Shown piece after piece: positions 1 to 64,000 of a stretch of DNA of 64,000 nt. This stretch comes from an uncultured Nocardioides sp. (GTDB lineage: Bacteria > Actinomycetota > Actinomycetes > Propionibacteriales > Nocardioidaceae). Where the stretch lies: assembly GCA_964487275.1 (NCBI GenBank), contig CAZAQE010000028.1:262-64261 (forward strand), in the 5' to 3' direction. Every line of letters begins with the position of its first letter. The first letter of the stretch is position 1. A model generated the notes under the pieces. It saw only the letters and a list, made by a program, of their open reading frames with translations. It was not told where the DNA came from and did not search any database. Made by a program: the position numbers and the translations under genes.

Positions 1-63
1 TCTCCCAAAGCCCGGCGGGTTCGTTGAATCCCGACCGCATCCGCGCGAGGGCGGGGACCCGAC

Positions 64-729
64 TCAGCGGGACGAGGCGCCCTTGCGGGCCCGGTGGACC
101 TCCTCGACCAGCTGGTCGGCGGGCACGTCGAAGGCCGTGATCGGTACGACGAGAGGGTCCCGGCCGGCGCGGAGGTCGATCCGCACCCCCGCCGGGTTGC
201 GCTGCTGGACGCTCGCGCCCTTCACCTCGCGCCACGGCACCGTCACGGCGGTGTGGTAGCCGCGGTAGGCCAGCGCGTCCGGCCCCAGCTCGAGGGTCCA
301 GCGGTGCAGCCGGCCGCTGAGGAGGCGGACCAGGTCGGGCAGCGACGCCAGCGCGCCGACGATCGCCAGCAGCGCGAAGCCCGGCGACTCGAGGGCACCG
401 AAGTCCGTGGCCGCGAGCCAGGCCCAGAGCGCGGCCACGGCCAGCAGCGCCGCCCAGGCGACGAGCAGGCCCGCCACCGTTCCCAGGGGCGCCCGGAACG
501 CGCGGACGCCGTCGGTGGACACGACCGTCTCGCGGCGCCGGCGGGGCCGGACGAGCGCGGAGAGCGCCGTGACGAGGAGACCGGCGAACGCCACCAGCAG
601 GCCCGCCCCGGACCAGGCCAGGGCACCGTCGGCAACGGACGCCATGACCGCCCCGGCCAGCATCCCGACGAGGAGCAGCAGGAGCACGCTGGCCGTCCAC
701 CACCGCGGGATCAGCCGTTCCGGGCTCAC
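64..729 (-). CDS. polytopic membrane protein with soluble C-terminal PH-like domain; candidate immunity/partner of the upstream toxin-like gene
   Basis: Part of track ORF 64..783. GTG at 729 overlaps the TGA of the upstream gene (GTGA coupling). About four hydrophobic helices, then a ~70-aa soluble tail. Confidence 0.55.
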   Translation of the reverse strand: MSPERLIPRWWTASVLLLLLVGMLAGAVMASVADGALAWSGAGLLVAFAGLLVTALSALVRPRRRRETVVSTDGVRAFRAPLGTVAGLLVAWAALLAVAALWAWLAATDFGALESPGFALLAIVGALASLPDLVRLLSGRLHRWTLELGPDALAYRGYHTAVTVPWREVKGASVQQRNPAGVRIDLRAGRDPLVVPITAFDVPADQLVEEVHRARKGASSR

Positions 730-1832
730 CACGGCGTCACCGCGTCCCAGGCGTCGCCGATCGCGCCGGTCGCGTCGTCCCACCGGTCACCTGTCCAGTC
801 GGTGATGTCGTCCCAGTTGTCGTAGATCGTGCCGGCCAGCCACGAGCCGCCGGCAGCGAGCGCGCCTCCGGCCAGCACCACGGCCCACGCCGGGGCGGTG
901 ACCACACCGGCCGTGACCAGGAGACCGACCCCGACGCCCACGGCGATGCTGGTCCCGGTCGTGACCGCGACCCGCGTCCAGTCGCCGCTCTGCGTCCCCT
1001 CGTAGATGCCGAATCCGACGTCGATCAGGATGCCGGCCGGTCCACCGAAGAACCTGGCGCCCTTCCCGAACAGGTCGGCCTTGGTGAGCAGGTCGTCCAG
1101 CTGCGACTGGCCGGCGGGGGTCTTCAGCCGGTTGCGCACGGCCGGGTTGCCCGAGACGCGGGTCTTGCGGCGGAACTCCGCCGCGTCGGCCTTGTAGTCC
1201 TTGGCCTTGTTCAGGAGCGCCCAGCCGGCCAGGCCCGCCCCGGCGCCGCTGGCGAAGTTGGGGAACAGTGCGGCGATCGCCTCGAAGAGCGTGTCGGACG
1301 CGTCCTTCTTGCGGGCGTCCGCGACGTCGGCCGGCATGTTCGCGTCGACCCAGTCGACGAAGGTCTGGTAATCGCTCGCGGCGTCCTCCACGAGGGTGTT
1401 CCACAGCTCGATCCGCGCGACCGCCTCGTTGTACGCCGTCTCCTCCGGCGATCCCGCCTCGAAGGGGGTCGTCGGGGCGGCGGCGGGCTCCGAGATGACG
1501 GTGCCGGTGACGGTCAGGCCGCCCTCGGAGGCGCGGGCGCGGATCGACTTCATGTCGTCCTCGAGCCGCTTGAGCTTGGCGGCGTAGTCGTCGAGCGCCG
1601 TGGCCGCCCGCCCGACCCGCTCCTCGTGCTTGTCGCTGGCGCGCAGGATGTCGCCGGACACGTTGCGGTAGGAGGAGTAGGTCTCGCCCTCCCAGGAGTC
1701 CTGGGCGTAGTTGCGGGCGTCCTGCTGCTCGTCGCTGGCCTTGCCGACCTTGTCCTTGAGCGTGTCGCGCAGCCAATTGGCGGCGGCCGTGACCGCGTCC
1801 GGCGAGCCCTCGACCTTCGTGTCCAGGCTCAC
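726..1832 (-). CDS. WXG/LXG-like N-terminal helical domain fused to a glycine-zipper membrane C-terminus; putative T7SS-type secreted effector
   Basis: Track ORF of 368 aa. N-terminus is helical with a W-x-G motif (DSWEGETYSSY) and a coiled coil (AAKLKRLEDDMKSIRARA). C-terminus is GxxxG-rich and hydrophobic (GVGVGLLVTAGVV, LAGGALAAGGSWLAG), followed by a W/D-rich tail. Confidence 0.6.
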   Translation of the reverse strand: MSLDTKVEGSPDAVTAAANWLRDTLKDKVGKASDEQQDARNYAQDSWEGETYSSYRNVSGDILRASDKHEERVGRAATALDDYAAKLKRLEDDMKSIRARASEGGLTVTGTVISEPAAAPTTPFEAGSPEETAYNEAVARIELWNTLVEDAASDYQTFVDWVDANMPADVADARKKDASDTLFEAIAALFPNFASGAGAGLAGWALLNKAKDYKADAAEFRRKTRVSGNPAVRNRLKTPAGQSQLDDLLTKADLFGKGARFFGGPAGILIDVGFGIYEGTQSGDWTRVAVTTGTSIAVGVGVGLLVTAGVVTAPAWAVVLAGGALAAGGSWLAGTIYDNWDDITDWTGDRWDDATGAIGDAWDAVTPW

Positions 1833-2113
1833 GCGAGCCTGCCCATCCTGTCGAACTCCGCGGCGATCGCGGCCTCGGTGAGGCCGAGGTCGTCCGCACA
1901 GTCGCGGACGAGCTCGGCGATGCCGGTGTTGATCACCGCGATCTCGCCGGCCGTCTCGCTGACCGCGGCCAGGATGTTCGCGACGTGCTCAGCGCCGTAC
2001 CCCGCGTCGACCGTCTTCGGCGCCGTCGCGGCCGCCTCGTCGATCTTGCCTGCGGCGTCGTCGTGGCCGCCCGAGATCACGGCCGCCGCGCCGGCGTCCA
2101 GTCGCAGGGTCAC
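1829..2113 (-). CDS. small helical protein (94 aa), possible secretion helper
   Basis: In-frame GTG at 2113 overlaps the stop of the upstream gene. Its own TGA overlaps the GTG start of 726..1832. The N-terminal extension in the 135-aa track ORF is Arg-rich and looks non-coding. Confidence 0.5.
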   Translation of the reverse strand: MTLRLDAGAAAVISGGHDDAAGKIDEAAATAPKTVDAGYGAEHVANILAAVSETAGEIAVINTGIAELVRDCADDLGLTEAAIAAEFDRMGRLA

Positions 2114-2418
2114 GCCGGACCACCTGCTGGCTGAGCGGAGCGGACGTGCTCGGGGACCTCCACGTCGAGCAGCTTGAGGTCGAAGTGCTTGGCCTGCCTG
2201 ATGTCGTCGACCTTGCCGGTCTCGAACAGCAGCCACGCCTGGTCGTCTCCCCAGGCGTCGAGCAGCCGGTCCAGCGCCGTGTAGGCCACCAGCGCGATCC
2301 GGCCGTCACCGAGTCGCAGCATCCTGAAGTCGCTCACCGCGCCGTCGGGTCCGGTCTCGACCGGGAGGTAGACCACGGGTGGCACGGGGCGTTGCCTGGT
2401 CGGCTGCTGGTCGTTCAC
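2110..2418 (-). CDS. small SseB/SAV_915-like protein (102 aa)
   Basis: C-terminal part of track ORF 2110..2883, with GTG at 2418. Segment RIALVAYTALDRLLDAWGDDQAWLLFETGKV resembles small actinobacterial SseB-like proteins. First gene of a four-gene overlapping operon. Confidence 0.5.
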   Translation of the reverse strand: MNDQQPTRQRPVPPVVYLPVETGPDGAVSDFRMLRLGDGRIALVAYTALDRLLDAWGDDQAWLLFETGKVDDIRQAKHFDLKLLDVEVPEHVRSAQPAGGPA

Positions 2419-2494
2419 GACGGCGAGGCTACCCAGCCCCCGGCAGATCACACGGCGCCCGCACGACCGGATCGTCGCCGCTGGTTGGCGGGGC

Positions 2495-2527
2495 GGTCGC
2501 GCGCCGGTCGATCGCCGTTCGCCCGCC
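2495..2527 (+). promoter_or_regulatory. three tandem 11-nt direct repeats (GGTCGCGCGCC GGTCGATCGCC GTTCGCCCGCC); candidate PhoP PHO-box operator of phoD
   Basis: Exact 11-nt periodicity with a conserved G(G/T)TC head, 19 nt upstream of the phoD ATG. Confidence 0.3.
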
Positions 2528-2545
2528 CACGGTGGGCTGGTCGGC

Positions 2546-4114
2546 ATGATCTCGGCCACTCCGGAACCCACCTCACGCCGCACCCTGCTGCGCGGCGCCG
2601 TCCTGACCGCCGGTGCTGCGGCCGGCCTGCACGCGTCCCGCTCCTCGGCAGCCCCCCTCCTCGTGCGCCGCGACCGGCCGCTGCTGCCCCTGGGCGTGCA
2701 GTCCGGTGACGTCCGCGCGAGGTCCGCCGTGCTCTGGGCGAAGGCGGACCGGCCCGCCCGCCTGGTCGCCGAGGTCAGCCGCGACGCCTCCTTCCGGGGC
2801 GCCCGCAGGATCCCCGGCCCGGTCGTCACCCCGTCGACCGACCTCACCGGACGCTTCGAGCTGCGCGGGCTGCCGACGGGCACCGACCTCCACTACCGGA
2901 TCAGCGCCGTCGACCTGGACGACGACCGCGCCACGAGCGAGCCCACCGTCGGCCGTCTGCGCACGGCCCCGGGCCATGGCGACGACGTCCGCTTCCTGTG
3001 GTCCGGCGACATCGCCGGTCAGGGCTGGGGCGTGAACCCGGCGTACGGCGGCTTCCGGATCGCCGAGGCGATGCGCGCCCGCGACGCCGACTTCTTCCTC
3101 TGCAGCGGCGACAACGTGTACGCCGACGGACCGGTCCAGTCCTCCGTCGCGCTGCCGGACGGATCGACCTGGACCAACCTGGTCATCCCGGAGAAGACCA
3201 AGGTGGCCGAGACGCTGACGGAGTACCGCGGCCAGTACCGCTACAACCTGATGGCCGACAACTGGCGCGCCTTCCTCGCCGAGACGGCGCAGGTCGTGCA
3301 GTGGGACGACCACGAGGTGACGAACAACTGGTACCCCGGCGAGATCCTCGAGGACGCCCGCTACACCGAGAAGCGGGTCGACGTGCTCGCCGCCCGGGCC
3401 GCCCGGGCCTTCCACGAGTACACCCCGATCTCCGGCATCTCCCCGGACGCCGAGGGCCGCGTCTACCGGGTCCTCCCCTACGGCCCCCACCTCGACCTCT
3501 TCGTGCTCGACATGCGCACGCACAAGGACCCGAACACGGCGAACGACGAGACGACCACCGACGGCGGGGTGCTCGGCCGGCGCCAGACGGCGTGGCTGAT
3601 CGACGGCCTGCGCCGCTCGCGCGCCACCTGGAAGGTGATCGCCGCGGACCTGCCGCTCGGGCTCGTCGTACCGGACGGGATGTTCCAGGAGGGCCTCGCG
3701 CAGGGAGACCCCGGTGCCCCGCTGGGCCGTGAGGCCGACATCGCCGAGGTGCTCACCGCGCTGTCGCGGGCCGGGATCCGCAACCACGTGTGGCTGACCG
3801 CCGACGTCCACTACACGGCGGCCCACCACTACTCCCCCGACCGGGCGGCCTACCAGGACTTCGACCCGTTCTGGGAGTTCGTGTCGGGGCCGCTCAACGC
3901 GGGCGGCTTCGGGCCCAACCGCCTGGACGGCACCTTCGGTCCGGTCGCGGACTTCGTCGCCGCGCCGCCCGTCGCCAACGCGTCGCCGGCCGCCGGCCAC
4001 CAGTACTTCGGCGAGGTCGAGGTCGACGGCGCCACCGGCCGGCTGACCGTGACCCTGCGCGACGTCGAGGGCGCGGCGCTCTACACGCGGACGCTGGACC
4101 CGGCGGCCCGCTGA
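2546..4114 (+). CDS. phoD: alkaline phosphatase D family (PhoD), Tat-secreted
   Basis: 522-aa ORF. Twin-arginine signal TSRRTLLRGAVLTAGAAA. PhoD-like metallophosphatase motifs (FLWSGD, CSGDNVYADG, WDDHEV). Confidence 0.9.
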   Translation: MISATPEPTSRRTLLRGAVLTAGAAAGLHASRSSAAPLLVRRDRPLLPLGVQSGDVRARSAVLWAKADRPARLVAEVSRDASFRGARRIPGPVVTPSTDLTGRFELRGLPTGTDLHYRISAVDLDDDRATSEPTVGRLRTAPGHGDDVRFLWSGDIAGQGWGVNPAYGGFRIAEAMRARDADFFLCSGDNVYADGPVQSSVALPDGSTWTNLVIPEKTKVAETLTEYRGQYRYNLMADNWRAFLAETAQVVQWDDHEVTNNWYPGEILEDARYTEKRVDVLAARAARAFHEYTPISGISPDAEGRVYRVLPYGPHLDLFVLDMRTHKDPNTANDETTTDGGVLGRRQTAWLIDGLRRSRATWKVIAADLPLGLVVPDGMFQEGLAQGDPGAPLGREADIAEVLTALSRAGIRNHVWLTADVHYTAAHHYSPDRAAYQDFDPFWEFVSGPLNAGGFGPNRLDGTFGPVADFVAAPPVANASPAAGHQYFGEVEVDGATGRLTVTLRDVEGAALYTRTLDPAAR

Positions 4115-4136
4115 GCCTCGTGCACTACGCCATCAT

Positions 4137-5066
4137 GTGGGCGTGATTCCCACCCGGATCCCCCACGGCCGTACCGCCCGACGTGTCGAGTGGGCACACC
4201 TGCCGCCCGCCGTGCGCGACGCGGTGGAGACCCGACTGGGCGCACCGGTCGAGGAGGCGGTGTCACAGGGCGCCGGCTTCACACCGGGCTTCGCCTCGGT
4301 GCTCACCTGCACCGACGGCTCCCGGCACTTCGTGAAGGCCGCCTCGGTCCGCGCGCAGCGGATGTTCGCCGACTCCTACCGCGAGGAGGCCCGCAAGCTC
4401 GGCGCCCTGCCGCCCGGCACCCCGGCACCGCGGCTGCTGTGGACCGACGAGGTCGCCGACTGGTTCCTGCTCGGGATCGAGTACGTCGACGGACGGGCCC
4501 CGCTGCGCCCCTGGACCGACGCCGACCTGGGCGTCGCCTCGGCCATGGCCGTGGAGATGACCAGGTTGCTCACCCCCGCCCCGGCCGGCCTCGGCCGGGC
4601 CACCGAGGAGTTCGCGTCGTGGCCGGCGCTCTGGGACCGGCTGGACCACCCGCGGGCGGCGGAGATCGGGGCGCTGGCCGCCCGCTACGCCGAGGTCGTG
4701 GACGGCGACACGCTCGTGCACACCGACATCCGCGACGACAACATCCTCGTGCTGGCGGAGGGCCGCGCCGTGCTCTGCGACTGGAACTGGCCGGTCGTCG
4801 GCGCCGCCTGGCTCGACTCGCTGTTCCTGCTGATCGGCCCGCGCGGCGACGGCCTGGACGTCGAGGGGCACATCGCGGAGCACCCGCTGCTGTCCGGCGT
4901 CCCGACCGAGCACGTCGACGTCGTACTCGCGCTCGTGCTGGGCTACTTCGCCGCCTCGGCCAACGAGCCCGTCCCGCCGACCTCGCCGTACGTCCGGGCC
5001 GCGCAGGCGTGGCAGCGCGACGTGGTCGACCAGTGGCTGGCGCAGCGGCGTGGTTGGAGCGACTGA
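4137..5066 (+). CDS. aminoglycoside/choline-kinase-like phosphotransferase family protein
   Basis: 309-aa ORF with an APH-type catalytic loop HTDIRDDNIL and CDWNW. Confidence 0.75.
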   Translation: MGVIPTRIPHGRTARRVEWAHLPPAVRDAVETRLGAPVEEAVSQGAGFTPGFASVLTCTDGSRHFVKAASVRAQRMFADSYREEARKLGALPPGTPAPRLLWTDEVADWFLLGIEYVDGRAPLRPWTDADLGVASAMAVEMTRLLTPAPAGLGRATEEFASWPALWDRLDHPRAAEIGALAARYAEVVDGDTLVHTDIRDDNILVLAEGRAVLCDWNWPVVGAAWLDSLFLLIGPRGDGLDVEGHIAEHPLLSGVPTEHVDVVLALVLGYFAASANEPVPPTSPYVRAAQAWQRDVVDQWLAQRRGWSD

Positions 5067-5075
5067 GCCCTCCGC

Positions 5076-5561
5076 TCAGGCGCGGCCGATCGCCTCGGGG
5101 TCGATGACGACGAACTGCGGATCGTCGGGGTGCACGTGTACGTCGAGGATCGTGTCGACCTGGATCCGCGGGATCGCGAGCTGGGAGACCAGCTCGTCGA
5201 CCGTGACCCGGTAGGGCTCGCCGGTCTCCGGCGTCACCTCGAGGGTGAACACGACGTAGGGATCCTGGTTGAGGTGTCCGCGGACGCGCGCGTTCGCGAT
5301 CCGGGCCGTGGTCCGGATGCCGTCCTCCATCGCCCGGCGCCGGTGGGCGTTGCGGGCCCGGACCTGGCGGATCTTGAAGAAGGCGAAGACCGCCAGGCCG
5401 ACGCCGGCCACGGCGAAGGCGTAGCCGGCATAGGTGCCGGCGTGCTTGCCCCCGTCCCGGGTCGCGCCCATGACGACCAACGTCCAGAAGGCGATGGTCG
5501 GCACGATCATGATCACGCCGACGGGGAACTGCGGCTGTGAGGGGGGCGTCACGGCCGCCAT
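5076..5561 (-). CDS. hypothetical membrane protein (161 aa)
   Basis: Trimmed from track ORF 5076..5747 to the ATG at 5561 (MAAVTPPSQ...). Two N-terminal hydrophobic helices, then a soluble domain. Confidence 0.5.
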   Translation of the reverse strand: MAAVTPPSQPQFPVGVIMIVPTIAFWTLVVMGATRDGGKHAGTYAGYAFAVAGVGLAVFAFFKIRQVRARNAHRRRAMEDGIRTTARIANARVRGHLNQDPYVVFTLEVTPETGEPYRVTVDELVSQLAIPRIQVDTILDVHVHPDDPQFVVIDPEAIGRA

Positions 5562-5753
5562 CCCAGCAGGTCGGGGCCGTGCTGGCAACGATCCCGGCCG
5601 GTTGGCGATTTGGGACCACTGTTCGCCCGCTGTTAGCCTTGCTGGTCGCGTCTCCCGCGTGCCTGCGCCTGCCCTCGTCGGTCGGCCGGCTCCCGCGGAT
5701 CCGCGCTCCGGACCAGTCCAGACATCCACCCGAACACGTAGAGGCAATCACCC

Positions 5754-6014
5754 GTGGCGAACATCAAGAGCCAGATCAAGCGCAACAAGCAGAACGAGAA
5801 GCGCCACGAGCGCAACAAGGCCGTCAAGTCGGGCCTGAAGACCGCGATCCGCAAGTTCCGCGAGGCCGCCGAGGCCGGCGACAAGGACAGCGCGGTCGCG
5901 CTGGCCCAGGACGCCACGAAGAAGCTCGACAAGGCTGCTTCGAAGGGCGTCATCCACAAGAACCAGGCCGCGAACCGCAAGTCGTCGATCGCCAAGCAGG
6001 CCGCCTCTCTCTGA
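5754..6014 (+). CDS. rpsT: 30S ribosomal protein S20
   Basis: 86 aa, [26 protein letters not shown]..., a canonical S20 N-terminus. Confidence 0.97.
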
Positions 6015-6055
6015 GTTTCCCCTGCTCTGGCTCCGGTCCGGAGCCATCACGTCAA

Positions 6056-6083
6056 GGGAGTCCCCGAACGGGGGCTCCCTTTC
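6056..6083. terminator. hairpin plus T-tract between convergent rpsT and holA
   Basis: GGGAGTCCCC-GAAC-GGGGGCTCCC (10-bp stem with one G:U) followed by TTTCG. Confidence 0.55.
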
Positions 6084-6089
6084 GTGATA

Positions 6090-7061
6090 TCAGGAGCGAC
6101 GGAGCGCGGTGATGGTGAGCACCAGCCGCTCCAGCGCGTACGACGCGTCGCTGGCCGCGCCCTTGATGTCGGCGTCGGCCTGGGCGACCGCGCGGATCGC
6201 GCGGGACAGGCCCGCCTCCGACCAGCCGCGGGCCTGGTCGCGCAGCGAGCGCAGCTTCCACGGCGGCACACCCACCTCGCGAGCGAGGTCGGCATCGCGC
6301 ATCCCGCGCGGGGCGCTCACCAGCCGGGCCAGGCCGCGGGCGCTGCCCGCGAAGGCGGAGGTGATCAGCACGGCCGCAGTGCCGGCGTCGAGCGCCCAGC
6401 GGAGCTCCTCGAGCGCAACCTGGCCGCGCCCGGCGAACGCCGCGTCGGCGACCGCGAAGGACTTCGCCTCGGCGCGGCCACCGAAGTAGCGCTTGACTTG
6501 GGACTCCCCGATCCGCTCCCCCGGGAAGTCGTTGGCGAGCTGGCTCGCCGCACCGGCCAGTGAGCGCAGGTCGCGACCGATCGCCTCGATGAGGACGTCG
6601 GCGGCGTCGCGGTCGAGCGTGGCGCCGTGGCGTCGTACCTCGTTGGCGACGAAGGCGGGGAAGTCGGAGGGCTTCAGCTCCTCGGACTTGTGCTCCGTGA
6701 CGGGCGGGAGCTTGCGGAGCTTGGTGAGCACCCCGCTGCCCTTCTGCCCTCCGCCGTGGACCAGGACGAGGGCGACGTCGTCGGCCGGGGCACCGGCGTA
6801 GGCGAGGAGGCCGTCGACGGACTCGTCGGGCAGGTTCTCCAGGCCGCGGACGACGACGCAGCGCACGGCCGAGAACAGCGACGGGGCCGCCATCTCGCCG
6901 AGCGAGGCGAGCGTGAGGTCGGCCGCCGCGGCGTCGGAGAACTCTGCCTCGGCGTCGTGCTCACGCACGGCGGCCTTGACGTCGTCGACGGTGCGGGCGC
7001 CGAGGAACTCCTCCTTGCCGGTGACCAGGATGACCCGTCCCAACACGTCAGCGGCCCGCAT
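6090..7061 (-). CDS. holA: DNA polymerase III subunit delta
   Basis: Track ORF 6090..7097 trimmed to the ATG at 7061 (MRAADVLGRVILVTGKEEFL). Length, composition and position downstream of comEC are typical of actinobacterial holA. Confidence 0.88.
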   Translation of the reverse strand: MRAADVLGRVILVTGKEEFLGARTVDDVKAAVREHDAEAEFSDAAAADLTLASLGEMAAPSLFSAVRCVVVRGLENLPDESVDGLLAYAGAPADDVALVLVHGGGQKGSGVLTKLRKLPPVTEHKSEELKPSDFPAFVANEVRRHGATLDRDAADVLIEAIGRDLRSLAGAASQLANDFPGERIGESQVKRYFGGRAEAKSFAVADAAFAGRGQVALEELRWALDAGTAAVLITSAFAGSARGLARLVSAPRGMRDADLAREVGVPPWKLRSLRDQARGWSEAGLSRAIRAVAQADADIKGAASDASYALERLVLTITALRRS

Positions 7062-7106
7062 GGGAGACACCTTCCCACACGCTCCCGACACGAGCACCGG
7101 CGGCGG

Positions 7107-8696
7107 TCACCGGGCCACGACCCTCGGTCCGGCTCCCCCGGCGACGACCGCGACATCGCCCTCCTCGTCGGTCCGGTGCACCTCGGCGCCGGCAGCACGG
7201 AGGCCGTCGAGCAGGTCGGGTGCCGGGTGGCCGTAGTCGTTGTCGGCACCCACCGACACCAGCGCGAGCTCCGGGCGCAGCGAGGTGAGCCAGCGCTCGT
7301 CCTGGTGACGGCTGCCATGGTGGGGCACCTTGAGGACGTCGACGTCGAGGCCCGGGAGCAAGCGGGCGAGTTCGGCCTGGCCGGGTGGCTCGATGTCGCC
7401 GGTGAGGAGCAGCCGGAGCCCGGCGACGTCGACCACGAGCACCACGCTGGCATCGTTGGCGGAGCTGCCGTCGCCCGCCCCCGGCACCGGCACGGGGACG
7501 TCCGGGTGCACGACCTGGATCGTGGCCGTGCCGACCCTGCGGGTCGCGCCGTACGACGCCCTCCGCACCGGCACCCCCGCCCGGGCCGCCACTTCGCGGA
7601 CCTCGTCCACCGCCGCCGGCGGGTCCAGCACCGAGGTCACCTCGACGGCACCGACGCGGCGTCCACGCACCACCCCGGCCAGGCCGTCGACGTGGTCGGC
7701 GTGGAAGTGGGTCAGCACGACGAGCGGGACCTGCTCGACACCGAGCCGGTCGAGACAGCCGTCGACGGCCTCCGGATCGGGGCCCGCGTCGACCACGACC
7801 GCGGCTCCCGGACCGACCGACACCGCGAGCGCGTCGCCCTGCCCGACGTCGCAGGCCACCAGCACCCAGCCCGCCGGCGGCCACCCGAAGGAAGGCGTCG
7901 ACCAGATCCGGCCCGGCACCCCCAGGACGACCAGCAGGAGCAGCACCGCGAGCGAGACACCCCACGCCCGGTGGCGCACGATCCGGGGCAGGACGACGGC
8001 GACCGCGACGCAGAGCCCGACGAGCAGCAGCACGGCCAGCGGCCCGGTACCCCATGCGACCGCCGCTCCGGGCAGGTCCGCACCACGCTCGGCGACCGCG
8101 ATGATCCACGCGACGCACCACGCCGCGCCGGTGCCGACCACCCGGCCGGCAGCCGGGAGCACCAGCCCGACCAGCCCGCCGAGCAGGCCGAGCACGGTCG
8201 CCGGTCCGACCGCCGGACCCGCGAGGAGGTTGGCCAGCACCGCGACCAGGCTGACCTGGCCCGACAGCACCGCCACGACCGGCGTGCAGGCCAGCTGCGC
8301 GGCCGTCGGCACCGCCACCGCCTCGGCGAGGCCGCGGGGCATCCACCGGGAGAGCGCCTCGGCCAAGGGCGGGCCCAGCAGCACGATCCCTCCGGTCGCG
8401 AGGACCGAGAGCGCGAAGCCGGCCGACGTGGCGAGCGCGGGATCGACCAGCACCAGCACGACCAGCGCGACACCGAGCGCCCGCAGGCCGCGACGGCGCC
8501 CGTCCGGCCCGAAGGCGAACAGCCCGACCGTGCCCATCGCCGCCGCTCGCAGCACGCTCGGCTCCGTGCGGGCGAGCAGGACGAACCCGATGATCCCGGC
8601 GAGGCCGACGAGCACCAGCCAGCGGCCGCGGACGCCGACCGCCCGGGCAGCCAGCAGCAGGGCCCCGACGACGAGGGTCAGGTTGGTGCCGGACAC
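7107..8696 (-). CDS. comEC: ComEC/Rec2 3' fragment (competence membrane domain plus metallo-beta-lactamase domain), separated from its 5' part by the insertion
   Basis: 529 aa with many TM helices and MBL motif THFHADHVDG...VPHHGS. The frame stays open upstream to 8720 (CGLTHLTAVSGTNL), so the GTG at 8696 is only a nominal start. Confidence 0.9.
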   Translation of the reverse strand: MSGTNLTLVVGALLLAARAVGVRGRWLVLVGLAGIIGFVLLARTEPSVLRAAAMGTVGLFAFGPDGRRRGLRALGVALVVLVLVDPALATSAGFALSVLATGGIVLLGPPLAEALSRWMPRGLAEAVAVPTAAQLACTPVVAVLSGQVSLVAVLANLLAGPAVGPATVLGLLGGLVGLVLPAAGRVVGTGAAWCVAWIIAVAERGADLPGAAVAWGTGPLAVLLLVGLCVAVAVVLPRIVRHRAWGVSLAVLLLLVVLGVPGRIWSTPSFGWPPAGWVLVACDVGQGDALAVSVGPGAAVVVDAGPDPEAVDGCLDRLGVEQVPLVVLTHFHADHVDGLAGVVRGRRVGAVEVTSVLDPPAAVDEVREVAARAGVPVRRASYGATRRVGTATIQVVHPDVPVPVPGAGDGSSANDASVVLVVDVAGLRLLLTGDIEPPGQAELARLLPGLDVDVLKVPHHGSRHQDERWLTSLRPELALVSVGADNDYGHPAPDLLDGLRAAGAEVHRTDEEGDVAVVAGGAGPRVVAR

Positions 8697-8699
8697 CGC

Positions 8700-8724
8700 C
8701 GTCAGGTGGGTCAGACCGCACTAG
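8700..8724. repeat. attL junction: shared core TGGGTCAG (8707..8714) plus element-side half-site CGCACTAG (8717..8724)
   Basis: The core is identical to 22381..22388. The half-site is the reverse complement of CTAGTGCG at 22365..22372. Confidence 0.75.
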
Positions 8725-8742
8725 AAGGCAACAACCACTACG

Positions 8743-10206
8743 ATGCTAAACGTGACCGAGGCCCTTGCGCGGGAGTACCTGCGAGTAAGTACCGACAAGA
8801 GTGGCCGCGGCGCGTCTGTCGCTCAGCAACACGACGAGAATCAGCGTGCCGCCGAGAGCCGCGGTTGGCGCCTGCTGCCGCCCTATAGCGAGCCTGAGGC
8901 GGTCTCGGCGTCGCGTTACTCCCGCAAGGCCCGTGAGGCGTTTGGCGACTTGCTCGAGGACATTGAATCAGGGTCGTTCGGGGCCGACGTCCTCGTTCTG
9001 TGGGAGGCGTCGCGGGGTTCCCGTCGCACGGGCGAGTGGGTCGACCTGATCGACGTCTGCGCCAGTCGCGACGTAAGGATTCACGTCACCTCCCACGGTC
9101 GGACCTACGACCCGACGAACCCCCGCGACCGCCGGACCCTTCTCGAGGACGCCGTTGATAGTGAGTACGAGTCCGCAAAACTCAGCGGCCGAGTCAGTCG
9201 CGCACTCGCCGCCAACGCGAGTGCTGGCCGTCCGCACGGGCAGATCCCCTACGGATACCGCCGCGTGTACGACGATCGCTCCGGTGCGCTGATCCGCCAG
9301 GAGCCCGATCCGGCAACCGCGCCGAACATTGCCGAGTTGTTCGCCCGCGTCCGTGCCGGCGACTCATTGCGCAGCATCGAGCGGGACTGGGCTGCGCGGG
9401 GCATCGTGAACAAGTCCGGTCGCCCCTTCGGTTCTGCGCACCTTCGCTCACTACTCGACGTTCGGGCCTACGCCGGTGACCGAGTGCACGGGAACCAAGT
9501 GCATGCCGGCGACTGGGAGCCCATCGTCGAGCGCGACACTTGGCAAGCCGTGCGAGCGATCCTCAGCGACCCGGCCCGGCGGACCAACCGGCCGGGCCGC
9601 GGCATCTACAAGGTGTCCATGATCGCCCGCTGCGGCGTCTGCGAAGGCCCGATGGCGGGAGACGCCAAAGTCGACGGACGCCGCCGAACCGAGCCCGTTT
9701 ACAGATGCCGCAACAACCACGTCACAGTTCCCCTCGCCAGCCTGGACCAACATGTCGAAGAAGTCGTCAGCGCGTACCTATCCCGCCCCGAAATCCGGAC
9801 GGCACTGTCAGCCGCCGCGGTGGAAAGCGGCGAGCTCCAAGCAGCACGGAACCGCGTGGCGAGACTCAAGGGCGAGTTAGACGACCTCTACGAGCGTGGC
9901 GCAAGCGGACAGATCTCGCCGGCAGGCGTGGCAGCGATGGAACCGGGCCTCCTAGGCCGCCTGAGCGGCGCTCAGGCCGACCTCGAGGCGCTACAGACCC
10001 CGAGTGCGCTCGTCGGCATCCTCGGCCGCGAGAGCGGTTCTGGAACGTCGCTGGGGGACCTGACCGTCGAGCGTCTTCGCGCAATCTACGACCTTGTCTG
10101 CACCCCTGACCTCCTCGGAGTTCCGCACGTCAACAGGTCATCCCGACGAGGGCCGAAACAACCCCCGGTTCGCGACCGAGTCGAGTGGCGACGCAGCTCG
10201 GACTGA
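8743..10206 (+). CDS. large serine recombinase (phage-type serine integrase)
   Basis: 487 aa. Resolvase catalytic N-domain (YLRVSTDKSG, VLVLWEASRGSRR), recombinase domain, zinc ribbon (CGVCEGPM...YRCRNNH) and a C-terminal coiled coil. Starts about 20 bp from the attL core. Confidence 0.95.
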   Translation: MLNVTEALAREYLRVSTDKSGRGASVAQQHDENQRAAESRGWRLLPPYSEPEAVSASRYSRKAREAFGDLLEDIESGSFGADVLVLWEASRGSRRTGEWVDLIDVCASRDVRIHVTSHGRTYDPTNPRDRRTLLEDAVDSEYESAKLSGRVSRALAANASAGRPHGQIPYGYRRVYDDRSGALIRQEPDPATAPNIAELFARVRAGDSLRSIERDWAARGIVNKSGRPFGSAHLRSLLDVRAYAGDRVHGNQVHAGDWEPIVERDTWQAVRAILSDPARRTNRPGRGIYKVSMIARCGVCEGPMAGDAKVDGRRRTEPVYRCRNNHVTVPLASLDQHVEEVVSAYLSRPEIRTALSAAAVESGELQAARNRVARLKGELDDLYERGASGQISPAGVAAMEPGLLGRLSGAQADLEALQTPSALVGILGRESGSGTSLGDLTVERLRAIYDLVCTPDLLGVPHVNRSSRRGPKQPPVRDRVEWRRSSD

Positions 10207-10600
10207 CGAGGCCAGGAGAACAAGATCCTCGCCATCCACAGCAAGATCTACTCGAAGTACAACAGCCAGCAGCCGGCCCAACCACCAACTCGATTAAGCG
10301 GCGCCAGTGGGCGTGTTCTGAGTGCGAATCGTGGCGGCGCCGCGCCTGCTAGATGCGCCTTTACGGGCACGCGTAGGTGCGCCCTGGGGACGAACGGGCC
10401 TCGTATGCAACACGCGCGTTAGTACGATTTTCCATGGAGGCGCCGGAAGATTCCGGCAAGGCTCCGCGCGCGGTTGGAAGAGCCGTCAGGACTGACCAGA
10501 CTGTCACCGCGCCGAGGGTTACAACCCGGTCGACTTGTCCCGGTCCCCTTGGAAAGACGCGACCGACCAGCCCCCACCCACAGACATTCACCTTCGCGAT

Positions 10601-10640
10601 CCGGGGGCGGTCACTTCCGCCAAGAAACTCCCGCCCCCGG
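10601..10640 (+). promoter_or_regulatory. 10-bp-stem hairpin CCGGGGGCGG-N20-CCGCCCCCGG just upstream of the first rightward gene
   Basis: Perfect inverted repeat read from the sequence. It lies within the 466-bp non-coding gap after int. Confidence 0.3.
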
Positions 10641-10671
10641 CTCGCTCCGTCCACTCCAAAGGAGCGACCTG

Positions 10672-10881
10672 ATGACAGTAGCCCCTTCTGCAACCCTCGA
10701 CCGAACTCGGCCGCGCTGGGCAGGCCCCACGGCCGCGGGCCGGTACATCGGCGTCACGGATCGCACGATCCGTAACTACATCGCGCGCGGACTCCTAACC
10801 GCCTATCACCTTCCCGGCTCAAACCATGTGCGGGTCGATCTGAACGAGATCGACGCCCTCATGGGAGCCGAGCGTGACTGA
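10672..10881 (+). CDS. excisionase-family HTH DNA-binding protein (69 aa)
   Basis: ATG at 10672 preceded by AAAGGAG. Segment YIGVTDRTIRNYIARGLLTAYHLPGSNHVRVDLNEID fits the MerR/Xis-type HTH_17 pattern. Confidence 0.7.
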   Translation: MTVAPSATLDRTRPRWAGPTAAGRYIGVTDRTIRNYIARGLLTAYHLPGSNHVRVDLNEIDALMGAERD

Positions 10882-11020
10882 GGCCGAGGCGAATCGGAGG
10901 CATGCCGCCTCAGTAGCCATGAGCGCTCCCGCTCCGTCGATGGATCAGCTCGAGCGGTTGGCGCGACTCCTGCGACCGACCGAGCCCTCCCCTGCCCTCT
11001 TGACTAGTGAGGCCGCGTGA
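10874..11020 (+). CDS. possible small ORF (48 aa)
   Basis: GTG overlaps the end of the previous gene. Its TGA overlaps the next start (GTGATG). Below the track threshold and has no recognisable domain. Confidence 0.3.
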   Translation: MTEAEANRRHAASVAMSAPAPSMDQLERLARLLRPTEPSPALLTSEAA

Positions 11021-11238
11021 TGAAGCGCCTCACTGTCGCCACTGTCACTCCCGCGCTCGACGTCTGGAACGGGTACGGCAGCCGCGACCTGCTCGAGCAG
11101 CACCGCGGCCGGCCTCCGGTCTGGTCGTCGAACCCCCGCGGCTGGGTCGCTCAGCCGGCCAACCGTGCTGACCTCATCGCCCTCGCCGAGCTCCGTGGAT
11201 TCGACGTGCGGGTCGAGGAAGCCGAGGTGGTCCGGTGA
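11020..11238 (+). CDS. hypothetical protein (72 aa)
   Basis: Track ORF 11017..11238 (GTG 11017 or ATG 11020). Stop overlaps the next start (GTGA). Confidence 0.5.
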   Translation: MKRLTVATVTPALDVWNGYGSRDLLEQHRGRPPVWSSNPRGWVAQPANRADLIALAELRGFDVRVEEAEVVR

Positions 11239-11504
11239 CCGATCCAGACCGCTTCTTCCGCGATCTGATGGCCGACTGCATGGCCGACGCGCTCGCTCAC
11301 CAGTGGCGAGAACGAGCCGACGTCATCAGAGCTGCTCGACCAAGGGAAGGCGATTACCTGGGGCAGAGCACAGTCGACGACCAGCGGGCACGGTGGCACC
11401 GCATGACCGCGATGGCCGCCGCTTGCGACGCCAAGGCCACCGTTGTCGCACGCGTGATGTTCCCGGAGATCGAGGACTTCCCCTTTTGGGAGGAGGCCGC
11501 GTGA
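11235..11504 (+). CDS. hypothetical protein (89 aa)
   Basis: Track ORF with overlapping GTGA junctions on both sides. Confidence 0.5.
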   Translation: MTDPDRFFRDLMADCMADALAHQWRERADVIRAARPREGDYLGQSTVDDQRARWHRMTAMAAACDAKATVVARVMFPEIEDFPFWEEAA

Positions 11505-12055
11505 GGGACCGCCAGAAGAAGATCGACTTCGAGCTAGACGAGTTCTCAGCCCACCGCAACGAGCACTGGAACGACAAGGCGGCCAACCCCCGGCACCCGC
11601 TCGCCCTCCGGGTCTACTTCGCCGCCCTCGGCCATCGTCGAGTCGGTGGCCACGCACCCTTCACGACGGGCGAGCTGGCCGAGTTGCTGGTGAACACCGA
11701 CGCGGTGATCCCGGACCGTCGCCGGGTGGCCGAGGCGATCCGGCAGTGCGTCCAGTGGGGCTACCTGGCGGAAGGCAGCAACGCCCTGTGTCTGGTGGTT
11801 CCGCTCGACGACGTCCAGGGCGGTCGGGGGCAGGAGTACCGCTGCCGCCGCAGCCACAGCAAGCGCGCAGCACAGGCCCATGCTGACGGCTGCGACTGCC
11901 CCCGCTGCTCACATGTGTCCGTGCCCAAACGGACACATGCCCCCGAAGTGTCCGTGCTCAACGTGGACACATTGCCCCTAGGTGTCCGCTTCCAGCCGGA
12001 CACCTCAAGCGGTGGCTCTCTCTTCTCTCTACCAACCCACGAGGAATCCGCATGA
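11501..12055 (+). CDS. hypothetical protein with a probable winged-helix DNA-binding domain (184 aa)
   Basis: Trimmed from track ORF 11165..12055 to the GTG at 11501, which is coupled to the previous stop. Segment FTTGELAELLVNTDAVIPDRRRVAEAIRQCVQWGYLAEG looks like a wHTH. C-terminus has CDCPRC. Confidence 0.5.
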   Translation: MRDRQKKIDFELDEFSAHRNEHWNDKAANPRHPLALRVYFAALGHRRVGGHAPFTTGELAELLVNTDAVIPDRRRVAEAIRQCVQWGYLAEGSNALCLVVPLDDVQGGRGQEYRCRRSHSKRAAQAHADGCDCPRCSHVSVPKRTHAPEVSVLNVDTLPLGVRFQPDTSSGGSLFSLPTHEESA

Positions 12056-12159
12056 GCGTCCAAATCCAATCCTGCGAACACCCGGCCGACGACCCGCGCT
12101 GGACCTGTTCCGCCTGCATCACCCACCTCGCCGCCGACCTCGACGGGAGTGACCGATGA
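12052..12159 (+). CDS. possible Cys-rich mini-protein (35 aa)
   Basis: ATG at 12052 overlaps the previous TGA, and its stop overlaps the next ATG. Sequence MSVQIQSCEHPADDPRWTCSACITH.... Confidence 0.35.
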   Translation: MSVQIQSCEHPADDPRWTCSACITHLAADLDGSDR

Positions 12160-12509
12160 ACGTCATCGGCGTCGAACACCTCACCCTCGAAACCCGAGAC
12201 CCCATCCAGCCGACGCTCGCCCGTTACGGCTTCGACCTCGGCCACCAGCACATCGGCCGCGACGACGTCTCCGTAGCCGTGTTCCGTGCCTCTGAATGCT
12301 TGGGGCTGGCGTCCCAGCCGCCCGCGTGGTTCGGCGTCGAGGAGCAGCCCGAGGACGCTGCTGCCTACTACTGGTGCGCCACCCCAGACAGCGACGACCG
12401 GCCTGCCGGTGCCCCGCTGCACGTCTCGACCACCGTGCCCTACCTCGAGCCCCGCTACGGCGACTCCTGGATCGCTTTCGTCGTCGAGATCCCCGAGACA
12501 GAGGAGTAG
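12156..12509 (+). CDS. hypothetical protein (117 aa)
   Basis: Track ORF, translationally coupled to the upstream mini-ORF. Confidence 0.5.
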   Translation: MNVIGVEHLTLETRDPIQPTLARYGFDLGHQHIGRDDVSVAVFRASECLGLASQPPAWFGVEEQPEDAAAYYWCATPDSDDRPAGAPLHVSTTVPYLEPRYGDSWIAFVVEIPETEE

Positions 12510-12513
12510 GCCC

Positions 12514-12831
12514 GTGCTCAGCAGCGAACAGCCTCGCCTCGCCCCCGACGACCTCGACCGCGCCAAGGATGCGTTCAACCACAGCCCCGCCTGTCAGGGC
12601 ACCGTCTGGGCCAGCTACGTCAACCGACTCGGCTCCCCGATGCTCCGATGCCGCGGCTGCGAACGTATCGTCCCCGTCGCCCGGCTCCTCGATCAGCTCA
12701 GGGAAGTCCCTCTCCGGCGCTACGTGATGCCCTGCATCCGCTGCGACCAGGACATCCGGCTCTACCGACCCAAGCCCCGCATCCCGCTGCACGAGAGCTG
12801 TGCTCGTAGGCGGCGCCAGGAGGGCCGCTGA
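12514..12831 (+). CDS. zinc-ribbon-like Cys-rich protein (105 aa)
   Basis: Trimmed from track ORF 12286..12831 to the in-frame GTG at 12514. Paired CxxC motifs (CRGC ... CIRC). Confidence 0.45.
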   Translation: MLSSEQPRLAPDDLDRAKDAFNHSPACQGTVWASYVNRLGSPMLRCRGCERIVPVARLLDQLREVPLRRYVMPCIRCDQDIRLYRPKPRIPLHESCARRRRQEGR

Positions 12832-12832
12832 G

Positions 12833-13219
12833 GTGCGATGGACGTTCCTGGCCGACGGGACGCCGTGCGTCGTCCTTGCGGCCGATGACAGCCTCTCCGA
12901 GCTTGTTGCGCTTGTCGACAGGACCGACCGCGCCACCGCCTACGCAGGCCGTCTCCCGTCGCCTGCGGCCGGACAGTTCGTGCGCCTTGGGCGGCACGTT
13001 CTCGCGGTTGCCGCACTGGTTCCGCAGCGGGAACCAACCACCGCGTCAGGGGCCTCCGGATCGGCACGATGGATCACAACGAAGGAAGCCGCAGACATCC
13101 TGCGAGTCACCGAGCGAGCCGTGCGCAAACGCATCGCCAACGGGTCACTCACGGCCCAAATGCTCGGCGGTCGCTGGCTCATAGACCTCAAGGAGATCCC
13201 CAATGCTGCAGCCGCATAA
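12833..13219 (+). CDS. protein with C-terminal excisionase-type HTH (128 aa)
   Basis: GTG at 12833 lies 9 nt after AGGAGG (the track start at 12800 is also possible). C-terminus WITTKEAADILRVTERAVRKRIANGSLTAQMLGGRWLIDLKEI. Confidence 0.6.
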   Translation: MRWTFLADGTPCVVLAADDSLSELVALVDRTDRATAYAGRLPSPAAGQFVRLGRHVLAVAALVPQREPTTASGASGSARWITTKEAADILRVTERAVRKRIANGSLTAQMLGGRWLIDLKEIPNAAAA

Positions 13220-13979
13220 CCCGCTTCTCGACACCTACCGCACCCTGAGCGGCAACGTGGTCGAGCTCGGCCGGGGCCTGTTCCCCGAGTTCACCTTTGC
13301 GAACGACGGCACCCCGGACTACATCCGCCGCGCCAAGAACGAGTGGCAGTTCATCCCGCGGCAGCTCAAGGTCATCGACGACACCCTCACGGAGCTTGGC
13401 GAGACGGTCGTCCAGATCAGTTTCGACGGCCGGCTCAGCGCACAGGCGAAGGCCGACGACCTCGCTTCGGCCACCGCCTCGATCAAGGCCAAGATCGACG
13501 CGGCGACAAGCGATGTCAGCACTCGTGCGGCGCATGTTCTCGACATCATGAAGACCGCGGCCTATCCCGCCCGCCCCGGCACCCCGGACGCGGCGCAGGA
13601 GGCCCGCATTGCAGGGATCAAGGCAGACCTACGGATGGTCTGGGACGTGCTCGAGTCCGACGAGGAGTTCGTCCCGGCGATCACCGAGTCACTCCGTCGT
13701 GCGATCGGTGACGGAGACGACCTCCAGTCCTGGCTCATCGCGTCAACGAGGTGGCCCGAGGACTACCTCCGCGCTCGAGGGGCCGAGTACCGGATCCGTC
13801 AGCTCCAGAGCGACCTCGCCTCAACTCTCGACGCCCACACGCCAGCCAACCTCGCCGAAGCACGACGCATCTACGCCGTCCTCGCAGACGGACGCCACGG
13901 ACTGCCGCTGCTCACGGTCCTGTTCGACCACCTCGACGGCATTGTCGACGACCTCGCCGCATGGCGGGGCGCCGCCTGA
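13203..13979 (+). CDS. hypothetical protein (258 aa), largest unassigned ORF of the element
   Basis: ATG lies 7 nt after AGGAG. Acidic and helical. No motif recognised. Confidence 0.55.
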   Translation: MLQPHNPLLDTYRTLSGNVVELGRGLFPEFTFANDGTPDYIRRAKNEWQFIPRQLKVIDDTLTELGETVVQISFDGRLSAQAKADDLASATASIKAKIDAATSDVSTRAAHVLDIMKTAAYPARPGTPDAAQEARIAGIKADLRMVWDVLESDEEFVPAITESLRRAIGDGDDLQSWLIASTRWPEDYLRARGAEYRIRQLQSDLASTLDAHTPANLAEARRIYAVLADGRHGLPLLTVLFDHLDGIVDDLAAWRGAA

Positions 13980-14107
13980 TGGACGGGGCATGCCGATCCT
14001 GCGAAGCGACCGAGTGCCCGACCGGCTGCGTGCGGCTCATCCAAGCCGACCGCCACGTCTGCGGGGCCAAGTGCTGCGACGACTGCACCCACACCCCTGG
14101 GGGGTGA
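13979..14107 (+). CDS. Cys-rich mini-protein (42 aa, 9 Cys)
   Basis: ATG overlaps the previous TGA (TGATG). Sequence MDGACRSCEATECPTGCVRLIQADRHVCGAKCCDDCTHTPGG. Confidence 0.4.
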   Translation: MDGACRSCEATECPTGCVRLIQADRHVCGAKCCDDCTHTPGG

Positions 14108-14203
14108 CTCCCCTCGGACCCCGAATCGAGGACTGTGGGTGAGGGCGCTCCGAGGTGCGGCACGCATTCTCGCTCGTTTTCCGATGACCATGAAGGAGGC
14201 CCT

Positions 14204-14671
14204 GTGGCCGCCGAATCAGCCCCTGAGGGCCACCCTGAGCGCCTTGCGCCCGCGGGTCTGAGTGCGCGGGCCGGCGAGTTCTGGGCGCGCATCCAGGACG
14301 AGTTTGAGCCGTCCGACGCCGAGACTGAGTTGCTGGTTGAGGTGGTGCAGACGATCACCGAGATCGACTCGTTGAAGGCCGCCCTGACTGCTGACGGTGT
14401 CTCGGTGCAGGGCTCAATGGGTCAGAAGCGCGTTCACCCGGCAGTCAATGAGATCCGACAGCACCGGATGGCATTGGCTCGGCTCCTCAAGCAGCTCGAT
14501 CTCAGCGACGAGGAGCCGGAGACGGAGGCGACCAAGGCGGCTCGCCGTGCCGCTCAGGCGCGCTGGTCTCAGTCCCGTGGCCGAGACCGGGCGCGGATTG
14601 CTGAGAACGGCCCTGCGTTACCCGAAGATCCGGAGGTAGCGGCCCTCAAGAAGTGGATGCAGGGCGCATGA
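14204..14671 (+). CDS. phage terminase small subunit, P27-family-like
   Basis: GTG at 14204 follows GAAGGAGG. Segment GLSARAGEFWARIQDEFEPSDAETELLVEVVQ...ADGVSVQGSMGQKRVHPAVNEIRQHRMALARLLKQLDL follows the P27 TerS layout. Confidence 0.6.
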   Translation: MAAESAPEGHPERLAPAGLSARAGEFWARIQDEFEPSDAETELLVEVVQTITEIDSLKAALTADGVSVQGSMGQKRVHPAVNEIRQHRMALARLLKQLDLSDEEPETEATKAARRAAQARWSQSRGRDRARIAENGPALPEDPEVAALKKWMQGA

Positions 14672-14832
14672 GGCGCCGTGAGAAGCAGCCCCCTCCGGAG
14701 CCTGAGCCGCCAGCGGAGGAGCGACAGTCGGACGTCCGCGACCGATTTCCCGTCCACTGCTCTGAGTGCGGCGCCGGCCCGCTCCCGCGTCCGTGGCGCG
14801 GAGGTGCGCGATGCCCGAACCACGCCCGCTAG
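14668..14832 (+). CDS. possible zinc-ribbon mini-protein (54 aa)
   Basis: ATG overlaps the TerS stop (ATGA). Sequence ...FPVHCSECGAGPLPRPWRGGARCPNHAR. Below the track threshold. Confidence 0.35.
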   Translation: MRRREKQPPPEPEPPAEERQSDVRDRFPVHCSECGAGPLPRPWRGGARCPNHAR

Positions 14833-14929
14833 CCGCGACGCCTCACTCGCTCAAGCGACAGGGCACTGTCCCCCCGTGGTACGGGGGCGCGCCCTGCCGC
14901 ACTACGACCGTACTTCCGAAGGAGAACCG

Positions 14930-15196
14930 ATGACCAGCGAGATCCCACCTGAGGTGGACGAGTATCTGATCGCCCTGCCGGCCGAGGTGAAGGAGACCTT
15001 GCTCGACCTGGTAAAGATCGCAGCCGACACGGACGTCGCCGGCAAGCACTACCTCATGAGCTGGACTATCGAGGTCTCCGAGTTCGCGCTGGCCGGACTC
15101 CGGGTGCGCGAGGACGCCACGATCGCACGTCTGCTCGCGACGGTCGGGCAGCTCCTTGCCGCGATCTACCGCAACGACGCGAAGGAGGTGGCGTGA
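14930..15196 (+). CDS. hypothetical protein (88 aa), positionally like a tail assembly chaperone
   Basis: ATG at 14930 follows GAAGGAG. Stop overlaps the tape-measure start (TGATG). Confidence 0.45.
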   Translation: MTSEIPPEVDEYLIALPAEVKETLLDLVKIAADTDVAGKHYLMSWTIEVSEFALAGLRVREDATIARLLATVGQLLAAIYRNDAKEVA

Positions 15197-18006
15197 TGGC
15201 TGTTCGTCGCGAGCGGGTCATTCTCGACCTCCAGGACGATTTCAGTTCGGGCATGGTTCGGGCTGCTGGTGCGACGGCGATGCTTCGTCGGGAGCTGCGT
15301 GACCTCGATGGGATGTCGGTCCGGATCACGCAGACGTTCAACGACAACACTCGTGGCGTCGATCAGTTCTCGCGGTCGTTGGATCAGTCGGGGCGGTCGA
15401 TCGACCGTTATTCGGGGCGCCTGGCGGCGTTGGCGCAGGCGGGTCTCGTCTTCGGTCCGGGCGCTATTCCGGTCACCGCGGTCGCTACCGCTGGTGTCGC
15501 GGGCCTTGCGTCTCAGCTTGGTTTCGCGGCGATCGGCATGGGGTCGCTGGTGGTCGCGACTCGTGGCGTGGGTGACGCCCTCAAGGCGCTGAATGAGGCC
15601 GCTCTGGAGCCCACTGCGGACAACATCGAGAAGGCGCGCGTCGCGATGGCCGAGCTCGGGCCCGAGGCGCAGCAGTTCGTTCTCCGCTTCCAGGAGCTCC
15701 GCCCGGTTCTCGGTGACCTCAGGGACGCTGCTGCCGCTGGCTGGTTCCCTGGTCTCACTGAAGCGCTCGACCATTTCGAGCTCGTGGCGCCCCGCGTCGC
15801 GTCCCTCTTTGAGGCACTGGGCCGCGCAGGAGGCCAGCTCGTGGCCGAGGGTGCTGAGGCGCTGGCGGGTGGCGAGTGGGCAGAGTTCTTGTCGTTCGTC
15901 GAGCGCGAGGGCCCTGAGTCGCTCGAGCAGCTCGGTCGTTCAGTGGGCAATGTCGTACACGGGCTGGCCGAGCTCTGGATGGCGTTCGCCCCTCTCAATG
16001 ACGACTTCTCGACGTGGCTACTCAACGCCAGCAGGGACTTCGACGCCTGGGCCGCAGGGCTCGCGCAGACGCAAGGGTTCGAGGACTTCATCGAGTACGT
16101 TCGCCGCGTCGGTCCGCAGGTCGGCCAGACGCTCGGCGCCATCGCGGAATCGGTCGTGTCCATCGTGGAGGCTGCGTCCCCGCTCGGCGGACCTGTCCTC
16201 GAGGCGTTCGAGACCATCGCCGACCTCGTCCGGGCGATCGCGGAGTCCCCGGTGGGGCCGAAGATCTTCACGATGGCCGCCGCCTTCTTGGTCCTGAACA
16301 AGACGCTTGCGGTTACCGCCGGACTGCTGGCGCGGACGGGTTTCGTCGGTGCAGCGGGTGCGCTGCGCAACGCCGGTCCGGCGGCTGGGACTGGTGCTGG
16401 CCCCGGTGCGCCGGGTGTCCTTCCCATCGCTTCGCGAGTGACGGCGACACGTACCGCCTTCGGTCAGCTCCGGACCGACCTGACCGCACTCCGCAGCGCG
16501 ACGATGGCGCAGCGCAACGCCAGTACGTCGCTGATCGCGGCCCAGGCGCGCGTGAACACAACAATGCGGCAGTACGGCTCGACCGTCGCTAAGGCCGGCG
16601 CGGGCGCTGGTGCCTTCGCCGTTGCCACTGGCGCGATAGGCGGCGGCCTTGGGCTGCAGAACACCGCCATGCTCGGTCTGGTTGGCACGATGGCTGGCCC
16701 GTGGGGCGCTGCCGTCGGTGCGGGCATCGGGTTGACGATCGACCTCGCAAACGCGACCGGCCAGTACGCCGACGCGCAGGAGCGAGCGAACGCGGCGGTG
16801 AAGTCGAACAACGTCGAGCAGATCACTGCGGCGATCGCCGAGCAGCGCAAGATCCTCGCCGGCGCGATGGACTCCGACAAGGTCACCGGAGTTGGGGACT
16901 TCTTCTCCGACGTCGGCCGCGGCCTGACCGGTGGCGGTGGCGCAGACGTGAAGGCTCGCGCCAAGAAGCAGATCGCCGAGCTCGAGGATGCTCTCCGTGG
17001 CGTGAGGAAGGAGACCCTTCTGGTCGCCCGGCAGGAGCAGATCACCCTCTGGGCCGAGGCGGTCAGCGAGGAGTTCTTAAGCCTGGGCAGGGCGATCGAC
17101 AAGCCGACGCTGAGCCTCGACCGGCTCATGAAGCGGATGGAGAACCAGGGCCGCGCAGCGAGGGACATGGGGAAGAACCTCCGAGAAGCCCTCGCGAACG
17201 GTGCTGATCCTGAGGCGTTGCAGCGGCTCATCGATGAGCTGGGCCCGCAGGCAGGCCTTGTCCTCGAGCAACTGGCGAAGGGAGGCGAAGATGCCGCCGC
17301 GCGCTTCAACAGGGGGTGGGGCAGGACTCAGAACCTTCTGGCGATCCTCGAGAAGGCGATTGAGGATGTGGGCGCTGCGGTCAACCGGCTGCCGGACGGA
17401 AAGATCATCAAGATCGACGCGGACACCCGCCGCGCCGCCCGAGCGATCGACCGCATTCGCGAGGAGGCCAAGTCCGTAGCGAAGGACTGGCAGGTCCGCT
17501 TCATCGTCACTCAGACCAACCGGATCAACAAGCCGGAGATCAACGGGCCGGGGTCGCCTCAGAACTACGCCACCGGGGGCTACACGGGCTGGGGTGGCAA
17601 GTATCAGCCGGCGGGCATCGTCCACCGCGGCGAGGTTGTGATCCCGCAGGAACTGGTCGCTCGCGACCGCGACCTGCTTCGAAACCGCTACGGCCACCTT
17701 CCCGGCATGGAGCAACTGCACTCGGGAGGTATGGCGGGATACACGCAGGCCGAGGCAGTTGCTCGATCGCGCGCAGCTCTGGCGGCCTCTGCCCAAGCAG
17801 TTCGGATGTCGTCTAGTAGTGCGCCGGCAGTGAACGTCACGACCCAGCTCTCCCGCGACGACCTTGACTACCTGGCCGAACGGCTCGAGCGGGCTCGTCC
17901 GATGTACGGCGACGTGCACATGGCGCCGCACGACTACAGCGAGTTCCGCAGGCAGATGGCCGATGACCGTGCGCGGATGCAGCGCGGGGGGTTCGGGCGT
18001 CGCTGA
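15196..18006 (+). CDS. phage tail tape measure protein
   Basis: 936 aa. Long Ala/Gly-rich helical protein with internal Gly-rich hydrophobic segments. The C-terminal motif YATGGYTGWGGKYQPAGIVHRGEVVIPQ is common in siphovirus tape measures. RBS GAAGGAGG lies 7 nt upstream. Confidence 0.8.
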   Translation: MAVRRERVILDLQDDFSSGMVRAAGATAMLRRELRDLDGMSVRITQTFNDNTRGVDQFSRSLDQSGRSIDRYSGRLAALAQAGLVFGPGAIPVTAVATAGVAGLASQLGFAAIGMGSLVVATRGVGDALKALNEAALEPTADNIEKARVAMAELGPEAQQFVLRFQELRPVLGDLRDAAAAGWFPGLTEALDHFELVAPRVASLFEALGRAGGQLVAEGAEALAGGEWAEFLSFVEREGPESLEQLGRSVGNVVHGLAELWMAFAPLNDDFSTWLLNASRDFDAWAAGLAQTQGFEDFIEYVRRVGPQVGQTLGAIAESVVSIVEAASPLGGPVLEAFETIADLVRAIAESPVGPKIFTMAAAFLVLNKTLAVTAGLLARTGFVGAAGALRNAGPAAGTGAGPGAPGVLPIASRVTATRTAFGQLRTDLTALRSATMAQRNASTSLIAAQARVNTTMRQYGSTVAKAGAGAGAFAVATGAIGGGLGLQNTAMLGLVGTMAGPWGAAVGAGIGLTIDLANATGQYADAQERANAAVKSNNVEQITAAIAEQRKILAGAMDSDKVTGVGDFFSDVGRGLTGGGGADVKARAKKQIAELEDALRGVRKETLLVARQEQITLWAEAVSEEFLSLGRAIDKPTLSLDRLMKRMENQGRAARDMGKNLREALANGADPEALQRLIDELGPQAGLVLEQLAKGGEDAAARFNRGWGRTQNLLAILEKAIEDVGAAVNRLPDGKIIKIDADTRRAARAIDRIREEAKSVAKDWQVRFIVTQTNRINKPEINGPGSPQNYATGGYTGWGGKYQPAGIVHRGEVVIPQELVARDRDLLRNRYGHLPGMEQLHSGGMAGYTQAEAVARSRAALAASAQAVRMSSSSAPAVNVTTQLSRDDLDYLAERLERARPMYGDVHMAPHDYSEFRRQMADDRARMQRGGFGRR

Positions 18007-18142
18007 CTAGTGTCAAGCAGTACGACTACAACGACCTTCTGGGCGAGATGGAGCATGTCCGGCGGTCTTGACAGGTACGGGCGTGCGGCGGCCAAAGCGG
18101 TGCGAGCGTAGTTCTGTCCCGGTAATCTGCGCCCATGGTCGG

Positions 18143-18183
18143 CACCCATCCCTCTCCTCGAGCGTTGCGCTGAGGGATGGGTG
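18143..18183 (+). terminator. 12-bp-stem hairpin downstream of the tape-measure gene
   Basis: CACCCATCCCTC-N17-GAGGGATGGGTG. No U-tract. Confidence 0.35.
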
Positions 18184-18325
18184 CGCACAACGCCGCGAAG
18201 GCGCATAGCGCCGTCTGCCAGGCGGTCCGATCGTGGCGCTGATCGCTCAGCCGCCAGGGGTTCGTGCCACCCGCGACGGCGGGAAGTGGAAGTTCGCGCG
18301 TGGGATCACTGGCTCAAACTTCGTG

Positions 18326-18706
18326 ATGAACGACTTCGCAACCCTCGAAGCCCGGCTGGGCGCGCGGGTTCTCGAAGTGGTTAAGGCGGAGTTGTTTTTC
18401 AAGATGCGGCAAGCCGAGTTCGGGCGGCTCGCTTACGGGCGCGGACCCGAGTTTGACGTAGAGCAGATGGCCGCCGCCCCTGACGTGCTGGAGCTTCGCT
18501 TGTCCGATCGAAGCGGCGACGACGAGAACCTCCTGCACATGCGGTTCTTCTTTTCGGAGCCACTCGATCTTCCCGGTTCACTGGTCGGCCTCGGCCTGCT
18601 CTGGAAGCGACCGGGTGGGATCGATCAGGAGATGCAGACCCAGACGGCCCTGCGTGCCTCGCTTCGGCTGCAGGAGTACACGCAACGAGAGGACTACGGA
18701 TTGTGA
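18326..18706 (+). CDS. RelE/HigB-like (Gp49/DUF891-type) toxin candidate (126 aa)
   Basis: Track ORF 18233..18706; the ATG at 18326 is preferred. Segment VLELRLSDRSGDDENLLHMRFFFSEP...LVGLGLLWKRPGG...Q..A resembles the ELR...YR..YF...KK pattern of Gp49-like toxins. An XRE gene follows. Confidence 0.45.
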   Translation: MNDFATLEARLGARVLEVVKAELFFKMRQAEFGRLAYGRGPEFDVEQMAAAPDVLELRLSDRSGDDENLLHMRFFFSEPLDLPGSLVGLGLLWKRPGGIDQEMQTQTALRASLRLQEYTQREDYGL

Positions 18707-18713
18707 GATTCCC

Positions 18714-18729
18714 GTCAACCGACGTTGAC
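18714..18729 (+). promoter_or_regulatory. palindrome GTCAAC-CGAC-GTTGAC in an A/T-richer spacer upstream of the XRE gene; candidate operator
   Basis: Perfect 6-bp inverted repeat. A second palindrome TCATATGA lies at 18751..18758. AGGAGG is at 18761. Confidence 0.3.
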
Positions 18730-18772
18730 CTGTTGGCTATGATCAATAAGTCATATGACAAGGAGGTGTGAC

Positions 18773-19162
18773 ATGGAGCTAGAGGAGCTTCTCGGGATCG
18801 ATCTGCGAAACCCGCTGCAGATGCGGGCTAAGCGGATGGTGGAGGCCGACGAGAACTTTCTTGACGAGCTTGTCCGCCTGCGAAAGGCGAAGGGCCTGTC
18901 TCAAGAGGTCGTCGCCGACAGGATGGAAATCTCCCAGAGCGCGGTCGCGCGCATCGAGTCTGGAGAGCGCGATCCTCGTCTTTCGACCCTTCGGCGCTAT
19001 GCGATGGCGGTCGGCGCCGTCTACTCCCACACTGTCGACGATGACGAGCCGCGGATCCTGAAGACTCCCATCGGGGGCGAGCATCGCTCGATGGAAGACC
19101 CTTGGCCCGCAGTCGAGCGGCCGAAGATTCACCGAGGCAAGGTGCCGAGCGCAGGTGCCTGA
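18773..19162 (+). CDS. XRE-family HTH transcriptional regulator / antitoxin candidate (129 aa)
   Basis: ATG at 18773 lies 6 nt after AGGAGG. HTH_3 motif LRKAKGLSQEVVADRMEISQSAVARIESGERDPRLSTLRRYAMAVG. Confidence 0.8.
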   Translation: MELEELLGIDLRNPLQMRAKRMVEADENFLDELVRLRKAKGLSQEVVADRMEISQSAVARIESGERDPRLSTLRRYAMAVGAVYSHTVDDDEPRILKTPIGGEHRSMEDPWPAVERPKIHRGKVPSAGA

Positions 19163-19634
19163 TCCGCGCTTTGGAGAAGATTGGCCCGATGCGTTCATCG
19201 GTGGATACGCGATCAGCCGACTACTCCGCCGTTCGGACCACGAGAACGACGAGCCCGGCATGGCCTGGAAGATCTATCCGGCCATCTTCGAGTTCGACGG
19301 GGACGATCCGGCCAACCGGCCGACCTTGGCCATCGTCGGGGACTTCACGCTGTGGGCTGGCTCGGAGTGGGCCGGCGTCCGAGCGCATGCCAACCTCTTC
19401 GTCAGGGATGTCGAGCCACTGACTGACGATGAGTGGCAGGCTGCCAATGAACTCACCGTGCAGCATGTCGATTGGTTGGAGCGCGGCCTGTACGACTTCG
19501 TCGCTCAGGCCATGCGCGCGATGATGGCGAGCGGGTCAGGCCTCACTGTTCCCAGGAGCACGCCAGACTATGAACTCCTTCTCGTGGACATAGACGAGGT
19601 CGTGAACGACAGCGGCTTCCGGGATGCCGACTAG
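19155..19634 (+). CDS. hypothetical protein (159 aa)
   Basis: GTG start overlaps the XRE gene by 8 nt. No recognisable domain. Confidence 0.5.
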   Translation: MPDPRFGEDWPDAFIGGYAISRLLRRSDHENDEPGMAWKIYPAIFEFDGDDPANRPTLAIVGDFTLWAGSEWAGVRAHANLFVRDVEPLTDDEWQAANELTVQHVDWLERGLYDFVAQAMRAMMASGSGLTVPRSTPDYELLLVDIDEVVNDSGFRDAD

Positions 19635-19640
19635 GCTGGC

Positions 19641-19952
19641 ATGACCGGGCGAGGCGGCTACAAGCAGACCGACGGAATCGTCGTCGCCCGCCTCTGCGGC
19701 ACGTCACGTCAACTAGCAACCGGGCACGCCGAGGATGACGAAGCGATCGCCGAACTCCAGGCAATCACGACCCGCGTCGAGCTGTTGAGCCAGGCTGCCG
19801 GCGTCTGCATGGCCCAGCACCGTTACAGCGCCGCGGTCCATCCGTTCGCAAGTCGGTCGGCGGACCTGTTGTTCGCTGCTGGCGCTGACCTCGAGTTGGC
19901 CGAGAAGCAGGCTGCACTGTCGCTCGCCTCATTGAATGGCAACCGCCCCTGA
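19641..19952 (+). CDS. hypothetical protein (103 aa)
   Basis: Starts 6 nt after the previous stop. A hairpin (GCCCCTCGG ... CCGAGGGGC, about 19957..19997) follows. Confidence 0.45.
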   Translation: MTGRGGYKQTDGIVVARLCGTSRQLATGHAEDDEAIAELQAITTRVELLSQAAGVCMAQHRYSAAVHPFASRSADLLFAAGADLELAEKQAALSLASLNGNRP

Positions 19953-20098
19953 GTGCCCCTCGGACGCTTGGTTGTCTCTCCGCCCACCCGAGGGGCTGTC
20001 CTTTCTCGGGGACGCGACGACGCTACGACGAGCAGCGACCCAAGAGGAACAGTTCGGATCCTCTGATTTGCGTCGGAGTCCGGGCCTAGGGTGCCGGC

Positions 20099-20551
20099 AT
20101 GAAGTCCTCACGTGCTCTGGTGGCGGCCCTGGTTGCGATCGGGTTGCTGGCTGTGGGGCTTGCTGCCGCCTTGGGGATCGTCCTCGCAAACGATGATTCG
20201 GACGACTCGCCCAGCAGGGCTAGCGACGTGTCGTCTGAGACGTCGGAGTCTCCGATGTCGCCTCTCCGGCCTGCGTGGCTCGCGTGCCGCGACTTTGACG
20301 AGGACGGCACGGTGGCGCTGACGGACGAAGACCAGTCGATCGTCATCAGCACGGGTCAGTACGGATCGGGTGTCGCGGCGGACTGCATCCTCGACCAACT
20401 TGAGGTCTCGGAGGCCATCCGGTCACAGGTGGACCACACCACGGCGATGATGGGCGTCCAGACTGCGGATCAGGATGGCCTCGCCTACCAGTGGTCGTAT
20501 CACCCCGACAACGGCCTGAATATGACCATCACGGTGGACGGATCCGAGTAG
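20099..20551 (+). CDS. membrane-anchored/secreted hypothetical protein (150 aa)
   Basis: N-terminal signal/anchor MKSSRALVAALVAIGLLAVGLAAALGIVLA, an acidic Ser-rich linker, then a globular domain with 2 Cys. Confidence 0.6.
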   Translation: MKSSRALVAALVAIGLLAVGLAAALGIVLANDDSDDSPSRASDVSSETSESPMSPLRPAWLACRDFDEDGTVALTDEDQSIVISTGQYGSGVAADCILDQLEVSEAIRSQVDHTTAMMGVQTADQDGLAYQWSYHPDNGLNMTITVDGSE

Positions 20552-20566
20552 CCGGACCCCAGGACG

Positions 20567-20791
20567 CTAGTTGTTTGGTCGCCGCCGAGCGCTCGCCGCC
20601 CTAGCAGTTCGCGCAGGCGTGACCGCCTGCTTCGCGATGATCTCCTCGACCATCCCGTCGGTGAACCGCCACACCGACCGCTTCGGCTTCACGCACGGCC
20701 AGCCGCCACCAGGGCGACACTTCATACGGACGTCGTCGACCGTGATTCCCAGAAGGTCGGTCAACTCGACGTCGGTGAGCAGCCTGTTCAT
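20567..20791 (-). CDS. excisionase/AlpA-type HTH protein (74 aa)
   Basis: Track ORF trimmed to the ATG at 20791 (MNRLLTDVELTDLLGITVDDV...VWRFTDGMVEEII). Paralogue of the adjacent gene. Confidence 0.6.
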   Translation of the reverse strand: MNRLLTDVELTDLLGITVDDVRMKCRPGGGWPCVKPKRSVWRFTDGMVEEIIAKQAVTPARTARAASARRRPNN

Positions 20792-20805
20792 CTCTTCAAG
20801 CCCTC

Positions 20806-21036
20806 TCAATCACGGCGACGTTCCCGAGCGCCGGGAAACATCGGCTTCACCTCTGGCGCCGGCGTGACTAGGTGGCGCGCCAGGATCTCCCGGACCTGCT
20901 CTTCGGTAAACCGCACCGTCTTGCCCAGCCGGTAATGAGGCCACCCCTCGCTCTTGCGGAGCTGAACGACGGTCGAGAGCGGCATGTTTAGCCGCTCTGC
21001 GAGGTCGGCGTGCGTGAGCAGGCGATTGCTGTCCAT
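20806..21036 (-). CDS. excisionase/AlpA-type HTH protein (76 aa)
   Basis: ATG at 21036 (the track start at 21042 is TTG). Sequence MDSNRLLTHADLAERLNMPLSTVVQLRKSEGWPHYRLGKTVRFTEEQVREIL. Confidence 0.65.
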   Translation of the reverse strand: MDSNRLLTHADLAERLNMPLSTVVQLRKSEGWPHYRLGKTVRFTEEQVREILARHLVTPAPEVKPMFPGARERRRD

Positions 21037-21056
21037 GGCCAACAGAGAACAGCATC

Positions 21057-21266
21057 GTGCTCATGCAGAACTACCTGACCCCCGAGCAAGCCGCCGAACT
21101 CTTGCCCTTCGGCAATCCGGATTGGATCCGTGCCCAGCTCCGGGCTGGTCGTCTGCGTGGCTCGAAGGTCGGTGGCCGCTGGCTGGTGGAGCCGGCCGCT
21201 CTCGAGGAGATGGTCTCGGCCGGCTCCAATCAGCAGGTCAGACGTCGGCGGCGCCGTACTACTTGA
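21057..21266 (+). CDS. excisionase-type HTH protein (69 aa), divergent from 20806..21036
   Basis: YLTPEQAAELLPFGNPDWIRAQLRAGRLRGSKVGGRWLVEPAALEEMV with an Arg-rich tail. Start is GTG 21057 or ATG 21063. Confidence 0.6.
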   Translation: MLMQNYLTPEQAAELLPFGNPDWIRAQLRAGRLRGSKVGGRWLVEPAALEEMVSAGSNQQVRRRRRRTT

Positions 21267-21360
21267 CTGTCGCGAGGATGCGGGCGATCTCCTCAACCTG
21301 CTGGTCGGTGATCGGCGGCAGACTGGCGACGAACGCAGCCGCCCTCTCTTCGGGAGTCAT
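21259..21360 (-). CDS. possible mini-protein (33 aa)
   Basis: ATG at 21360 within track ORF 21259..21471. Sequence MTPEERAAAFVASLPPITDQQVEEIARILATVK. Confidence 0.3.
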   Translation of the reverse strand: MTPEERAAAFVASLPPITDQQVEEIARILATVK

Positions 21361-21392
21361 GCTCGGATCCTTGTCTCTCGTCCGCGGCTCAG

Positions 21393-21761
21393 TCACGGGA
21401 CGACATTGTCGTTGAGGCGCATGGCCTCGGCTGCTTCGGTCGCCTCCCTGACGTTCGCATCGAGAGCACACGCCATCGCGATCGACAGCTTCTCAATGAA
21501 CAGCGAGGCAGCGGCGCCACTGGGGAACGAGTGCTGCCCGCCCTCCAGGTAGACCCAGGGTTCCCACGGCTGCTCACCCCACGCGATCGCGCTGACTTCC
21601 CAGACGTTTGGGAACGCGGTGAACTCGTCGGGACGAGCCTTGCGAGACTGGTTGCCCCACTTCACCTCATGCAACACGAGGCCGTTCTCACCGGGAGTGT
21701 GCGAGCCCTGGCGATAGGCGGTGTCGCACGGGAAGCGATAACACCGGACGGCGGCGCTCAT
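21393..21761 (-). CDS. hypothetical protein (122 aa)
   Basis: Track ORF. ATG overlaps the stop of the upstream gene (ATGA). Confidence 0.5.
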   Translation of the reverse strand: MSAAVRCYRFPCDTAYRQGSHTPGENGLVLHEVKWGNQSRKARPDEFTAFPNVWEVSAIAWGEQPWEPWVYLEGGQHSFPSGAAASLFIEKLSIAMACALDANVREATEAAEAMRLNDNVVP

Positions 21762-22018
21762 CGGACGACCCTCAGGTTGGCGCGACCGGCCGGCCGGTCG
21801 TCGTCGCGGACATACCCGTAGGCCCCCGCCTCGCGCCCGAGCTCGAATGCCCGTCGGACCTGACGGCTGTAGGTCTTGTTGAAGTGCACCACGAGGGGGC
21901 CGACAACGAATCCCGCTCCGGAGCTGTGGGGCAGGGCCTCACGAACGCACCAGCGCACGCGGGTCAGGATGGGGGTAGCGCTTTCGAGCGCAGCAGTAGT
22001 ACCGTTTAGTTCAGACAT
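21758..22018 (-). CDS. hypothetical protein (86 aa)
   Basis: Track ORF, first sizeable gene of the leftward module. Confidence 0.5.
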   Translation of the reverse strand: MSELNGTTAALESATPILTRVRWCVREALPHSSGAGFVVGPLVVHFNKTYSRQVRRAFELGREAGAYGYVRDDDRPAGRANLRVVR

Positions 22019-22042
22019 TGTGTTCCCTTTCGGAACGCCCGG

Positions 22043-22111
22043 CCCTGGTGGAGTTGCAGCTCCCCAGGGCCTGCTTGTTTCTCTGGGTCGAGAGGGCGGT
22101 TGCAGCCGCCC
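22043..22111 (-). ncRNA. two hairpins sharing the same hexaloop (CUGCAA on the coding minus strand); possible regulatory RNA structures
   Basis: 22043..22069: CCCTGG(T)GGAG-TTGCAG-CTCC-CCAGGG. 22094..22111: GGGCGG-TTGCAG-CCGCCC. Both lie in the 5' untranslated gap upstream of 21758..22018. Confidence 0.3.
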
Positions 22112-22211
22112 CTGAATCGCTGGTTCCTACGCCGTGCCGGTGATCGGCAGGCGGGACCGGGTCCTAAGTGGTCTAGACGGGTTCATCACCTCCTCTCGTC
22201 GTTGAGCCGCA

Positions 22212-22340
22212 TCAGCCGAGGAAGATGCGGTGGCCGACCTGCTCCATCAGGGTCGGTGGCTGCTGGGACGCGAGCAGCAGGCAGGTGGCCGTGATGGCGG
22301 CGAAGATGGTGCACAGCACCAGCGCGGGGATGAGTCGCAC
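22212..22340 (-). CDS. possible hydrophobic mini-protein (42 aa) at the element's right edge
   Basis: GTG at 22340 lies 8 nt after GGAGG. Sequence VRLIPALVLCTIFAAITATCLLLASQQPPTLMEQVGHRIFLG. Below the track threshold. Confidence 0.35.
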   Translation of the reverse strand: MRLIPALVLCTIFAAITATCLLLASQQPPTLMEQVGHRIFLG

Positions 22341-22364
22341 GGTAGGGACCTCCAGAGATAGCAA

Positions 22365-22395
22365 CTAGTGCGCTTCATCATGGGTCAGGCCGGTC
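22365..22395. repeat. attR junction: element-side half-site CTAGTGCG (22365..22372) plus shared core TGGGTCAG (22381..22388)
   Basis: The core is identical to 8707..8714 and in the same comEC codon phase. Confidence 0.75.
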
Positions 22396-23123
22396 GTCCG
22401 GAAGTCCGCCTCGACCTCGGCGGGCAGGCCGGCGTCGTCGCCGTCGACGAGGGCCGGGACGAGCCCGGCCTGCGCGGGCGGCCGGTGGGCCACGGAGTCG
22501 CGGATAGCGGACCGCACGGCTCCCGCCGCGCGCCACCACGGGTCGGGACCACGGATCCGGACCGGCGACCGGCCGGAGAGCAGCAGGGCCCCGTCCTGCG
22601 GGCTGTCCGACGGCGCGAGGCGACCCTCGGCGAGCACCCGCTCCCCCAGCTCCACCCCGGCCCACGCCGGGTCGCCGAGGACGACGACGGACCCGCCGAG
22701 GCTCCGGCGCTCACCGCGGGCGGTTGCCTCCTCCACCCGCAGCCGTACGACGACCCGGTCGCCCCACTGCCCGTCCACCCTCCGCGGGTCGGACACCACG
22801 GTGCCGACCAGGTCGGCGGTGGCCCGGCCGGCCGCCCACGTGCTCAGCGGGCTCGTCGCCACCGCCTCCAGCCTCAGCAGGGCTCCGGCGAGCACCGCCG
22901 CGCCGACGACGACGGACGCGAGGACCAGCCGCCGCCCGGGTGACCCGCGGCCGGCGCGGCCGGTCCAGGCGAGGGCGCCGGCCACGGCCAGCAACGCGAC
23001 CAGCACCGGCACGGCCAGACCGCCGCTGCGGGTCGCCGCGATCCCGCCCAGCCACGCCGAGCAGCCCAGCACCGGCATCCGGAAGTCGTGCCCGGGCCGG
23101 GCGTGGGGCGCCGGCTCAGCCAC
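22365..23123 (-). CDS. comEC: ComEC 5' fragment (N-terminal TM plus DUF4131-like region), truncated four codons into the insertion
   Basis: 252 aa ending ...EADFRTTGLTH followed by element-encoded DEAH and a stop. It continues seamlessly into 8706..7107 if the element is removed. Confidence 0.85.
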   Translation of the reverse strand: MAEPAPHARPGHDFRMPVLGCSAWLGGIAATRSGGLAVPVLVALLAVAGALAWTGRAGRGSPGRRLVLASVVVGAAVLAGALLRLEAVATSPLSTWAAGRATADLVGTVVSDPRRVDGQWGDRVVVRLRVEEATARGERRSLGGSVVVLGDPAWAGVELGERVLAEGRLAPSDSPQDGALLLSGRSPVRIRGPDPWWRAAGAVRSAIRDSVAHRPPAQAGLVPALVDGDDAGLPAEVEADFRTTGLTHDEAH

Positions 23124-23139
23124 CGGCCACTCTCCTAGG

Positions 23140-24183
23140 GTGATCGCCGTGAGCCGCTACACGACCCCCGAGCTGGCCCGCGGCGCGCTCGGCGCCCTGG
23201 TCGGCATCGCCGTGGCCGGCGCGACCGCGCGCGCCGTGCCGGGCGGTCCGGAGATGCTGCCCTACATCGTCGCGCCGATGGGTGCGTGCGCCGTGCTGCT
23301 CTTCGCCGTCCCGGCGAGCCCGCTGGCGCAACCCTGGCCGGTCCTCGGCGGCAACGTGATCTCGACCGCGGTGGGACTGGGCGCGCACTGGCTGGTCGAC
23401 GACGTGCTGCTCGCGGCGGCGATCGGCGTCGGTGCCGCCATCGGCACGATGATGCTCCTCGGCTGCCTGCACCCGCCCGGCGGGGCGTGCGCCCTGCTGG
23501 CCGCCACGGCCACACCGGAGATCCACGAGCAGGGCATCATGTTCGCGCTCACACCGGTCGCGGTGAACACCGCGATGCTGCTGGTCGCAGCGATCGTCGT
23601 GAACAACCTGACCGGCCGCCGCTACCCGCACCGGCCCGCACCATCCGCACCGGCGAGCGCCGCCGCCGAGCTCGGCATCACGACCCCGGACGTCGAGCAG
23701 GCGATGAAGCGGCTTGCCGACCGCCTCGACGTGCTCCCGGCCGACATCGTCGCGATCGTCCGCGACGCCGAGACCCATGCCCTCGACCGGCGGCTCGGAT
23801 CGGTCCCGGTGTCGCGCATCATGAACCGCGACGTCGCGGTGGCGCACCCGTTCGAGTCGATCTACCGCGCCCGGACACTCCTCGTGCAGCGGCAGGTCAA
23901 GACGTTGCCCGTCGTCGACGACGAGCGGCACGTGATCGGGGTCGTGTCGATCATCGACCTGTTCACCCGCGACATCGTCGAACTGGAGACCGTCGACTCG
24001 ATCATGCGGACCGAGGTCACCACGATCCGCGAGGACACCCCGGTCGCCGAGCTGATCCCCGCGATGACCACCGAGGGCTACAAGAACGTGCCGGTCGTGG
24101 ACACCGAGGACCGGCTCGTCGGGATGATCACACGCGGCGAGCTGATCGCGGTGCTGCACCGGGCGCTCCTCGGCGCCTTCTGA
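23140..24183 (+). CDS. HPP-family membrane protein with tandem CBS domains
   Basis: Trimmed from track ORF 22801..24183 to the GTG at 23140 (23149 also possible). HPP motif LGCLHPPGGA. C-terminal CBS pair (IMNRDVAVAHP..., IMRTEVTTIRED...). Confidence 0.8.
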   Translation: MIAVSRYTTPELARGALGALVGIAVAGATARAVPGGPEMLPYIVAPMGACAVLLFAVPASPLAQPWPVLGGNVISTAVGLGAHWLVDDVLLAAAIGVGAAIGTMMLLGCLHPPGGACALLAATATPEIHEQGIMFALTPVAVNTAMLLVAAIVVNNLTGRRYPHRPAPSAPASAAAELGITTPDVEQAMKRLADRLDVLPADIVAIVRDAETHALDRRLGSVPVSRIMNRDVAVAHPFESIYRARTLLVQRQVKTLPVVDDERHVIGVVSIIDLFTRDIVELETVDSIMRTEVTTIREDTPVAELIPAMTTEGYKNVPVVDTEDRLVGMITRGELIAVLHRALLGAF

Positions 24184-24211
24184 CCCGCTCCTCCACGGCC
24201 CGGCCACGGCG

Positions 24212-25147
24212 TCAGACCGTCACGTGGGGGGCCAGCCTGGCGAGGGTCTTCTCGCCGATCCCGTCGACCTCGAGCAGCTCGTCGACGCTGGTGAACCCGC
24301 CCCGCTCCTCGCGCCAGCTGATGATCGACTGCGCGGTGACCGGGCCGACGTCGGGCAGCGCCTCGAGCTCCGCCTGCGTCGCGAGGTTGAGGTTCACCGG
24401 TGCACCGGCCGTCCCCGGGGCGGCCGCCCCCGCTGCCCCGGCGGCTCCCCCGGGCGCAGTCCGCGCGCCGACGACGACCTGTTCGCCGTCGACCAGCACC
24501 CGGGCGAGGTTGATCGACGTGAGGTCGACGCCCGGCTTCGCCCCTCCGGCCGCCTCGACCGCGTCGGTCACCCGGGCGCCGGCGTCCAGGACGACGATCC
24601 CGGGGCGGCGCACCTTGCCGGCGACGTCGACGGTGACCTGCCCGCCGGCGTCGGGCACCGCACTCGCACCGGTGGTCGTCCCGGATCGGGCCGGGACCAG
24701 CGGCTCGACGGCCTCGACGCTCGACGGGGCGACCCCGGGACCCGGATCGTCGCGCACGACCCACCACGTGGTGACCGCCAGCCCGGCGGCCACCACGAGC
24801 GCAACGACGGCCACGTGGACGGGCGCCAGGGGCGGCATCCGTTCGAGCACGGCCCCCGCCCCCCAGCCCGTACGACGCCGTGCCGCATGCCGCCCCGGGA
24901 CGGGGATCGCAGGTGGTGGCTCCGGTGCCGGATCCGTCGGCGCCACGGGATTCGGCAGCCGGCCGGGCCCCCGGTCCGCCACCCGGGTGTGGTCGGCCCA
25001 CCACGGCGCCGTCGCTCCCGTGGTGTCGAAGGTGTCGTCGTCCGGCTCGCGGTCGGCGGGGGCGCCCCGACCCTCGCCCGCACCGGCGGCGATCAGGGCG
25101 AGACGACGCGCGGCGACGTCATCGGTGGCGGGGCGTCGGGAGTGCAT
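24212..25147 (-). CDS. comEA: ComEA-family DNA-binding competence protein
   Basis: 311 aa. TM anchor, SLBB-like region (VDVAGKVRRPGIVVLDAGARV) and C-terminal helix-hairpin-helix (NLNLATQAELEALPDVGPVTAQSIISWREERGGFTSVDELLEVDGIGEKT). Confidence 0.9.
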   Translation of the reverse strand: MHSRRPATDDVAARRLALIAAGAGEGRGAPADREPDDDTFDTTGATAPWWADHTRVADRGPGRLPNPVAPTDPAPEPPPAIPVPGRHAARRRTGWGAGAVLERMPPLAPVHVAVVALVVAAGLAVTTWWVVRDDPGPGVAPSSVEAVEPLVPARSGTTTGASAVPDAGGQVTVDVAGKVRRPGIVVLDAGARVTDAVEAAGGAKPGVDLTSINLARVLVDGEQVVVGARTAPGGAAGAAGAAAPGTAGAPVNLNLATQAELEALPDVGPVTAQSIISWREERGGFTSVDELLEVDGIGEKTLARLAPHVTV

Positions 25148-25280
25148 GCCGGCACGCTAGGCAGCCGGGGCGCCGGATGCCCCGGGCCGGCCGGAGACCT
25201 GTGGACGACCGGCTGCCGCCACCCCTGCCTGTGGACAGCTGGCGGACGTCCTCGTGACGAGCGGGACGGTTGAGGACCGG

Positions 25281-26153
25281 TCAGACGTCGAGGACCGGCG
25301 CGACGCAGATGGCGAGCATCCCCGGGCCGACGTGCGCACCGAGCACGCCGCCGAGCTCCACGCAGCGCACCGGGCTGCCGTCGGCGGCGGGCGCCAGCTG
25401 CTCGCCCAGCTGCTCGACCAGGCGCTCGGCCATCGCTGTCGCCCGCTCCTCGGCGGCCAGGTGGGCCACACAGGCCTCGACCCGCTGCTCCCCCGCAGCC
25501 GCCACCGCCATCGCCTCGAGCTGGGCGATCGCCTTGGCCGCCGTGCGCACCTTGGCCTGCGGTGCGATCACGCCGTCGACGATGCCGAGCAGCGGCTTCA
25601 CCGCGAGCACCCCACCGAAGACGGCGGCCGCCGCACCGACCCGGCCGCCACGCCGGAGGTACTCCAGCGTGTTGACGTAGAACAGCGAGGTCGCCGCCTC
25701 GGCGCGAGCCCGCGCCGCCTTGGCCGCGTCCGCGGCCGTGCCACCGGCCCCGATGACCGCGCAGGCCGACTCGACGGCGTACCCGGTCGCGACCCCGACC
25801 TGTCGTGAGTCGACGCAGGTGACCGGTACGGGAGCCGTGCGCGACGCCACGAGGGCCGACTCGAAGGTCCCGCTCACCTCGGCCGACAGGTGGACCGAGA
25901 CGATCTCGGTCGCCCCCTCCTCGGCCAGCTGCGCATAGAGGTCGGAGAACACCGCGGGCGCCGGGCGCGAGGTGCTGACCGCGCGCTTCTCGCGCAGCGC
26001 GGCGGCGACCTTCTCCGGGGTCACGCCCTCGGAGCCCTCGTCGAACGACTCGTCGTCGATGATCACCTGCAGCGGGACCACCCGGACCAGCCCGGAGCCC
26101 GCGACCTCCGCGGGAACGGTCGAGGCGGAGTCGGTGACGACGACGACGGACAC
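25281..26153 (-). CDS. DegV-family fatty-acid-binding protein
   Basis: 290 aa. Sequence VVVTDSASTVP...VVPLQVIIDDESF...STSRPAP is typical of DegV. Confidence 0.85.
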   Translation of the reverse strand: MSVVVVTDSASTVPAEVAGSGLVRVVPLQVIIDDESFDEGSEGVTPEKVAAALREKRAVSTSRPAPAVFSDLYAQLAEEGATEIVSVHLSAEVSGTFESALVASRTAPVPVTCVDSRQVGVATGYAVESACAVIGAGGTAADAAKAARARAEAATSLFYVNTLEYLRRGGRVGAAAAVFGGVLAVKPLLGIVDGVIAPQAKVRTAAKAIAQLEAMAVAAAGEQRVEACVAHLAAEERATAMAERLVEQLGEQLAPAADGSPVRCVELGGVLGAHVGPGMLAICVAPVLDV

Positions 26154-26160
26154 GGGGCGA

Positions 26161-28575
26161 TCACACCACGATGTTGACGAGCTTGGGCGCCCGCACGATC
26201 ACCTTGCGGACCGTCCGGCCGTCGATGGCCTTCTGCACCGCGGGGTCGGCGAGCGCAGCCGCCTCCAGGTCGGCCTCGCTGATGTCGGGCGCGACCTCGA
26301 GGCGACCGCGGACCTTGCCCTGGATCTGGACGACCGCGGTCACGGCGTCCTCGACCAGCAGCGCCTCGTCGACCGCGGGCCACGGGACCTGGGCGACGGA
26401 CGGCTCGTGGCCCAGCCGCTCCCACATCTCCTCGGCCGTGTACGGCGCCACCAGCGACAGCAGGATCGCGACCGTCTCCGTCGCCTCACGGACGGCCGGG
26501 TCCTCGGCGCCGCAGCCCGAGTCGATCGCCTTGCGGGTCGCGTTGACCAGCTCCATGATGCGGGCGACGACCACGTTGAAGCGGTAGGAGTCGAGCAGGT
26601 GCGCAGCCTCGTGCACCGTCCTGTGGGTGACCTTGCGCAGCGCGACGTCACCCGCGGTGACGTCCGCTCCGGGCGCCGAGGCCACGTCACCGGCGAGCCG
26701 CCAGGCGCGCTGGAGGAACTTCGCCGAGCCGGCCGGCGACACGTCGGCCCAGTCGATGTTGTCCTCGGGCGGGCTGGCGAAGACCAGCGTCAGGCGCACC
26801 GCGTCGACGCCGAACTCGTCCAGCTGCGCGCCGAGCGCGACGCCGTTGCCGAGGGACTTGCTCATCTTGTGGCCGTTGTTGATGACCTTGCCCTGCGAGA
26901 GGTACGCCGAGAACGGCTCGTCCCAGTCGATCAGGCCCTGGTCGCGCAGCGCCTTGGTGAAGAAGCGGGCGTAGAGCAGGTGGAGCACCGCGTGCTCGTC
27001 GCCGCCGAGGTAGAAGTCGATCGGTCCCCACGCCTTCGCCAGCGCCGGGTCGAAGGCCTGCGTGCTGTCGTGCGGCGAGAGGTAGCGGAAGAAGTACCAG
27101 GACGAGTCCACGAAGGTGTCCATGGTGTCCGTGTCGCGGGTGGCCGGCCCGCCGCAGGTCGGGCAGGACACGTTGACCCACTCGGTGGCAGCGCCCAGCG
27201 GCGAGGTGCCCTTCGGCTTCAGGTCCGCGCCGCGCAGCTCGGGCAGCTCGACGGGCAGCTGGTCGTCGGGGACGGCGACCTCGCCGTCCACCGGACAGTG
27301 GATGATCGGGATGGGCGCACCCCAGTAGCGCTGGCGGGAGAGCAGCCAGTCGCGCAAGCGGAAGTTGACGGTGCCCTGGCCGTGCCCGCTGGCCTCGATC
27401 GCGGCGATCGCCTTCGACACCTCGGCGGCCTTGTCGTAGGGCTGCTCGTCGTCGTACACGGGCACGATGGGGAGGCCGAACTTCTCGGCGAACTCCCGGT
27501 CGCGCTCGTCGTGCGCCGGCACGGCCATGATCGCGCCGGTGCCGTAGTCGGCCAGCACGTAGTCCGCGGCCCACACCGGGATCTGCTCGCCGGTCAGCGG
27601 GTTGGTGGCGGTGACCCCGAGGTCGACGCCCGTCTTGGGCCGGTCGGTCGCGAGGCGGTCGATGTCGGAGGCCTTGCGGACCTCGGTGAGGTAGTCCTCC
27701 AGCGCCTGCGCCCGCTCGGGGGTGACCAGCTGCCGGGCCAGCTTGGCATCGGCCGCGACGACCATGAAGGTCGCCCCCACCAGGGTGTCGGGACGCGTGG
27801 TGAAGACCGTGATCGGCTCGTGTCCCTCGATGTCGAACACCACGTGGGCGCCCTCGGAGCGGCCGATCCAGTTGCGCTGCGCGTTGACGACCTTGGGGAT
27901 CCAGGTGTCCTGCAGGTCATCGAGCGAGTCGTGGAGCTCCTGGGCGTACTGCGTGGTCCTGAAGTACCACTGCGTCAGCTCCTTCTTGGTGACCTCCGCG
28001 CCGCACCGCTCGCAGGTGCCGTCGGCCAGGACCTGCTCGTTGGCCAGCACCGTCTGGTCGTTGGGGCACCAGTTGACCGGCGAGTTCTTGCGGTAGGCCA
28101 GGCCCTGCTCGCGCAGCCGGAGGAACAGCCACTGCGTCCACTTGTAGTACTCGGGGTCCGAGGTGTGCAGCCGGCGCGACCAGTCGAAGCTCAGGCCGTA
28201 CTTCTTGAACGAGCTGAACTGCGTCTCGATGTTGGCGTAGGTGTACGTCGCCGGGTGCTCGTCGTTCTTGATCGCGGCGTTCTCGGCGGGCAGGCCGAAG
28301 GAGTCCCAGCCCATCGGGTTGAGCACCTCGAAGCCGCGGAGCTTCTTGTAGCGGCAGAGCACGTCGTGCAGGGCCATCACCTCGGCGTGGCCCATGTGGA
28401 GGTCGCCACTCGGGTAGGGGAACATCGTCAGCCCGTAGAACTTGGGCTTCTCCCCGGCGAGCACGGCCGCGTCGTCGGCGCGGAAGGCGTCGAGGCGCTC
28501 CCAGACCGGAAGCCACTTCTCCTCGACGGCATGGGCGTCGTAGTGGACCTCGGGGGATGCAGCCGTTTCACTCAC
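26161..28575 (-). CDS. leuS: leucine--tRNA ligase
   Basis: 804 aa. HIGH-type motif ([10 protein letters not shown]) and KMSKS (HKMSKSLGN). Confidence 0.97.
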
Positions 28576-28605
28576 GGCGCAAGGATAGTCGCCGCGGGGG
28601 GCGAC

Positions 28606-30408
28606 TCAGGGCACGGCCTCGCCCGTCTGGACCCGCCACAGCGCGGCGTAGGCACCGTCGAGGGCGACCAGCTCGTCGTGGGTGCCCGCCTCGGCCACGC
28701 GGCCGCCGTCGAGGACCCAGATCCGGTGGGCGTGGCGCACCGTCGAGAGCCGGTGGGCGACGACGATCGTGGTGCACCGCTCGCCGGCCCGGCGCAGGGA
28801 CTGCTGGATCGCCGCCTCGGTCTCGTTGTCGACCGCGCTGGTGGCCTCGTCGAGCACGAGGATCGCCGGGTCGCGCAGCAGCGCCCGGGCCAGCGCGATG
28901 CGCTGCCGCTGGCCGCCGGACAGGGTGATCCCCCGCTCCCCCACCCAGCTGTCGTAGCCGTCCGGCAGCCGCTCGACGAATTCCGCGGCCGCGGCCGCCT
29001 CGGCAGCGGTCCGGACCTCCTCGCGCGTCGCGTCGGGGCGTCCGTAGGCGATGTTCTCCGCGACCGTCCCCGAGAAGAGGTAGACGTCCTGGGCGACGTA
29101 CCCCATCGAGCCGCGCAGCGAGTCCCAGTCGAGGTCGCGCACGTCGGTGCCGTCGAGCAGCACCTGCCCCGATCGCGGGTCGTCGAAGCGGAGCACGAGC
29201 CGCAGCAGCGAGGACTTGCCGGCGCCGGTCGGCCCGACGATCGCGTGCGTCTCGCCGGCAGGGACGACCAGGTCGAGGCCGTGGAGCACGTCCGGCCCGT
29301 CGGCGTACCCGGCTCGCACGCCGCGCAGCTCCACCCGCCCGCCGACGGGCTTCGCCAGCACCGAGGTGCCCGCCGGGACGTCGACCGGCTCGGCCAGCAG
29401 CGCCAGGATCCGCGCGGTGGAGGCCCGGCCGCGCTGGTAGAGGTCGAGCACCTCGGCCACGGCGGTCAGCGGCCACAGCAACCGCTGGGTCATGAACACC
29501 AGCACCGAGTAGAGGCCGAGCTCGAGCTCGCCGTCGAGCGTGGCCCAGCCGCCGAGCAGGAGCGTGCAGGTGAAGCCGGCGAGGATCGCCATCCGCACGA
29601 GCGGGACGAACGCGGCCGACGAGCGGATGGCCACCACGTTCGCCTCGCGGTACGCCGCCGACACGGCAGCGATCCGGTCACGTTCCCGGTCCTCGGCGGT
29701 GAAGGCCTTGATCGTGGCGATGCCGGCGAGATTCGCACCGAGGGCTCCGGAGAGGTCGGCGACCGACTCCCGGACCCGGTCGTAGAGCGGCTCCAGCCGC
29801 TTCTGGAAGTAGAGCGAGCCGACGACGATCACCGGGATCGGCAGGAAGGCGTAGAGGGTCAGCTCCCACGAGGCGACGGCGAAGACGATGCCCACCAGGA
29901 CCACGTTGAGGGCGGTCTGCAGGATCTCCGGGAGACCGCGGTCGAGCAGGCGCTCGAGCTGGTTGACGTCGTCATTGAGGGTCGCGAGCGTCGAGCCCTG
30001 CGGGCGCGCCTCGTGCCAGCCCAGGTGCAGGTGCTGGGCGTGGTCGTACGCCTCGACCCGCAGGTCGTGCTCGATGCCCTGCGCCAACCCTCGCCAGAGC
30101 ACGTCGGCGGCGTACTCGGAGGCCGACTCGATGACCCACACGACGAGGTTGATCGCGGCGAGCCAGCCGAGCTGGGCGTAGCGGGACTCGACGCCGAGGA
30201 GGTCGCCGACGAACGAGTCGGCGCCGCGGACGACGACGTCCACGGCCGCGCCGATCAGCAGCTCGGGGACGACGTCGGCCACCTTGTTGAGCGTCGACAT
30301 CGCGACGGCGAGCACGAAGCGGCCGCGGAACCCGCGGTAGCGCTTCCAGAGCGCGCCCAGCGGCCGCTCGATCACCGGGTCCACCGCGTTCCTTCCGCCA
30401 CCCAACAA
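28606..30408 (-). CDS. ABC transporter, fused permease/ATP-binding (exporter type)
   Basis: 600 aa. N-terminal six-TM domain, Walker A GPTGAGKSS, signature LSGGQRQRIALARA, Walker B ILVLDEATS. Confidence 0.9.
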   Translation of the reverse strand: MLGGGRNAVDPVIERPLGALWKRYRGFRGRFVLAVAMSTLNKVADVVPELLIGAAVDVVVRGADSFVGDLLGVESRYAQLGWLAAINLVVWVIESASEYAADVLWRGLAQGIEHDLRVEAYDHAQHLHLGWHEARPQGSTLATLNDDVNQLERLLDRGLPEILQTALNVVLVGIVFAVASWELTLYAFLPIPVIVVGSLYFQKRLEPLYDRVRESVADLSGALGANLAGIATIKAFTAEDRERDRIAAVSAAYREANVVAIRSSAAFVPLVRMAILAGFTCTLLLGGWATLDGELELGLYSVLVFMTQRLLWPLTAVAEVLDLYQRGRASTARILALLAEPVDVPAGTSVLAKPVGGRVELRGVRAGYADGPDVLHGLDLVVPAGETHAIVGPTGAGKSSLLRLVLRFDDPRSGQVLLDGTDVRDLDWDSLRGSMGYVAQDVYLFSGTVAENIAYGRPDATREEVRTAAEAAAAAEFVERLPDGYDSWVGERGITLSGGQRQRIALARALLRDPAILVLDEATSAVDNETEAAIQQSLRRAGERCTTIVVAHRLSTVRHAHRIWVLDGGRVAEAGTHDELVALDGAYAALWRVQTGEAVP

Positions 30409-30470
30409 GTTAGGTTGACCTTAGTCGAGCGCGGCCCGCGCCCCGCAGCCGGGGCCAGTAGCGTGACACC

Positions 30471-31232
30471 ATGACTGTCACCGACCTCTTCCGACTCGAC
30501 GGCAAGGTCGCCGTCGTCACCGGCGCCAGCTCCGGCCTGGGCGTCGACTTCGCGAAGGCCCTCGCCGAGGCGGGCGCCGACGTCGCCCTCGGCGCCCGCC
30601 GCGTCGAGCGCCTCGCCGACACCGCCGCGCTCGTCGAGGCCGCCGGACGCCGCGCACTGTCCGTGCAGACCGACGTCGCCGACCCCGCCTCCTGCCAGGC
30701 CCTCGTCGACGCCGCAATGGCGGAGTTCGGCCGGGTCGACATCCTCGTCAACAACGCCGGCGTCGGCACCGCCGTACCCGCGACCCGGGAAACACCGGAG
30801 CAGTTCACGCAGGTCATCGACATCAACCTCAACGGCAGCTACTGGATGGCCCAGGCGTGCGGGCGCGTGATGCAGCCGGGCTCGGCCATCATCAACATCT
30901 CCTCGGTGCTCGGCATCACCACCGCCGGGCTCCCCCAGGCCGCCTACGCCGCTTCCAAGGCCGGCGTCATCGGCATGACCCGCGACCTCGCGCAGCAGTG
31001 GACCGGCCGCAAGGGCATCCGGGTCAACGCCATCGCGCCCGGCTTCTTCACCTCCGAGATGACCGAGTCCTACCCGCCGGGCTACCTCGAGTCGCAGCAG
31101 GCCCGGATCCCCGCCGGCCGCAAGGGCGACCCGCGCGAGCTCGCGGCGACCCTGGTCTTCCTCGCCTCCGACGCCGCCGGCTATGTCACCGGCCAGACCC
31201 TCGCGGTCGACGGGGGCATGACGATCACCTGA
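30471..31232 (+). CDS. SDR-family oxidoreductase (FabG-like)
   Basis: 253 aa. TGASSGLG cofactor motif, NNAG, and catalytic YAASKAG. Confidence 0.9.
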   Translation: MTVTDLFRLDGKVAVVTGASSGLGVDFAKALAEAGADVALGARRVERLADTAALVEAAGRRALSVQTDVADPASCQALVDAAMAEFGRVDILVNNAGVGTAVPATRETPEQFTQVIDINLNGSYWMAQACGRVMQPGSAIINISSVLGITTAGLPQAAYAASKAGVIGMTRDLAQQWTGRKGIRVNAIAPGFFTSEMTESYPPGYLESQQARIPAGRKGDPRELAATLVFLASDAAGYVTGQTLAVDGGMTIT

Positions 31233-31315
31233 TCCTCCACCTGGTCCCCGAACACCGTGGCGAGGAACGACGAGGCCCCCGGCGCTGCCGGGGGCCTCGT
31301 GCGTGGGTACGACGG

Positions 31316-33391
31316 TCAGCGAGCCGCGAACGCGACCACGACCGAGGGGCGCGGGAACGCGTCGGTGTGCGGCCAGGTGCTCGCCTGGTTCTCGAACGTG
31401 GCACCGTCGATCTCGCCGGGGTGCTGGACGGCGACGAACAGCGAGCGGTCGTCGTCGGCGATCAGCGGGCCGCAGGCCTCGGCACCCTTCGGCACCGTGC
31501 AGAACTGCTGCACCTGGCCACGGTTCGGGCCGGAGACGGGCACGCGGAACACGCCGTCGTTGCTGCCGAGCACGTTGCCGTCGGTGGAGACCCACAGGTT
31601 GCCGGCGCTGTCGAAGGCGACGTTGTCCGGGCAGCTGATCGGGCTGACCTTGGTCTTGTCGAAGCCGCCGAACCACGTCTCCGGTGCGGCCGGGTCGCCG
31701 CACACGAGGAAGAGGTCCCACGTGAAGGTCGTCGCCGCGTGGTCGCCGCCGTCGGGAGTCATCTCGAGCACGTAGCCGTTGCGGTTGCCCTTGGCCGTGG
31801 TCAACGGCGCCGCGATGCTGGCGCGCACCTGCGACGACGCGAGCGGGTTGGCCTCGTCGGTCGGGTACTTCACGCCCCGGTCCGAGTTGTTGGTCAGGGC
31901 GGCGTACACCTTGCCGTTGACCGGGTTGGGCTCGACGTCCTCGGGACGGTCCATCTTCGTGGGCGCGACCTTGTCGGCCGCGAGGCGGGTGAAGAGCAGC
32001 ACGTCCTGCACCGACATGCCGGGCACGAACGACTGGGAGTCGGAGGTCAGCGGCAACCAGGTGCCGGTGCCGTCGAACTGGCCGTCCTCCGTGCCGTCGC
32101 CGACCAGCTTCGCGACGTACAGCGTGCCCGTGGTGAGGAGGGTGAGGTTGTGGGCGCGCGCGGCCCGGGTGCCGGAGCCGTCGTACTTCCCGGCCGAGAC
32201 GAACTTGTAGAGGTAGTCGCCGCGCTCGTCGTCGCCCATGTAGGCCACGGCATGGCCGTCGGCGGAGAGCGCGATGTTGGCGCCTTCGTGCTTGAAGCGG
32301 CCGAGCATCGTGTGCTTCTTCGGGGTGGAGGTCGGGTCGTAGGGGTCGACCTCGACGATCCAGCCGAACCGGTGCGGCTCGTGCGGCTCCTTCGACAGGT
32401 CGAAACGCGGGTCGACGCTGCCCCAGCCCCGGCCGGAGCCGCTGATGCCGTAGCGCGCGTACTGCGTGGCGTAGCGGGCGTCGAGGCCGGTGCCCTTGTC
32501 GAAGTACTGGTTGAAGTTCTCCTCGCCCGACAGCACCGTGCCCCAGGGGGTGGTGCCGCCGGCGCAGTTGTTGAACGTGCCGAGGACGTTCTTGCCGGCC
32601 GGGTCGGCCGTGGTGCGCACCCGCGCGTCGCCGACGACCGGGCCGGTCAGCTCGAAGGTGGTCGCGTCGTGGAGGCGGCGGTTCTCCCTCGCATGCCCCA
32701 GGCCGGTGCGCTTCCACGAGCCGGCGGGCTTGTGGCGGCGCACCTTCACCACGGACATGCCGTGGTTGGCGATCGCGATCCGCTTGATGTCGTCGGCCGA
32801 GTAGGTACCGGTCGGGAACATGAGGTTCTCGTCGGTGTACTCGTGGTTGACCACCAGCAGCGCCTCGTCGTCGCCGAGCGGGAGCAGGCCGACGTAGTCG
32901 CAGTTGTAGCCGAACTGCTTGCGGGCGGCCTCGACGGACTGCGCGAAGACGTCGAACTCGGGGGCACCCTTCACGACCGGGTCACCCCAGCGGATGACGA
33001 CGTCGTGGTCGAAGCCCTTGGGCGTGGTGAAGGCGTCGAGCTTGTTCGGCTCGACCGGGGCGAACGCCGCGGCGCCGAGGGTGCCGGCCGAGGTCGGCGC
33101 GCCCGGGCGGCGCGGGGCCGACGTCGCGGCGGCAGCGAGGCCGCCCGACTGCACGACGCCGCCGACGAGGAGCGCGCCGGCCGTCATCGAGCCACCCCGG
33201 AGGAAGCTGCGCCGACCGACCGCACGGGCGATCTCGTCACGAACGTGACCGTGGTCGGTCGGGTTGGGCTCCGGCTGGTCGCAGGCGTTGCCGCAGCGGA
33301 AGAAGCAGGTCATGTGGGAGCGCGAACCGTGGCGGTTGCCCTGGTCGACCAGGGACAGGAGCGGACGGTTCTCGGGACGCGCAGAAGTCAT
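31316..33391 (-). CDS. phoX: PhoX-family phosphatase (DUF839), Tat-secreted
   Basis: Trimmed from the fused track ORF 31316..34630 to the ATG at 33391. Tat motif GRRSFLRGGSMTAGALL. Beta-propeller-like body (NCAGGTTPWGTVLSGEEN, RFGWIVEVDP, MDRPEDVE). Confidence 0.85.
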   Translation of the reverse strand: MTSARPENRPLLSLVDQGNRHGSRSHMTCFFRCGNACDQPEPNPTDHGHVRDEIARAVGRRSFLRGGSMTAGALLVGGVVQSGGLAAAATSAPRRPGAPTSAGTLGAAAFAPVEPNKLDAFTTPKGFDHDVVIRWGDPVVKGAPEFDVFAQSVEAARKQFGYNCDYVGLLPLGDDEALLVVNHEYTDENLMFPTGTYSADDIKRIAIANHGMSVVKVRRHKPAGSWKRTGLGHARENRRLHDATTFELTGPVVGDARVRTTADPAGKNVLGTFNNCAGGTTPWGTVLSGEENFNQYFDKGTGLDARYATQYARYGISGSGRGWGSVDPRFDLSKEPHEPHRFGWIVEVDPYDPTSTPKKHTMLGRFKHEGANIALSADGHAVAYMGDDERGDYLYKFVSAGKYDGSGTRAARAHNLTLLTTGTLYVAKLVGDGTEDGQFDGTGTWLPLTSDSQSFVPGMSVQDVLLFTRLAADKVAPTKMDRPEDVEPNPVNGKVYAALTNNSDRGVKYPTDEANPLASSQVRASIAAPLTTAKGNRNGYVLEMTPDGGDHAATTFTWDLFLVCGDPAAPETWFGGFDKTKVSPISCPDNVAFDSAGNLWVSTDGNVLGSNDGVFRVPVSGPNRGQVQQFCTVPKGAEACGPLIADDDRSLFVAVQHPGEIDGATFENQASTWPHTDAFPRPSVVVAFAAR

Positions 33392-33412
33392 GGCCGCAGC
33401 CGACCAGAGGCC

Positions 33413-33452
33413 GGTGAACCGGGACCGGCCCGCAAGTGGCGTGAGGGTGAAG
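33413..33452 (-). promoter_or_regulatory. two (G/C)TTCACC motifs spaced 33 nt apart (3 x 11) upstream of phoX; candidate PHO-box elements
   Basis: The minus strand reads CTTCACC (33452..33446) and GTTCACC (33419..33413), in the phoX/chrA divergent intergenic region. Confidence 0.25.
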
Positions 33453-33490
33453 TGGCGACGGCCCCTGATCGACTGCCGGTCCGGACCGGC

Positions 33491-34648
33491 ATGATGGGCG
33501 CCATGGACCCCCGGCCCGGCTCGGCGCGCGAGGTCGGCGGCCTCTTCCTGCGTCTGGGCACCATCGCCTTCGGTGGACCCGCGGCCCACGTCGCGCTCAT
33601 GCGCGAGGAGCTGGTACGCCGCCGCGCCTGGGTCACCGACGAGCGCTTCGCCGACCTGATGGGCGCGACCAACCTGATCCCCGGCCCCAACTCCACCGAG
33701 CTCGCCATCCACCTCGGCCACGAACGCGCCGGCTGGCGCGGACTGCTCCTCGCCGGGGTCGCCTTCATCCTGCCCGCGGCGCTGATGGTGACCGGCCTCG
33801 CCTGGGCCTACGTCGAGTACGGCGACACCCCCGCCATCGACGGGATCCTCTACGGCGTGGTGCCGGTCGTCGTCGCGATCATCGCCTGGGCGCTGGCCGG
33901 CCTCGGGCGCACGGTGCTGAAGTCCCCCTGGCTCGCGTTGCTCGCGGTGGCGGCCCTGGCGTCGTACCTGCTGGGCGTGAACGAGCTGGTGATCCTCTTC
34001 GGCGGTGCCGCGGTCGCGGCCGCGGCCAGGGGCGCGCACGCGTTGGCCGGCCGCGAGCGGCATCAGCTGCTGGGGCTGCCGCTGCTCGCCGGCACGCCCG
34101 TCTTCGCCGACCCGACCGGCACGCAGCTCGCCGAGCTCTTCCTCACCATGCTGAAGATCGGGTCGGTGCTCTACGGCAGCGGATACGTCATCCTCGCCTT
34201 CCTCGAGGGCGACTTCGTCGACCGGCTGGGCTGGGTGACACGCGACCAGGTCCTCGACGCCGTGTCGATCGGCCAGGTCACGCCCGGCCCGGTGTTCACC
34301 ACCGCGACCTTCCTCGGCTACGTCGTGGCCGGCCTCCCCGGCGCCTTCCTCGCCACCGTGGCGATCTTCCTGCCGTCGTTCGTGTTCGTCGCCCTGCTGA
34401 CCCGGGTCACGGGCTGGCTCCGCTCGCGCCCATGGACCTCGGCACTGCTCGACGGCCTCAACGCCACCGCCCTGGCCCTGATGGCCGGGGTGTCCTTCGA
34501 GCTGGCCAGGACGGGGCTCGTCGACGTGCTCACGGTGGGGCTGTGCGCCGCGACGCTGGTGCTGCTGTGGCGCACCAGGCTCAACAGCGCGTGGTTCATC
34601 GGGTGGGGCGCGCTCGTCGGCGTCGCCCACGTGCTCCTCGGCGGTTGA
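33491..34648 (+). CDS. chrA: chromate transporter (ChrA family)
   Basis: Trimmed from track ORF 30857..34648 to the ATG at 33491. Contains LRLGTIAFGGPAAHVALM and a second CHR repeat VSIGQVTPGPVFTTATFLGY. Confidence 0.88.
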   Translation: MMGAMDPRPGSAREVGGLFLRLGTIAFGGPAAHVALMREELVRRRAWVTDERFADLMGATNLIPGPNSTELAIHLGHERAGWRGLLLAGVAFILPAALMVTGLAWAYVEYGDTPAIDGILYGVVPVVVAIIAWALAGLGRTVLKSPWLALLAVAALASYLLGVNELVILFGGAAVAAAARGAHALAGRERHQLLGLPLLAGTPVFADPTGTQLAELFLTMLKIGSVLYGSGYVILAFLEGDFVDRLGWVTRDQVLDAVSIGQVTPGPVFTTATFLGYVVAGLPGAFLATVAIFLPSFVFVALLTRVTGWLRSRPWTSALLDGLNATALALMAGVSFELARTGLVDVLTVGLCAATLVLLWRTRLNSAWFIGWGALVGVAHVLLGG

Positions 34649-34660
34649 GCCGCGGCGCCC

Positions 34661-35134
34661 CTACCGCACCGGGTGGTGGCTGGTGATCGAGATCCGGTTG
34701 AACGCGTTCATCGTGATCGCGACCCACGCGACCGCGCTGTAGGCCGCGTCGCCGAGGACGGCGCGCGCCATGTCCTCGACGTACGACCGCTCGACCGGCT
34801 CGAGGACCCGCGTGATCGACTCGGCGAGCTCCAGCGCCGCGCGCTCCTGCTCGGTGAACAGGTCCGTCTCCTGCCAGGCGGGCAGCACCGCGATCCGCCG
34901 CTCCGACTCCCCCGCCTCGATCGCCTGCCGGTGGTGCAGGTCGAGGCAGTAGGCGCACCCGTTGATCTGGGAGACCCGCAGGTTGACCAGCTCGACCAGC
35001 GCGCGGCTGATGCCGGCGGCTGCGGCGGCGTCGCCCACCTGCTGGGACAGCGCCACCGCAGCCTTGTACGACGCCGGCTGGGCCTTGTCGAGGAAGACGT
35101 GGCGACGCCGGTCTCCGCCGGCGGGCGCGCTCAT
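34661..35134 (-). CDS. carboxymuconolactone decarboxylase / AhpD-like alkylhydroperoxidase family protein
   Basis: Track ORF trimmed to the ATG at 35134, which is coupled (ATGA) to the upstream gene. CxxC motif in QINGCAYCLDLH. Confidence 0.8.
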   Translation of the reverse strand: MSAPAGGDRRRHVFLDKAQPASYKAAVALSQQVGDAAAAAGISRALVELVNLRVSQINGCAYCLDLHHRQAIEAGESERRIAVLPAWQETDLFTEQERAALELAESITRVLEPVERSYVEDMARAVLGDAAYSAVAWVAITMNAFNRISITSHHPVR

Positions 35135-35430
35135 GCCGCGGGGTCGGTGATGTCGTCGTACTCGGGGTGCTTGGTCAGCCACTTCGCGACGTAGGGGCAG
35201 TGGGCGATGATGCGCTTGCCCCGGGCCCGGACGTCCGCGAGGGCGAACTCGACGACGCCGCCGGCGAGCCCCTGGCCGGCGTACCTGTCATCGACCTCGG
35301 TGTGGACGAAGTCGACGTGCTCGTCGTCAGGCAGGCGGTACTGCGTGAAGCCCGCGAGCTCGCCGCCGTCGCGGATCTCGTAGCGATGGTGCTCGGGGGC
35401 GTGGACGTAGGTGATCGCCGGATCGGTCAT
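35131..35430 (-). CDS. small GNAT-family N-acetyltransferase (YjdJ-type)
   Basis: ATG at 35430. Sequence ...VDFVHTEVDDRYAGQGLAGGVVEFALADVRARGKRIIAHCPYV. Confidence 0.75.
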   Translation of the reverse strand: MTDPAITYVHAPEHHRYEIRDGGELAGFTQYRLPDDEHVDFVHTEVDDRYAGQGLAGGVVEFALADVRARGKRIIAHCPYVAKWLTKHPEYDDITDPAA

Positions 35431-35509
35431 GGCGCCATCCTGCCGGGATGCACCGGAAAACACACGGAGGCCGCCCCGATCGGGACGGCCTCCGGCGTGG
35501 TGCGGTCGA

Positions 35510-37738
<2,229 letters not shown>

Positions 37739-37742
37739 TCAC

Positions 37743-38174
37743 TCAGGTGCGGACGGAACAGTCGGGGCAGACGCCCCAGTAGATGACCTCGGCCTCGTCG
37801 ATGACGAACCCGCGGGAGTCGGACGCCGTCAGGCACGGCACGTGCCCCACGGCGCAGTCCACGTCGGCGATCGAGCCGCACGAGCGGCACACGACGTGGT
37901 GGTGGTTGTCGCCGGTGCGCGTCTCGTAGCGCGCGACGGAGCCCGCCGGCTTGATGCTGCGCACGAGGCCGGACTCGGTCAGGGTGTGCAGCGAGTCGTA
38001 GACCGCCTGGTGCGACACGTCCGGGAGCAGGGCCCGCGCCGCGGAGATGACCGACTCGGTGTCGGCATGCGGGTGGGCGTGCACGGCCTCGAGGACGGCC
38101 AGCCGGGGTCGGGTGACCCGGAGCGCGACGTCCCGCAGCAGCTGCTGGAAGTCGGGCTGGTCCATGCCGGCCAT
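37743..38174 (-). CDS. furA: Fur-family transcriptional regulator (FurA type, upstream of katG)
   Basis: Trimmed to the ATG at 38174. Contains RVTRPRLAVLEAV, HHHVVCRSCG and CPDC metal sites. Position immediately upstream of katG. Confidence 0.88.
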   Translation of the reverse strand: MAGMDQPDFQQLLRDVALRVTRPRLAVLEAVHAHPHADTESVISAARALLPDVSHQAVYDSLHTLTESGLVRSIKPAGSVARYETRTGDNHHHVVCRSCGSIADVDCAVGHVPCLTASDSRGFVIDEAEVIYWGVCPDCSVRT

Positions 38175-38185
38175 CCTGCCACTTT

Positions 38186-38202
38186 TCTTGAATGAGTCAA
38201 GA
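38186..38202. promoter_or_regulatory. palindrome TCTTGA-ATGAG-TCAAGA 12 nt upstream of furA; candidate FurA autoregulatory operator
   Basis: Perfect 6-bp inverted repeat in an A/T-richer patch of the furA 5' region. Confidence 0.35.
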
Positions 38203-38266
38203 CTCCACGCCAAGGAGTCCCGCGAGTCCTGCGGGTGTTCCCCGGGCTTCCGGGTACCGACGCCCC

Positions 38267-38449
38267 ATGGACCTTTCACCTGCCTGGCTGATCGTGGGAA
38301 TCGTCGTTGCCCTCTTCATCGTGGGCGGGCTCGTCTTCGCCTTCGTCGCCGACCGCAACCGCAACGAGGACGTTGCGCACGACACCGAACGCCTCGACCC
38401 CGACCCGACCAGTCCGCCGACCGACCCGTCGAGCCGCCACGGCGGCTGA
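38267..38449 (+). CDS. small single-pass membrane protein (60 aa)
   Basis: ATG at 38267 within track ORF 38192..38449. Sequence MDLSPAWLIVGIVVALFIVGGLVFAFV.... Confidence 0.4.
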   Translation: MDLSPAWLIVGIVVALFIVGGLVFAFVADRNRNEDVAHDTERLDPDPTSPPTDPSSRHGG

Positions 38450-38525
38450 CGTCGTACGACGTCGGCACGGCTCGCGGTGCTGACCACCCCGCGGCGGGTC
38501 GGCGCCGTGCCGCTACGGTCGGTGC

Positions 38526-39125
38526 ATGGCACACCGCATGAGGCTCCGGCGCACGATCGCCCGAGGCGCGCTCCGCGCGACGAGGTGGCGGCTCGTCGGT
38601 GACGTGCCGAAGGGCGGCGGGATCCTCGTCGGCGCTCCGCACACGTCCCAGTGGGACTGGGTCGCGATGCTGATGATCGCGTGGGCCAACGGGGTGCGAC
38701 CGCACGTCTTGGTGGCCGACCGCTACTTCAAGGGCGTGGTCGGCTGGGTGCTGCGCCGGACCGGCGGGATCCCGCTCGACCGGTCGAGCCCGGGAGCCAC
38801 CATCCGCGCGCTGCTCGCCGCTGCCGAGACCGACGACGCCTTCCAGCTGGTCATCGCACCCGAGGGCACCCGGAGCACGGGCGAGTTCTGGAAGCCCGGC
38901 TTCTACCGCATCTCCCAGCAGACCGGGCTGCCCATCAGCCTGGGCTTCGTCGACGGCCCGACGCGCACCCTGGGCATGGGGCCGACCTTCCACCCCACCG
39001 GCGACGTGGTCGCCGACATGGACCTGGTCCGCGCCTTCTACGCCGACAAGCGCGGCGTCCGCCCCGAGAACCGCACCGAGCCGCGGCTACGCGAGGAGTC
39101 GACGGAGACCCCGCCGGACGCCTGA
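38526..39125 (+). CDS. 1-acyl-sn-glycerol-3-phosphate acyltransferase family protein
   Basis: 199 aa. HxxxxD motif (HTSQWD) and PEGTRS. Confidence 0.8.
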   Translation: MAHRMRLRRTIARGALRATRWRLVGDVPKGGGILVGAPHTSQWDWVAMLMIAWANGVRPHVLVADRYFKGVVGWVLRRTGGIPLDRSSPGATIRALLAAAETDDAFQLVIAPEGTRSTGEFWKPGFYRISQQTGLPISLGFVDGPTRTLGMGPTFHPTGDVVADMDLVRAFYADKRGVRPENRTEPRLREESTETPPDA

Positions 39126-40286
39126 GCCGTCGGCCCCGGCGCCGACCGTGCCAGCACTCCCCCGCAGGCCCCACCAGACGCTGGCGACGAGCAGCCCCAG
39201 CGCCGTCAGCACGTAGGCGTTGCCGGCGATCCCTTCAACGAAGCTCCAGTCGTACTCCCGCCCATGGCGGAAGGGCGACCACCAGACCGCTCGGGAGCAC
39301 GCCACCGCGGCCACGCCGCCCGCGACCACGCGGGCGCGCGGAAGGCCGCTGCACCACAGGGCGATCGTGGTCGGCACCAGCCACACCCAGTGGTGGTCCC
39401 ACGAGATCGGCGAGGCCAGCAACATCCCGTACGCCGCCGTGCACGCCGCGAGCGGCCGGGCCGCCGGGGAGTCCGAGCGCCAGAGCAGGGCGGCGCCGGC
39501 GAGGGCCACCACGCCCGTCGTACCGGCCACGACGAACCACAGCGAGGTGGGCGCCTCGTGCCCCAGCAAGCGGCTCAGGAAGCCCAGCACGGACTGGTTG
39601 CCGGCGTACTCCACCCCGCCGACGCGCCCCGGGTCCCAGAGCACGTCGGTCCAGTACGCCCAGGAGGCGCCCGGTGCGGCGACGGCACCGACGAGGACGG
39701 TGGCCGCGAAGCTCGCGACCGTGGTGCCGGCCGCGCGGCGGCGCCCCACGACCAGGAAGAACGCGACGAAGAAGAGCGGCGTGAGCTTGATGCCCGCCGC
39801 GAGGCCGACCAGCCAGCCGGCGTGCTTGCGGTCAGGGCGCAGGACGTCGGCCAGGATCGCCGCCATCAGGAACAGGTTGACCTGACCGAAGGAGAAAGTC
39901 GACCAGACGGGTTGCGAGGCCAGCGCCGCCACGACGGCTGCCGGCAGCACCATCCCCGTCGGGGCCGCGCCACAGGCGCGCAGCACCAGGTCCAGGGTGA
40001 ATGCCAACACCACCACGCAGGCCGCCGCCCACAGGCAGGCGCTCAGCCAGATCGGCAGCACCGCGAGCGGCAGCATCAGCACCGCAGCGAAGGGCGGGTA
40101 CGTGAAGGGCAGGTCCGCGACCTGGAAGCGCACCCCGTAGAGGTCGCCACCGAACAGGGCGCCGGCGCCGAGCTCGTAGACCCGCAGGTCGATGAACCAG
40201 CTCCAGCGCCAGGCCAGCACGCCGCACAGCAGCCCGACGGCGAGGGCCAGGGCGGCGACCAGGCGATGGGGGGTACGCGTCTCCAC
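39087..40286 (-). CDS. polytopic glycosyltransferase family 87 (DUF2029, mannosyltransferase-like)
   Basis: 399 aa, more than 9 TM helices. N-terminal WSWFIDLRVYELGA...DLY...FTYPPFAA is typical of GT87. Confidence 0.7.
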   Translation of the reverse strand: METRTPHRLVAALALAVGLLCGVLAWRWSWFIDLRVYELGAGALFGGDLYGVRFQVADLPFTYPPFAAVLMLPLAVLPIWLSACLWAAACVVVLAFTLDLVLRACGAAPTGMVLPAAVVAALASQPVWSTFSFGQVNLFLMAAILADVLRPDRKHAGWLVGLAAGIKLTPLFFVAFFLVVGRRRAAGTTVASFAATVLVGAVAAPGASWAYWTDVLWDPGRVGGVEYAGNQSVLGFLSRLLGHEAPTSLWFVVAGTTGVVALAGAALLWRSDSPAARPLAACTAAYGMLLASPISWDHHWVWLVPTTIALWCSGLPRARVVAGGVAAVACSRAVWWSPFRHGREYDWSFVEGIAGNAYVLTALGLLVASVWWGLRGSAGTVGAGADGSGVRRGLRRLLA

Positions 40287-40385
40287 CCGACGAGGCTAGG
40301 TCCGGGGACCGGCCCGTACCGCGGACCGGACGCCGACGTACGGAGTCTTCACCCGATGGTCGCCGGCCCGTCGGTCGGGCCATTC

Positions 40386-40427
40386 CCCAAAACGCAGGAA
40401 GTCCGGGCCCTGGGGCCCGGACTTCCT
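40386..40427 (-). terminator. rho-independent terminator downstream of tRNA-Ala
   Basis: On the minus strand: AGGAAGTCCGGGCC-loop-GGCCCGGACTTCCT followed by GCGTTTTGGGG. Confidence 0.8.
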
Positions 40428-40434
40428 GTCGCGG

Positions 40435-40507
40435 TGGAGGTGAGGGGACTCGAACCCCTGACCCCCTGCATGCCATGCAGGTGCGCTACCAGCTGCGCCA
40501 CACCCCC
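40435..40507 (-). tRNA. tRNA-Ala (anticodon GGC)
   Basis: The minus strand reads GGGGGTGTGGCGCAGCTGGTAGCGCACCTGCATGGCATGCAGGGGGTCAGGGGTTCGAGTCCCCTCACCTCCA. It folds as a cloverleaf: 7-bp acceptor stem with the G3:U70 alanine identity pair, D-stem GCGC/GCGC, anticodon loop AUGGCAU, T-loop TTCGAGT. CCA is not fully encoded. Confidence 0.93.
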
Positions 40508-40599
40508 GCACTCGTTGCTCCACCCGAAGGCGGGGCAACGGGTAGGAATACTAGCCAACCCATCCGGCGAAGGTGAAATCCGGGGGTCGGTTTCCTGCC

Positions 40600-41202
40600 T
40601 CAGGCGTTGTACGACGCCAGCGCCCACGCGCCCGTCGTGCGCTGCTCGAGCACGACCCGTCCGCAGTTGCCCAGGGCGCGCAGGTCACGCGCCTGCGCCA
40701 GCGGCCACCCGAAGAAGGCGACGAGGCCGGTGCGCGTGGCGGCGCCGTGCGAGACGGCGACCCCGCACTCCCCCGGGCCGAGGGCGGCGGCGAGCTCACG
40801 CAGGCAGGCCACGTAGCGCTCGGCGACCTCCCGGGGCGACTCGGCGCCGGGGATGCCCTCCCACTCGCCGTTGCGGAAGCGGGTGAACGCGGCCGGGTCG
40901 CGCGCCTCGATCTCGGCGTGGGTCAGGCCCTGGAGCTCGCCCAGACGGAACTCCCGCAGGCGCTCGTCGTACGACGGCACGAGTCCGCACTCCTTGGCGA
41001 CCACCTCCGCGGTCACCCGCGCGCGGACCAGGTCGCTGGTCCACACCAGCGACGGGGACAGCTCCGCGACCAGCGGGGCGACGGCGCGGGCCTGCTCGAG
41101 GCCGATCTCGTCGAGCTCGGTGTCGAGCTGGCCCTGGACGCGGTGTGCGGCGTTCCAGGCGGTCCGGCCGTGGCGCAGCAGGACGATCCGGCGCGGGCTC
41201 AT
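40600..41202 (-). CDS. histidine phosphatase family protein (GpmB-like)
   Basis: 200 aa with the RHG motif LLRHGRTAWN. Confidence 0.85.
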   Translation of the reverse strand: MSPRRIVLLRHGRTAWNAAHRVQGQLDTELDEIGLEQARAVAPLVAELSPSLVWTSDLVRARVTAEVVAKECGLVPSYDERLREFRLGELQGLTHAEIEARDPAAFTRFRNGEWEGIPGAESPREVAERYVACLRELAAALGPGECGVAVSHGAATRTGLVAFFGWPLAQARDLRALGNCGRVVLEQRTTGAWALASYNA

Positions 41203-41582
41203 TCGGCGGTGGCGGGCCCGTTGATCTCGGCCGGCAGCTCGATGGCCGGGCAGTCGCGCCAGAGCCGCTCGAGTGCGTAGAACTCGCGCTCCTCGGCATG
41301 CTGCACGTGGATCACGACGTCGCCGTAGTCGAGCAGCACCCAGCGGCCGTCGCGGTGGCCCTCGCGGCGGATCGGCTTGGCGCCGAGCTCGCGGAGCTTG
41401 TCCTCGACCTCCTCGACGATGGCGCGGACCTGCCGGTCGTTGCCGCCGGAGGCGAGCAGGAAGGCGTCGGTGATCGCGAGCTGCTCGCTCACGTCGAACG
41501 CGAGCTGGTCGGTGGCGAGCTTGTCGGACGCCGCGACCGCGGCGGCGCGGATCAGCTCGACAGCGTGCTCAGAGGCGGTCAT
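41199..41582 (-). CDS. rsfS: ribosome silencing factor
   Basis: 127 aa. Sequence ...[28 protein letters not shown]. Coupled to nadD upstream. Confidence 0.92.
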
Positions 41583-42211
41583 TCAGGTTCCGTTCCAGTG
41601 GTGCCGGGCGGGTAGAGCCCGTGCTTGGTGATGTATTGCACGACGCCGTCCGGGACGAGGTACCAGACCGGCTGGCCGGCCCGCTGCCGCTCGCGGCAGT
41701 CCGTCGACGAGATCGCCAGCGCCGGCACCTCCACCATGGTCACACGATCGTGCGGAATCTTCGCCAACGTCGCGGGGTCCATGTCGGCCCCCGGCCGGGT
41801 GCAGCCGACGAAGTGGGCCAGGTCGAAGACCTCGTCGGCGTCGCGCCAGCTGAAGATGTCGGTGAGCGCGTCGGCACCGGTGATGAAGTAGAGGTCGGCC
41901 CCGGGACGCTCGGCCCGCAGGTCCCGCAACGTGTCGATCGTGTAGGTCGGGCCGGCCCGGTCGATGTCGACGCGGCTCACCGTGAACCGGGGGTTCGCGG
42001 CGGTCGCGATGACCGTCATCAGGTAGCGGTGCTCCGCGGGCGACACCTCACGGTCGGCCTTCTGCCAGGGCTGGCCGGTCGGCACGAAGACGACCTCGTC
42101 GAGGTCGAACCAGCCCTGGACCTCCGAGGCGGCGACGAGGTGGCCGTGGTGGATCGGGTCGAACGTGCCGCCCATCACCCCGACGCGGGTGCGCCCGTCC
42201 GGCCCCGGCAA
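41579..42211 (-). CDS. nadD: nicotinate-nucleotide adenylyltransferase
   Basis: 210 aa with [11 protein letters not shown] and ISSTDCR motifs. Confidence 0.93.
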
Positions 42212-42233
42212 CTGCAGTCCCTTCGCCGGGACG

Positions 42234-42398
42234 TCAGCTGTGGTCGCGGCCGCCGCCGAACCAGACGAGGCCGAGCAGCAGGAAGAGGAGGAAGGCCAGC
42301 GTGCCGCCGCCGATGATCCACGGGTTCACGGCGGGCTCGCCGTGCTCCTCGGCGGCGCTGACGACGGCGAGGGCGGTGAGGCTGATCTGGCTGAGCAT
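42234..42398 (-). CDS. possible small membrane protein (54 aa)
   Basis: Sequence [54 protein letters not shown]. Below the track threshold; fills the gap upstream of nadD. Confidence 0.35.
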
Positions 42399-42441
42399 GG
42401 CCCGGATCCTATCGGAGGGTCCGGGGCGCGCGCCGCCCAGA

Positions 42442-42903
42442 TCAGTGGATGGCGAAGTCGACGCCCAGGAACAGGAGCGTGAACCGGATCGTGCGACCGA
42501 CGAAGACGGTGGGGATGAAGGCCCACAAGGGCATCTTCAGGATGCCGCCCACGGCCGCCATCGCGAGCAGCGGAGGGATGCCGGCCGACGCGGCGAGGAA
42601 CATGATGGCGACGGCGTACCAGGGGCGGCCCTGCATCCGACCCATCCACTTCTCGTACGACGCCTTCACCTTCGGGGCCGAGAGCTTCTTCTTCGCCCAC
42701 GTCGACTCGGACCCGCGGCGCGCGGCCTCGTAGACGATCACCTTGCCGACCGTCGCGCCGGCACCGGCGGCGATGCCGAGGGAGACGGCGGCCGCGACAC
42801 CGGGCTCGGCCGCACCCGCACCGAGGATGTAGACCTCGATCGGGAGGAACGGGAGCAGCGCGGACAGGAGGCTGAACGCGAACGTCGTCAGCCACAGGAT
42901 CAT
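42442..42903 (-). CDS. VTT-domain (DedA/YqaA-like) membrane protein
   Basis: 153 aa, four hydrophobic helices, N-terminal LPFLPIEVYILGAG. Confidence 0.6.
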   Translation of the reverse strand: MILWLTTFAFSLLSALLPFLPIEVYILGAGAAEPGVAAAVSLGIAAGAGATVGKVIVYEAARRGSESTWAKKKLSAPKVKASYEKWMGRMQGRPWYAVAIMFLAASAGIPPLLAMAAVGGILKMPLWAFIPTVFVGRTIRFTLLFLGVDFAIH

Positions 42904-42909
42904 GCCGGA

Positions 42910-43569
42910 TCAGGCCTTCTCGCCCGGGGTCGACGGCTCGCGCGCGGGCACCGGCAGGCCGAGCTTCAGCAACCACCCCAGCGACACGCACTTCAGCACG
43001 AGCAGGCCCACCGCGATGATCGTGCCCAGCCAGACCCAGCCGCTGACCAGCAGGATGACCGCGAAGGCACCCGAGTTGGCCGCCTTGCCGACGCGCGACC
43101 AGTTCCAGAGGTAGATCCGGCGATCGATGACGTGGAAGTAGTTGGGGCTGCGGATCGGCCAGGCGAGGAAGGCCAGCGACAGGTACATGTCGATGACCAT
43201 GAACTCGAAGAGGTAGATGCCGATCGGGATCCCGATCCACGTCATCGGGTCCTCGCTGATCCAGCCACCCGGCTGCAGCCAGATCAGGCCGACGTAGAGC
43301 GCCCCGCAGCTGAGCCGGTCGCACATCATGTCGATGACCGCACCCATCCGGGTCTCGCAGTCGCGCCAGCGCGCCCACTCGCCGTCGATGCTGTCGCCGA
43401 CCCAGTACGTGACGAGGCCGATCACGATCCAGGCGAGGCTCTCGTCGTAGGCGGCCCACACGGCGATCGCGAGCGTGATGACGGTGCGGACGAAGGTGAT
43501 GATGGTGGCCCCGGTGAAGAGCCGTTCGACGGAGGGATCGGCGTAGATCCGGTCCGGGGAGCCTGCCAT
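42910..43569 (-). CDS. CDP-alcohol phosphatidyltransferase family protein
   Basis: Trimmed to the ATG at 43569. Signature DSIDGEWARWRDCETRMGAVIDMMCD matches D(x2)DG(x2)AR...G(x3)D(x3)D. Confidence 0.85.
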   Translation of the reverse strand: MAGSPDRIYADPSVERLFTGATIITFVRTVITLAIAVWAAYDESLAWIVIGLVTYWVGDSIDGEWARWRDCETRMGAVIDMMCDRLSCGALYVGLIWLQPGGWISEDPMTWIGIPIGIYLFEFMVIDMYLSLAFLAWPIRSPNYFHVIDRRIYLWNWSRVGKAANSGAFAVILLVSGWVWLGTIIAVGLLVLKCVSLGWLLKLGLPVPAREPSTPGEKA

Positions 43570-43682
43570 GCGGCGAAACCTACCGGTCCCCCGGAAGCAC
43601 CCGGACGACACTCCCCCGGGTTGGTCACCCACATTGGCGAGGGATTCACCGGCCGTCCACCTGCCGCCCCTAGCGTCGCGAC

Positions 43683-44606
43683 GTGACCTGGCTGGCTGTC
43701 GTGTTCGCCCTGGCGGCCGCGGCGACCACTGCGGTGTCCACCTCGGCCCAGCACCTGTGGGCCCCACGCGCCCCGCTGGTCGCGGTGCTGCTGGCCATCA
43801 CCCTGGGGCCGGTCGGCTTCGCCTTCCACGTGCTCGCCCTGGACAACGGCCCGATCGGCCTGGTGCAGCCGATCGCGATCCTCGGCATCGTGCTCGCCGT
43901 GCCCCTGCGGGCGGCGTTGGTCCGCACCCCGCCGGACCGGCCCGAGCTGGTCGCGGTCGTCGTGACCGGCCTCGCGATCGCCGCACTGCTGCTGGCGACC
44001 GATGCGCAGGAGGCGCCGCACGACCCCGACCCCGGAGTCCTGCTGGCCGGCGTCGGGGCCCTCGCCGTCGTGGCGGCGCTGCTGATCGCCGTCGCCGGCG
44101 GCGTGCCCCACCCGACCGGGCGGGCGTTCCTGCTCGGCAGCGCCTCCGGTGTGCTCTTCGGCCTGATGTCGGTGCTGATCGAGGCCGACCGGCTCCGCTG
44201 GGCGCTGGTCGCGTGCGGCGTCAGCGGCATCGCCGTCAACCAGCTGGCCTACCGGGCGGCGCGGCTGTCCGCGTCGATGCCGGTGCTCAACGTGGTCAAC
44301 GTGCTGCTCACGCTGGGCTTCGCCCACCTCGTGCTGGGCGAGGTGCCCCGGCACAGCGTCCTGTCGGTCGCCGTCTCCGCGGTCGCCCTCGCCGCGATGG
44401 CGTGGGGGCTGTGGCGGCTGGCCGCCGAGCCGGGGTCAGCGCACGTGGCCGTCGCCGATGACGACGTACTTGGTGGAGGTCATCTCGGGCAGGCCCATCG
44501 GGCCGCGGGCGTGCAGCTTCTGGGTGCTGATCCCGATCTCGGCGCCGAAGCCGAACTCACCGCCGTCGGTGAACCGGGTGGAGGCGTTGACCAGGACGGC
44601 CGCTGA
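43683..44606 (+). CDS. polytopic membrane protein (DMT/EamA-like?); 3' end uncertain
   Basis: 307-aa track ORF. The hydrophobic body ends near 44430. The last ~170 nt run antisense into proA, so the true C-terminus is unclear. Confidence 0.5.
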
Positions 44607-45686
44607 GTCGACCTCGGCCACGAACCGCCGGGCGGCGCCCTGGTCCTCGGTGACGATCGCGTCGGTGTGGCCGCTGGACCAGGTGCGGATGTGCTCGAGC
44701 GCAGCGTCGAGGTCGGGGACCACGCGCGCGGCGATGTCGAGGGAGAGGTACTCGGTTGCCCAGTCCTCGTCGGTGGCGGCCACCACGTCGTCGTACGAGC
44801 CGAAGGTGGCATCGCCGTGGATGGTCACCCCCGCGTCCTGCAGGGCCGCGACGACCCGCGGCAGGAACTCGTCGGCGACGTCGGCGTGCACGAGCAGCGA
44901 CTCGGCGGCGTTGCAGACGCTGGTGCGGTGGGTCTTGGCATTGAGGACCAGCGGCAGCGCCTTGTCGAGGTCCGCCGCCCGGTCGACGTAGACGTGGCAG
45001 TTGCCGACACCGGTCTCGATGACCGGCACCGTCGAGTCGTTGACGACGGACTGGATCAGGCCGGCACCGCCACGCGGGATGAGCACGTCGACCAGCCCAC
45101 GGGCCCGCATCAGCGCCTTCACGCTGTCGTGCGAGTCGCCGGGGACGAGCTGCACCACGTCGGCCTCCAGACCGGACGCGGCGACCGCGTCGCGGAGCAC
45201 GGCGACGATGGCGGCGTTGCTGGAGCGGGCCGAGGAGCTGCCGCGCAGCAGCACGGCGTTGCCGGACTTGAGGCAGATGCCGGCGGCGTCGGCGGTCACG
45301 TTGGGCCGGGCCTCGTAGATCATCCCGACGACACCGAACGGCACCCGGACCTGGCGCAGCTCCAGCCCGTTGGCCAGGACGCCGCCGCGCACGACCTCGC
45401 CGACGGGGTCGGCGAGCCCGGCGACGTCGCGCAGGCCCTGCGCCATGCCCGCGAGCCGCTCGTCGGTCAGCCGCAACCGGTCGATGATGTTGGGCGGGGT
45501 GCCATCCGCCTCGGCGCGGGCGACATCTTCGGCATTGGCAGCGAGGACCTCCTCCGAGCGGGCGAGCAGGGCGTCGGCCATCGCGTGCAGCGTGGCGTCC
45601 TTCTGCGCCCGCGTCGCCAGGGCCAGCCCGCGGCTGGCGACCCGCGCCCGCTGGGCGACCTCACGTACGGCTGCCTCGGCACTCAT
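44436..45686 (-). CDS. proA: glutamate-5-semialdehyde dehydrogenase
   Basis: 416 aa. Sequence ...[12 protein letters not shown]...[10 protein letters not shown]...[12 protein letters not shown]. Confidence 0.95.
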
Positions 45687-45728
45687 GGGTCAAGGATAGG
45701 GCCGTCCGGCACGGCCTCCGGCCGGGTA

Positions 45729-47057
45729 TCAGGCGCAGGGCCGGGACGTCGGCTCGATGCCGACCCGATGGGTCACGCGGCCGTTGTTCCACATCCGCAG
45801 GAACATGTCGTCGTAGGTCCTGGTGACCCGCGCACCGTGCAGCTCGAGGGTGACCTCGTCGCTGCTGAGCCCCGGCGGCGACCAGTTCTCCGAGCCGGTC
45901 CAGACCAGCCGGTCGCCCCGTCCCTGGTAGGTGCCGTTGACCGTCACGTACTTGAGGTGGGAGTAGCAGCTCGGGCCGTAGACGGTGTCGTCCGGGTCCG
46001 AGGTCGACGGGCGCGGGCCCCAGTCCCAGTCCGCCGACTTCACGCCGATCCGGGCCTGCAGGAGGATGCGGACGACCTCGCGGCTCATCAGCGAGCCGAT
46101 CACCCGCACCTGGCACCCGTTCCTCCGGTGCAGCGCCAGCAGTCCGGCCAGGCGCTCCCCGCGGGTGCCGTACCAGGCGCGCATGTTCACGGTGATGACC
46201 GTCCGGCGGGCCGTGTTGCCGTAGCCCACCGGCGCGGCGCAGCTGACGTCGCGGAGCCGGACGTACGGCGCGTCGGTGATCGCCCTCGTCGTGGTGACGC
46301 GGCTCGTCGAGCCCGTGACCGGGCGCTGGAAGTAGGCGTTGACCTGGTCGCTGACGTAGGTGATCCGACGGGGAGTCCAGGCCCGGTCGCGGCGCATCTG
46401 GTCGAACACGGTCCACCACGTCCGGAACAGGCCGTACTCGCCGGCGATCGCCACCGAGTCGTTCCACTGCCCGTTCATGGCGGCGGCGGCCAGGTTGGAC
46501 GAGCTGCTGATGAGCAGCCGTGGAGTCGCACCGGTGCGGGTGAAGGAGTAGACCTTCAGGTGCATGTTGCCCGCCGGGCTGCTGTTGCGGCAGGCGTCCC
46601 GGCAGACGTAGAGGAAGCTGGAGTGGCTCGGGTTCTTGCCGATGGCGCGCTGCACGCGCGCCTCGAGCGGCCCCACCAGGTTGGCGTTGACGATGACCTG
46701 GACCCGCACCCCACGTCGCTTGGCCGCGATCAGCTTGTCGGCACTGGCCTTCAGCCCGAGGTTGTAGGTCGCGATCCGGATCATCTCACCCGGAGGCGTG
46801 TGGTCGATCGCGGCGTGGATACGCCGCACGATGAGGGCACGCTGCTCGAAGTCGCCGATCGGCCAGTTGAACGTGACGCCCGTGTAGGGAACCCAGGGGG
46901 CCGCTGCCGCTGCCGCGCGGGACGCCGCCGGCGCAGGCGCTGGCGACGCCTTCGCGGGCTCCTGCCACCGGGCAACGGCCACGAGCGAGAGGACCATCGT
47001 CAGTGCCGCCGCGACGATGGGTGCGGTCAGGGTCTTCCGGGTCTGCAGAGCCACCAA
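45729..47057 (-). CDS. secreted phospholipase-D-superfamily (two HKD-like motifs) protein
   Basis: 442 aa. N-terminal signal/anchor. NMHLKVYSF...SSSSNL and SHLKYVTVNG...TGSENW. Confidence 0.7.
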   Translation of the reverse strand: MVALQTRKTLTAPIVAAALTMVLSLVAVARWQEPAKASPAPAPAASRAAAAAAPWVPYTGVTFNWPIGDFEQRALIVRRIHAAIDHTPPGEMIRIATYNLGLKASADKLIAAKRRGVRVQVIVNANLVGPLEARVQRAIGKNPSHSSFLYVCRDACRNSSPAGNMHLKVYSFTRTGATPRLLISSSSNLAAAAMNGQWNDSVAIAGEYGLFRTWWTVFDQMRRDRAWTPRRITYVSDQVNAYFQRPVTGSTSRVTTTRAITDAPYVRLRDVSCAAPVGYGNTARRTVITVNMRAWYGTRGERLAGLLALHRRNGCQVRVIGSLMSREVVRILLQARIGVKSADWDWGPRPSTSDPDDTVYGPSCYSHLKYVTVNGTYQGRGDRLVWTGSENWSPPGLSSDEVTLELHGARVTRTYDDMFLRMWNNGRVTHRVGIEPTSRPCA

Positions 47058-47129
47058 ACCAAGGTATATCGATAGACTTTATGCAATCAACTCGGCGGAG
47101 GCCGCGGGACGAGGCGGTGAAATGGCGAC

Positions 47130-47161
47130 GAGCGCCGCGCCCCTTGCGGGGCGCGGCGCTC
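47130..47161 (-). terminator. perfect 14-bp-stem hairpin downstream of etfA
   Basis: GAGCGCCGCGCCCC-TTGC-GGGGCGCGGCGCTC. Confidence 0.6.
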
Positions 47162-47188
47162 GTGCGTCGGCTGGTGCCGCCTGGCGGC

Positions 47189-48151
47189 TCAGCCCTTGCG
47201 CTTCTCGATCTCGGCGGTGACGGCCGGGAGGACCGTGTGCAGGTCGCCGACGACGCCGAAGTCCACGAGCTCGAAGATCGGGGCCTCCTCGTCCTTGTTG
47301 ACCGCGACGATGGTCTTCGAGGTCTGCATGCCGGCGCGGTGCTGGATCGCGCCCGAGATGCCGTTGGCGACGTACAGCTGCGGCGAGACGACCTTGCCGG
47401 TCTGGCCGACCTGGAAGGTGTGCGGCTTCCAGCCGGAGTCGACGGCGGCACGCGAGGCGCCGACGGCCGCGCCGAGCGCGTCCGCGAGACCCTCGACCGC
47501 GGCGAAGTCACCGCCGGTGCCACGACCACCGGAGACCACGATCGCGGCCTCGGTCAGCTCGGGACGACCGGTGGCCTGACGCGGCTGCGCGGCGACGATC
47601 TGCGCGGTCTTGGCAGCGTCCGAGATCGACGCGGCGAACTCCTCGACGGCGCCGGCGCCGGCGCCCTCCTCCGGAGCGGCCGCGTTGGGCTTGACCGTGA
47701 TGATCGGCGTGCCCTTGACGACCTTGGCGTCCACCGTGAAGTTGCCGGCGAAGACCGACTGGGTGGTGACGATGTCATCGCCGTTGACCTGGACGTCGAC
47801 GGCGTCGGTGATCAGGCCCGAGGAGAGCTTGATCGCCAGACGGCCGCCGATCTCCTTGCCCTCGGCCGAGGCCGGGATCAGGATCGCGGCCGGCGAGGTC
47901 TTCTCGGCGAGCTGCTGGAGCACCTCGGCCTTGGGGGCCACCAGGTAGCCCTTGATCTCCGTGTCGTCGACGACGTAGACCTTCTCGGCGCCGTAGGCCT
48001 TGACCGCGTCAGCGGCAGCGGCGGCCTTGTCGGCACCGCCGATGAAGACGGCCGACGGGGAGCCGATCCGCTTGGCGATCGCCAGCAGCTCGTAGGTGGG
48101 CTTGCGGACCGCGCCGTCGACGTGGTCGACCAGAACGAGAACTTCAGACAT
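47189..48151 (-). CDS. etfA: electron transfer flavoprotein subunit alpha
   Basis: 320 aa with the C-terminal FAD-binding region ...[34 protein letters not shown]. Confidence 0.95.
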
Positions 48152-48175
48152 GACTATTCGATCCCTTCTGGCTTC

Positions 48176-48976
48176 TCAGATGAACTTCTTGGACGCAAGG
48201 AAGTCGACCAGCGCGGTGGCGCCGGAGCCGTCCTCGTCCTTGACGATCTCGCCGGCGGTGCGCGGCGGGCGGGCCGTGGTGGCCTCGACCTTGGTCCAGG
48301 CGGCGTCGAGGCCGACCTCGGAGGCGTCCACGCCGATGTCGGCGAGGGAGAGCGACTCCAGCGGCTTCTTCTTCGCGGCCATGATGCCCTTGAACGACGG
48401 GTAGCGGGCCTCACCCGACTGGTCGGTCACGGACAGGACCAGCGGCAGCGTTCCGCCGATGACCTCGGTGGCGGTGTCGCCGTCACGCTTGATCCGGACC
48501 TGGTCGCCCTGGGTCTCGACGACCGCGGCGAGGGTGACCTGCGGCAGGCCGAGGCGCTCGGCGAGCATCGCCGGGACGACGCTCATGCCGCCGTCGGTGG
48601 ACGCGAGGCCACCGACGATCAGCTCCGGGACACCGATCTTCTCGATCGCCTTGGCGAGCACGAGCGAGGTCGCGATGGCGTCGGAGCCGGCGATCGCGTC
48701 GTCCTGCACGTGGACGGCCTTGTCGGCGCCCATCTGCAGCGCCTTGCGGACGGCGGCCTCGGCCTCCGCCGGCCCGACGGTCAGCGCGGTGACGGTGATC
48801 TCCTCGTCGGCGCGCTTCTCCTTGATCTGGAGGGCCTGCTCGACGGCGTACTCGTCGAGCTCGGACAGCAGGCCGTCGACGCCGACGCGGTCGACGGTGT
48901 TGTCCGCCTCGAACTTGCGGTCGCCCGTCGCGTCCGGGACGTACTTCACAAGGACGACAATGTTGGAGAGAGTCAT
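48176..48976 (-). CDS. etfB: electron transfer flavoprotein subunit beta
   Basis: Trimmed to the ATG at 48976 (MTLSNIVVLVKYVPD...). Upstream of etfA. Confidence 0.93.
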   Translation of the reverse strand: MTLSNIVVLVKYVPDATGDRKFEADNTVDRVGVDGLLSELDEYAVEQALQIKEKRADEEITVTALTVGPAEAEAAVRKALQMGADKAVHVQDDAIAGSDAIATSLVLAKAIEKIGVPELIVGGLASTDGGMSVVPAMLAERLGLPQVTLAAVVETQGDQVRIKRDGDTATEVIGGTLPLVLSVTDQSGEARYPSFKGIMAAKKKPLESLSLADIGVDASEVGLDAAWTKVEATTARPPRTAGEIVKDEDGSGATALVDFLASKKFI

Positions 48977-49152
48977 GGTTGTGGCCGGACCGGCCCCTTC
49001 CTGTGCTTCGTGGGTCCTGCCGCGTGGTCCGCGAGCAGGGCGCAACTGAGGTCCGTTTCCGGACAGCGTCTTGCAGGTTACCGCCCGGTCATCAGCCGGG
49101 GAATCCACGTCTCAGTGGACTACCTCACACGCGAGGGCCCACCCCGGGTCCG

Positions 49153-49554
49153 TCAGGGACGCAGGAGCCGCTCGAGGATCCGGCCGACGACGAGGTAGAC
49201 GACGCACGCGATGCCGTAGTTGAACAGCGCCGTCTTCACCGAGCCGTTGGGGTCGGCGAACTCCTTCACCGGGTTGCCCAGGTCGAAGAAGCCGAGGTCG
49301 AAGGTGTCGGCGAGGTCACGCACGGCCTGGACCAGCGCGTTGTCCTCGTTGGCCTCGAGCGCGTAGGAGAACGCCGCGGCGGCGAGCACCATCGCGAGCG
49401 TCACACAGATGATCCACACGACCCGGGCAGCACTGTCGCGCAGGCGCGCGACGTTGAGCGCACGGGTGTCGGTGCCGCTCGCGCCGTCGGCGCCGGCGGG
49501 TCCGGCCTTGTGCTCGCCCATCGGGTCCTCCGCCATGTCGTCATCCTCCGCCAT
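49153..49554 (-). CDS. hypothetical membrane protein (133 aa)
   Basis: Trimmed from track ORF 49153..50394 to the ATG at 49554. Acidic N-terminus and two TM helices. Confidence 0.5.
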   Translation of the reverse strand: MAEDDDMAEDPMGEHKAGPAGADGASGTDTRALNVARLRDSAARVVWIICVTLAMVLAAAAFSYALEANEDNALVQAVRDLADTFDLGFFDLGNPVKEFADPNGSVKTALFNYGIACVVYLVVGRILERLLRP

Positions 49555-49559
49555 GCCGC

Positions 49560-50345
49560 TCAACGACCTTCGAAGATGGCCTTGCCCGGCCCGTTCTCGA
49601 TGAACGACGCCATGCCGGTCCGGCTGTCCTGGGTGGCGAACACGGCCGAGAAGTGCTGCCGCTCGATCTGGAGGCCGGTCTCGATGTCGGTCTCCAGCCC
49701 GCGGTCCACGGACTCCTTGATCGCCCGCAGCGCGTACGGCGCCGCGCCGGCGAACGTCGACGCCCAGGCGACGGCCTCGGCGTACACGTCGGCGGCCGGG
49801 ACGACACGGTCGACCAGGCCGATCGCGAGCGCCTCCTCCGCCTTCACGAAGCGACCGGTGTAGAGCAGGTCCTTCGCCCTGCTCGGACCGACCAGTCGCG
49901 GCAGGCGCTGGGTGCCGCCCGCGCCCGGGATGATGCCGAGCAGGATCTCGGGCTGGCCGAGGACGGCGTTGTCGGCGGCGAAGCGCACGTCGGCGGCCAT
50001 CGCGAGCTCGCACCCGCCGCCGAGGGCATAGCCGTTGACCGCCGCGACGACGGGCTTGGGGATCCGGGCGACGGAGTTGACGGCGTTCTGGAGCTTCTCC
50101 ACCCGGTCGACCATGTCCGTGTAGGACATGTCGGCCATCTCCTTGACGTCGTTCCCGGCGGCGAAGACCCGCTCGCCGCCCCAGACGACGACGGCGCGGA
50201 CGTCGGACCGGTCGGTGGCCTCGGCCGCGGCGAGCGTGAGCTCGTCCTGGACCTGGATGCTGATGGCGTTCATCGCCTTGGCGCGGTCCAGACGGATGGT
50301 CCCGACTCCGTCGGCGACCTCCAGGCGCACGAACTCGCTGGTCAT
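49560..50345 (-). CDS. enoyl-CoA hydratase/isomerase family protein
   Basis: Trimmed from track ORF 49560..51260 to the ATG at 50345. Crotonase motifs AVNGYALGGGCELAMAAD and GIIPGAGGTQRL. Confidence 0.92.
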   Translation of the reverse strand: MTSEFVRLEVADGVGTIRLDRAKAMNAISIQVQDELTLAAAEATDRSDVRAVVVWGGERVFAAGNDVKEMADMSYTDMVDRVEKLQNAVNSVARIPKPVVAAVNGYALGGGCELAMAADVRFAADNAVLGQPEILLGIIPGAGGTQRLPRLVGPSRAKDLLYTGRFVKAEEALAIGLVDRVVPAADVYAEAVAWASTFAGAAPYALRAIKESVDRGLETDIETGLQIERQHFSAVFATQDSRTGMASFIENGPGKAIFEGR

Positions 50346-50477
50346 CTGCTCCCTCTCGATGGCTCGGCTGGGGGTTGGGCCCCCCGTCCCGCATTCTGCC
50401 GCTACCCGGTGGGGTCGGTCACCTGTACCCGCCACTTGGGCGCGTCGTGCAGTTCGACGACCCTGCACAATGGCCCG

Positions 50478-52586
<2,109 letters not shown>

Positions 52587-52900
52587 CCACGAACCGCGAC
52601 CGGCAGGCCTTCACCGCTGAAGCGACGTGGTTCATGCACGGCCGCGGCTCCGCCGAGATCGGCGAGACTCGTCCATGGGCACGTGGTGAGGTCGACGGGA
52701 TGCCCGCGCTGAGTGCCCTGCTCTCCTCCTCGCGCGTCACGCCCATCACTGTCGACCTGGCCGCCTTCGAGCTGCTCGCTCGGGACACTCGCGGCGGCAC
52801 ATGCGGATGGCTGTGCCTGGAGCCGTCGCCGGGGAACCTCGCTGAGGACACTTGCCTGCCTCCGGGGCTTGGTGCCTTCTGGCACCCCAGCGGACGAGAC

Positions 52901-52963
52901 CGTCGTACCGGACAAATCGGTCGTGAATCGGGCGAATCCACTACCGATCTGTCCGGTACGACG
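52901..52963 (-). terminator. long imperfect hairpin immediately downstream of glgP
   Basis: CGTCGTACCGGACAAATCGGT (52901..52921) pairs with ACCGATCTGTCCGGTACGACG (52943..52963). No U-tract. Confidence 0.4.
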
Positions 52964-52971
52964 GCAGAGGG

Positions 52972-55554
52972 TCAGGCCAGCGCGACGACCCCCAGCTCGG
53001 CGGGTGCGACCAGCAGCGGGTGCTTCGGCACGACCCGGACGGTGTAGCCGAACGGGCCGGGGCGGCCGAGCTCGAGATCGCCGTCGAAGCGGTGGCGGCC
53101 GCCGTCGTACGACTCGACGAGCGTGAGCGCGGTGAGCGCGGTGTCGACGAGGTCGTCCTCGGCGTCGACACGGCCGTGGACCAGCTGCACCTCGACGTCG
53201 CCCGGGGCGAGGTCGCCGAGGGCGACGTAGGAGTGCACCGCCAGGCGCGCGCCGACCTCGGTCACGTCGCCCAGGCCCGCGGCCTCGACGTGCTCGACCC
53301 GCACGCCCGGCCACGCCGCGCGGACGCGCGACTTCCAGGCGGCGAGGTCACGCGCGCCGTTCTCCGTCGCCGCGAGCGCGCGGGCGTTGGCGGCGGCCGG
53401 GGCGTAGAGCTGGGCGATGTAGTCGCGGACCATGCGGGTCGCGAGCACCTTCGGGCCGAGGTTGGCCCAGGTGTGGCGCAGCATCTCGATCCAGCGGCCG
53501 GGGACGCCGTCGGTGTCGACGTCGTAGAAGCGGGGGGCGACCTCGTTCTCGATGAGGTCGTAGAGCGCAGCGGCCTCGAGGTCGTCGCGCTTGTCGGAGT
53601 AGTCCTCCAGGCCGTCGGCGGACGGGATCGGCCAGCCGAACTCCGGCTCGTACCACTCGTCCCACCAGCCGTCGAGGATCGACAGGTTGAGGCCGCCGTT
53701 GAGCGCGGCCTTCATCCCCGACGTGCCGCACGCCTCGTAGGGGCGCAGCGGGTTGTTGAGCCACACGTCGCAGCCCGGGTAGAGCGGCTGCGCGAGGGCG
53801 ATGTCGTAGTTGGGCAGGAAGACGATGCGGTGCCGCACGTCCTCGGCGTCAGCGAAGCGGACCAGCTCCTGGATCAGCCGCTTACCGCCGTCGTCGGCCG
53901 GGTGCGCCTTGCCGGCGACGACGAGCTGGACGGGGCGCTCGGGGTGCAGCAGCAGCGACTTGAGGCGCTCGGGGTCGCGCAGCATCAGCGTCAACCTCTT
54001 GTACGACGGCACGCGACGCGCGAAGCCGATGGTCAGCACGTCCGGGTCGAGCGCCTCGTCGATCCAGCCGAGCTCGGCGGGCGCCGCCCCGCGCTTCTCC
54101 CAGGACTTGCGCAGGCGACGCCGGGCGTCGGCCACGAGCCGCTCGCGCAGCGCGCGCTTGGTCCGCCACACGTCGGGGCCGGAGACCTTGTCGAAGGCGG
54201 CCCAGAAGGCCTCGGTGTCGTCGCCGTCGTAGTCGGCCCCCTGCGCGGTCGCGAGGGCCGCGACCTCGGGGGCGACCCAGGTCGGGGCGTGCACGCCGTT
54301 CGTGATCGACGTGATCGGCACCTCGGCCTCGTCGAACGCGGGCCACAGGCCGTTGAACATGCCGCGGCTGACGTGGCCGTGCAGCTGCGAGACCCCGTTC
54401 GCGCGCTGCGCGAGCCGGAAGCCCATCACCGCCATGTTGAAGACGCCCGGGTCCCCGCCCTCGTAGTCCTCGGCACCCAGCGCGAGCACCAGGTCGACCG
54501 GGACCCCGGGGGTCGCGCCCTGATCGCCGAGGTACTGCTCGACGAGCGTGCGCGGGAAGCGGTCGATGCCGGCCGGCACCGGCGTGTGCGTCGTGAAGAC
54601 GGTCGACGTACGACCGATCTCGAGGGCGGTCGCGAAGTCGATGTCGCTCTGCGAGGTGAGCTCGCGGATCCGCTCCACGCCGAGGAAGCCCGCATGGCCC
54701 TCGTTGGTGTGGAAGACCTCCGGCGCCGGAGCGCCGGTGATCCGGGAGTAGGCGCGCAGGGCGCGGACGCCACCCACACCGAGGAGCAGCTCCTGGCGCA
54801 GGCGGTGCTCGGTGTTGCCGCCGTACAGGCGGTCGGTGATCAGCCGGTAGGGCTCGGGGTTCTGCTCGAAGTCGGTGTCGAGGAGGAGCAGCGGCACCCG
54901 GCCGACCGAGGCCACCCAGATCCGGGCCAGCAGGTCGGGGCCGTCGGGCATCCGGATGGAGATCGTCGCCCGTTCGCCGTCCTCCTCGTGGAGCAGCGAG
55001 ATCGGGAGCCCGTCGGGGTCGAGCACCGGGTAGCTCTCGACCTGCCACGCCTCACGCGACAACGCCTGCTTGAAGTAGCCGTGCTTGTAGAGCAGACCGA
55101 CACCGACGATCGGCGCGCCGAGGTCGCTGGCCGCCTTGAGGTGGTCGCCGGCGAGGATGCCGAGGCCGCCGGAGTACTGCGGGAGGACCGCGGTGATGCC
55201 GAACTCGGGCGAGAAGTAGGCGATCGACGCCGGCCACGTCCGGTCCGGCTCCGCGGCGCTGGCCCGCTGGTACCACCGCTCCCCCGTGAGGTACGACGCC
55301 AGGTCGGCGCGCACCTCGGCCACCCGCGCGACGTAGGACTCGTCGGCGGCCAGCTCGGCCCAGCGCGCGGCCGGCACCTCCCCCAGCAGCCGCAGCGGGT
55401 CGCGCACACCGAGCCACAGCTCGGGGTCGATCTCCTCGAAGAGCGCCTGGGTCGGCGGGTGCCACGACCAGCGCAGGTTGGCCGCGAGCTCGCCGAGCGC
55501 GGCGAGGGCGTCGGGCAGGACGGGGCGGACCGTGAACCTCCGGATCGCACGCAT
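52972..55554 (-). CDS. glgP: alpha-glucan (glycogen/maltodextrin) phosphorylase
   Basis: 860 aa. The long actinobacterial GlgP type with SGGLGILAGDHLK and GTSGMKAALNGGLN. Confidence 0.93.
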   Translation of the reverse strand: MRAIRRFTVRPVLPDALAALGELAANLRWSWHPPTQALFEEIDPELWLGVRDPLRLLGEVPAARWAELAADESYVARVAEVRADLASYLTGERWYQRASAAEPDRTWPASIAYFSPEFGITAVLPQYSGGLGILAGDHLKAASDLGAPIVGVGLLYKHGYFKQALSREAWQVESYPVLDPDGLPISLLHEEDGERATISIRMPDGPDLLARIWVASVGRVPLLLLDTDFEQNPEPYRLITDRLYGGNTEHRLRQELLLGVGGVRALRAYSRITGAPAPEVFHTNEGHAGFLGVERIRELTSQSDIDFATALEIGRTSTVFTTHTPVPAGIDRFPRTLVEQYLGDQGATPGVPVDLVLALGAEDYEGGDPGVFNMAVMGFRLAQRANGVSQLHGHVSRGMFNGLWPAFDEAEVPITSITNGVHAPTWVAPEVAALATAQGADYDGDDTEAFWAAFDKVSGPDVWRTKRALRERLVADARRRLRKSWEKRGAAPAELGWIDEALDPDVLTIGFARRVPSYKRLTLMLRDPERLKSLLLHPERPVQLVVAGKAHPADDGGKRLIQELVRFADAEDVRHRIVFLPNYDIALAQPLYPGCDVWLNNPLRPYEACGTSGMKAALNGGLNLSILDGWWDEWYEPEFGWPIPSADGLEDYSDKRDDLEAAALYDLIENEVAPRFYDVDTDGVPGRWIEMLRHTWANLGPKVLATRMVRDYIAQLYAPAAANARALAATENGARDLAAWKSRVRAAWPGVRVEHVEAAGLGDVTEVGARLAVHSYVALGDLAPGDVEVQLVHGRVDAEDDLVDTALTALTLVESYDGGRHRFDGDLELGRPGPFGYTVRVVPKHPLLVAPAELGVVALA

Positions 55555-55764
55555 GGCTCCGACGTTAACGCCTGCGACTTGAACGATCCAATGACGTGAC
55601 CGCCTGCCGGGCGCCCCACGCCGCTCCGAGGTGTCACCAGAACTGTGCGCGACAGGCCGTAACCCCTCGACGTCACGGCGGTTGAGGGTGCAACAGACGG
55701 GCGAGGCGGAGTCATGGGGGCTGCCTCGCCCGTCGTTGTCCTCTCCGGCCCTAGGCTGGTCCCG

Positions 55765-57000
55765 ATGAGCACCTCAGCCCTCCGCTCCGTCGCCGACCAC
55801 CAGCGCCACGTCGCCGAGCTGCTCGTCCGCCCGGGCGGCCCCGGCGGGTGGCCGACCGAGACGGTCCCCCTCGAGGACGCGCGCGGCCGGGTCCTCGCCG
55901 AGTCCCTGCGGGCGGCCGAGCCGCTGCCGGCCTTCGACAACTCCGGGATGGACGGGTACGCCGTCCGGGCGGCCGACGTCGAGGGCGCCTCGTCCGACGC
56001 GCCGGTCCGGCTCCCGGTGGCGGGCGACATCCCCGCCGGTGCGCCGGTGGGCGTGCTGGCTCCGGGCACGACGCTGCGGATCATGACCGGGGCCGCAGTG
56101 CCCCGGGGCGCGGACGCCGTCGTGGAGGTCGAGGTCACCGACGGCGGCACGGAGACCGTCACGATCAGCGAGGCACGCCAGGCGGGGAGCTTCGTGCGCC
56201 CGGCGGGCAGCGACGTCGCCGTGGGCGACGAGGTGCTCGCCGCCGGTGCCGTGCTGGGGGCTGCCCAGGTCGGCGTGCTGGCCGCTCTCGGCGTCCGCCA
56301 GGTCGTCGTACGACGCCGTCCGCGCGTGCTGGTGGTGTCGACCGGCTCGGAGCTGGCCGAGGAGCCGCTTCCCGGCTCGGGACAGATCCGCGACGCCAAC
56401 GGCGCCCTTCTCGCCGCCGCGGTCGAGGACGCCGGCGGGATCGCCGTGCGCAAGCTGTGGGTCGAGGACGACGTGCCCACCTTCCTCGCGCTGCTCGACG
56501 GCGAGCTCGCCTCCGGAGAGGTCGACCTGGTGCTCACGAGCGGCGGGGTGAGCGCCGGCGCCTACGAGGTGGTCAAGGACGGGCTCGGCCCGCGCGGGAT
56601 CGAGTTCGTGAAGGTCGCCATGCAGCCCGGGATGCCGCAGGGCTCCGGCCTGGTCGACGGTGTGCCGGTGGTGTGCCTCCCGGGCAACCCGGTGAGCGCC
56701 CTGACGTCGTACGAGGTCTTCGTGCGTCCGGCGCTGCGCGCCGCCTTCGGGCACCCGGTCCCCTACCGCGCGGTCGTGCGCGCACGACTCACCGAGCCGC
56801 TCACCCCGCTGGCCGCGAAGCGGCAGTGGCGCCGCGCCCGACTCGACCGCGCGGCGGGGACCGTCACCCCCTGGGGTCCGCCCGGCTCGGGCTTCCTCGG
56901 CTGGTTCGCGGGTGCGGACGCACTGATCGACCTGCCGCCGGGTACCGGCCCGCTGGCGCCGGGCGACACCGTCGAGGTGTGGGACTTGGCGCTCTCCTGA
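55765..57000 (+). CDS. moeA: molybdopterin molybdenumtransferase
   Basis: Trimmed to the ATG at 55765. Contains FDNSGMDGYAV, TGSEL, SGGVSAG and PGNPVSA. Confidence 0.9.
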   Translation: MSTSALRSVADHQRHVAELLVRPGGPGGWPTETVPLEDARGRVLAESLRAAEPLPAFDNSGMDGYAVRAADVEGASSDAPVRLPVAGDIPAGAPVGVLAPGTTLRIMTGAAVPRGADAVVEVEVTDGGTETVTISEARQAGSFVRPAGSDVAVGDEVLAAGAVLGAAQVGVLAALGVRQVVVRRRPRVLVVSTGSELAEEPLPGSGQIRDANGALLAAAVEDAGGIAVRKLWVEDDVPTFLALLDGELASGEVDLVLTSGGVSAGAYEVVKDGLGPRGIEFVKVAMQPGMPQGSGLVDGVPVVCLPGNPVSALTSYEVFVRPALRAAFGHPVPYRAVVRARLTEPLTPLAAKRQWRRARLDRAAGTVTPWGPPGSGFLGWFAGADALIDLPPGTGPLAPGDTVEVWDLALS

Positions 57001-57019
57001 GACCCGATAGGTTCGTGAC

Positions 57020-59004
57020 ATGGTCGGACGCATCCCCGTCATCGACGTGAAGCCGGTCCTGGTGACCGGACCGACCGAGGGAGCGCTCCCGGTGAAGGCC
57101 GCCGTCGGCGAGCCGTTCCCCGTGAGCGCCACCGTGTTCCGCGAGGGCCACGACCGGCTCGGTGCCGAGGTCGTCCTCGTGGGGCCGGACGGGAAGAGAC
57201 GTCCACCGGTACGGATGACGACGCGGCCGGCGGTCGACCGGCACAGCGTCGACCGCTACGAGGCGTGGGTGTCCGCCGACGCCGAGGGCGCGTGGTCGTT
57301 CGAGATCCACGCGTGGTCGAGCCCGCTCGGGACCTGGTTCCACGACGCCGGCATCAAGATCCGGGCCGGCGTGGACGTGGAGCTGATGTTCGCGGAGGGC
57401 AGGCTGCTCTTCGAGCGGGTCCTCAAGGGCAAGGGCCTGACCCGGACCGAGCGGGCCACGATCAAGGCGGCGGTCGCCGCGGCCGGTGACACGAAGCGTC
57501 CGGTCGAGGCACGCCTGGCCCAGATCGAGTCGGCCGAGGTGGTCACCGCCCTCGAGGCCCATCCGTTGCGCGACCTGCTGACCGTCGAAGGCCCCTTCCC
57601 CGTGTTCGTCGACCGTCCTCGCGCGCTCTTCGGCAGCTGGTACGAGTTCTTCCCCCGCTCCGAAGGCGGCTTCGCGGGCTCCACGAAGCGGCTGCCCGCG
57701 ATCGCGGCGATGGGCTTCGACGTGGTCTACCTGCCGCCGATCCACCCGATCGGCGAGGTCAACCGCAAGGGCCCGAACAACACCGTCGTCGCCGAGGGCG
57801 AACCGATCCCGGAGGACTGGGACGGCTCACCGTGGGCCATCGGCAGCCGGTACGGCGGCCACGACGCCATCCACCCCGATCTCGGCACGATCGAGGACTT
57901 CGACGCGTTCGTCGCCGAGGCCCGCGCGCTGGACCTCGAGGTCGCCCTCGACCTCGCGCTCCAGGCCGCGCCCGACCACCCCTGGGTCGCCGCGCACCCG
58001 GAGTGGTTCACGACCCGCGCCGACGGCACCATCGCCTACGCCGAGAACCCGCCGAAGAAGTACCAGGACATCTACCCCGTCAACTTCGACGCCCACCCCT
58101 ACGACCACCCCGACAGCCTCGCGACCGAGGTGCTGCGGGTCGTGCGGTACTGGATGGACCACGGCGTGCGGATCTTCCGCGTCGACAACCCCCACACCAA
58201 GCCGGTCTCGTTCTGGCAGTGGTTGCTCGCCGAGGTCCGGGGCACCGACCCCGACGTGCTCTTCCTCGCCGAGGCCTTCACCAAGCCGCCGATGATGCAG
58301 ACGCTCGGTGCGATCGGCTTCCACCAGTCCTACACCTACTTCACCTGGCGCACGGCGAAGGTCGACATCGAGGACTACCTGCTCGAGGTGTCGGGCGAGT
58401 CCGCGCACCGGGTGCGGCCGAACTTCTTCGTCAACACCCCCGACATCCTCCACGAGTTCCTCCAGTACGGCGGCCCGGCGGCCTTCAAGATCCGCGCTGC
58501 CCTCGCGGCCACCTCCTCCCCCACCTGGGGTGTCTACTCCGGCTACGAGCTCGGCGAGCACGTGGCGGTGCGGCCGGGCAGCGAGGAGTACCTCGACTCG
58601 GAGAAGTACCAGGTGCGTCGCCGCGACTGGGCCGCGGCGACGGAGCCCGGCACGGTCGGGGCCGACCTGACGTCGTACCTCTCCCGGCTGAACGCGATCC
58701 GCCGCGCCCACCCGGCGCTGCAGCTCCTGCGCAACCTCGCCGTCAACCCGACCGACTCCGACCAGGTCCTCAGCTTCTCCAAGGTCGCGGACCACGACCG
58801 GGTGATCGTGGTGATCAACCTCGACCCGCACCAGCCGCGCGAGACGATGGTCCACGTCGACCTCGCCGCGCTGGGGCTCGCGCCCGGGTCGTCCTACACG
58901 GTGCACGACGAGATCACCGGCGAGGAATGGACCTGGGGCGAGCACAACTACGTCCGGCTGGCGCCCGAGCAGCCGGCCCACATCCTGAGCGTGAAGGAGC
59001 ACCC

Positions 59005-59008
<4 letters not shown>
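57020..59008 (+). CDS. glgE: alpha-1,4-glucan:maltose-1-phosphate maltosyltransferase
   Basis: 662 aa. N-terminal [13 protein letters not shown]... is typical of GlgE, followed by a GH13_3 catalytic core ([10 protein letters not shown]). Confidence 0.93.
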
Positions 59009-60725
<1,717 letters not shown>

Positions 60726-60729
<4 letters not shown>

Positions 60730-62054
60730 CGGACCAGTTCCTCGCCCCCTTCATCGGCCGCAGCCGCTGGTTCGGCGGCAAGGGGCGCGACTTCACGGTC
60801 ACCGGCGAGGAGGTCGTCGGCACCATCGGCGATGCGCCGCCGGTCGAGGTGCGGCTCGTCGAGCTCACCTACGCCGACGGCGAGGTCGAGCTCTACCAGC
60901 TCCCGCTCTCCGTGTACGACGACCCGCAGGACCACCTCGAGCACGCCCTGGTCGGCGAGCGCGACGGCCGGTTCGCCTACGACGCGGTGCAGGACCGGAC
61001 GGCGATGGCGGCGTACCTGCGGGCCTTCGAGGACGGTCCGGGGGTGGCCGACGGACTCCGCTTCGTCCGGCTCGAAGGTCACGAGCTCGACCCGGCCGCG
61101 ACGCCGAGCCCGTTCGGCGGTGAGCAGTCGAACTCGACGGTCTTCTTCGGCGAGGACGCGGTCCTCAAGCTCTTCCGCAAGATCACCCCGGGCGAGAACC
61201 CCGACGTCACCACGCACCGGGCGCTCACCGAGGCCGGCTCGACGCATGTCGCGGCGCTCTACGGCTGGATCGAGCAGGGCGACCGGCAGCTGGGCATGCT
61301 GCAGCAGTTCCTGCGCACGGCGAGCGACGGCTGGGGCCAGGCGCTCGCCAGTGTCCGCGACCTCTTCGCGGAGGCGGACCTGCACGCCGAGGAGGTCGGC
61401 GGTGACTTCGCCGGCGAGGCGGCCCGGCTCGGGGAGGCGCTCGCCGAGGTGCACCACCAGCTCCGCGACGCGTTCCCCACATCGACCCTGTCCGCGTCCG
61501 TGCTGGCCGAGATGATGGCGCAACGGCTCGACGCCGCGATCGGGGTCGTCCCCCAGCTCGCCGACCACGCGGAGCGCGCCCGGGCGGTGTTCGCGGCCGT
61601 GGCCGGGCTCGGCGAGATCCCGGTGCAGCGCGTCCACGGCGACCTGCACCTCGGGCAGACGCTGCGCACCGTCGCGGGCTGGAAGTTCGTCGACTTCGAG
61701 GGCGAGCCGGCCAAGCCCCTGTCCGAGCGGCTGCTGCCCGACTCTCCCTGGCGCGACGTCGCCGGGATGACCCGCTCCTTCGACTACGCCCCACACGCCG
61801 TGGCGGCCTCGATGCCGGCCGAGGACGCCGACGTCGAGCACCAGCGCGCGGTCCGCGCCGACGAGTGGGCCCGGCGCAACCGGCGGGCGTTCCTGGCGTC
61901 GTACTGCGGGGAGGGCGGGCTGGGCCCAGCCGACCGCACGCTGCTGACCGCGTACGTCGTCGACAAGGCCGTCTACGAGTGCCTCTACGAGGCCCGGAAC
62001 CGGCCCAACTGGTTGTCGATCCCGCTGGAGGGCGTCGCCCGCCTCGTGGGCTGA
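60726..62054 (+). CDS. pep2: maltokinase
   Basis: GTG at 60726 overlaps the treS stop. Contains RWFGGKGR..., EQSNSTV and the kinase loop [12 protein letters not shown]...FVDFEGEP. Confidence 0.85.
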
Positions 62055-62111
62055 GCTGCGCAGCGACGACGGCCGCCCGGGATCCCCGGGCGGCCGTCGT
62101 GCGGGACGAGG

Positions 62112-62747
62112 TCAGCGGGTCGCGCCGACCATCCGGCGACGGGCGAGAACCGCACCTGCGACGGTGAGCAGGCCGCCTCCGGCGAGCAGCGGCGCGACGT
62201 CGACCTGCCGCTCCTCGGTGGTGGCCGCGGCGGCACCGGCGTCGATGCGGGTCGGGACCTCGATGTGGGCGGCATCCTTCACCTCGCCACCCGCCTTCGG
62301 CTGGTCCTTCGGCTGGTCCTTCGGCTGGTCCTTCGGCTGGTCCTTCGGCTGGTCCTTGGGCTCGTCCTCGGGCTCGTCACCCGGGACCTCCTCCGGCTCG
62401 TCGCCGGGGTTCGGGCCGTCCTTGTCACCGGGGATCTGCGGGTCGTCGTCGCCCGGGTTCGGGCCGTCCTTGTCACCGGGGACCTGCGGGTCGTCGTCGC
62501 CCGGGTTCGGGCCGTCCTTGTCACCCGGGATCTGCGGGCCGGGCTCGTCCTCGCCCTCGGGGTTGGTGATCTCGCCCGGCCCCTCGGGGCGCGGGTCGTC
62601 GTCGCCGGGCAGCACGATGACCGGACCGGGCGTCGGGTCGAAGCCGGGCGTCTCGGCCTGAGCAGCGCCGCTGCCGAGGGCGAGGGCGGCCGCGGCCAGC
62701 GGGGTGGCGACCAGCAGGCGGAGGGCGGTGCGGGTGGTGGCGTTCAT
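62112..62747 (-). CDS. secreted Asp/Pro-rich tandem-repeat protein with a C-terminal membrane anchor
   Basis: Trimmed to the ATG at 62747. Signal peptide MNATTRTALRLLVATPLAAAALALGSGAAQA. Repeats 3 x PGDKDGPNPGDDDPQ(I/V) and 5 x KDQP. C-terminal LLAGGGLLTVAGAVLARRR. Confidence 0.75.
   Translation of the reverse strand: MNATTRTALRLLVATPLAAAALALGSGAAQAETPGFDPTPGPVIVLPGDDDPRPEGPGEITNPEGEDEPGPQIPGDKDGPNPGDDDPQVPGDKDGPNPGDDDPQIPGDKDGPNPGDEPEEVPGDEPEDEPKDQPKDQPKDQPKDQPKDQPKAGGEVKDAAHIEVPTRIDAGAAAATTEERQVDVAPLLAGGGLLTVAGAVLARRRMVGATR
62295..62378. repeat. 12-nt tandem repeat CTTCGGCTGGTC x5 perfect plus 2 degenerate (codes KDQP repeats)
   Basis: Units begin at 62295, 62307, 62319, 62331 and 62343. 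Read directly from the sequence. Confidence 0.9.
62407..62540. repeat. 48-nt tandem repeat x about 3 (codes PGDKDGPNPGDDDPQx)
   Basis: GGGTTCGGGCCGTCCTTGTCACC recurs at 62407, 62455 and 62503. Confidence 0.85.
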
Positions 62748-62854
62748 CGGTACTCCCTGGGTTCGGTGGGCCGGGCGGCCCGTTCGCGTTCGTTGGGAGT
62801 AGGAGCGGTCCGCGGCAGGGACCTTGCAGATTTCTCCTGGCGCTTTTCTGCTCG

Positions 62855-62907
62855 GGTGGTCGAGGAGGTCGCGCAGCGCTCCCGGTGGTCGAGGAGGTCG
62901 CGCAGCG
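62855..62907. repeat. 24-nt direct repeat GGTGGTCGAGGAGGTCGCGCAGCG x2 (29-nt period) in a divergent intergenic region
   Basis: Copies at 62855..62878 and 62884..62907. Confidence 0.85.
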
Positions 62908-63151
62908 ACCGTCACGAGACCCCTGGCTCCGGTGCACCTGCCCGGGTGTCAGGTGGCCTGTGGTCGGGTCTTCAAGCGGCAGCGACGAGGGAGCTGGGGG
63001 GTGGCTGGGGTCGGTGGTCGGGTGCGGTCCGGCGCCCTCGTTGATCACTCGTGGCGCCAGTTGTTCTCCACACGCCGAAGTAGGGTTTCGTCAGTCCACA
63101 GGCGGGTTTCCGCCGCCTCGTTGTGTCGGACGCGGGTGGGAGAATCCAGTC

Positions 63152-64000
63152 ATGGATCTCGGGCACCAGCACTCACCGATCGGCCGGTACGACGGCCGGT
63201 CGGTGTCCGAGCTGCTCACCGAGATCAGCGCCGAGACGACCGGCCGCCAGGCCTCCCAGGTCCGCGAATGGGTCGCGATCGTCGCGTGGGCCGACCAGAA
63301 CGCCGTCACGGTCTCCGAGGGTGCGGCGACGCTGGTCGAAGGGGTGATCGACACCGGTGTCCCGATCGCCGGTCCCGGCGCACCCCTGGTGTCGGAGTTC
63401 AACCTGATGGAGCTCATCGCCGTCCTGCAGCGCTCCCCGGATGGTGGCCGTGCGTACGTCGGGCGGGTCGTCGAGTGCGCCTGGCGGCTCCCGCGGCTCT
63501 ACACCGCTGTCGTCGACGGCCGGGTCGCGCCATGGCGGGCCGAACGGATTGCGGACCTGACCAAGTCGCTGCCGGCGGAGGCGGCCGGGTTCGTGGACCG
63601 GCACCTCGCCGCCGCCGTCGGTGGCGTGGGTTGGGCGCAGCTCGAACGGCTCGTCACCGAGGCCATCGTCCGCTTCGACCCCGAACGCGCCGAGGCGGAG
63701 CGGCAGGAGGCCAACGAGCACCGGCACTTCGACATCCACCTCGACCAGGTCGACCAGCACGGCAACGTCCACGTCGACGCCTACCTCGACGCCGCAGACG
63801 GACACGGCCTCAACCTTGCGGTCTCCCGTGAGGCGCACCTGCTGGGCCAGCTCGGTGATGAGTCCAGCCTCGACGTCCGTCGCGCGACGGCCGCTGGTGC
63901 GATCGCGCGACGTGACCTCGCCCTCGACCTGCTGATCGCCGACGAGGACACCGGGGAGGTCATCGCCGAGTCACCCGGCAGGCGGGTCGAGCTCCACGTC
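63152..64000 (+). CDS. DUF222-domain protein (13E12-repeat/HNH-endonuclease family), 3'-truncated by the window edge
   Basis: Open frame from the ATG at 63152 to the window end. It is absent from the track because no stop is reached. Layout ...WRLPRLYTAVVDGRVAPWRAERIADLT...RFDPERAEAERQEANEHRHFDIHLD..G...VDAYLDAADG is typical of DUF222 N-domains. Confidence 0.7.
   Translation, partial: MDLGHQHSPIGRYDGRSVSELLTEISAETTGRQASQVREWVAIVAWADQNAVTVSEGAATLVEGVIDTGVPIAGPGAPLVSEFNLMELIAVLQRSPDGGRAYVGRVVECAWRLPRLYTAVVDGRVAPWRAERIADLTKSLPAEAAGFVDRHLAAAVGGVGWAQLERLVTEAIVRFDPERAEAERQEANEHRHFDIHLDQVDQHGNVHVDAYLDAADGHGLNLAVSREAHLLGQLGDESSLDVRRATAAGAIARRDLALDLLIADEDTGEVIAESPGRRVELHV

Follow-up and report, generated by a model that had tools for sequence, protein, structure and literature searches.

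A divergent candidate toxin-antitoxin-chaperone module of the HigBAC type in the cargo slot of a phage-satellite-like element from an uncultured Nocardioides sp.

Toxin-antitoxin-chaperone (TAC) systems, including HigBAC, are named tripartite systems (PMC5105189, PMC6377645, bioRxiv 10.1101/2024.02.24.581848). TAC of Mycobacterium tuberculosis lies in the chromosome core and consists of the toxin HigB1 (Rv1955), the XRE antitoxin HigA1 (Rv1956) and the chaperone SecB-TA (Rv1957), in this gene order; the chaperone-addiction (ChAD) element of its antitoxin contains two EVPT(L/W) repeats (PMC5105189). HigBAC of Escherichia coli NT1F31, with a HigB-type toxin, a HigA antitoxin and the SecB-like HigC, is a prophage-encoded anti-phage TAC, for which competition between a phage tail protein and the ChAD for the chaperone has been proposed as a model (Mets et al., bioRxiv 10.1101/2024.02.24.581848). 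Its HigA ChAD is aromatic-dependent and has 96 aa with four aromatic motifs, and the characterised ChADs use between one and four aromatics (bioRxiv 10.1101/2024.02.24.581848). E. coli CmdTAC (PD-T4-9) and MqsRAC, which a P2-like prophage carries among its hypervariable cargo (PMC9519451, Vassallo et al. 2022; PMC11618068), follow the same three-part logic, in which a SecB-like chaperone serves as the gate, while their toxin is an ADP-ribosyltransferase or MqsR. Two-component Gp49/HigB-HigA pairs (PF05973; for instance, HigBA of S. pneumoniae, 6AF3, and HigBA2 of V. cholerae) also encode the toxin first, and their toxins are ribosome-dependent RelE-fold mRNases, but these pairs have neither a third gene nor a chaperone-addiction tail.

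The window, that is, the whole stretch of 64,000 nucleotides that was analysed, contains a satellite-like element of 13.6 kb that has comEC as its insertion site. Three of its genes (18233..19634) probably form a TAC module of the HigBAC type. The module is unannotated and very divergent, and is related to M. tuberculosis HigB1-HigA1-SecB; it adds to the established TAC class and points to no new mechanism. An earlier note on this DNA had described a four-gene cassette whose combination fitted no named system, whereas the order of genes 1 to 3 (toxin, XRE antitoxin, chaperone) is shared with the M. tuberculosis TAC. The coordinates of the features are given in Table 1.

Table 1. Features of the locus, in positions of the window.
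Feature	Coordinates	Strand	Description
Hairpin	18142..18184	+	13-bp arms, 17-nt loop, 100% complementary; 3' of the tape-measure-like gene
Gene 1	18233..18706	+	157 aa, GTG start; HigB1/Gp49-like RelE-fold toxin candidate
Intergenic block, conserved	18738..18766	+	Candidate internal promoter/operator for genes 2-3
Gene 2	18773..19162	+	129 aa; HigA-like XRE-HTH antitoxin candidate
Gene 2 C-terminal tail	19034..19159	+	Residues 88-129; candidate ChAD (chaperone-addiction) element
Gene 3	19155..19634	+	159 aa, GTG start; SecB-fold chaperone candidate (SecB-TA/HigC-like)
Gene 4	19641..19952	+	103 aa, ATG start; backbone gene, conserved within this family of elements
Hairpin	19955..19996	+	9-bp GC-rich arms, 24-nt loop, then a T-rich stretch; 3' of gene 4

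The four genes are open reading frames on the forward strand with coding-like composition (GC3 of 0.75-0.78 versus GC2 of 0.43-0.52). A gap of 66 nt separates genes 1 and 2, the stop codon of gene 2 (19160-19162) is overlapped by the first 8 nt of gene 3, and 6 nt lie between the stop of gene 3 and the ATG of gene 4. By its 8-nt overlap, gene 3 is translationally coupled to gene 2. The first hairpin is likely the end of the upstream operon and the second one likely the terminator of gene 4. The reading frames, junctions and hairpins described in the earlier note are all real, but its start of gene 1, the ATG at 18326, had to be corrected. Since the 31 codons upstream of this ATG are in frame, are kept in all relatives and show mostly synonymous changes (12 vs. 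5, 15 vs. 4 and 11 vs. 4 codons), the start was moved to the GTG at 18233. The same codons are included in the family profile, where distant members also contribute.

Between genes 1 and 2, a TATGAT −10-like hexamer (18738-18743) was found within an imperfect inverted repeat (18739-18754), which reads ATGAT-N6-GTCAT here and ATGAC-N6-GTCAT in the related loci L006 and L008, and a Shine-Dalgarno sequence, AGGAGG, is present at 18761-18766, 5' of gene 2. Gene 2 is probably autoregulated through this conserved repeat in front of its start codon. A scan for consensus promoters and terminators gave zero matches, and no Rfam family was found in 17900-20700. RNA runs containing the locus sequence were not found, the sequence being present only in the source wastewater and in one groundwater metagenome.

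The likeness of gene 1 to HigB/Gp49 toxins, proposed earlier from a short sequence pattern, held at the profile level. The family profile (97 sequences, A7) was aligned by hhalign with HigB1, whose reference sequence was checked against PDB 7AWK_A, with a probability of 90.6%, an E-value of 1.3e-6 and a score of 39.7. This is about 13 sd above a shuffle control (n = 200; mean 10.9, sd 2.1, maximum 17.7). HigB1 itself belongs to the Pfam Gp49 family (PF05973, 67.5 bits) and, judging from the profile comparison, the gene-1 family is a remote homologue of this Gp49-type TAC toxin. The family comprises at least 162 representative clusters (50% identity) at E ≤ 0.001. Its conserved core is the ELRL...MRFFF...WKR pattern that had already been pointed out in gene 1, and it carries, in addition, an invariant N-terminal PPGxR...GGxW extension.

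Four active-site residues of HigB1 that are important by mutation, E66, R68, R77 and K95 (PMC9098466), correspond to E87 (94/97 sequences), R89 (R in 81/97, K in 12/97), R104 (97/97) and K125 (93/97) of gene 1. K58, N73 and K99 of HigB1 have no clearly conserved counterpart in the family; therefore, the toxin of gene 1 might have little or no activity, as is the case for the non-toxic HigB2 and HigB3 of M. tuberculosis (PMC9098466). Gene 1 also differs from HigB1 in other ways: the two are only about 23% identical, gene 1 has 32 additional aa, insertions are present in its helical region and its β2-β3 loop, and it scores below the Pfam Gp49 model. Its predicted structure, built from five sequences and of low confidence (pLDDT 52), runs β-α-α-β-β-β and ends in a long helix, the order reported for HigB toxins of the Gp49-like type (PMC9098466), the M. 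tuberculosis toxin among them. This predicted order would suit the RelE fold, in which three helices flank a sheet of four strands. Foldseek found no match for this poor model. No Pfam match was obtained for gene 1 at E ≤ 1, nor for the 97 family members at E ≤ 0.01, no HMM of NCBIfam, PHROGs or PADLOC matched gene 1, and sequence and profile searches of the PDB (A1, A7) returned chance matches only, with no HigB. By analogy with the described toxins, gene 1 most likely encodes a ribosome-dependent mRNA endonuclease.

Gene 2 contains a clear XRE HTH, as had been stated before (Pfam PF01381, E 2.7e-13; PF13560, E 3.9e-12). Among the sequences in the PDB it matches HigA (6AF3) and HigA2 (7EWC) best, so that its HTH is nearest to HigA structures, as in the two-component pairs. 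The conserved N-terminal segment and the HTH span residues 1-87. The remaining 42 aa (88-129) form a fast-evolving tail in which a DDE...G.H...W-P pattern is nevertheless invariant; it includes W111-P112, and W111 is the one invariant aromatic residue. The M. tuberculosis antitoxin likewise has an XRE HTH and, behind it, a tail of some 40 aa at the C-terminus and, by this analogy, the tail of gene 2 is a candidate ChAD element. It differs from the M. tuberculosis ChAD in having a single invariant Trp-Pro in place of the two repeats, and from the much longer ChAD of E. coli HigBAC in its length and its one invariant Trp. Over 54 aa of the HTH, gene 2 is 48% identical to what we take to be the HigA1 sequence, a reference partly confirmed by the primers in PMC5105189, and this value serves as a lead.

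The third gene had been regarded as an effector without a recognisable domain, but a fold search now points to a SecB-like chaperone. The AlphaFold2 model (pLDDT 81, built from five sequences) shows four strands and a long helix, and its best Foldseek match in the PDB is 5MTW, the SecB-like TAC chaperone Rv1957 (E 1.8e-4, probability 1.0), with SecB of three species (1OZB, 1FX3 and 1QYN) next in rank. SecB and SecB-TA chains account for the whole top 10, at probability 1.0, and for 15 of the top 17 matches; the other two come from 2O2A, a streptococcal protein without a name. TM-scores to the SecB structures are between 0.38 and 0.55, and the top BFVD matches are phage proteins named SecB. Unlike the predicted fold, the sequence of gene 3 shows no similarity to Rv1957: no SecB family, PF02556 included, was found in Pfam at E ≤ 1, no HMM of NCBIfam, PHROGs or PADLOC matched, and PDB searches with the single sequence and with the profile of alignment A2 gave chance matches only, with no SecB. 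Gene 3 is, on its predicted model, a candidate for the SecB-like chaperone fold.

The complete trio of gene 1, XRE gene and gene 3 was found in all four of the other loci with a close gene-1 relative (65-78% identity), namely L001/L002 (counted as one place), L006, L008 and L018; the contig of L007 ends inside gene 3. The overlap of genes 2 and 3 is kept, at 8, 8, 4, 4 or 1 nt. Pairwise identities average 65% in gene 1, 78.5% in the core of gene 2, 41.7% in its tail and 42.8% in gene 3; since the tail and gene 3 change at similarly fast rates, they fit a co-evolving ChAD-chaperone pair (PMC5105189). A three-gene layout was also seen at about 40% gene-1 identity (L010, L011-13), where neither L010 nor L011 has a third gene with significant similarity to gene 3 by HMM, hhalign or BLASTP. 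Further searches for related loci with alignments A3 and A10 returned one genome locus that was already known, one short metagenome contig and no viral contig.

In sister elements, the slot 3' of the tape-measure-like gene holds different cargo. Genes 1 to 3 are exchangeable cargo of the variable slot of a phage-satellite-like element, as CmdTAC and MqsRAC occupy a variable slot of theirs. The backbones that carry the trio are a serine-recombinase element, a tyrosine-integrase element, a phage early region and a SIR2-HerA island, the last on virome scaffold MT837022.1, where the trio adjoins the SIR2-HerA defence system (E 4.8e-76 and 5.8e-143). It had been suspected earlier that these genes are accessory to a mobile element and have a flavour of defence, and the variable hotspot together with the SIR2-HerA neighbour in one relative agrees with it; the defence-island-like context of the relatives fits an anti-phage role, as for E. 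coli HigBAC, which also has a mobile carrier. This location differs from that of the M. tuberculosis TAC; both hosts belong to the Actinomycetota. The locus is not called as a defence system by PADLOC (PADLOC-DB v2), in which only gene 2 matched, with generic HTH models, and genes 1, 3 and 4 gave none.

If genes 1 to 3 work as their counterparts do, the Gp49/HigB1-like RelE-fold toxin of gene 1 would cleave mRNA in a ribosome-dependent manner and would be neutralised by the HigA-like antitoxin of gene 2. The tail of this antitoxin, acting as a chaperone-addiction element, would make it unstable alone, and gene 3 would bind the tail and keep the antitoxin functional. For two E. coli TAC examples, sensing of structural proteins of phages has reportedly been demonstrated. 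If the present module behaved like HigBAC and CmdTAC of E. coli, a structural protein of the infecting phage and the tail would be competitors for the chaperone; with the antitoxin lost as a result, the toxin would stop translation and abort the infection. The same circuit may also stabilise the host element. The most likely role, by this analogy, is that of a chaperone-gated mRNase switch for abortive infection, element stabilisation or both, and it is from the known systems that we infer toxicity, chaperone dependence and the phage trigger. In contrast to CmdTAC and MqsRAC, the toxin here would be a candidate for the Gp49/HigB-like RNase fold.

It is unlikely, in our assessment, that genes 1 and 2 are an ordinary two-gene HigBA-type pair, with gene 3 a co-transcribed accessory (sensor, effector or anti-defence protein) whose likeness to SecB is confined to the sheet-plus-helix shape and which is not the chaperone of the antitoxin. 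This explanation would suit the absence of sequence similarity between gene 3 and SecB, the moderate TM-scores and the lack of detectable homology between gene 3 and the third-position genes of L010 and L011, and the chaperone dependence of gene 2 is itself something that we infer. It does not readily explain why the ten best PDB folds are all SecB or SecB-TA and the best viral matches are named SecB, or why the translational coupling of genes 2 and 3 is conserved and the antitoxin tail and gene 3 evolve equally fast next to a conserved HTH core; moreover, the toxin and the antitoxin are related to the sole SecB-dependent TA pair of M. tuberculosis. A regulatory cassette with no poison, in which gene 2 is a Cro/CI-like repressor and gene 1 a weak HigB2/HigB3-like partner in the control of induction or immunity of the element, is judged quite improbable. 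The element otherwise has no obvious XRE repressor, the promoter region of gene 2 has its conserved inverted repeat, and both the catalytic K58, N73 and K99 of HigB1, not clearly conserved in gene 1, and the non-toxic HigB2 and HigB3 would be in line with such a cassette. Yet E87, R89, R104 and K125 are near-invariant in 97 diverse members, as for an active site, the trio is wholly missing from sister elements, and it occurs on unrelated backbones, which fits the behaviour of cargo and not of a core regulator.

It is highly improbable that all four genes (18326..19952 in the earlier note) make up a single new system of four components, for defence or abortive infection, in which two of the proteins are unknown effectors. 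They are co-oriented and tightly spaced between two hairpins, but gene 4 is missing from every other locus with genes 1 to 3 (L001/L002, L006, L008 and L018), so that the trio travels without it. Conversely, gene 4 is found in the sister elements L003 and L004, at 79-82% identity, behind unrelated cargo and without genes 1 to 3, and not as an effector coupled to them. In L004 it comes after a gene on the opposite strand, and it therefore has its own expression signals. Gene 4 matched phrog_19199 weakly in PHROGs; no useful match was obtained in Pfam, NCBIfam or PADLOC, and PDB searches (A9) gave chance matches only. Gene 4 belongs to the backbone of the element and stands apart from the three-gene module, and gene 3, the other supposed effector, is accounted for as a SecB-like chaperone.

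With a TAC module as the preferred reading of genes 1 to 3, the HigBAC lineage of the M. tuberculosis type would be extended to environmental Nocardioides-like Actinomycetota, and a small satellite-like element would be added to the carriers of TAC, with the module in its variable cargo slot. Since toxin and chaperone escape every curated HMM that was tried, this family, with its 162 or more clusters, would go unnoticed by annotation pipelines and defence finders. The residues that can be tested are K125 and R104 in the toxin and W111 in the tail, together with a deletion of the tail.

The third-position proteins of the window type, the L010 type and the L011 type have no detectable similarity to one another. 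A speculative and rather doubtful reading is that the gene-1 family is an undescribed Gp49-like clade that has repeatedly recruited different chaperone or sensor partners, the SecB-like partner of this satellite sensing a structural protein of a helper or competing phage. On this reading, the dissimilar third-position proteins of sister subclades would reflect repeated partner recruitment; with such sensing, the toxin switch would be tied to the life cycle of the satellite itself and not to simple host defence. L015 may carry an antitoxin fusion. As a separate observation on the third genes, and only as a lead, LYPYARQ / LYDFAAQ resembles the helix region of SecB.

The four open reading frames at 18326-19952 that the earlier note proposed as one toxin-antitoxin or anti-phage cassette (genes 1 to 4, Table) are all present, with coding-like composition (GC3 0.75-0.78, GC2 0.43-0.52). 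Also confirmed were an overlap of 8 nt between genes 2 and 3 (GTG 19155 with TGA 19160-19162), the 6-nt gap between genes 3 and 4 and both flanking hairpins. No Rfam family was found in the region of the four genes. The start of gene 1, placed at 18326 by the first reading, had to be revised, as the frame is already open from GTG 18233. All relatives conserve the 31 additional codons in frame, among them L006, a close relative in which the gene caller had picked the inner ATG, and comparison with three relatives gave 12, 15 and 11 synonymous-only changes with 5, 4 and 4 amino-acid changes. Since, in addition, distant family members align to the profile from position 1-5 on and P7, P8, R11, G16, G17 and W19 in this segment are invariant, the codons are evidently translated, and gene 1 therefore encodes 157 aa.

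None of the curated HMM libraries recognises gene 1. An exhaustive profile search collected a family of 162 representative clusters, mostly of 150-175 aa; none of 97 aligned members matched a toxin-related Pfam family, and the profile had no match among PDB sequences. The family consensus, VLELR...R(L/F)YF(S/T)EP...K.PG..G..EQ..HA..A..R, suggested Gp49-type HigB toxins as relatives. The profile was aligned by hhalign with M. tuberculosis HigB1, a bona fide PF05973 Gp49 member whose query sequence differed from PDB 7AWK_A only by the crystallised K95A mutation. The alignment, beginning at the N-terminal GGxWxF strand, covered 83 columns with a probability of 90.6%, an E-value of 1.3e-6 and a score of 39.7, compared with a mean of 10.9 (sd 2.1, maximum 17.7) for 200 shuffled HigB1 sequences and 9.6 for the reversed one. 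In a global alignment, HigB1 E66, R68, R77 and K95, at which alanine mutation lowers or abolishes toxicity (PMC9098466), correspond to E87, R89, R104 and K125 of gene 1. Of the 97 members, 94 conserve E87, 93 have R or K at position 89, all 97 share R104 and 93 conserve K125. For HigB1 K58, N73 and K99, the alignment shows no clear counterpart. A poor AlphaFold2 model (pLDDT 52) was obtained from five sequences, and a fold search with it was uninformative; in the model, one strand is followed by two helices, three more strands and a long helix at the C-terminus, which is the Gp49-like HigB layout (PMC9098466). The proposed Gp49/RelE-like nature of the first gene thus holds on the hhalign match and the four mutation-sensitive residues: gene 1 is best regarded as a RelE-fold toxin candidate with a remote relationship to Gp49/HigB1, and its toxicity is inferred.

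Gene 2 is an XRE helix-turn-helix protein, as first read (PF01381, E 2.7e-13), with the HigA antitoxins 6AF3 and 7EWC as best sequence matches among solved structures. Residues 1-87, an N-terminal segment plus the helix-turn-helix ending in RDPRLSTLRRYA, are strongly conserved even where gene 1 is only 35-40% identical. In the tail (residues 88-129), length and sequence are variable, with DDE...G.H...W-P retained. A conserved block 5' of gene 2 contains a TATGAT hexamer within an inverted repeat (ATGAC-N6-GTCAT in the close relatives L006 and L008, with one mismatch in the window), followed by AGGAGG. It is a plausible internal promoter/operator, and a simple consensus promoter scan did not call it.

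Gene 3 showed only two matches among the 5.8 billion proteins searched, and no family or PDB sequence match. The long form from GTG 19155 is supported because it contains the invariant W10-P11-D12 and the first model strand (residues 13-27), which falls in the 35 residues exclusive to this form and is modelled with good confidence. The model (pLDDT 81, pTM 0.74) consists of a four-stranded antiparallel sheet, a 30-residue helix and a short helix. In a Foldseek search against the PDB, the best matches were the four chains of 5MTW (E 1.8e-4 to 4.2e-4, probability 1.0), the M. tuberculosis SecB-like chaperone Rv1957 with the chaperone-addiction (ChAD) peptide of HigA1 bound, followed by SecB of H. 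influenzae and E. coli. SecB or SecB-TA chains made up the ten best matches and 15 of the top 17 (TM-scores 0.38-0.55), the others being chains of 2O2A, an unnamed streptococcal protein. In BFVD, the top matches were phage proteins named SecB and uncharacterised Corynebacterium and Gordonia phage proteins.

As a Gp49/HigB1-like toxin candidate, a HigA-like XRE antitoxin candidate with a C-terminal tail and a predicted SecB-fold protein whose translation is coupled to that of gene 2, genes 1-3 match the architecture that defines toxin-antitoxin-chaperone (TAC) systems (PMC5105189, PMC6377645). The M. tuberculosis TAC supplies both the closest characterised relative of gene 1 and the best structural match of gene 3. 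Mean pairwise identity over five loci is 65% for gene 1, 78.5% for the gene-2 core, 41.7% for the gene-2 tail and 42.8% for gene 3, so the tail and the putative chaperone diverge together. This fits a ChAD and a chaperone that co-evolve (PMC5105189), and would also be the pattern to expect of a chaperone that acts as the phage-facing sensor. The impression that no named system matches is superseded: genes 1-3 most likely constitute a new HigBAC-type system of very high divergence, with a toxin family and a chaperone that are invisible to current HMM libraries. TAC systems are already well described and no new mechanism is involved; the carrier is unusual.

It is possible that gene 3 is not a chaperone of the antitoxin, since the SecB evidence is all at fold level and no significant similarity to gene 3 was seen for the third genes of L010 and L011, which are more distant relatives (gene 1 about 40% identical); the Rv1957 ranking speaks for the chaperone. 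Alternatively, regulation may be the main role of genes 1 and 2, the toxin being weak; the residues shared with HigB1 point to a toxin. That all four genes form one system is contradicted by co-occurrence. Few close relatives of gene 1 (65-78% identity) were found; they come from one Nocardioides genome, one virome scaffold and a small number of metagenome contigs. Gene 1, the XRE gene and a gene-3 homologue follow each other in four other loci (L001/L002, counted as a single place, L006, L008 and L018); L007 likewise carries gene 1 and the XRE gene, and its contig stops within gene 3. Genes 2 and 3 overlap or abut in all loci with close gene-1 relatives, and gene 4 was found at none of them. 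Gene 4 has 14 relatives; two of them, on long contigs that belong to the window's element family (L003, L004), were examined, and both follow the tape-measure gene and different cargo. The TAC reading is thus one of three genes.

In L010 (1532-1975) and L011 (4638-5123), the third gene encodes 147-161 aa and overlaps or abuts the XRE gene; that of L011 has a LYPYARQ motif reminiscent of SecB. In L015/L016 (4001-5243; LR134377.1, LR134407.1), a distant gene-1 homologue (166 aa) adjoins a tyrosine integrase; after it comes a 245-aa protein that resembles gene 2 over its first ~90 residues (E 6e-5, gene-2 profile). The remaining ~150 residues had no match, and the protein may combine an antitoxin and a domain of chaperone size in one fusion.

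Features of the comEC insert and its borders in the window
Feature	Position	Strand	Basis or remark
comEC, Competence/Lactamase_B C-terminal part	7107-8696	-	domain scan
Large serine recombinase	8743-10206	+	left end of element
Small terminase	14135-14671		phrog_1496, E 5e-14
Tape-measure-like protein, 937 aa	15193-18006		phrog_305, E 1.8e-13
Hairpin	18142-18184		13-bp arms; after tape-measure gene
Gene 1	18233-18706	+	toxin candidate
Gene 2	18773-19162	+	XRE
Gene 3	19155-19634	+	SecB-like candidate
Gene 4	19641-19952	+	no PDB or Pfam match
Closing hairpin	19955-19996		9-bp arms, then T-rich stretch
Membrane-anchored protein, 150 aa	20099-20551	+	just 3' of gene 4
comEC, DUF4131 N-terminal part	22365-23123	-	domain scan

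The window, from a wastewater metagenome, is high-GC actinobacterial DNA with Nocardioides as closest relatives. Its comEC is interrupted by a lower-GC element of ~13.6 kb (~8.7-22.4 kb; GC 0.62-0.68 against 0.72-0.76), which also encodes several HTH_17 proteins. Since its scanned ORFs include no recognisable capsid, portal or large terminase, it looks like a phage satellite or mini-prophage. The 150-aa protein has an acidic linker and a hydrophobic N-terminal anchor; in L003, its identity is 90% despite different neighbouring cargo. It is a conserved backbone gene and possibly a surface or exclusion protein. In outline, the element has a backbone, with the tape-measure gene followed by gene 4, the gene of the 150-aa protein and HTH_17 genes, and a variable cargo slot between the tape-measure gene and gene 4, filled in the window by genes 1-3. 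The slot of L003 (6445-7970) carries a CapP-like M78 peptidase (PADLOC capP, E 7.7e-23) and a 346-aa protein, and that of L004 (5660-7971) four unrelated genes, one being DUF7689; both are candidate alternative defence or regulatory modules. The gene-4 family weakly matches phrog_19199, and a relative at L005 (364-651) lies in a true phage-like context adjoining large tail-fibre-like genes.

E. coli HigBAC is triggered by the major tail protein of lambda, a competitor of ChAD for HigC (bioRxiv 10.1101/2024.02.24.581848). CmdTAC and MqsRAC are anti-phage defences too, and a P2-like prophage carries CmdTAC in its hypervariable region (PMC9519451, PMC11618068). Relatives of the module occur in a tyrosine-integrase sister element, in a phage-like early region adjoining an M78 peptidase and directly adjoining a SIR2-HerA system. 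Because anti-phage TACs are known, and from the variable-slot position and these settings, a putative abortive-infection role is favoured for genes 1-3; stabilisation of the element would be compatible with it as a second effect. The SIR2-HerA case, L018 (MT837022.1, 3441-6403), is on a 10.7-kb virome scaffold from human faeces, where the same three-gene module is followed by the SIR2-HerA pair (PADLOC E 4.8e-76 and 5.8e-143); it is a small defence island recovered from the viral fraction.
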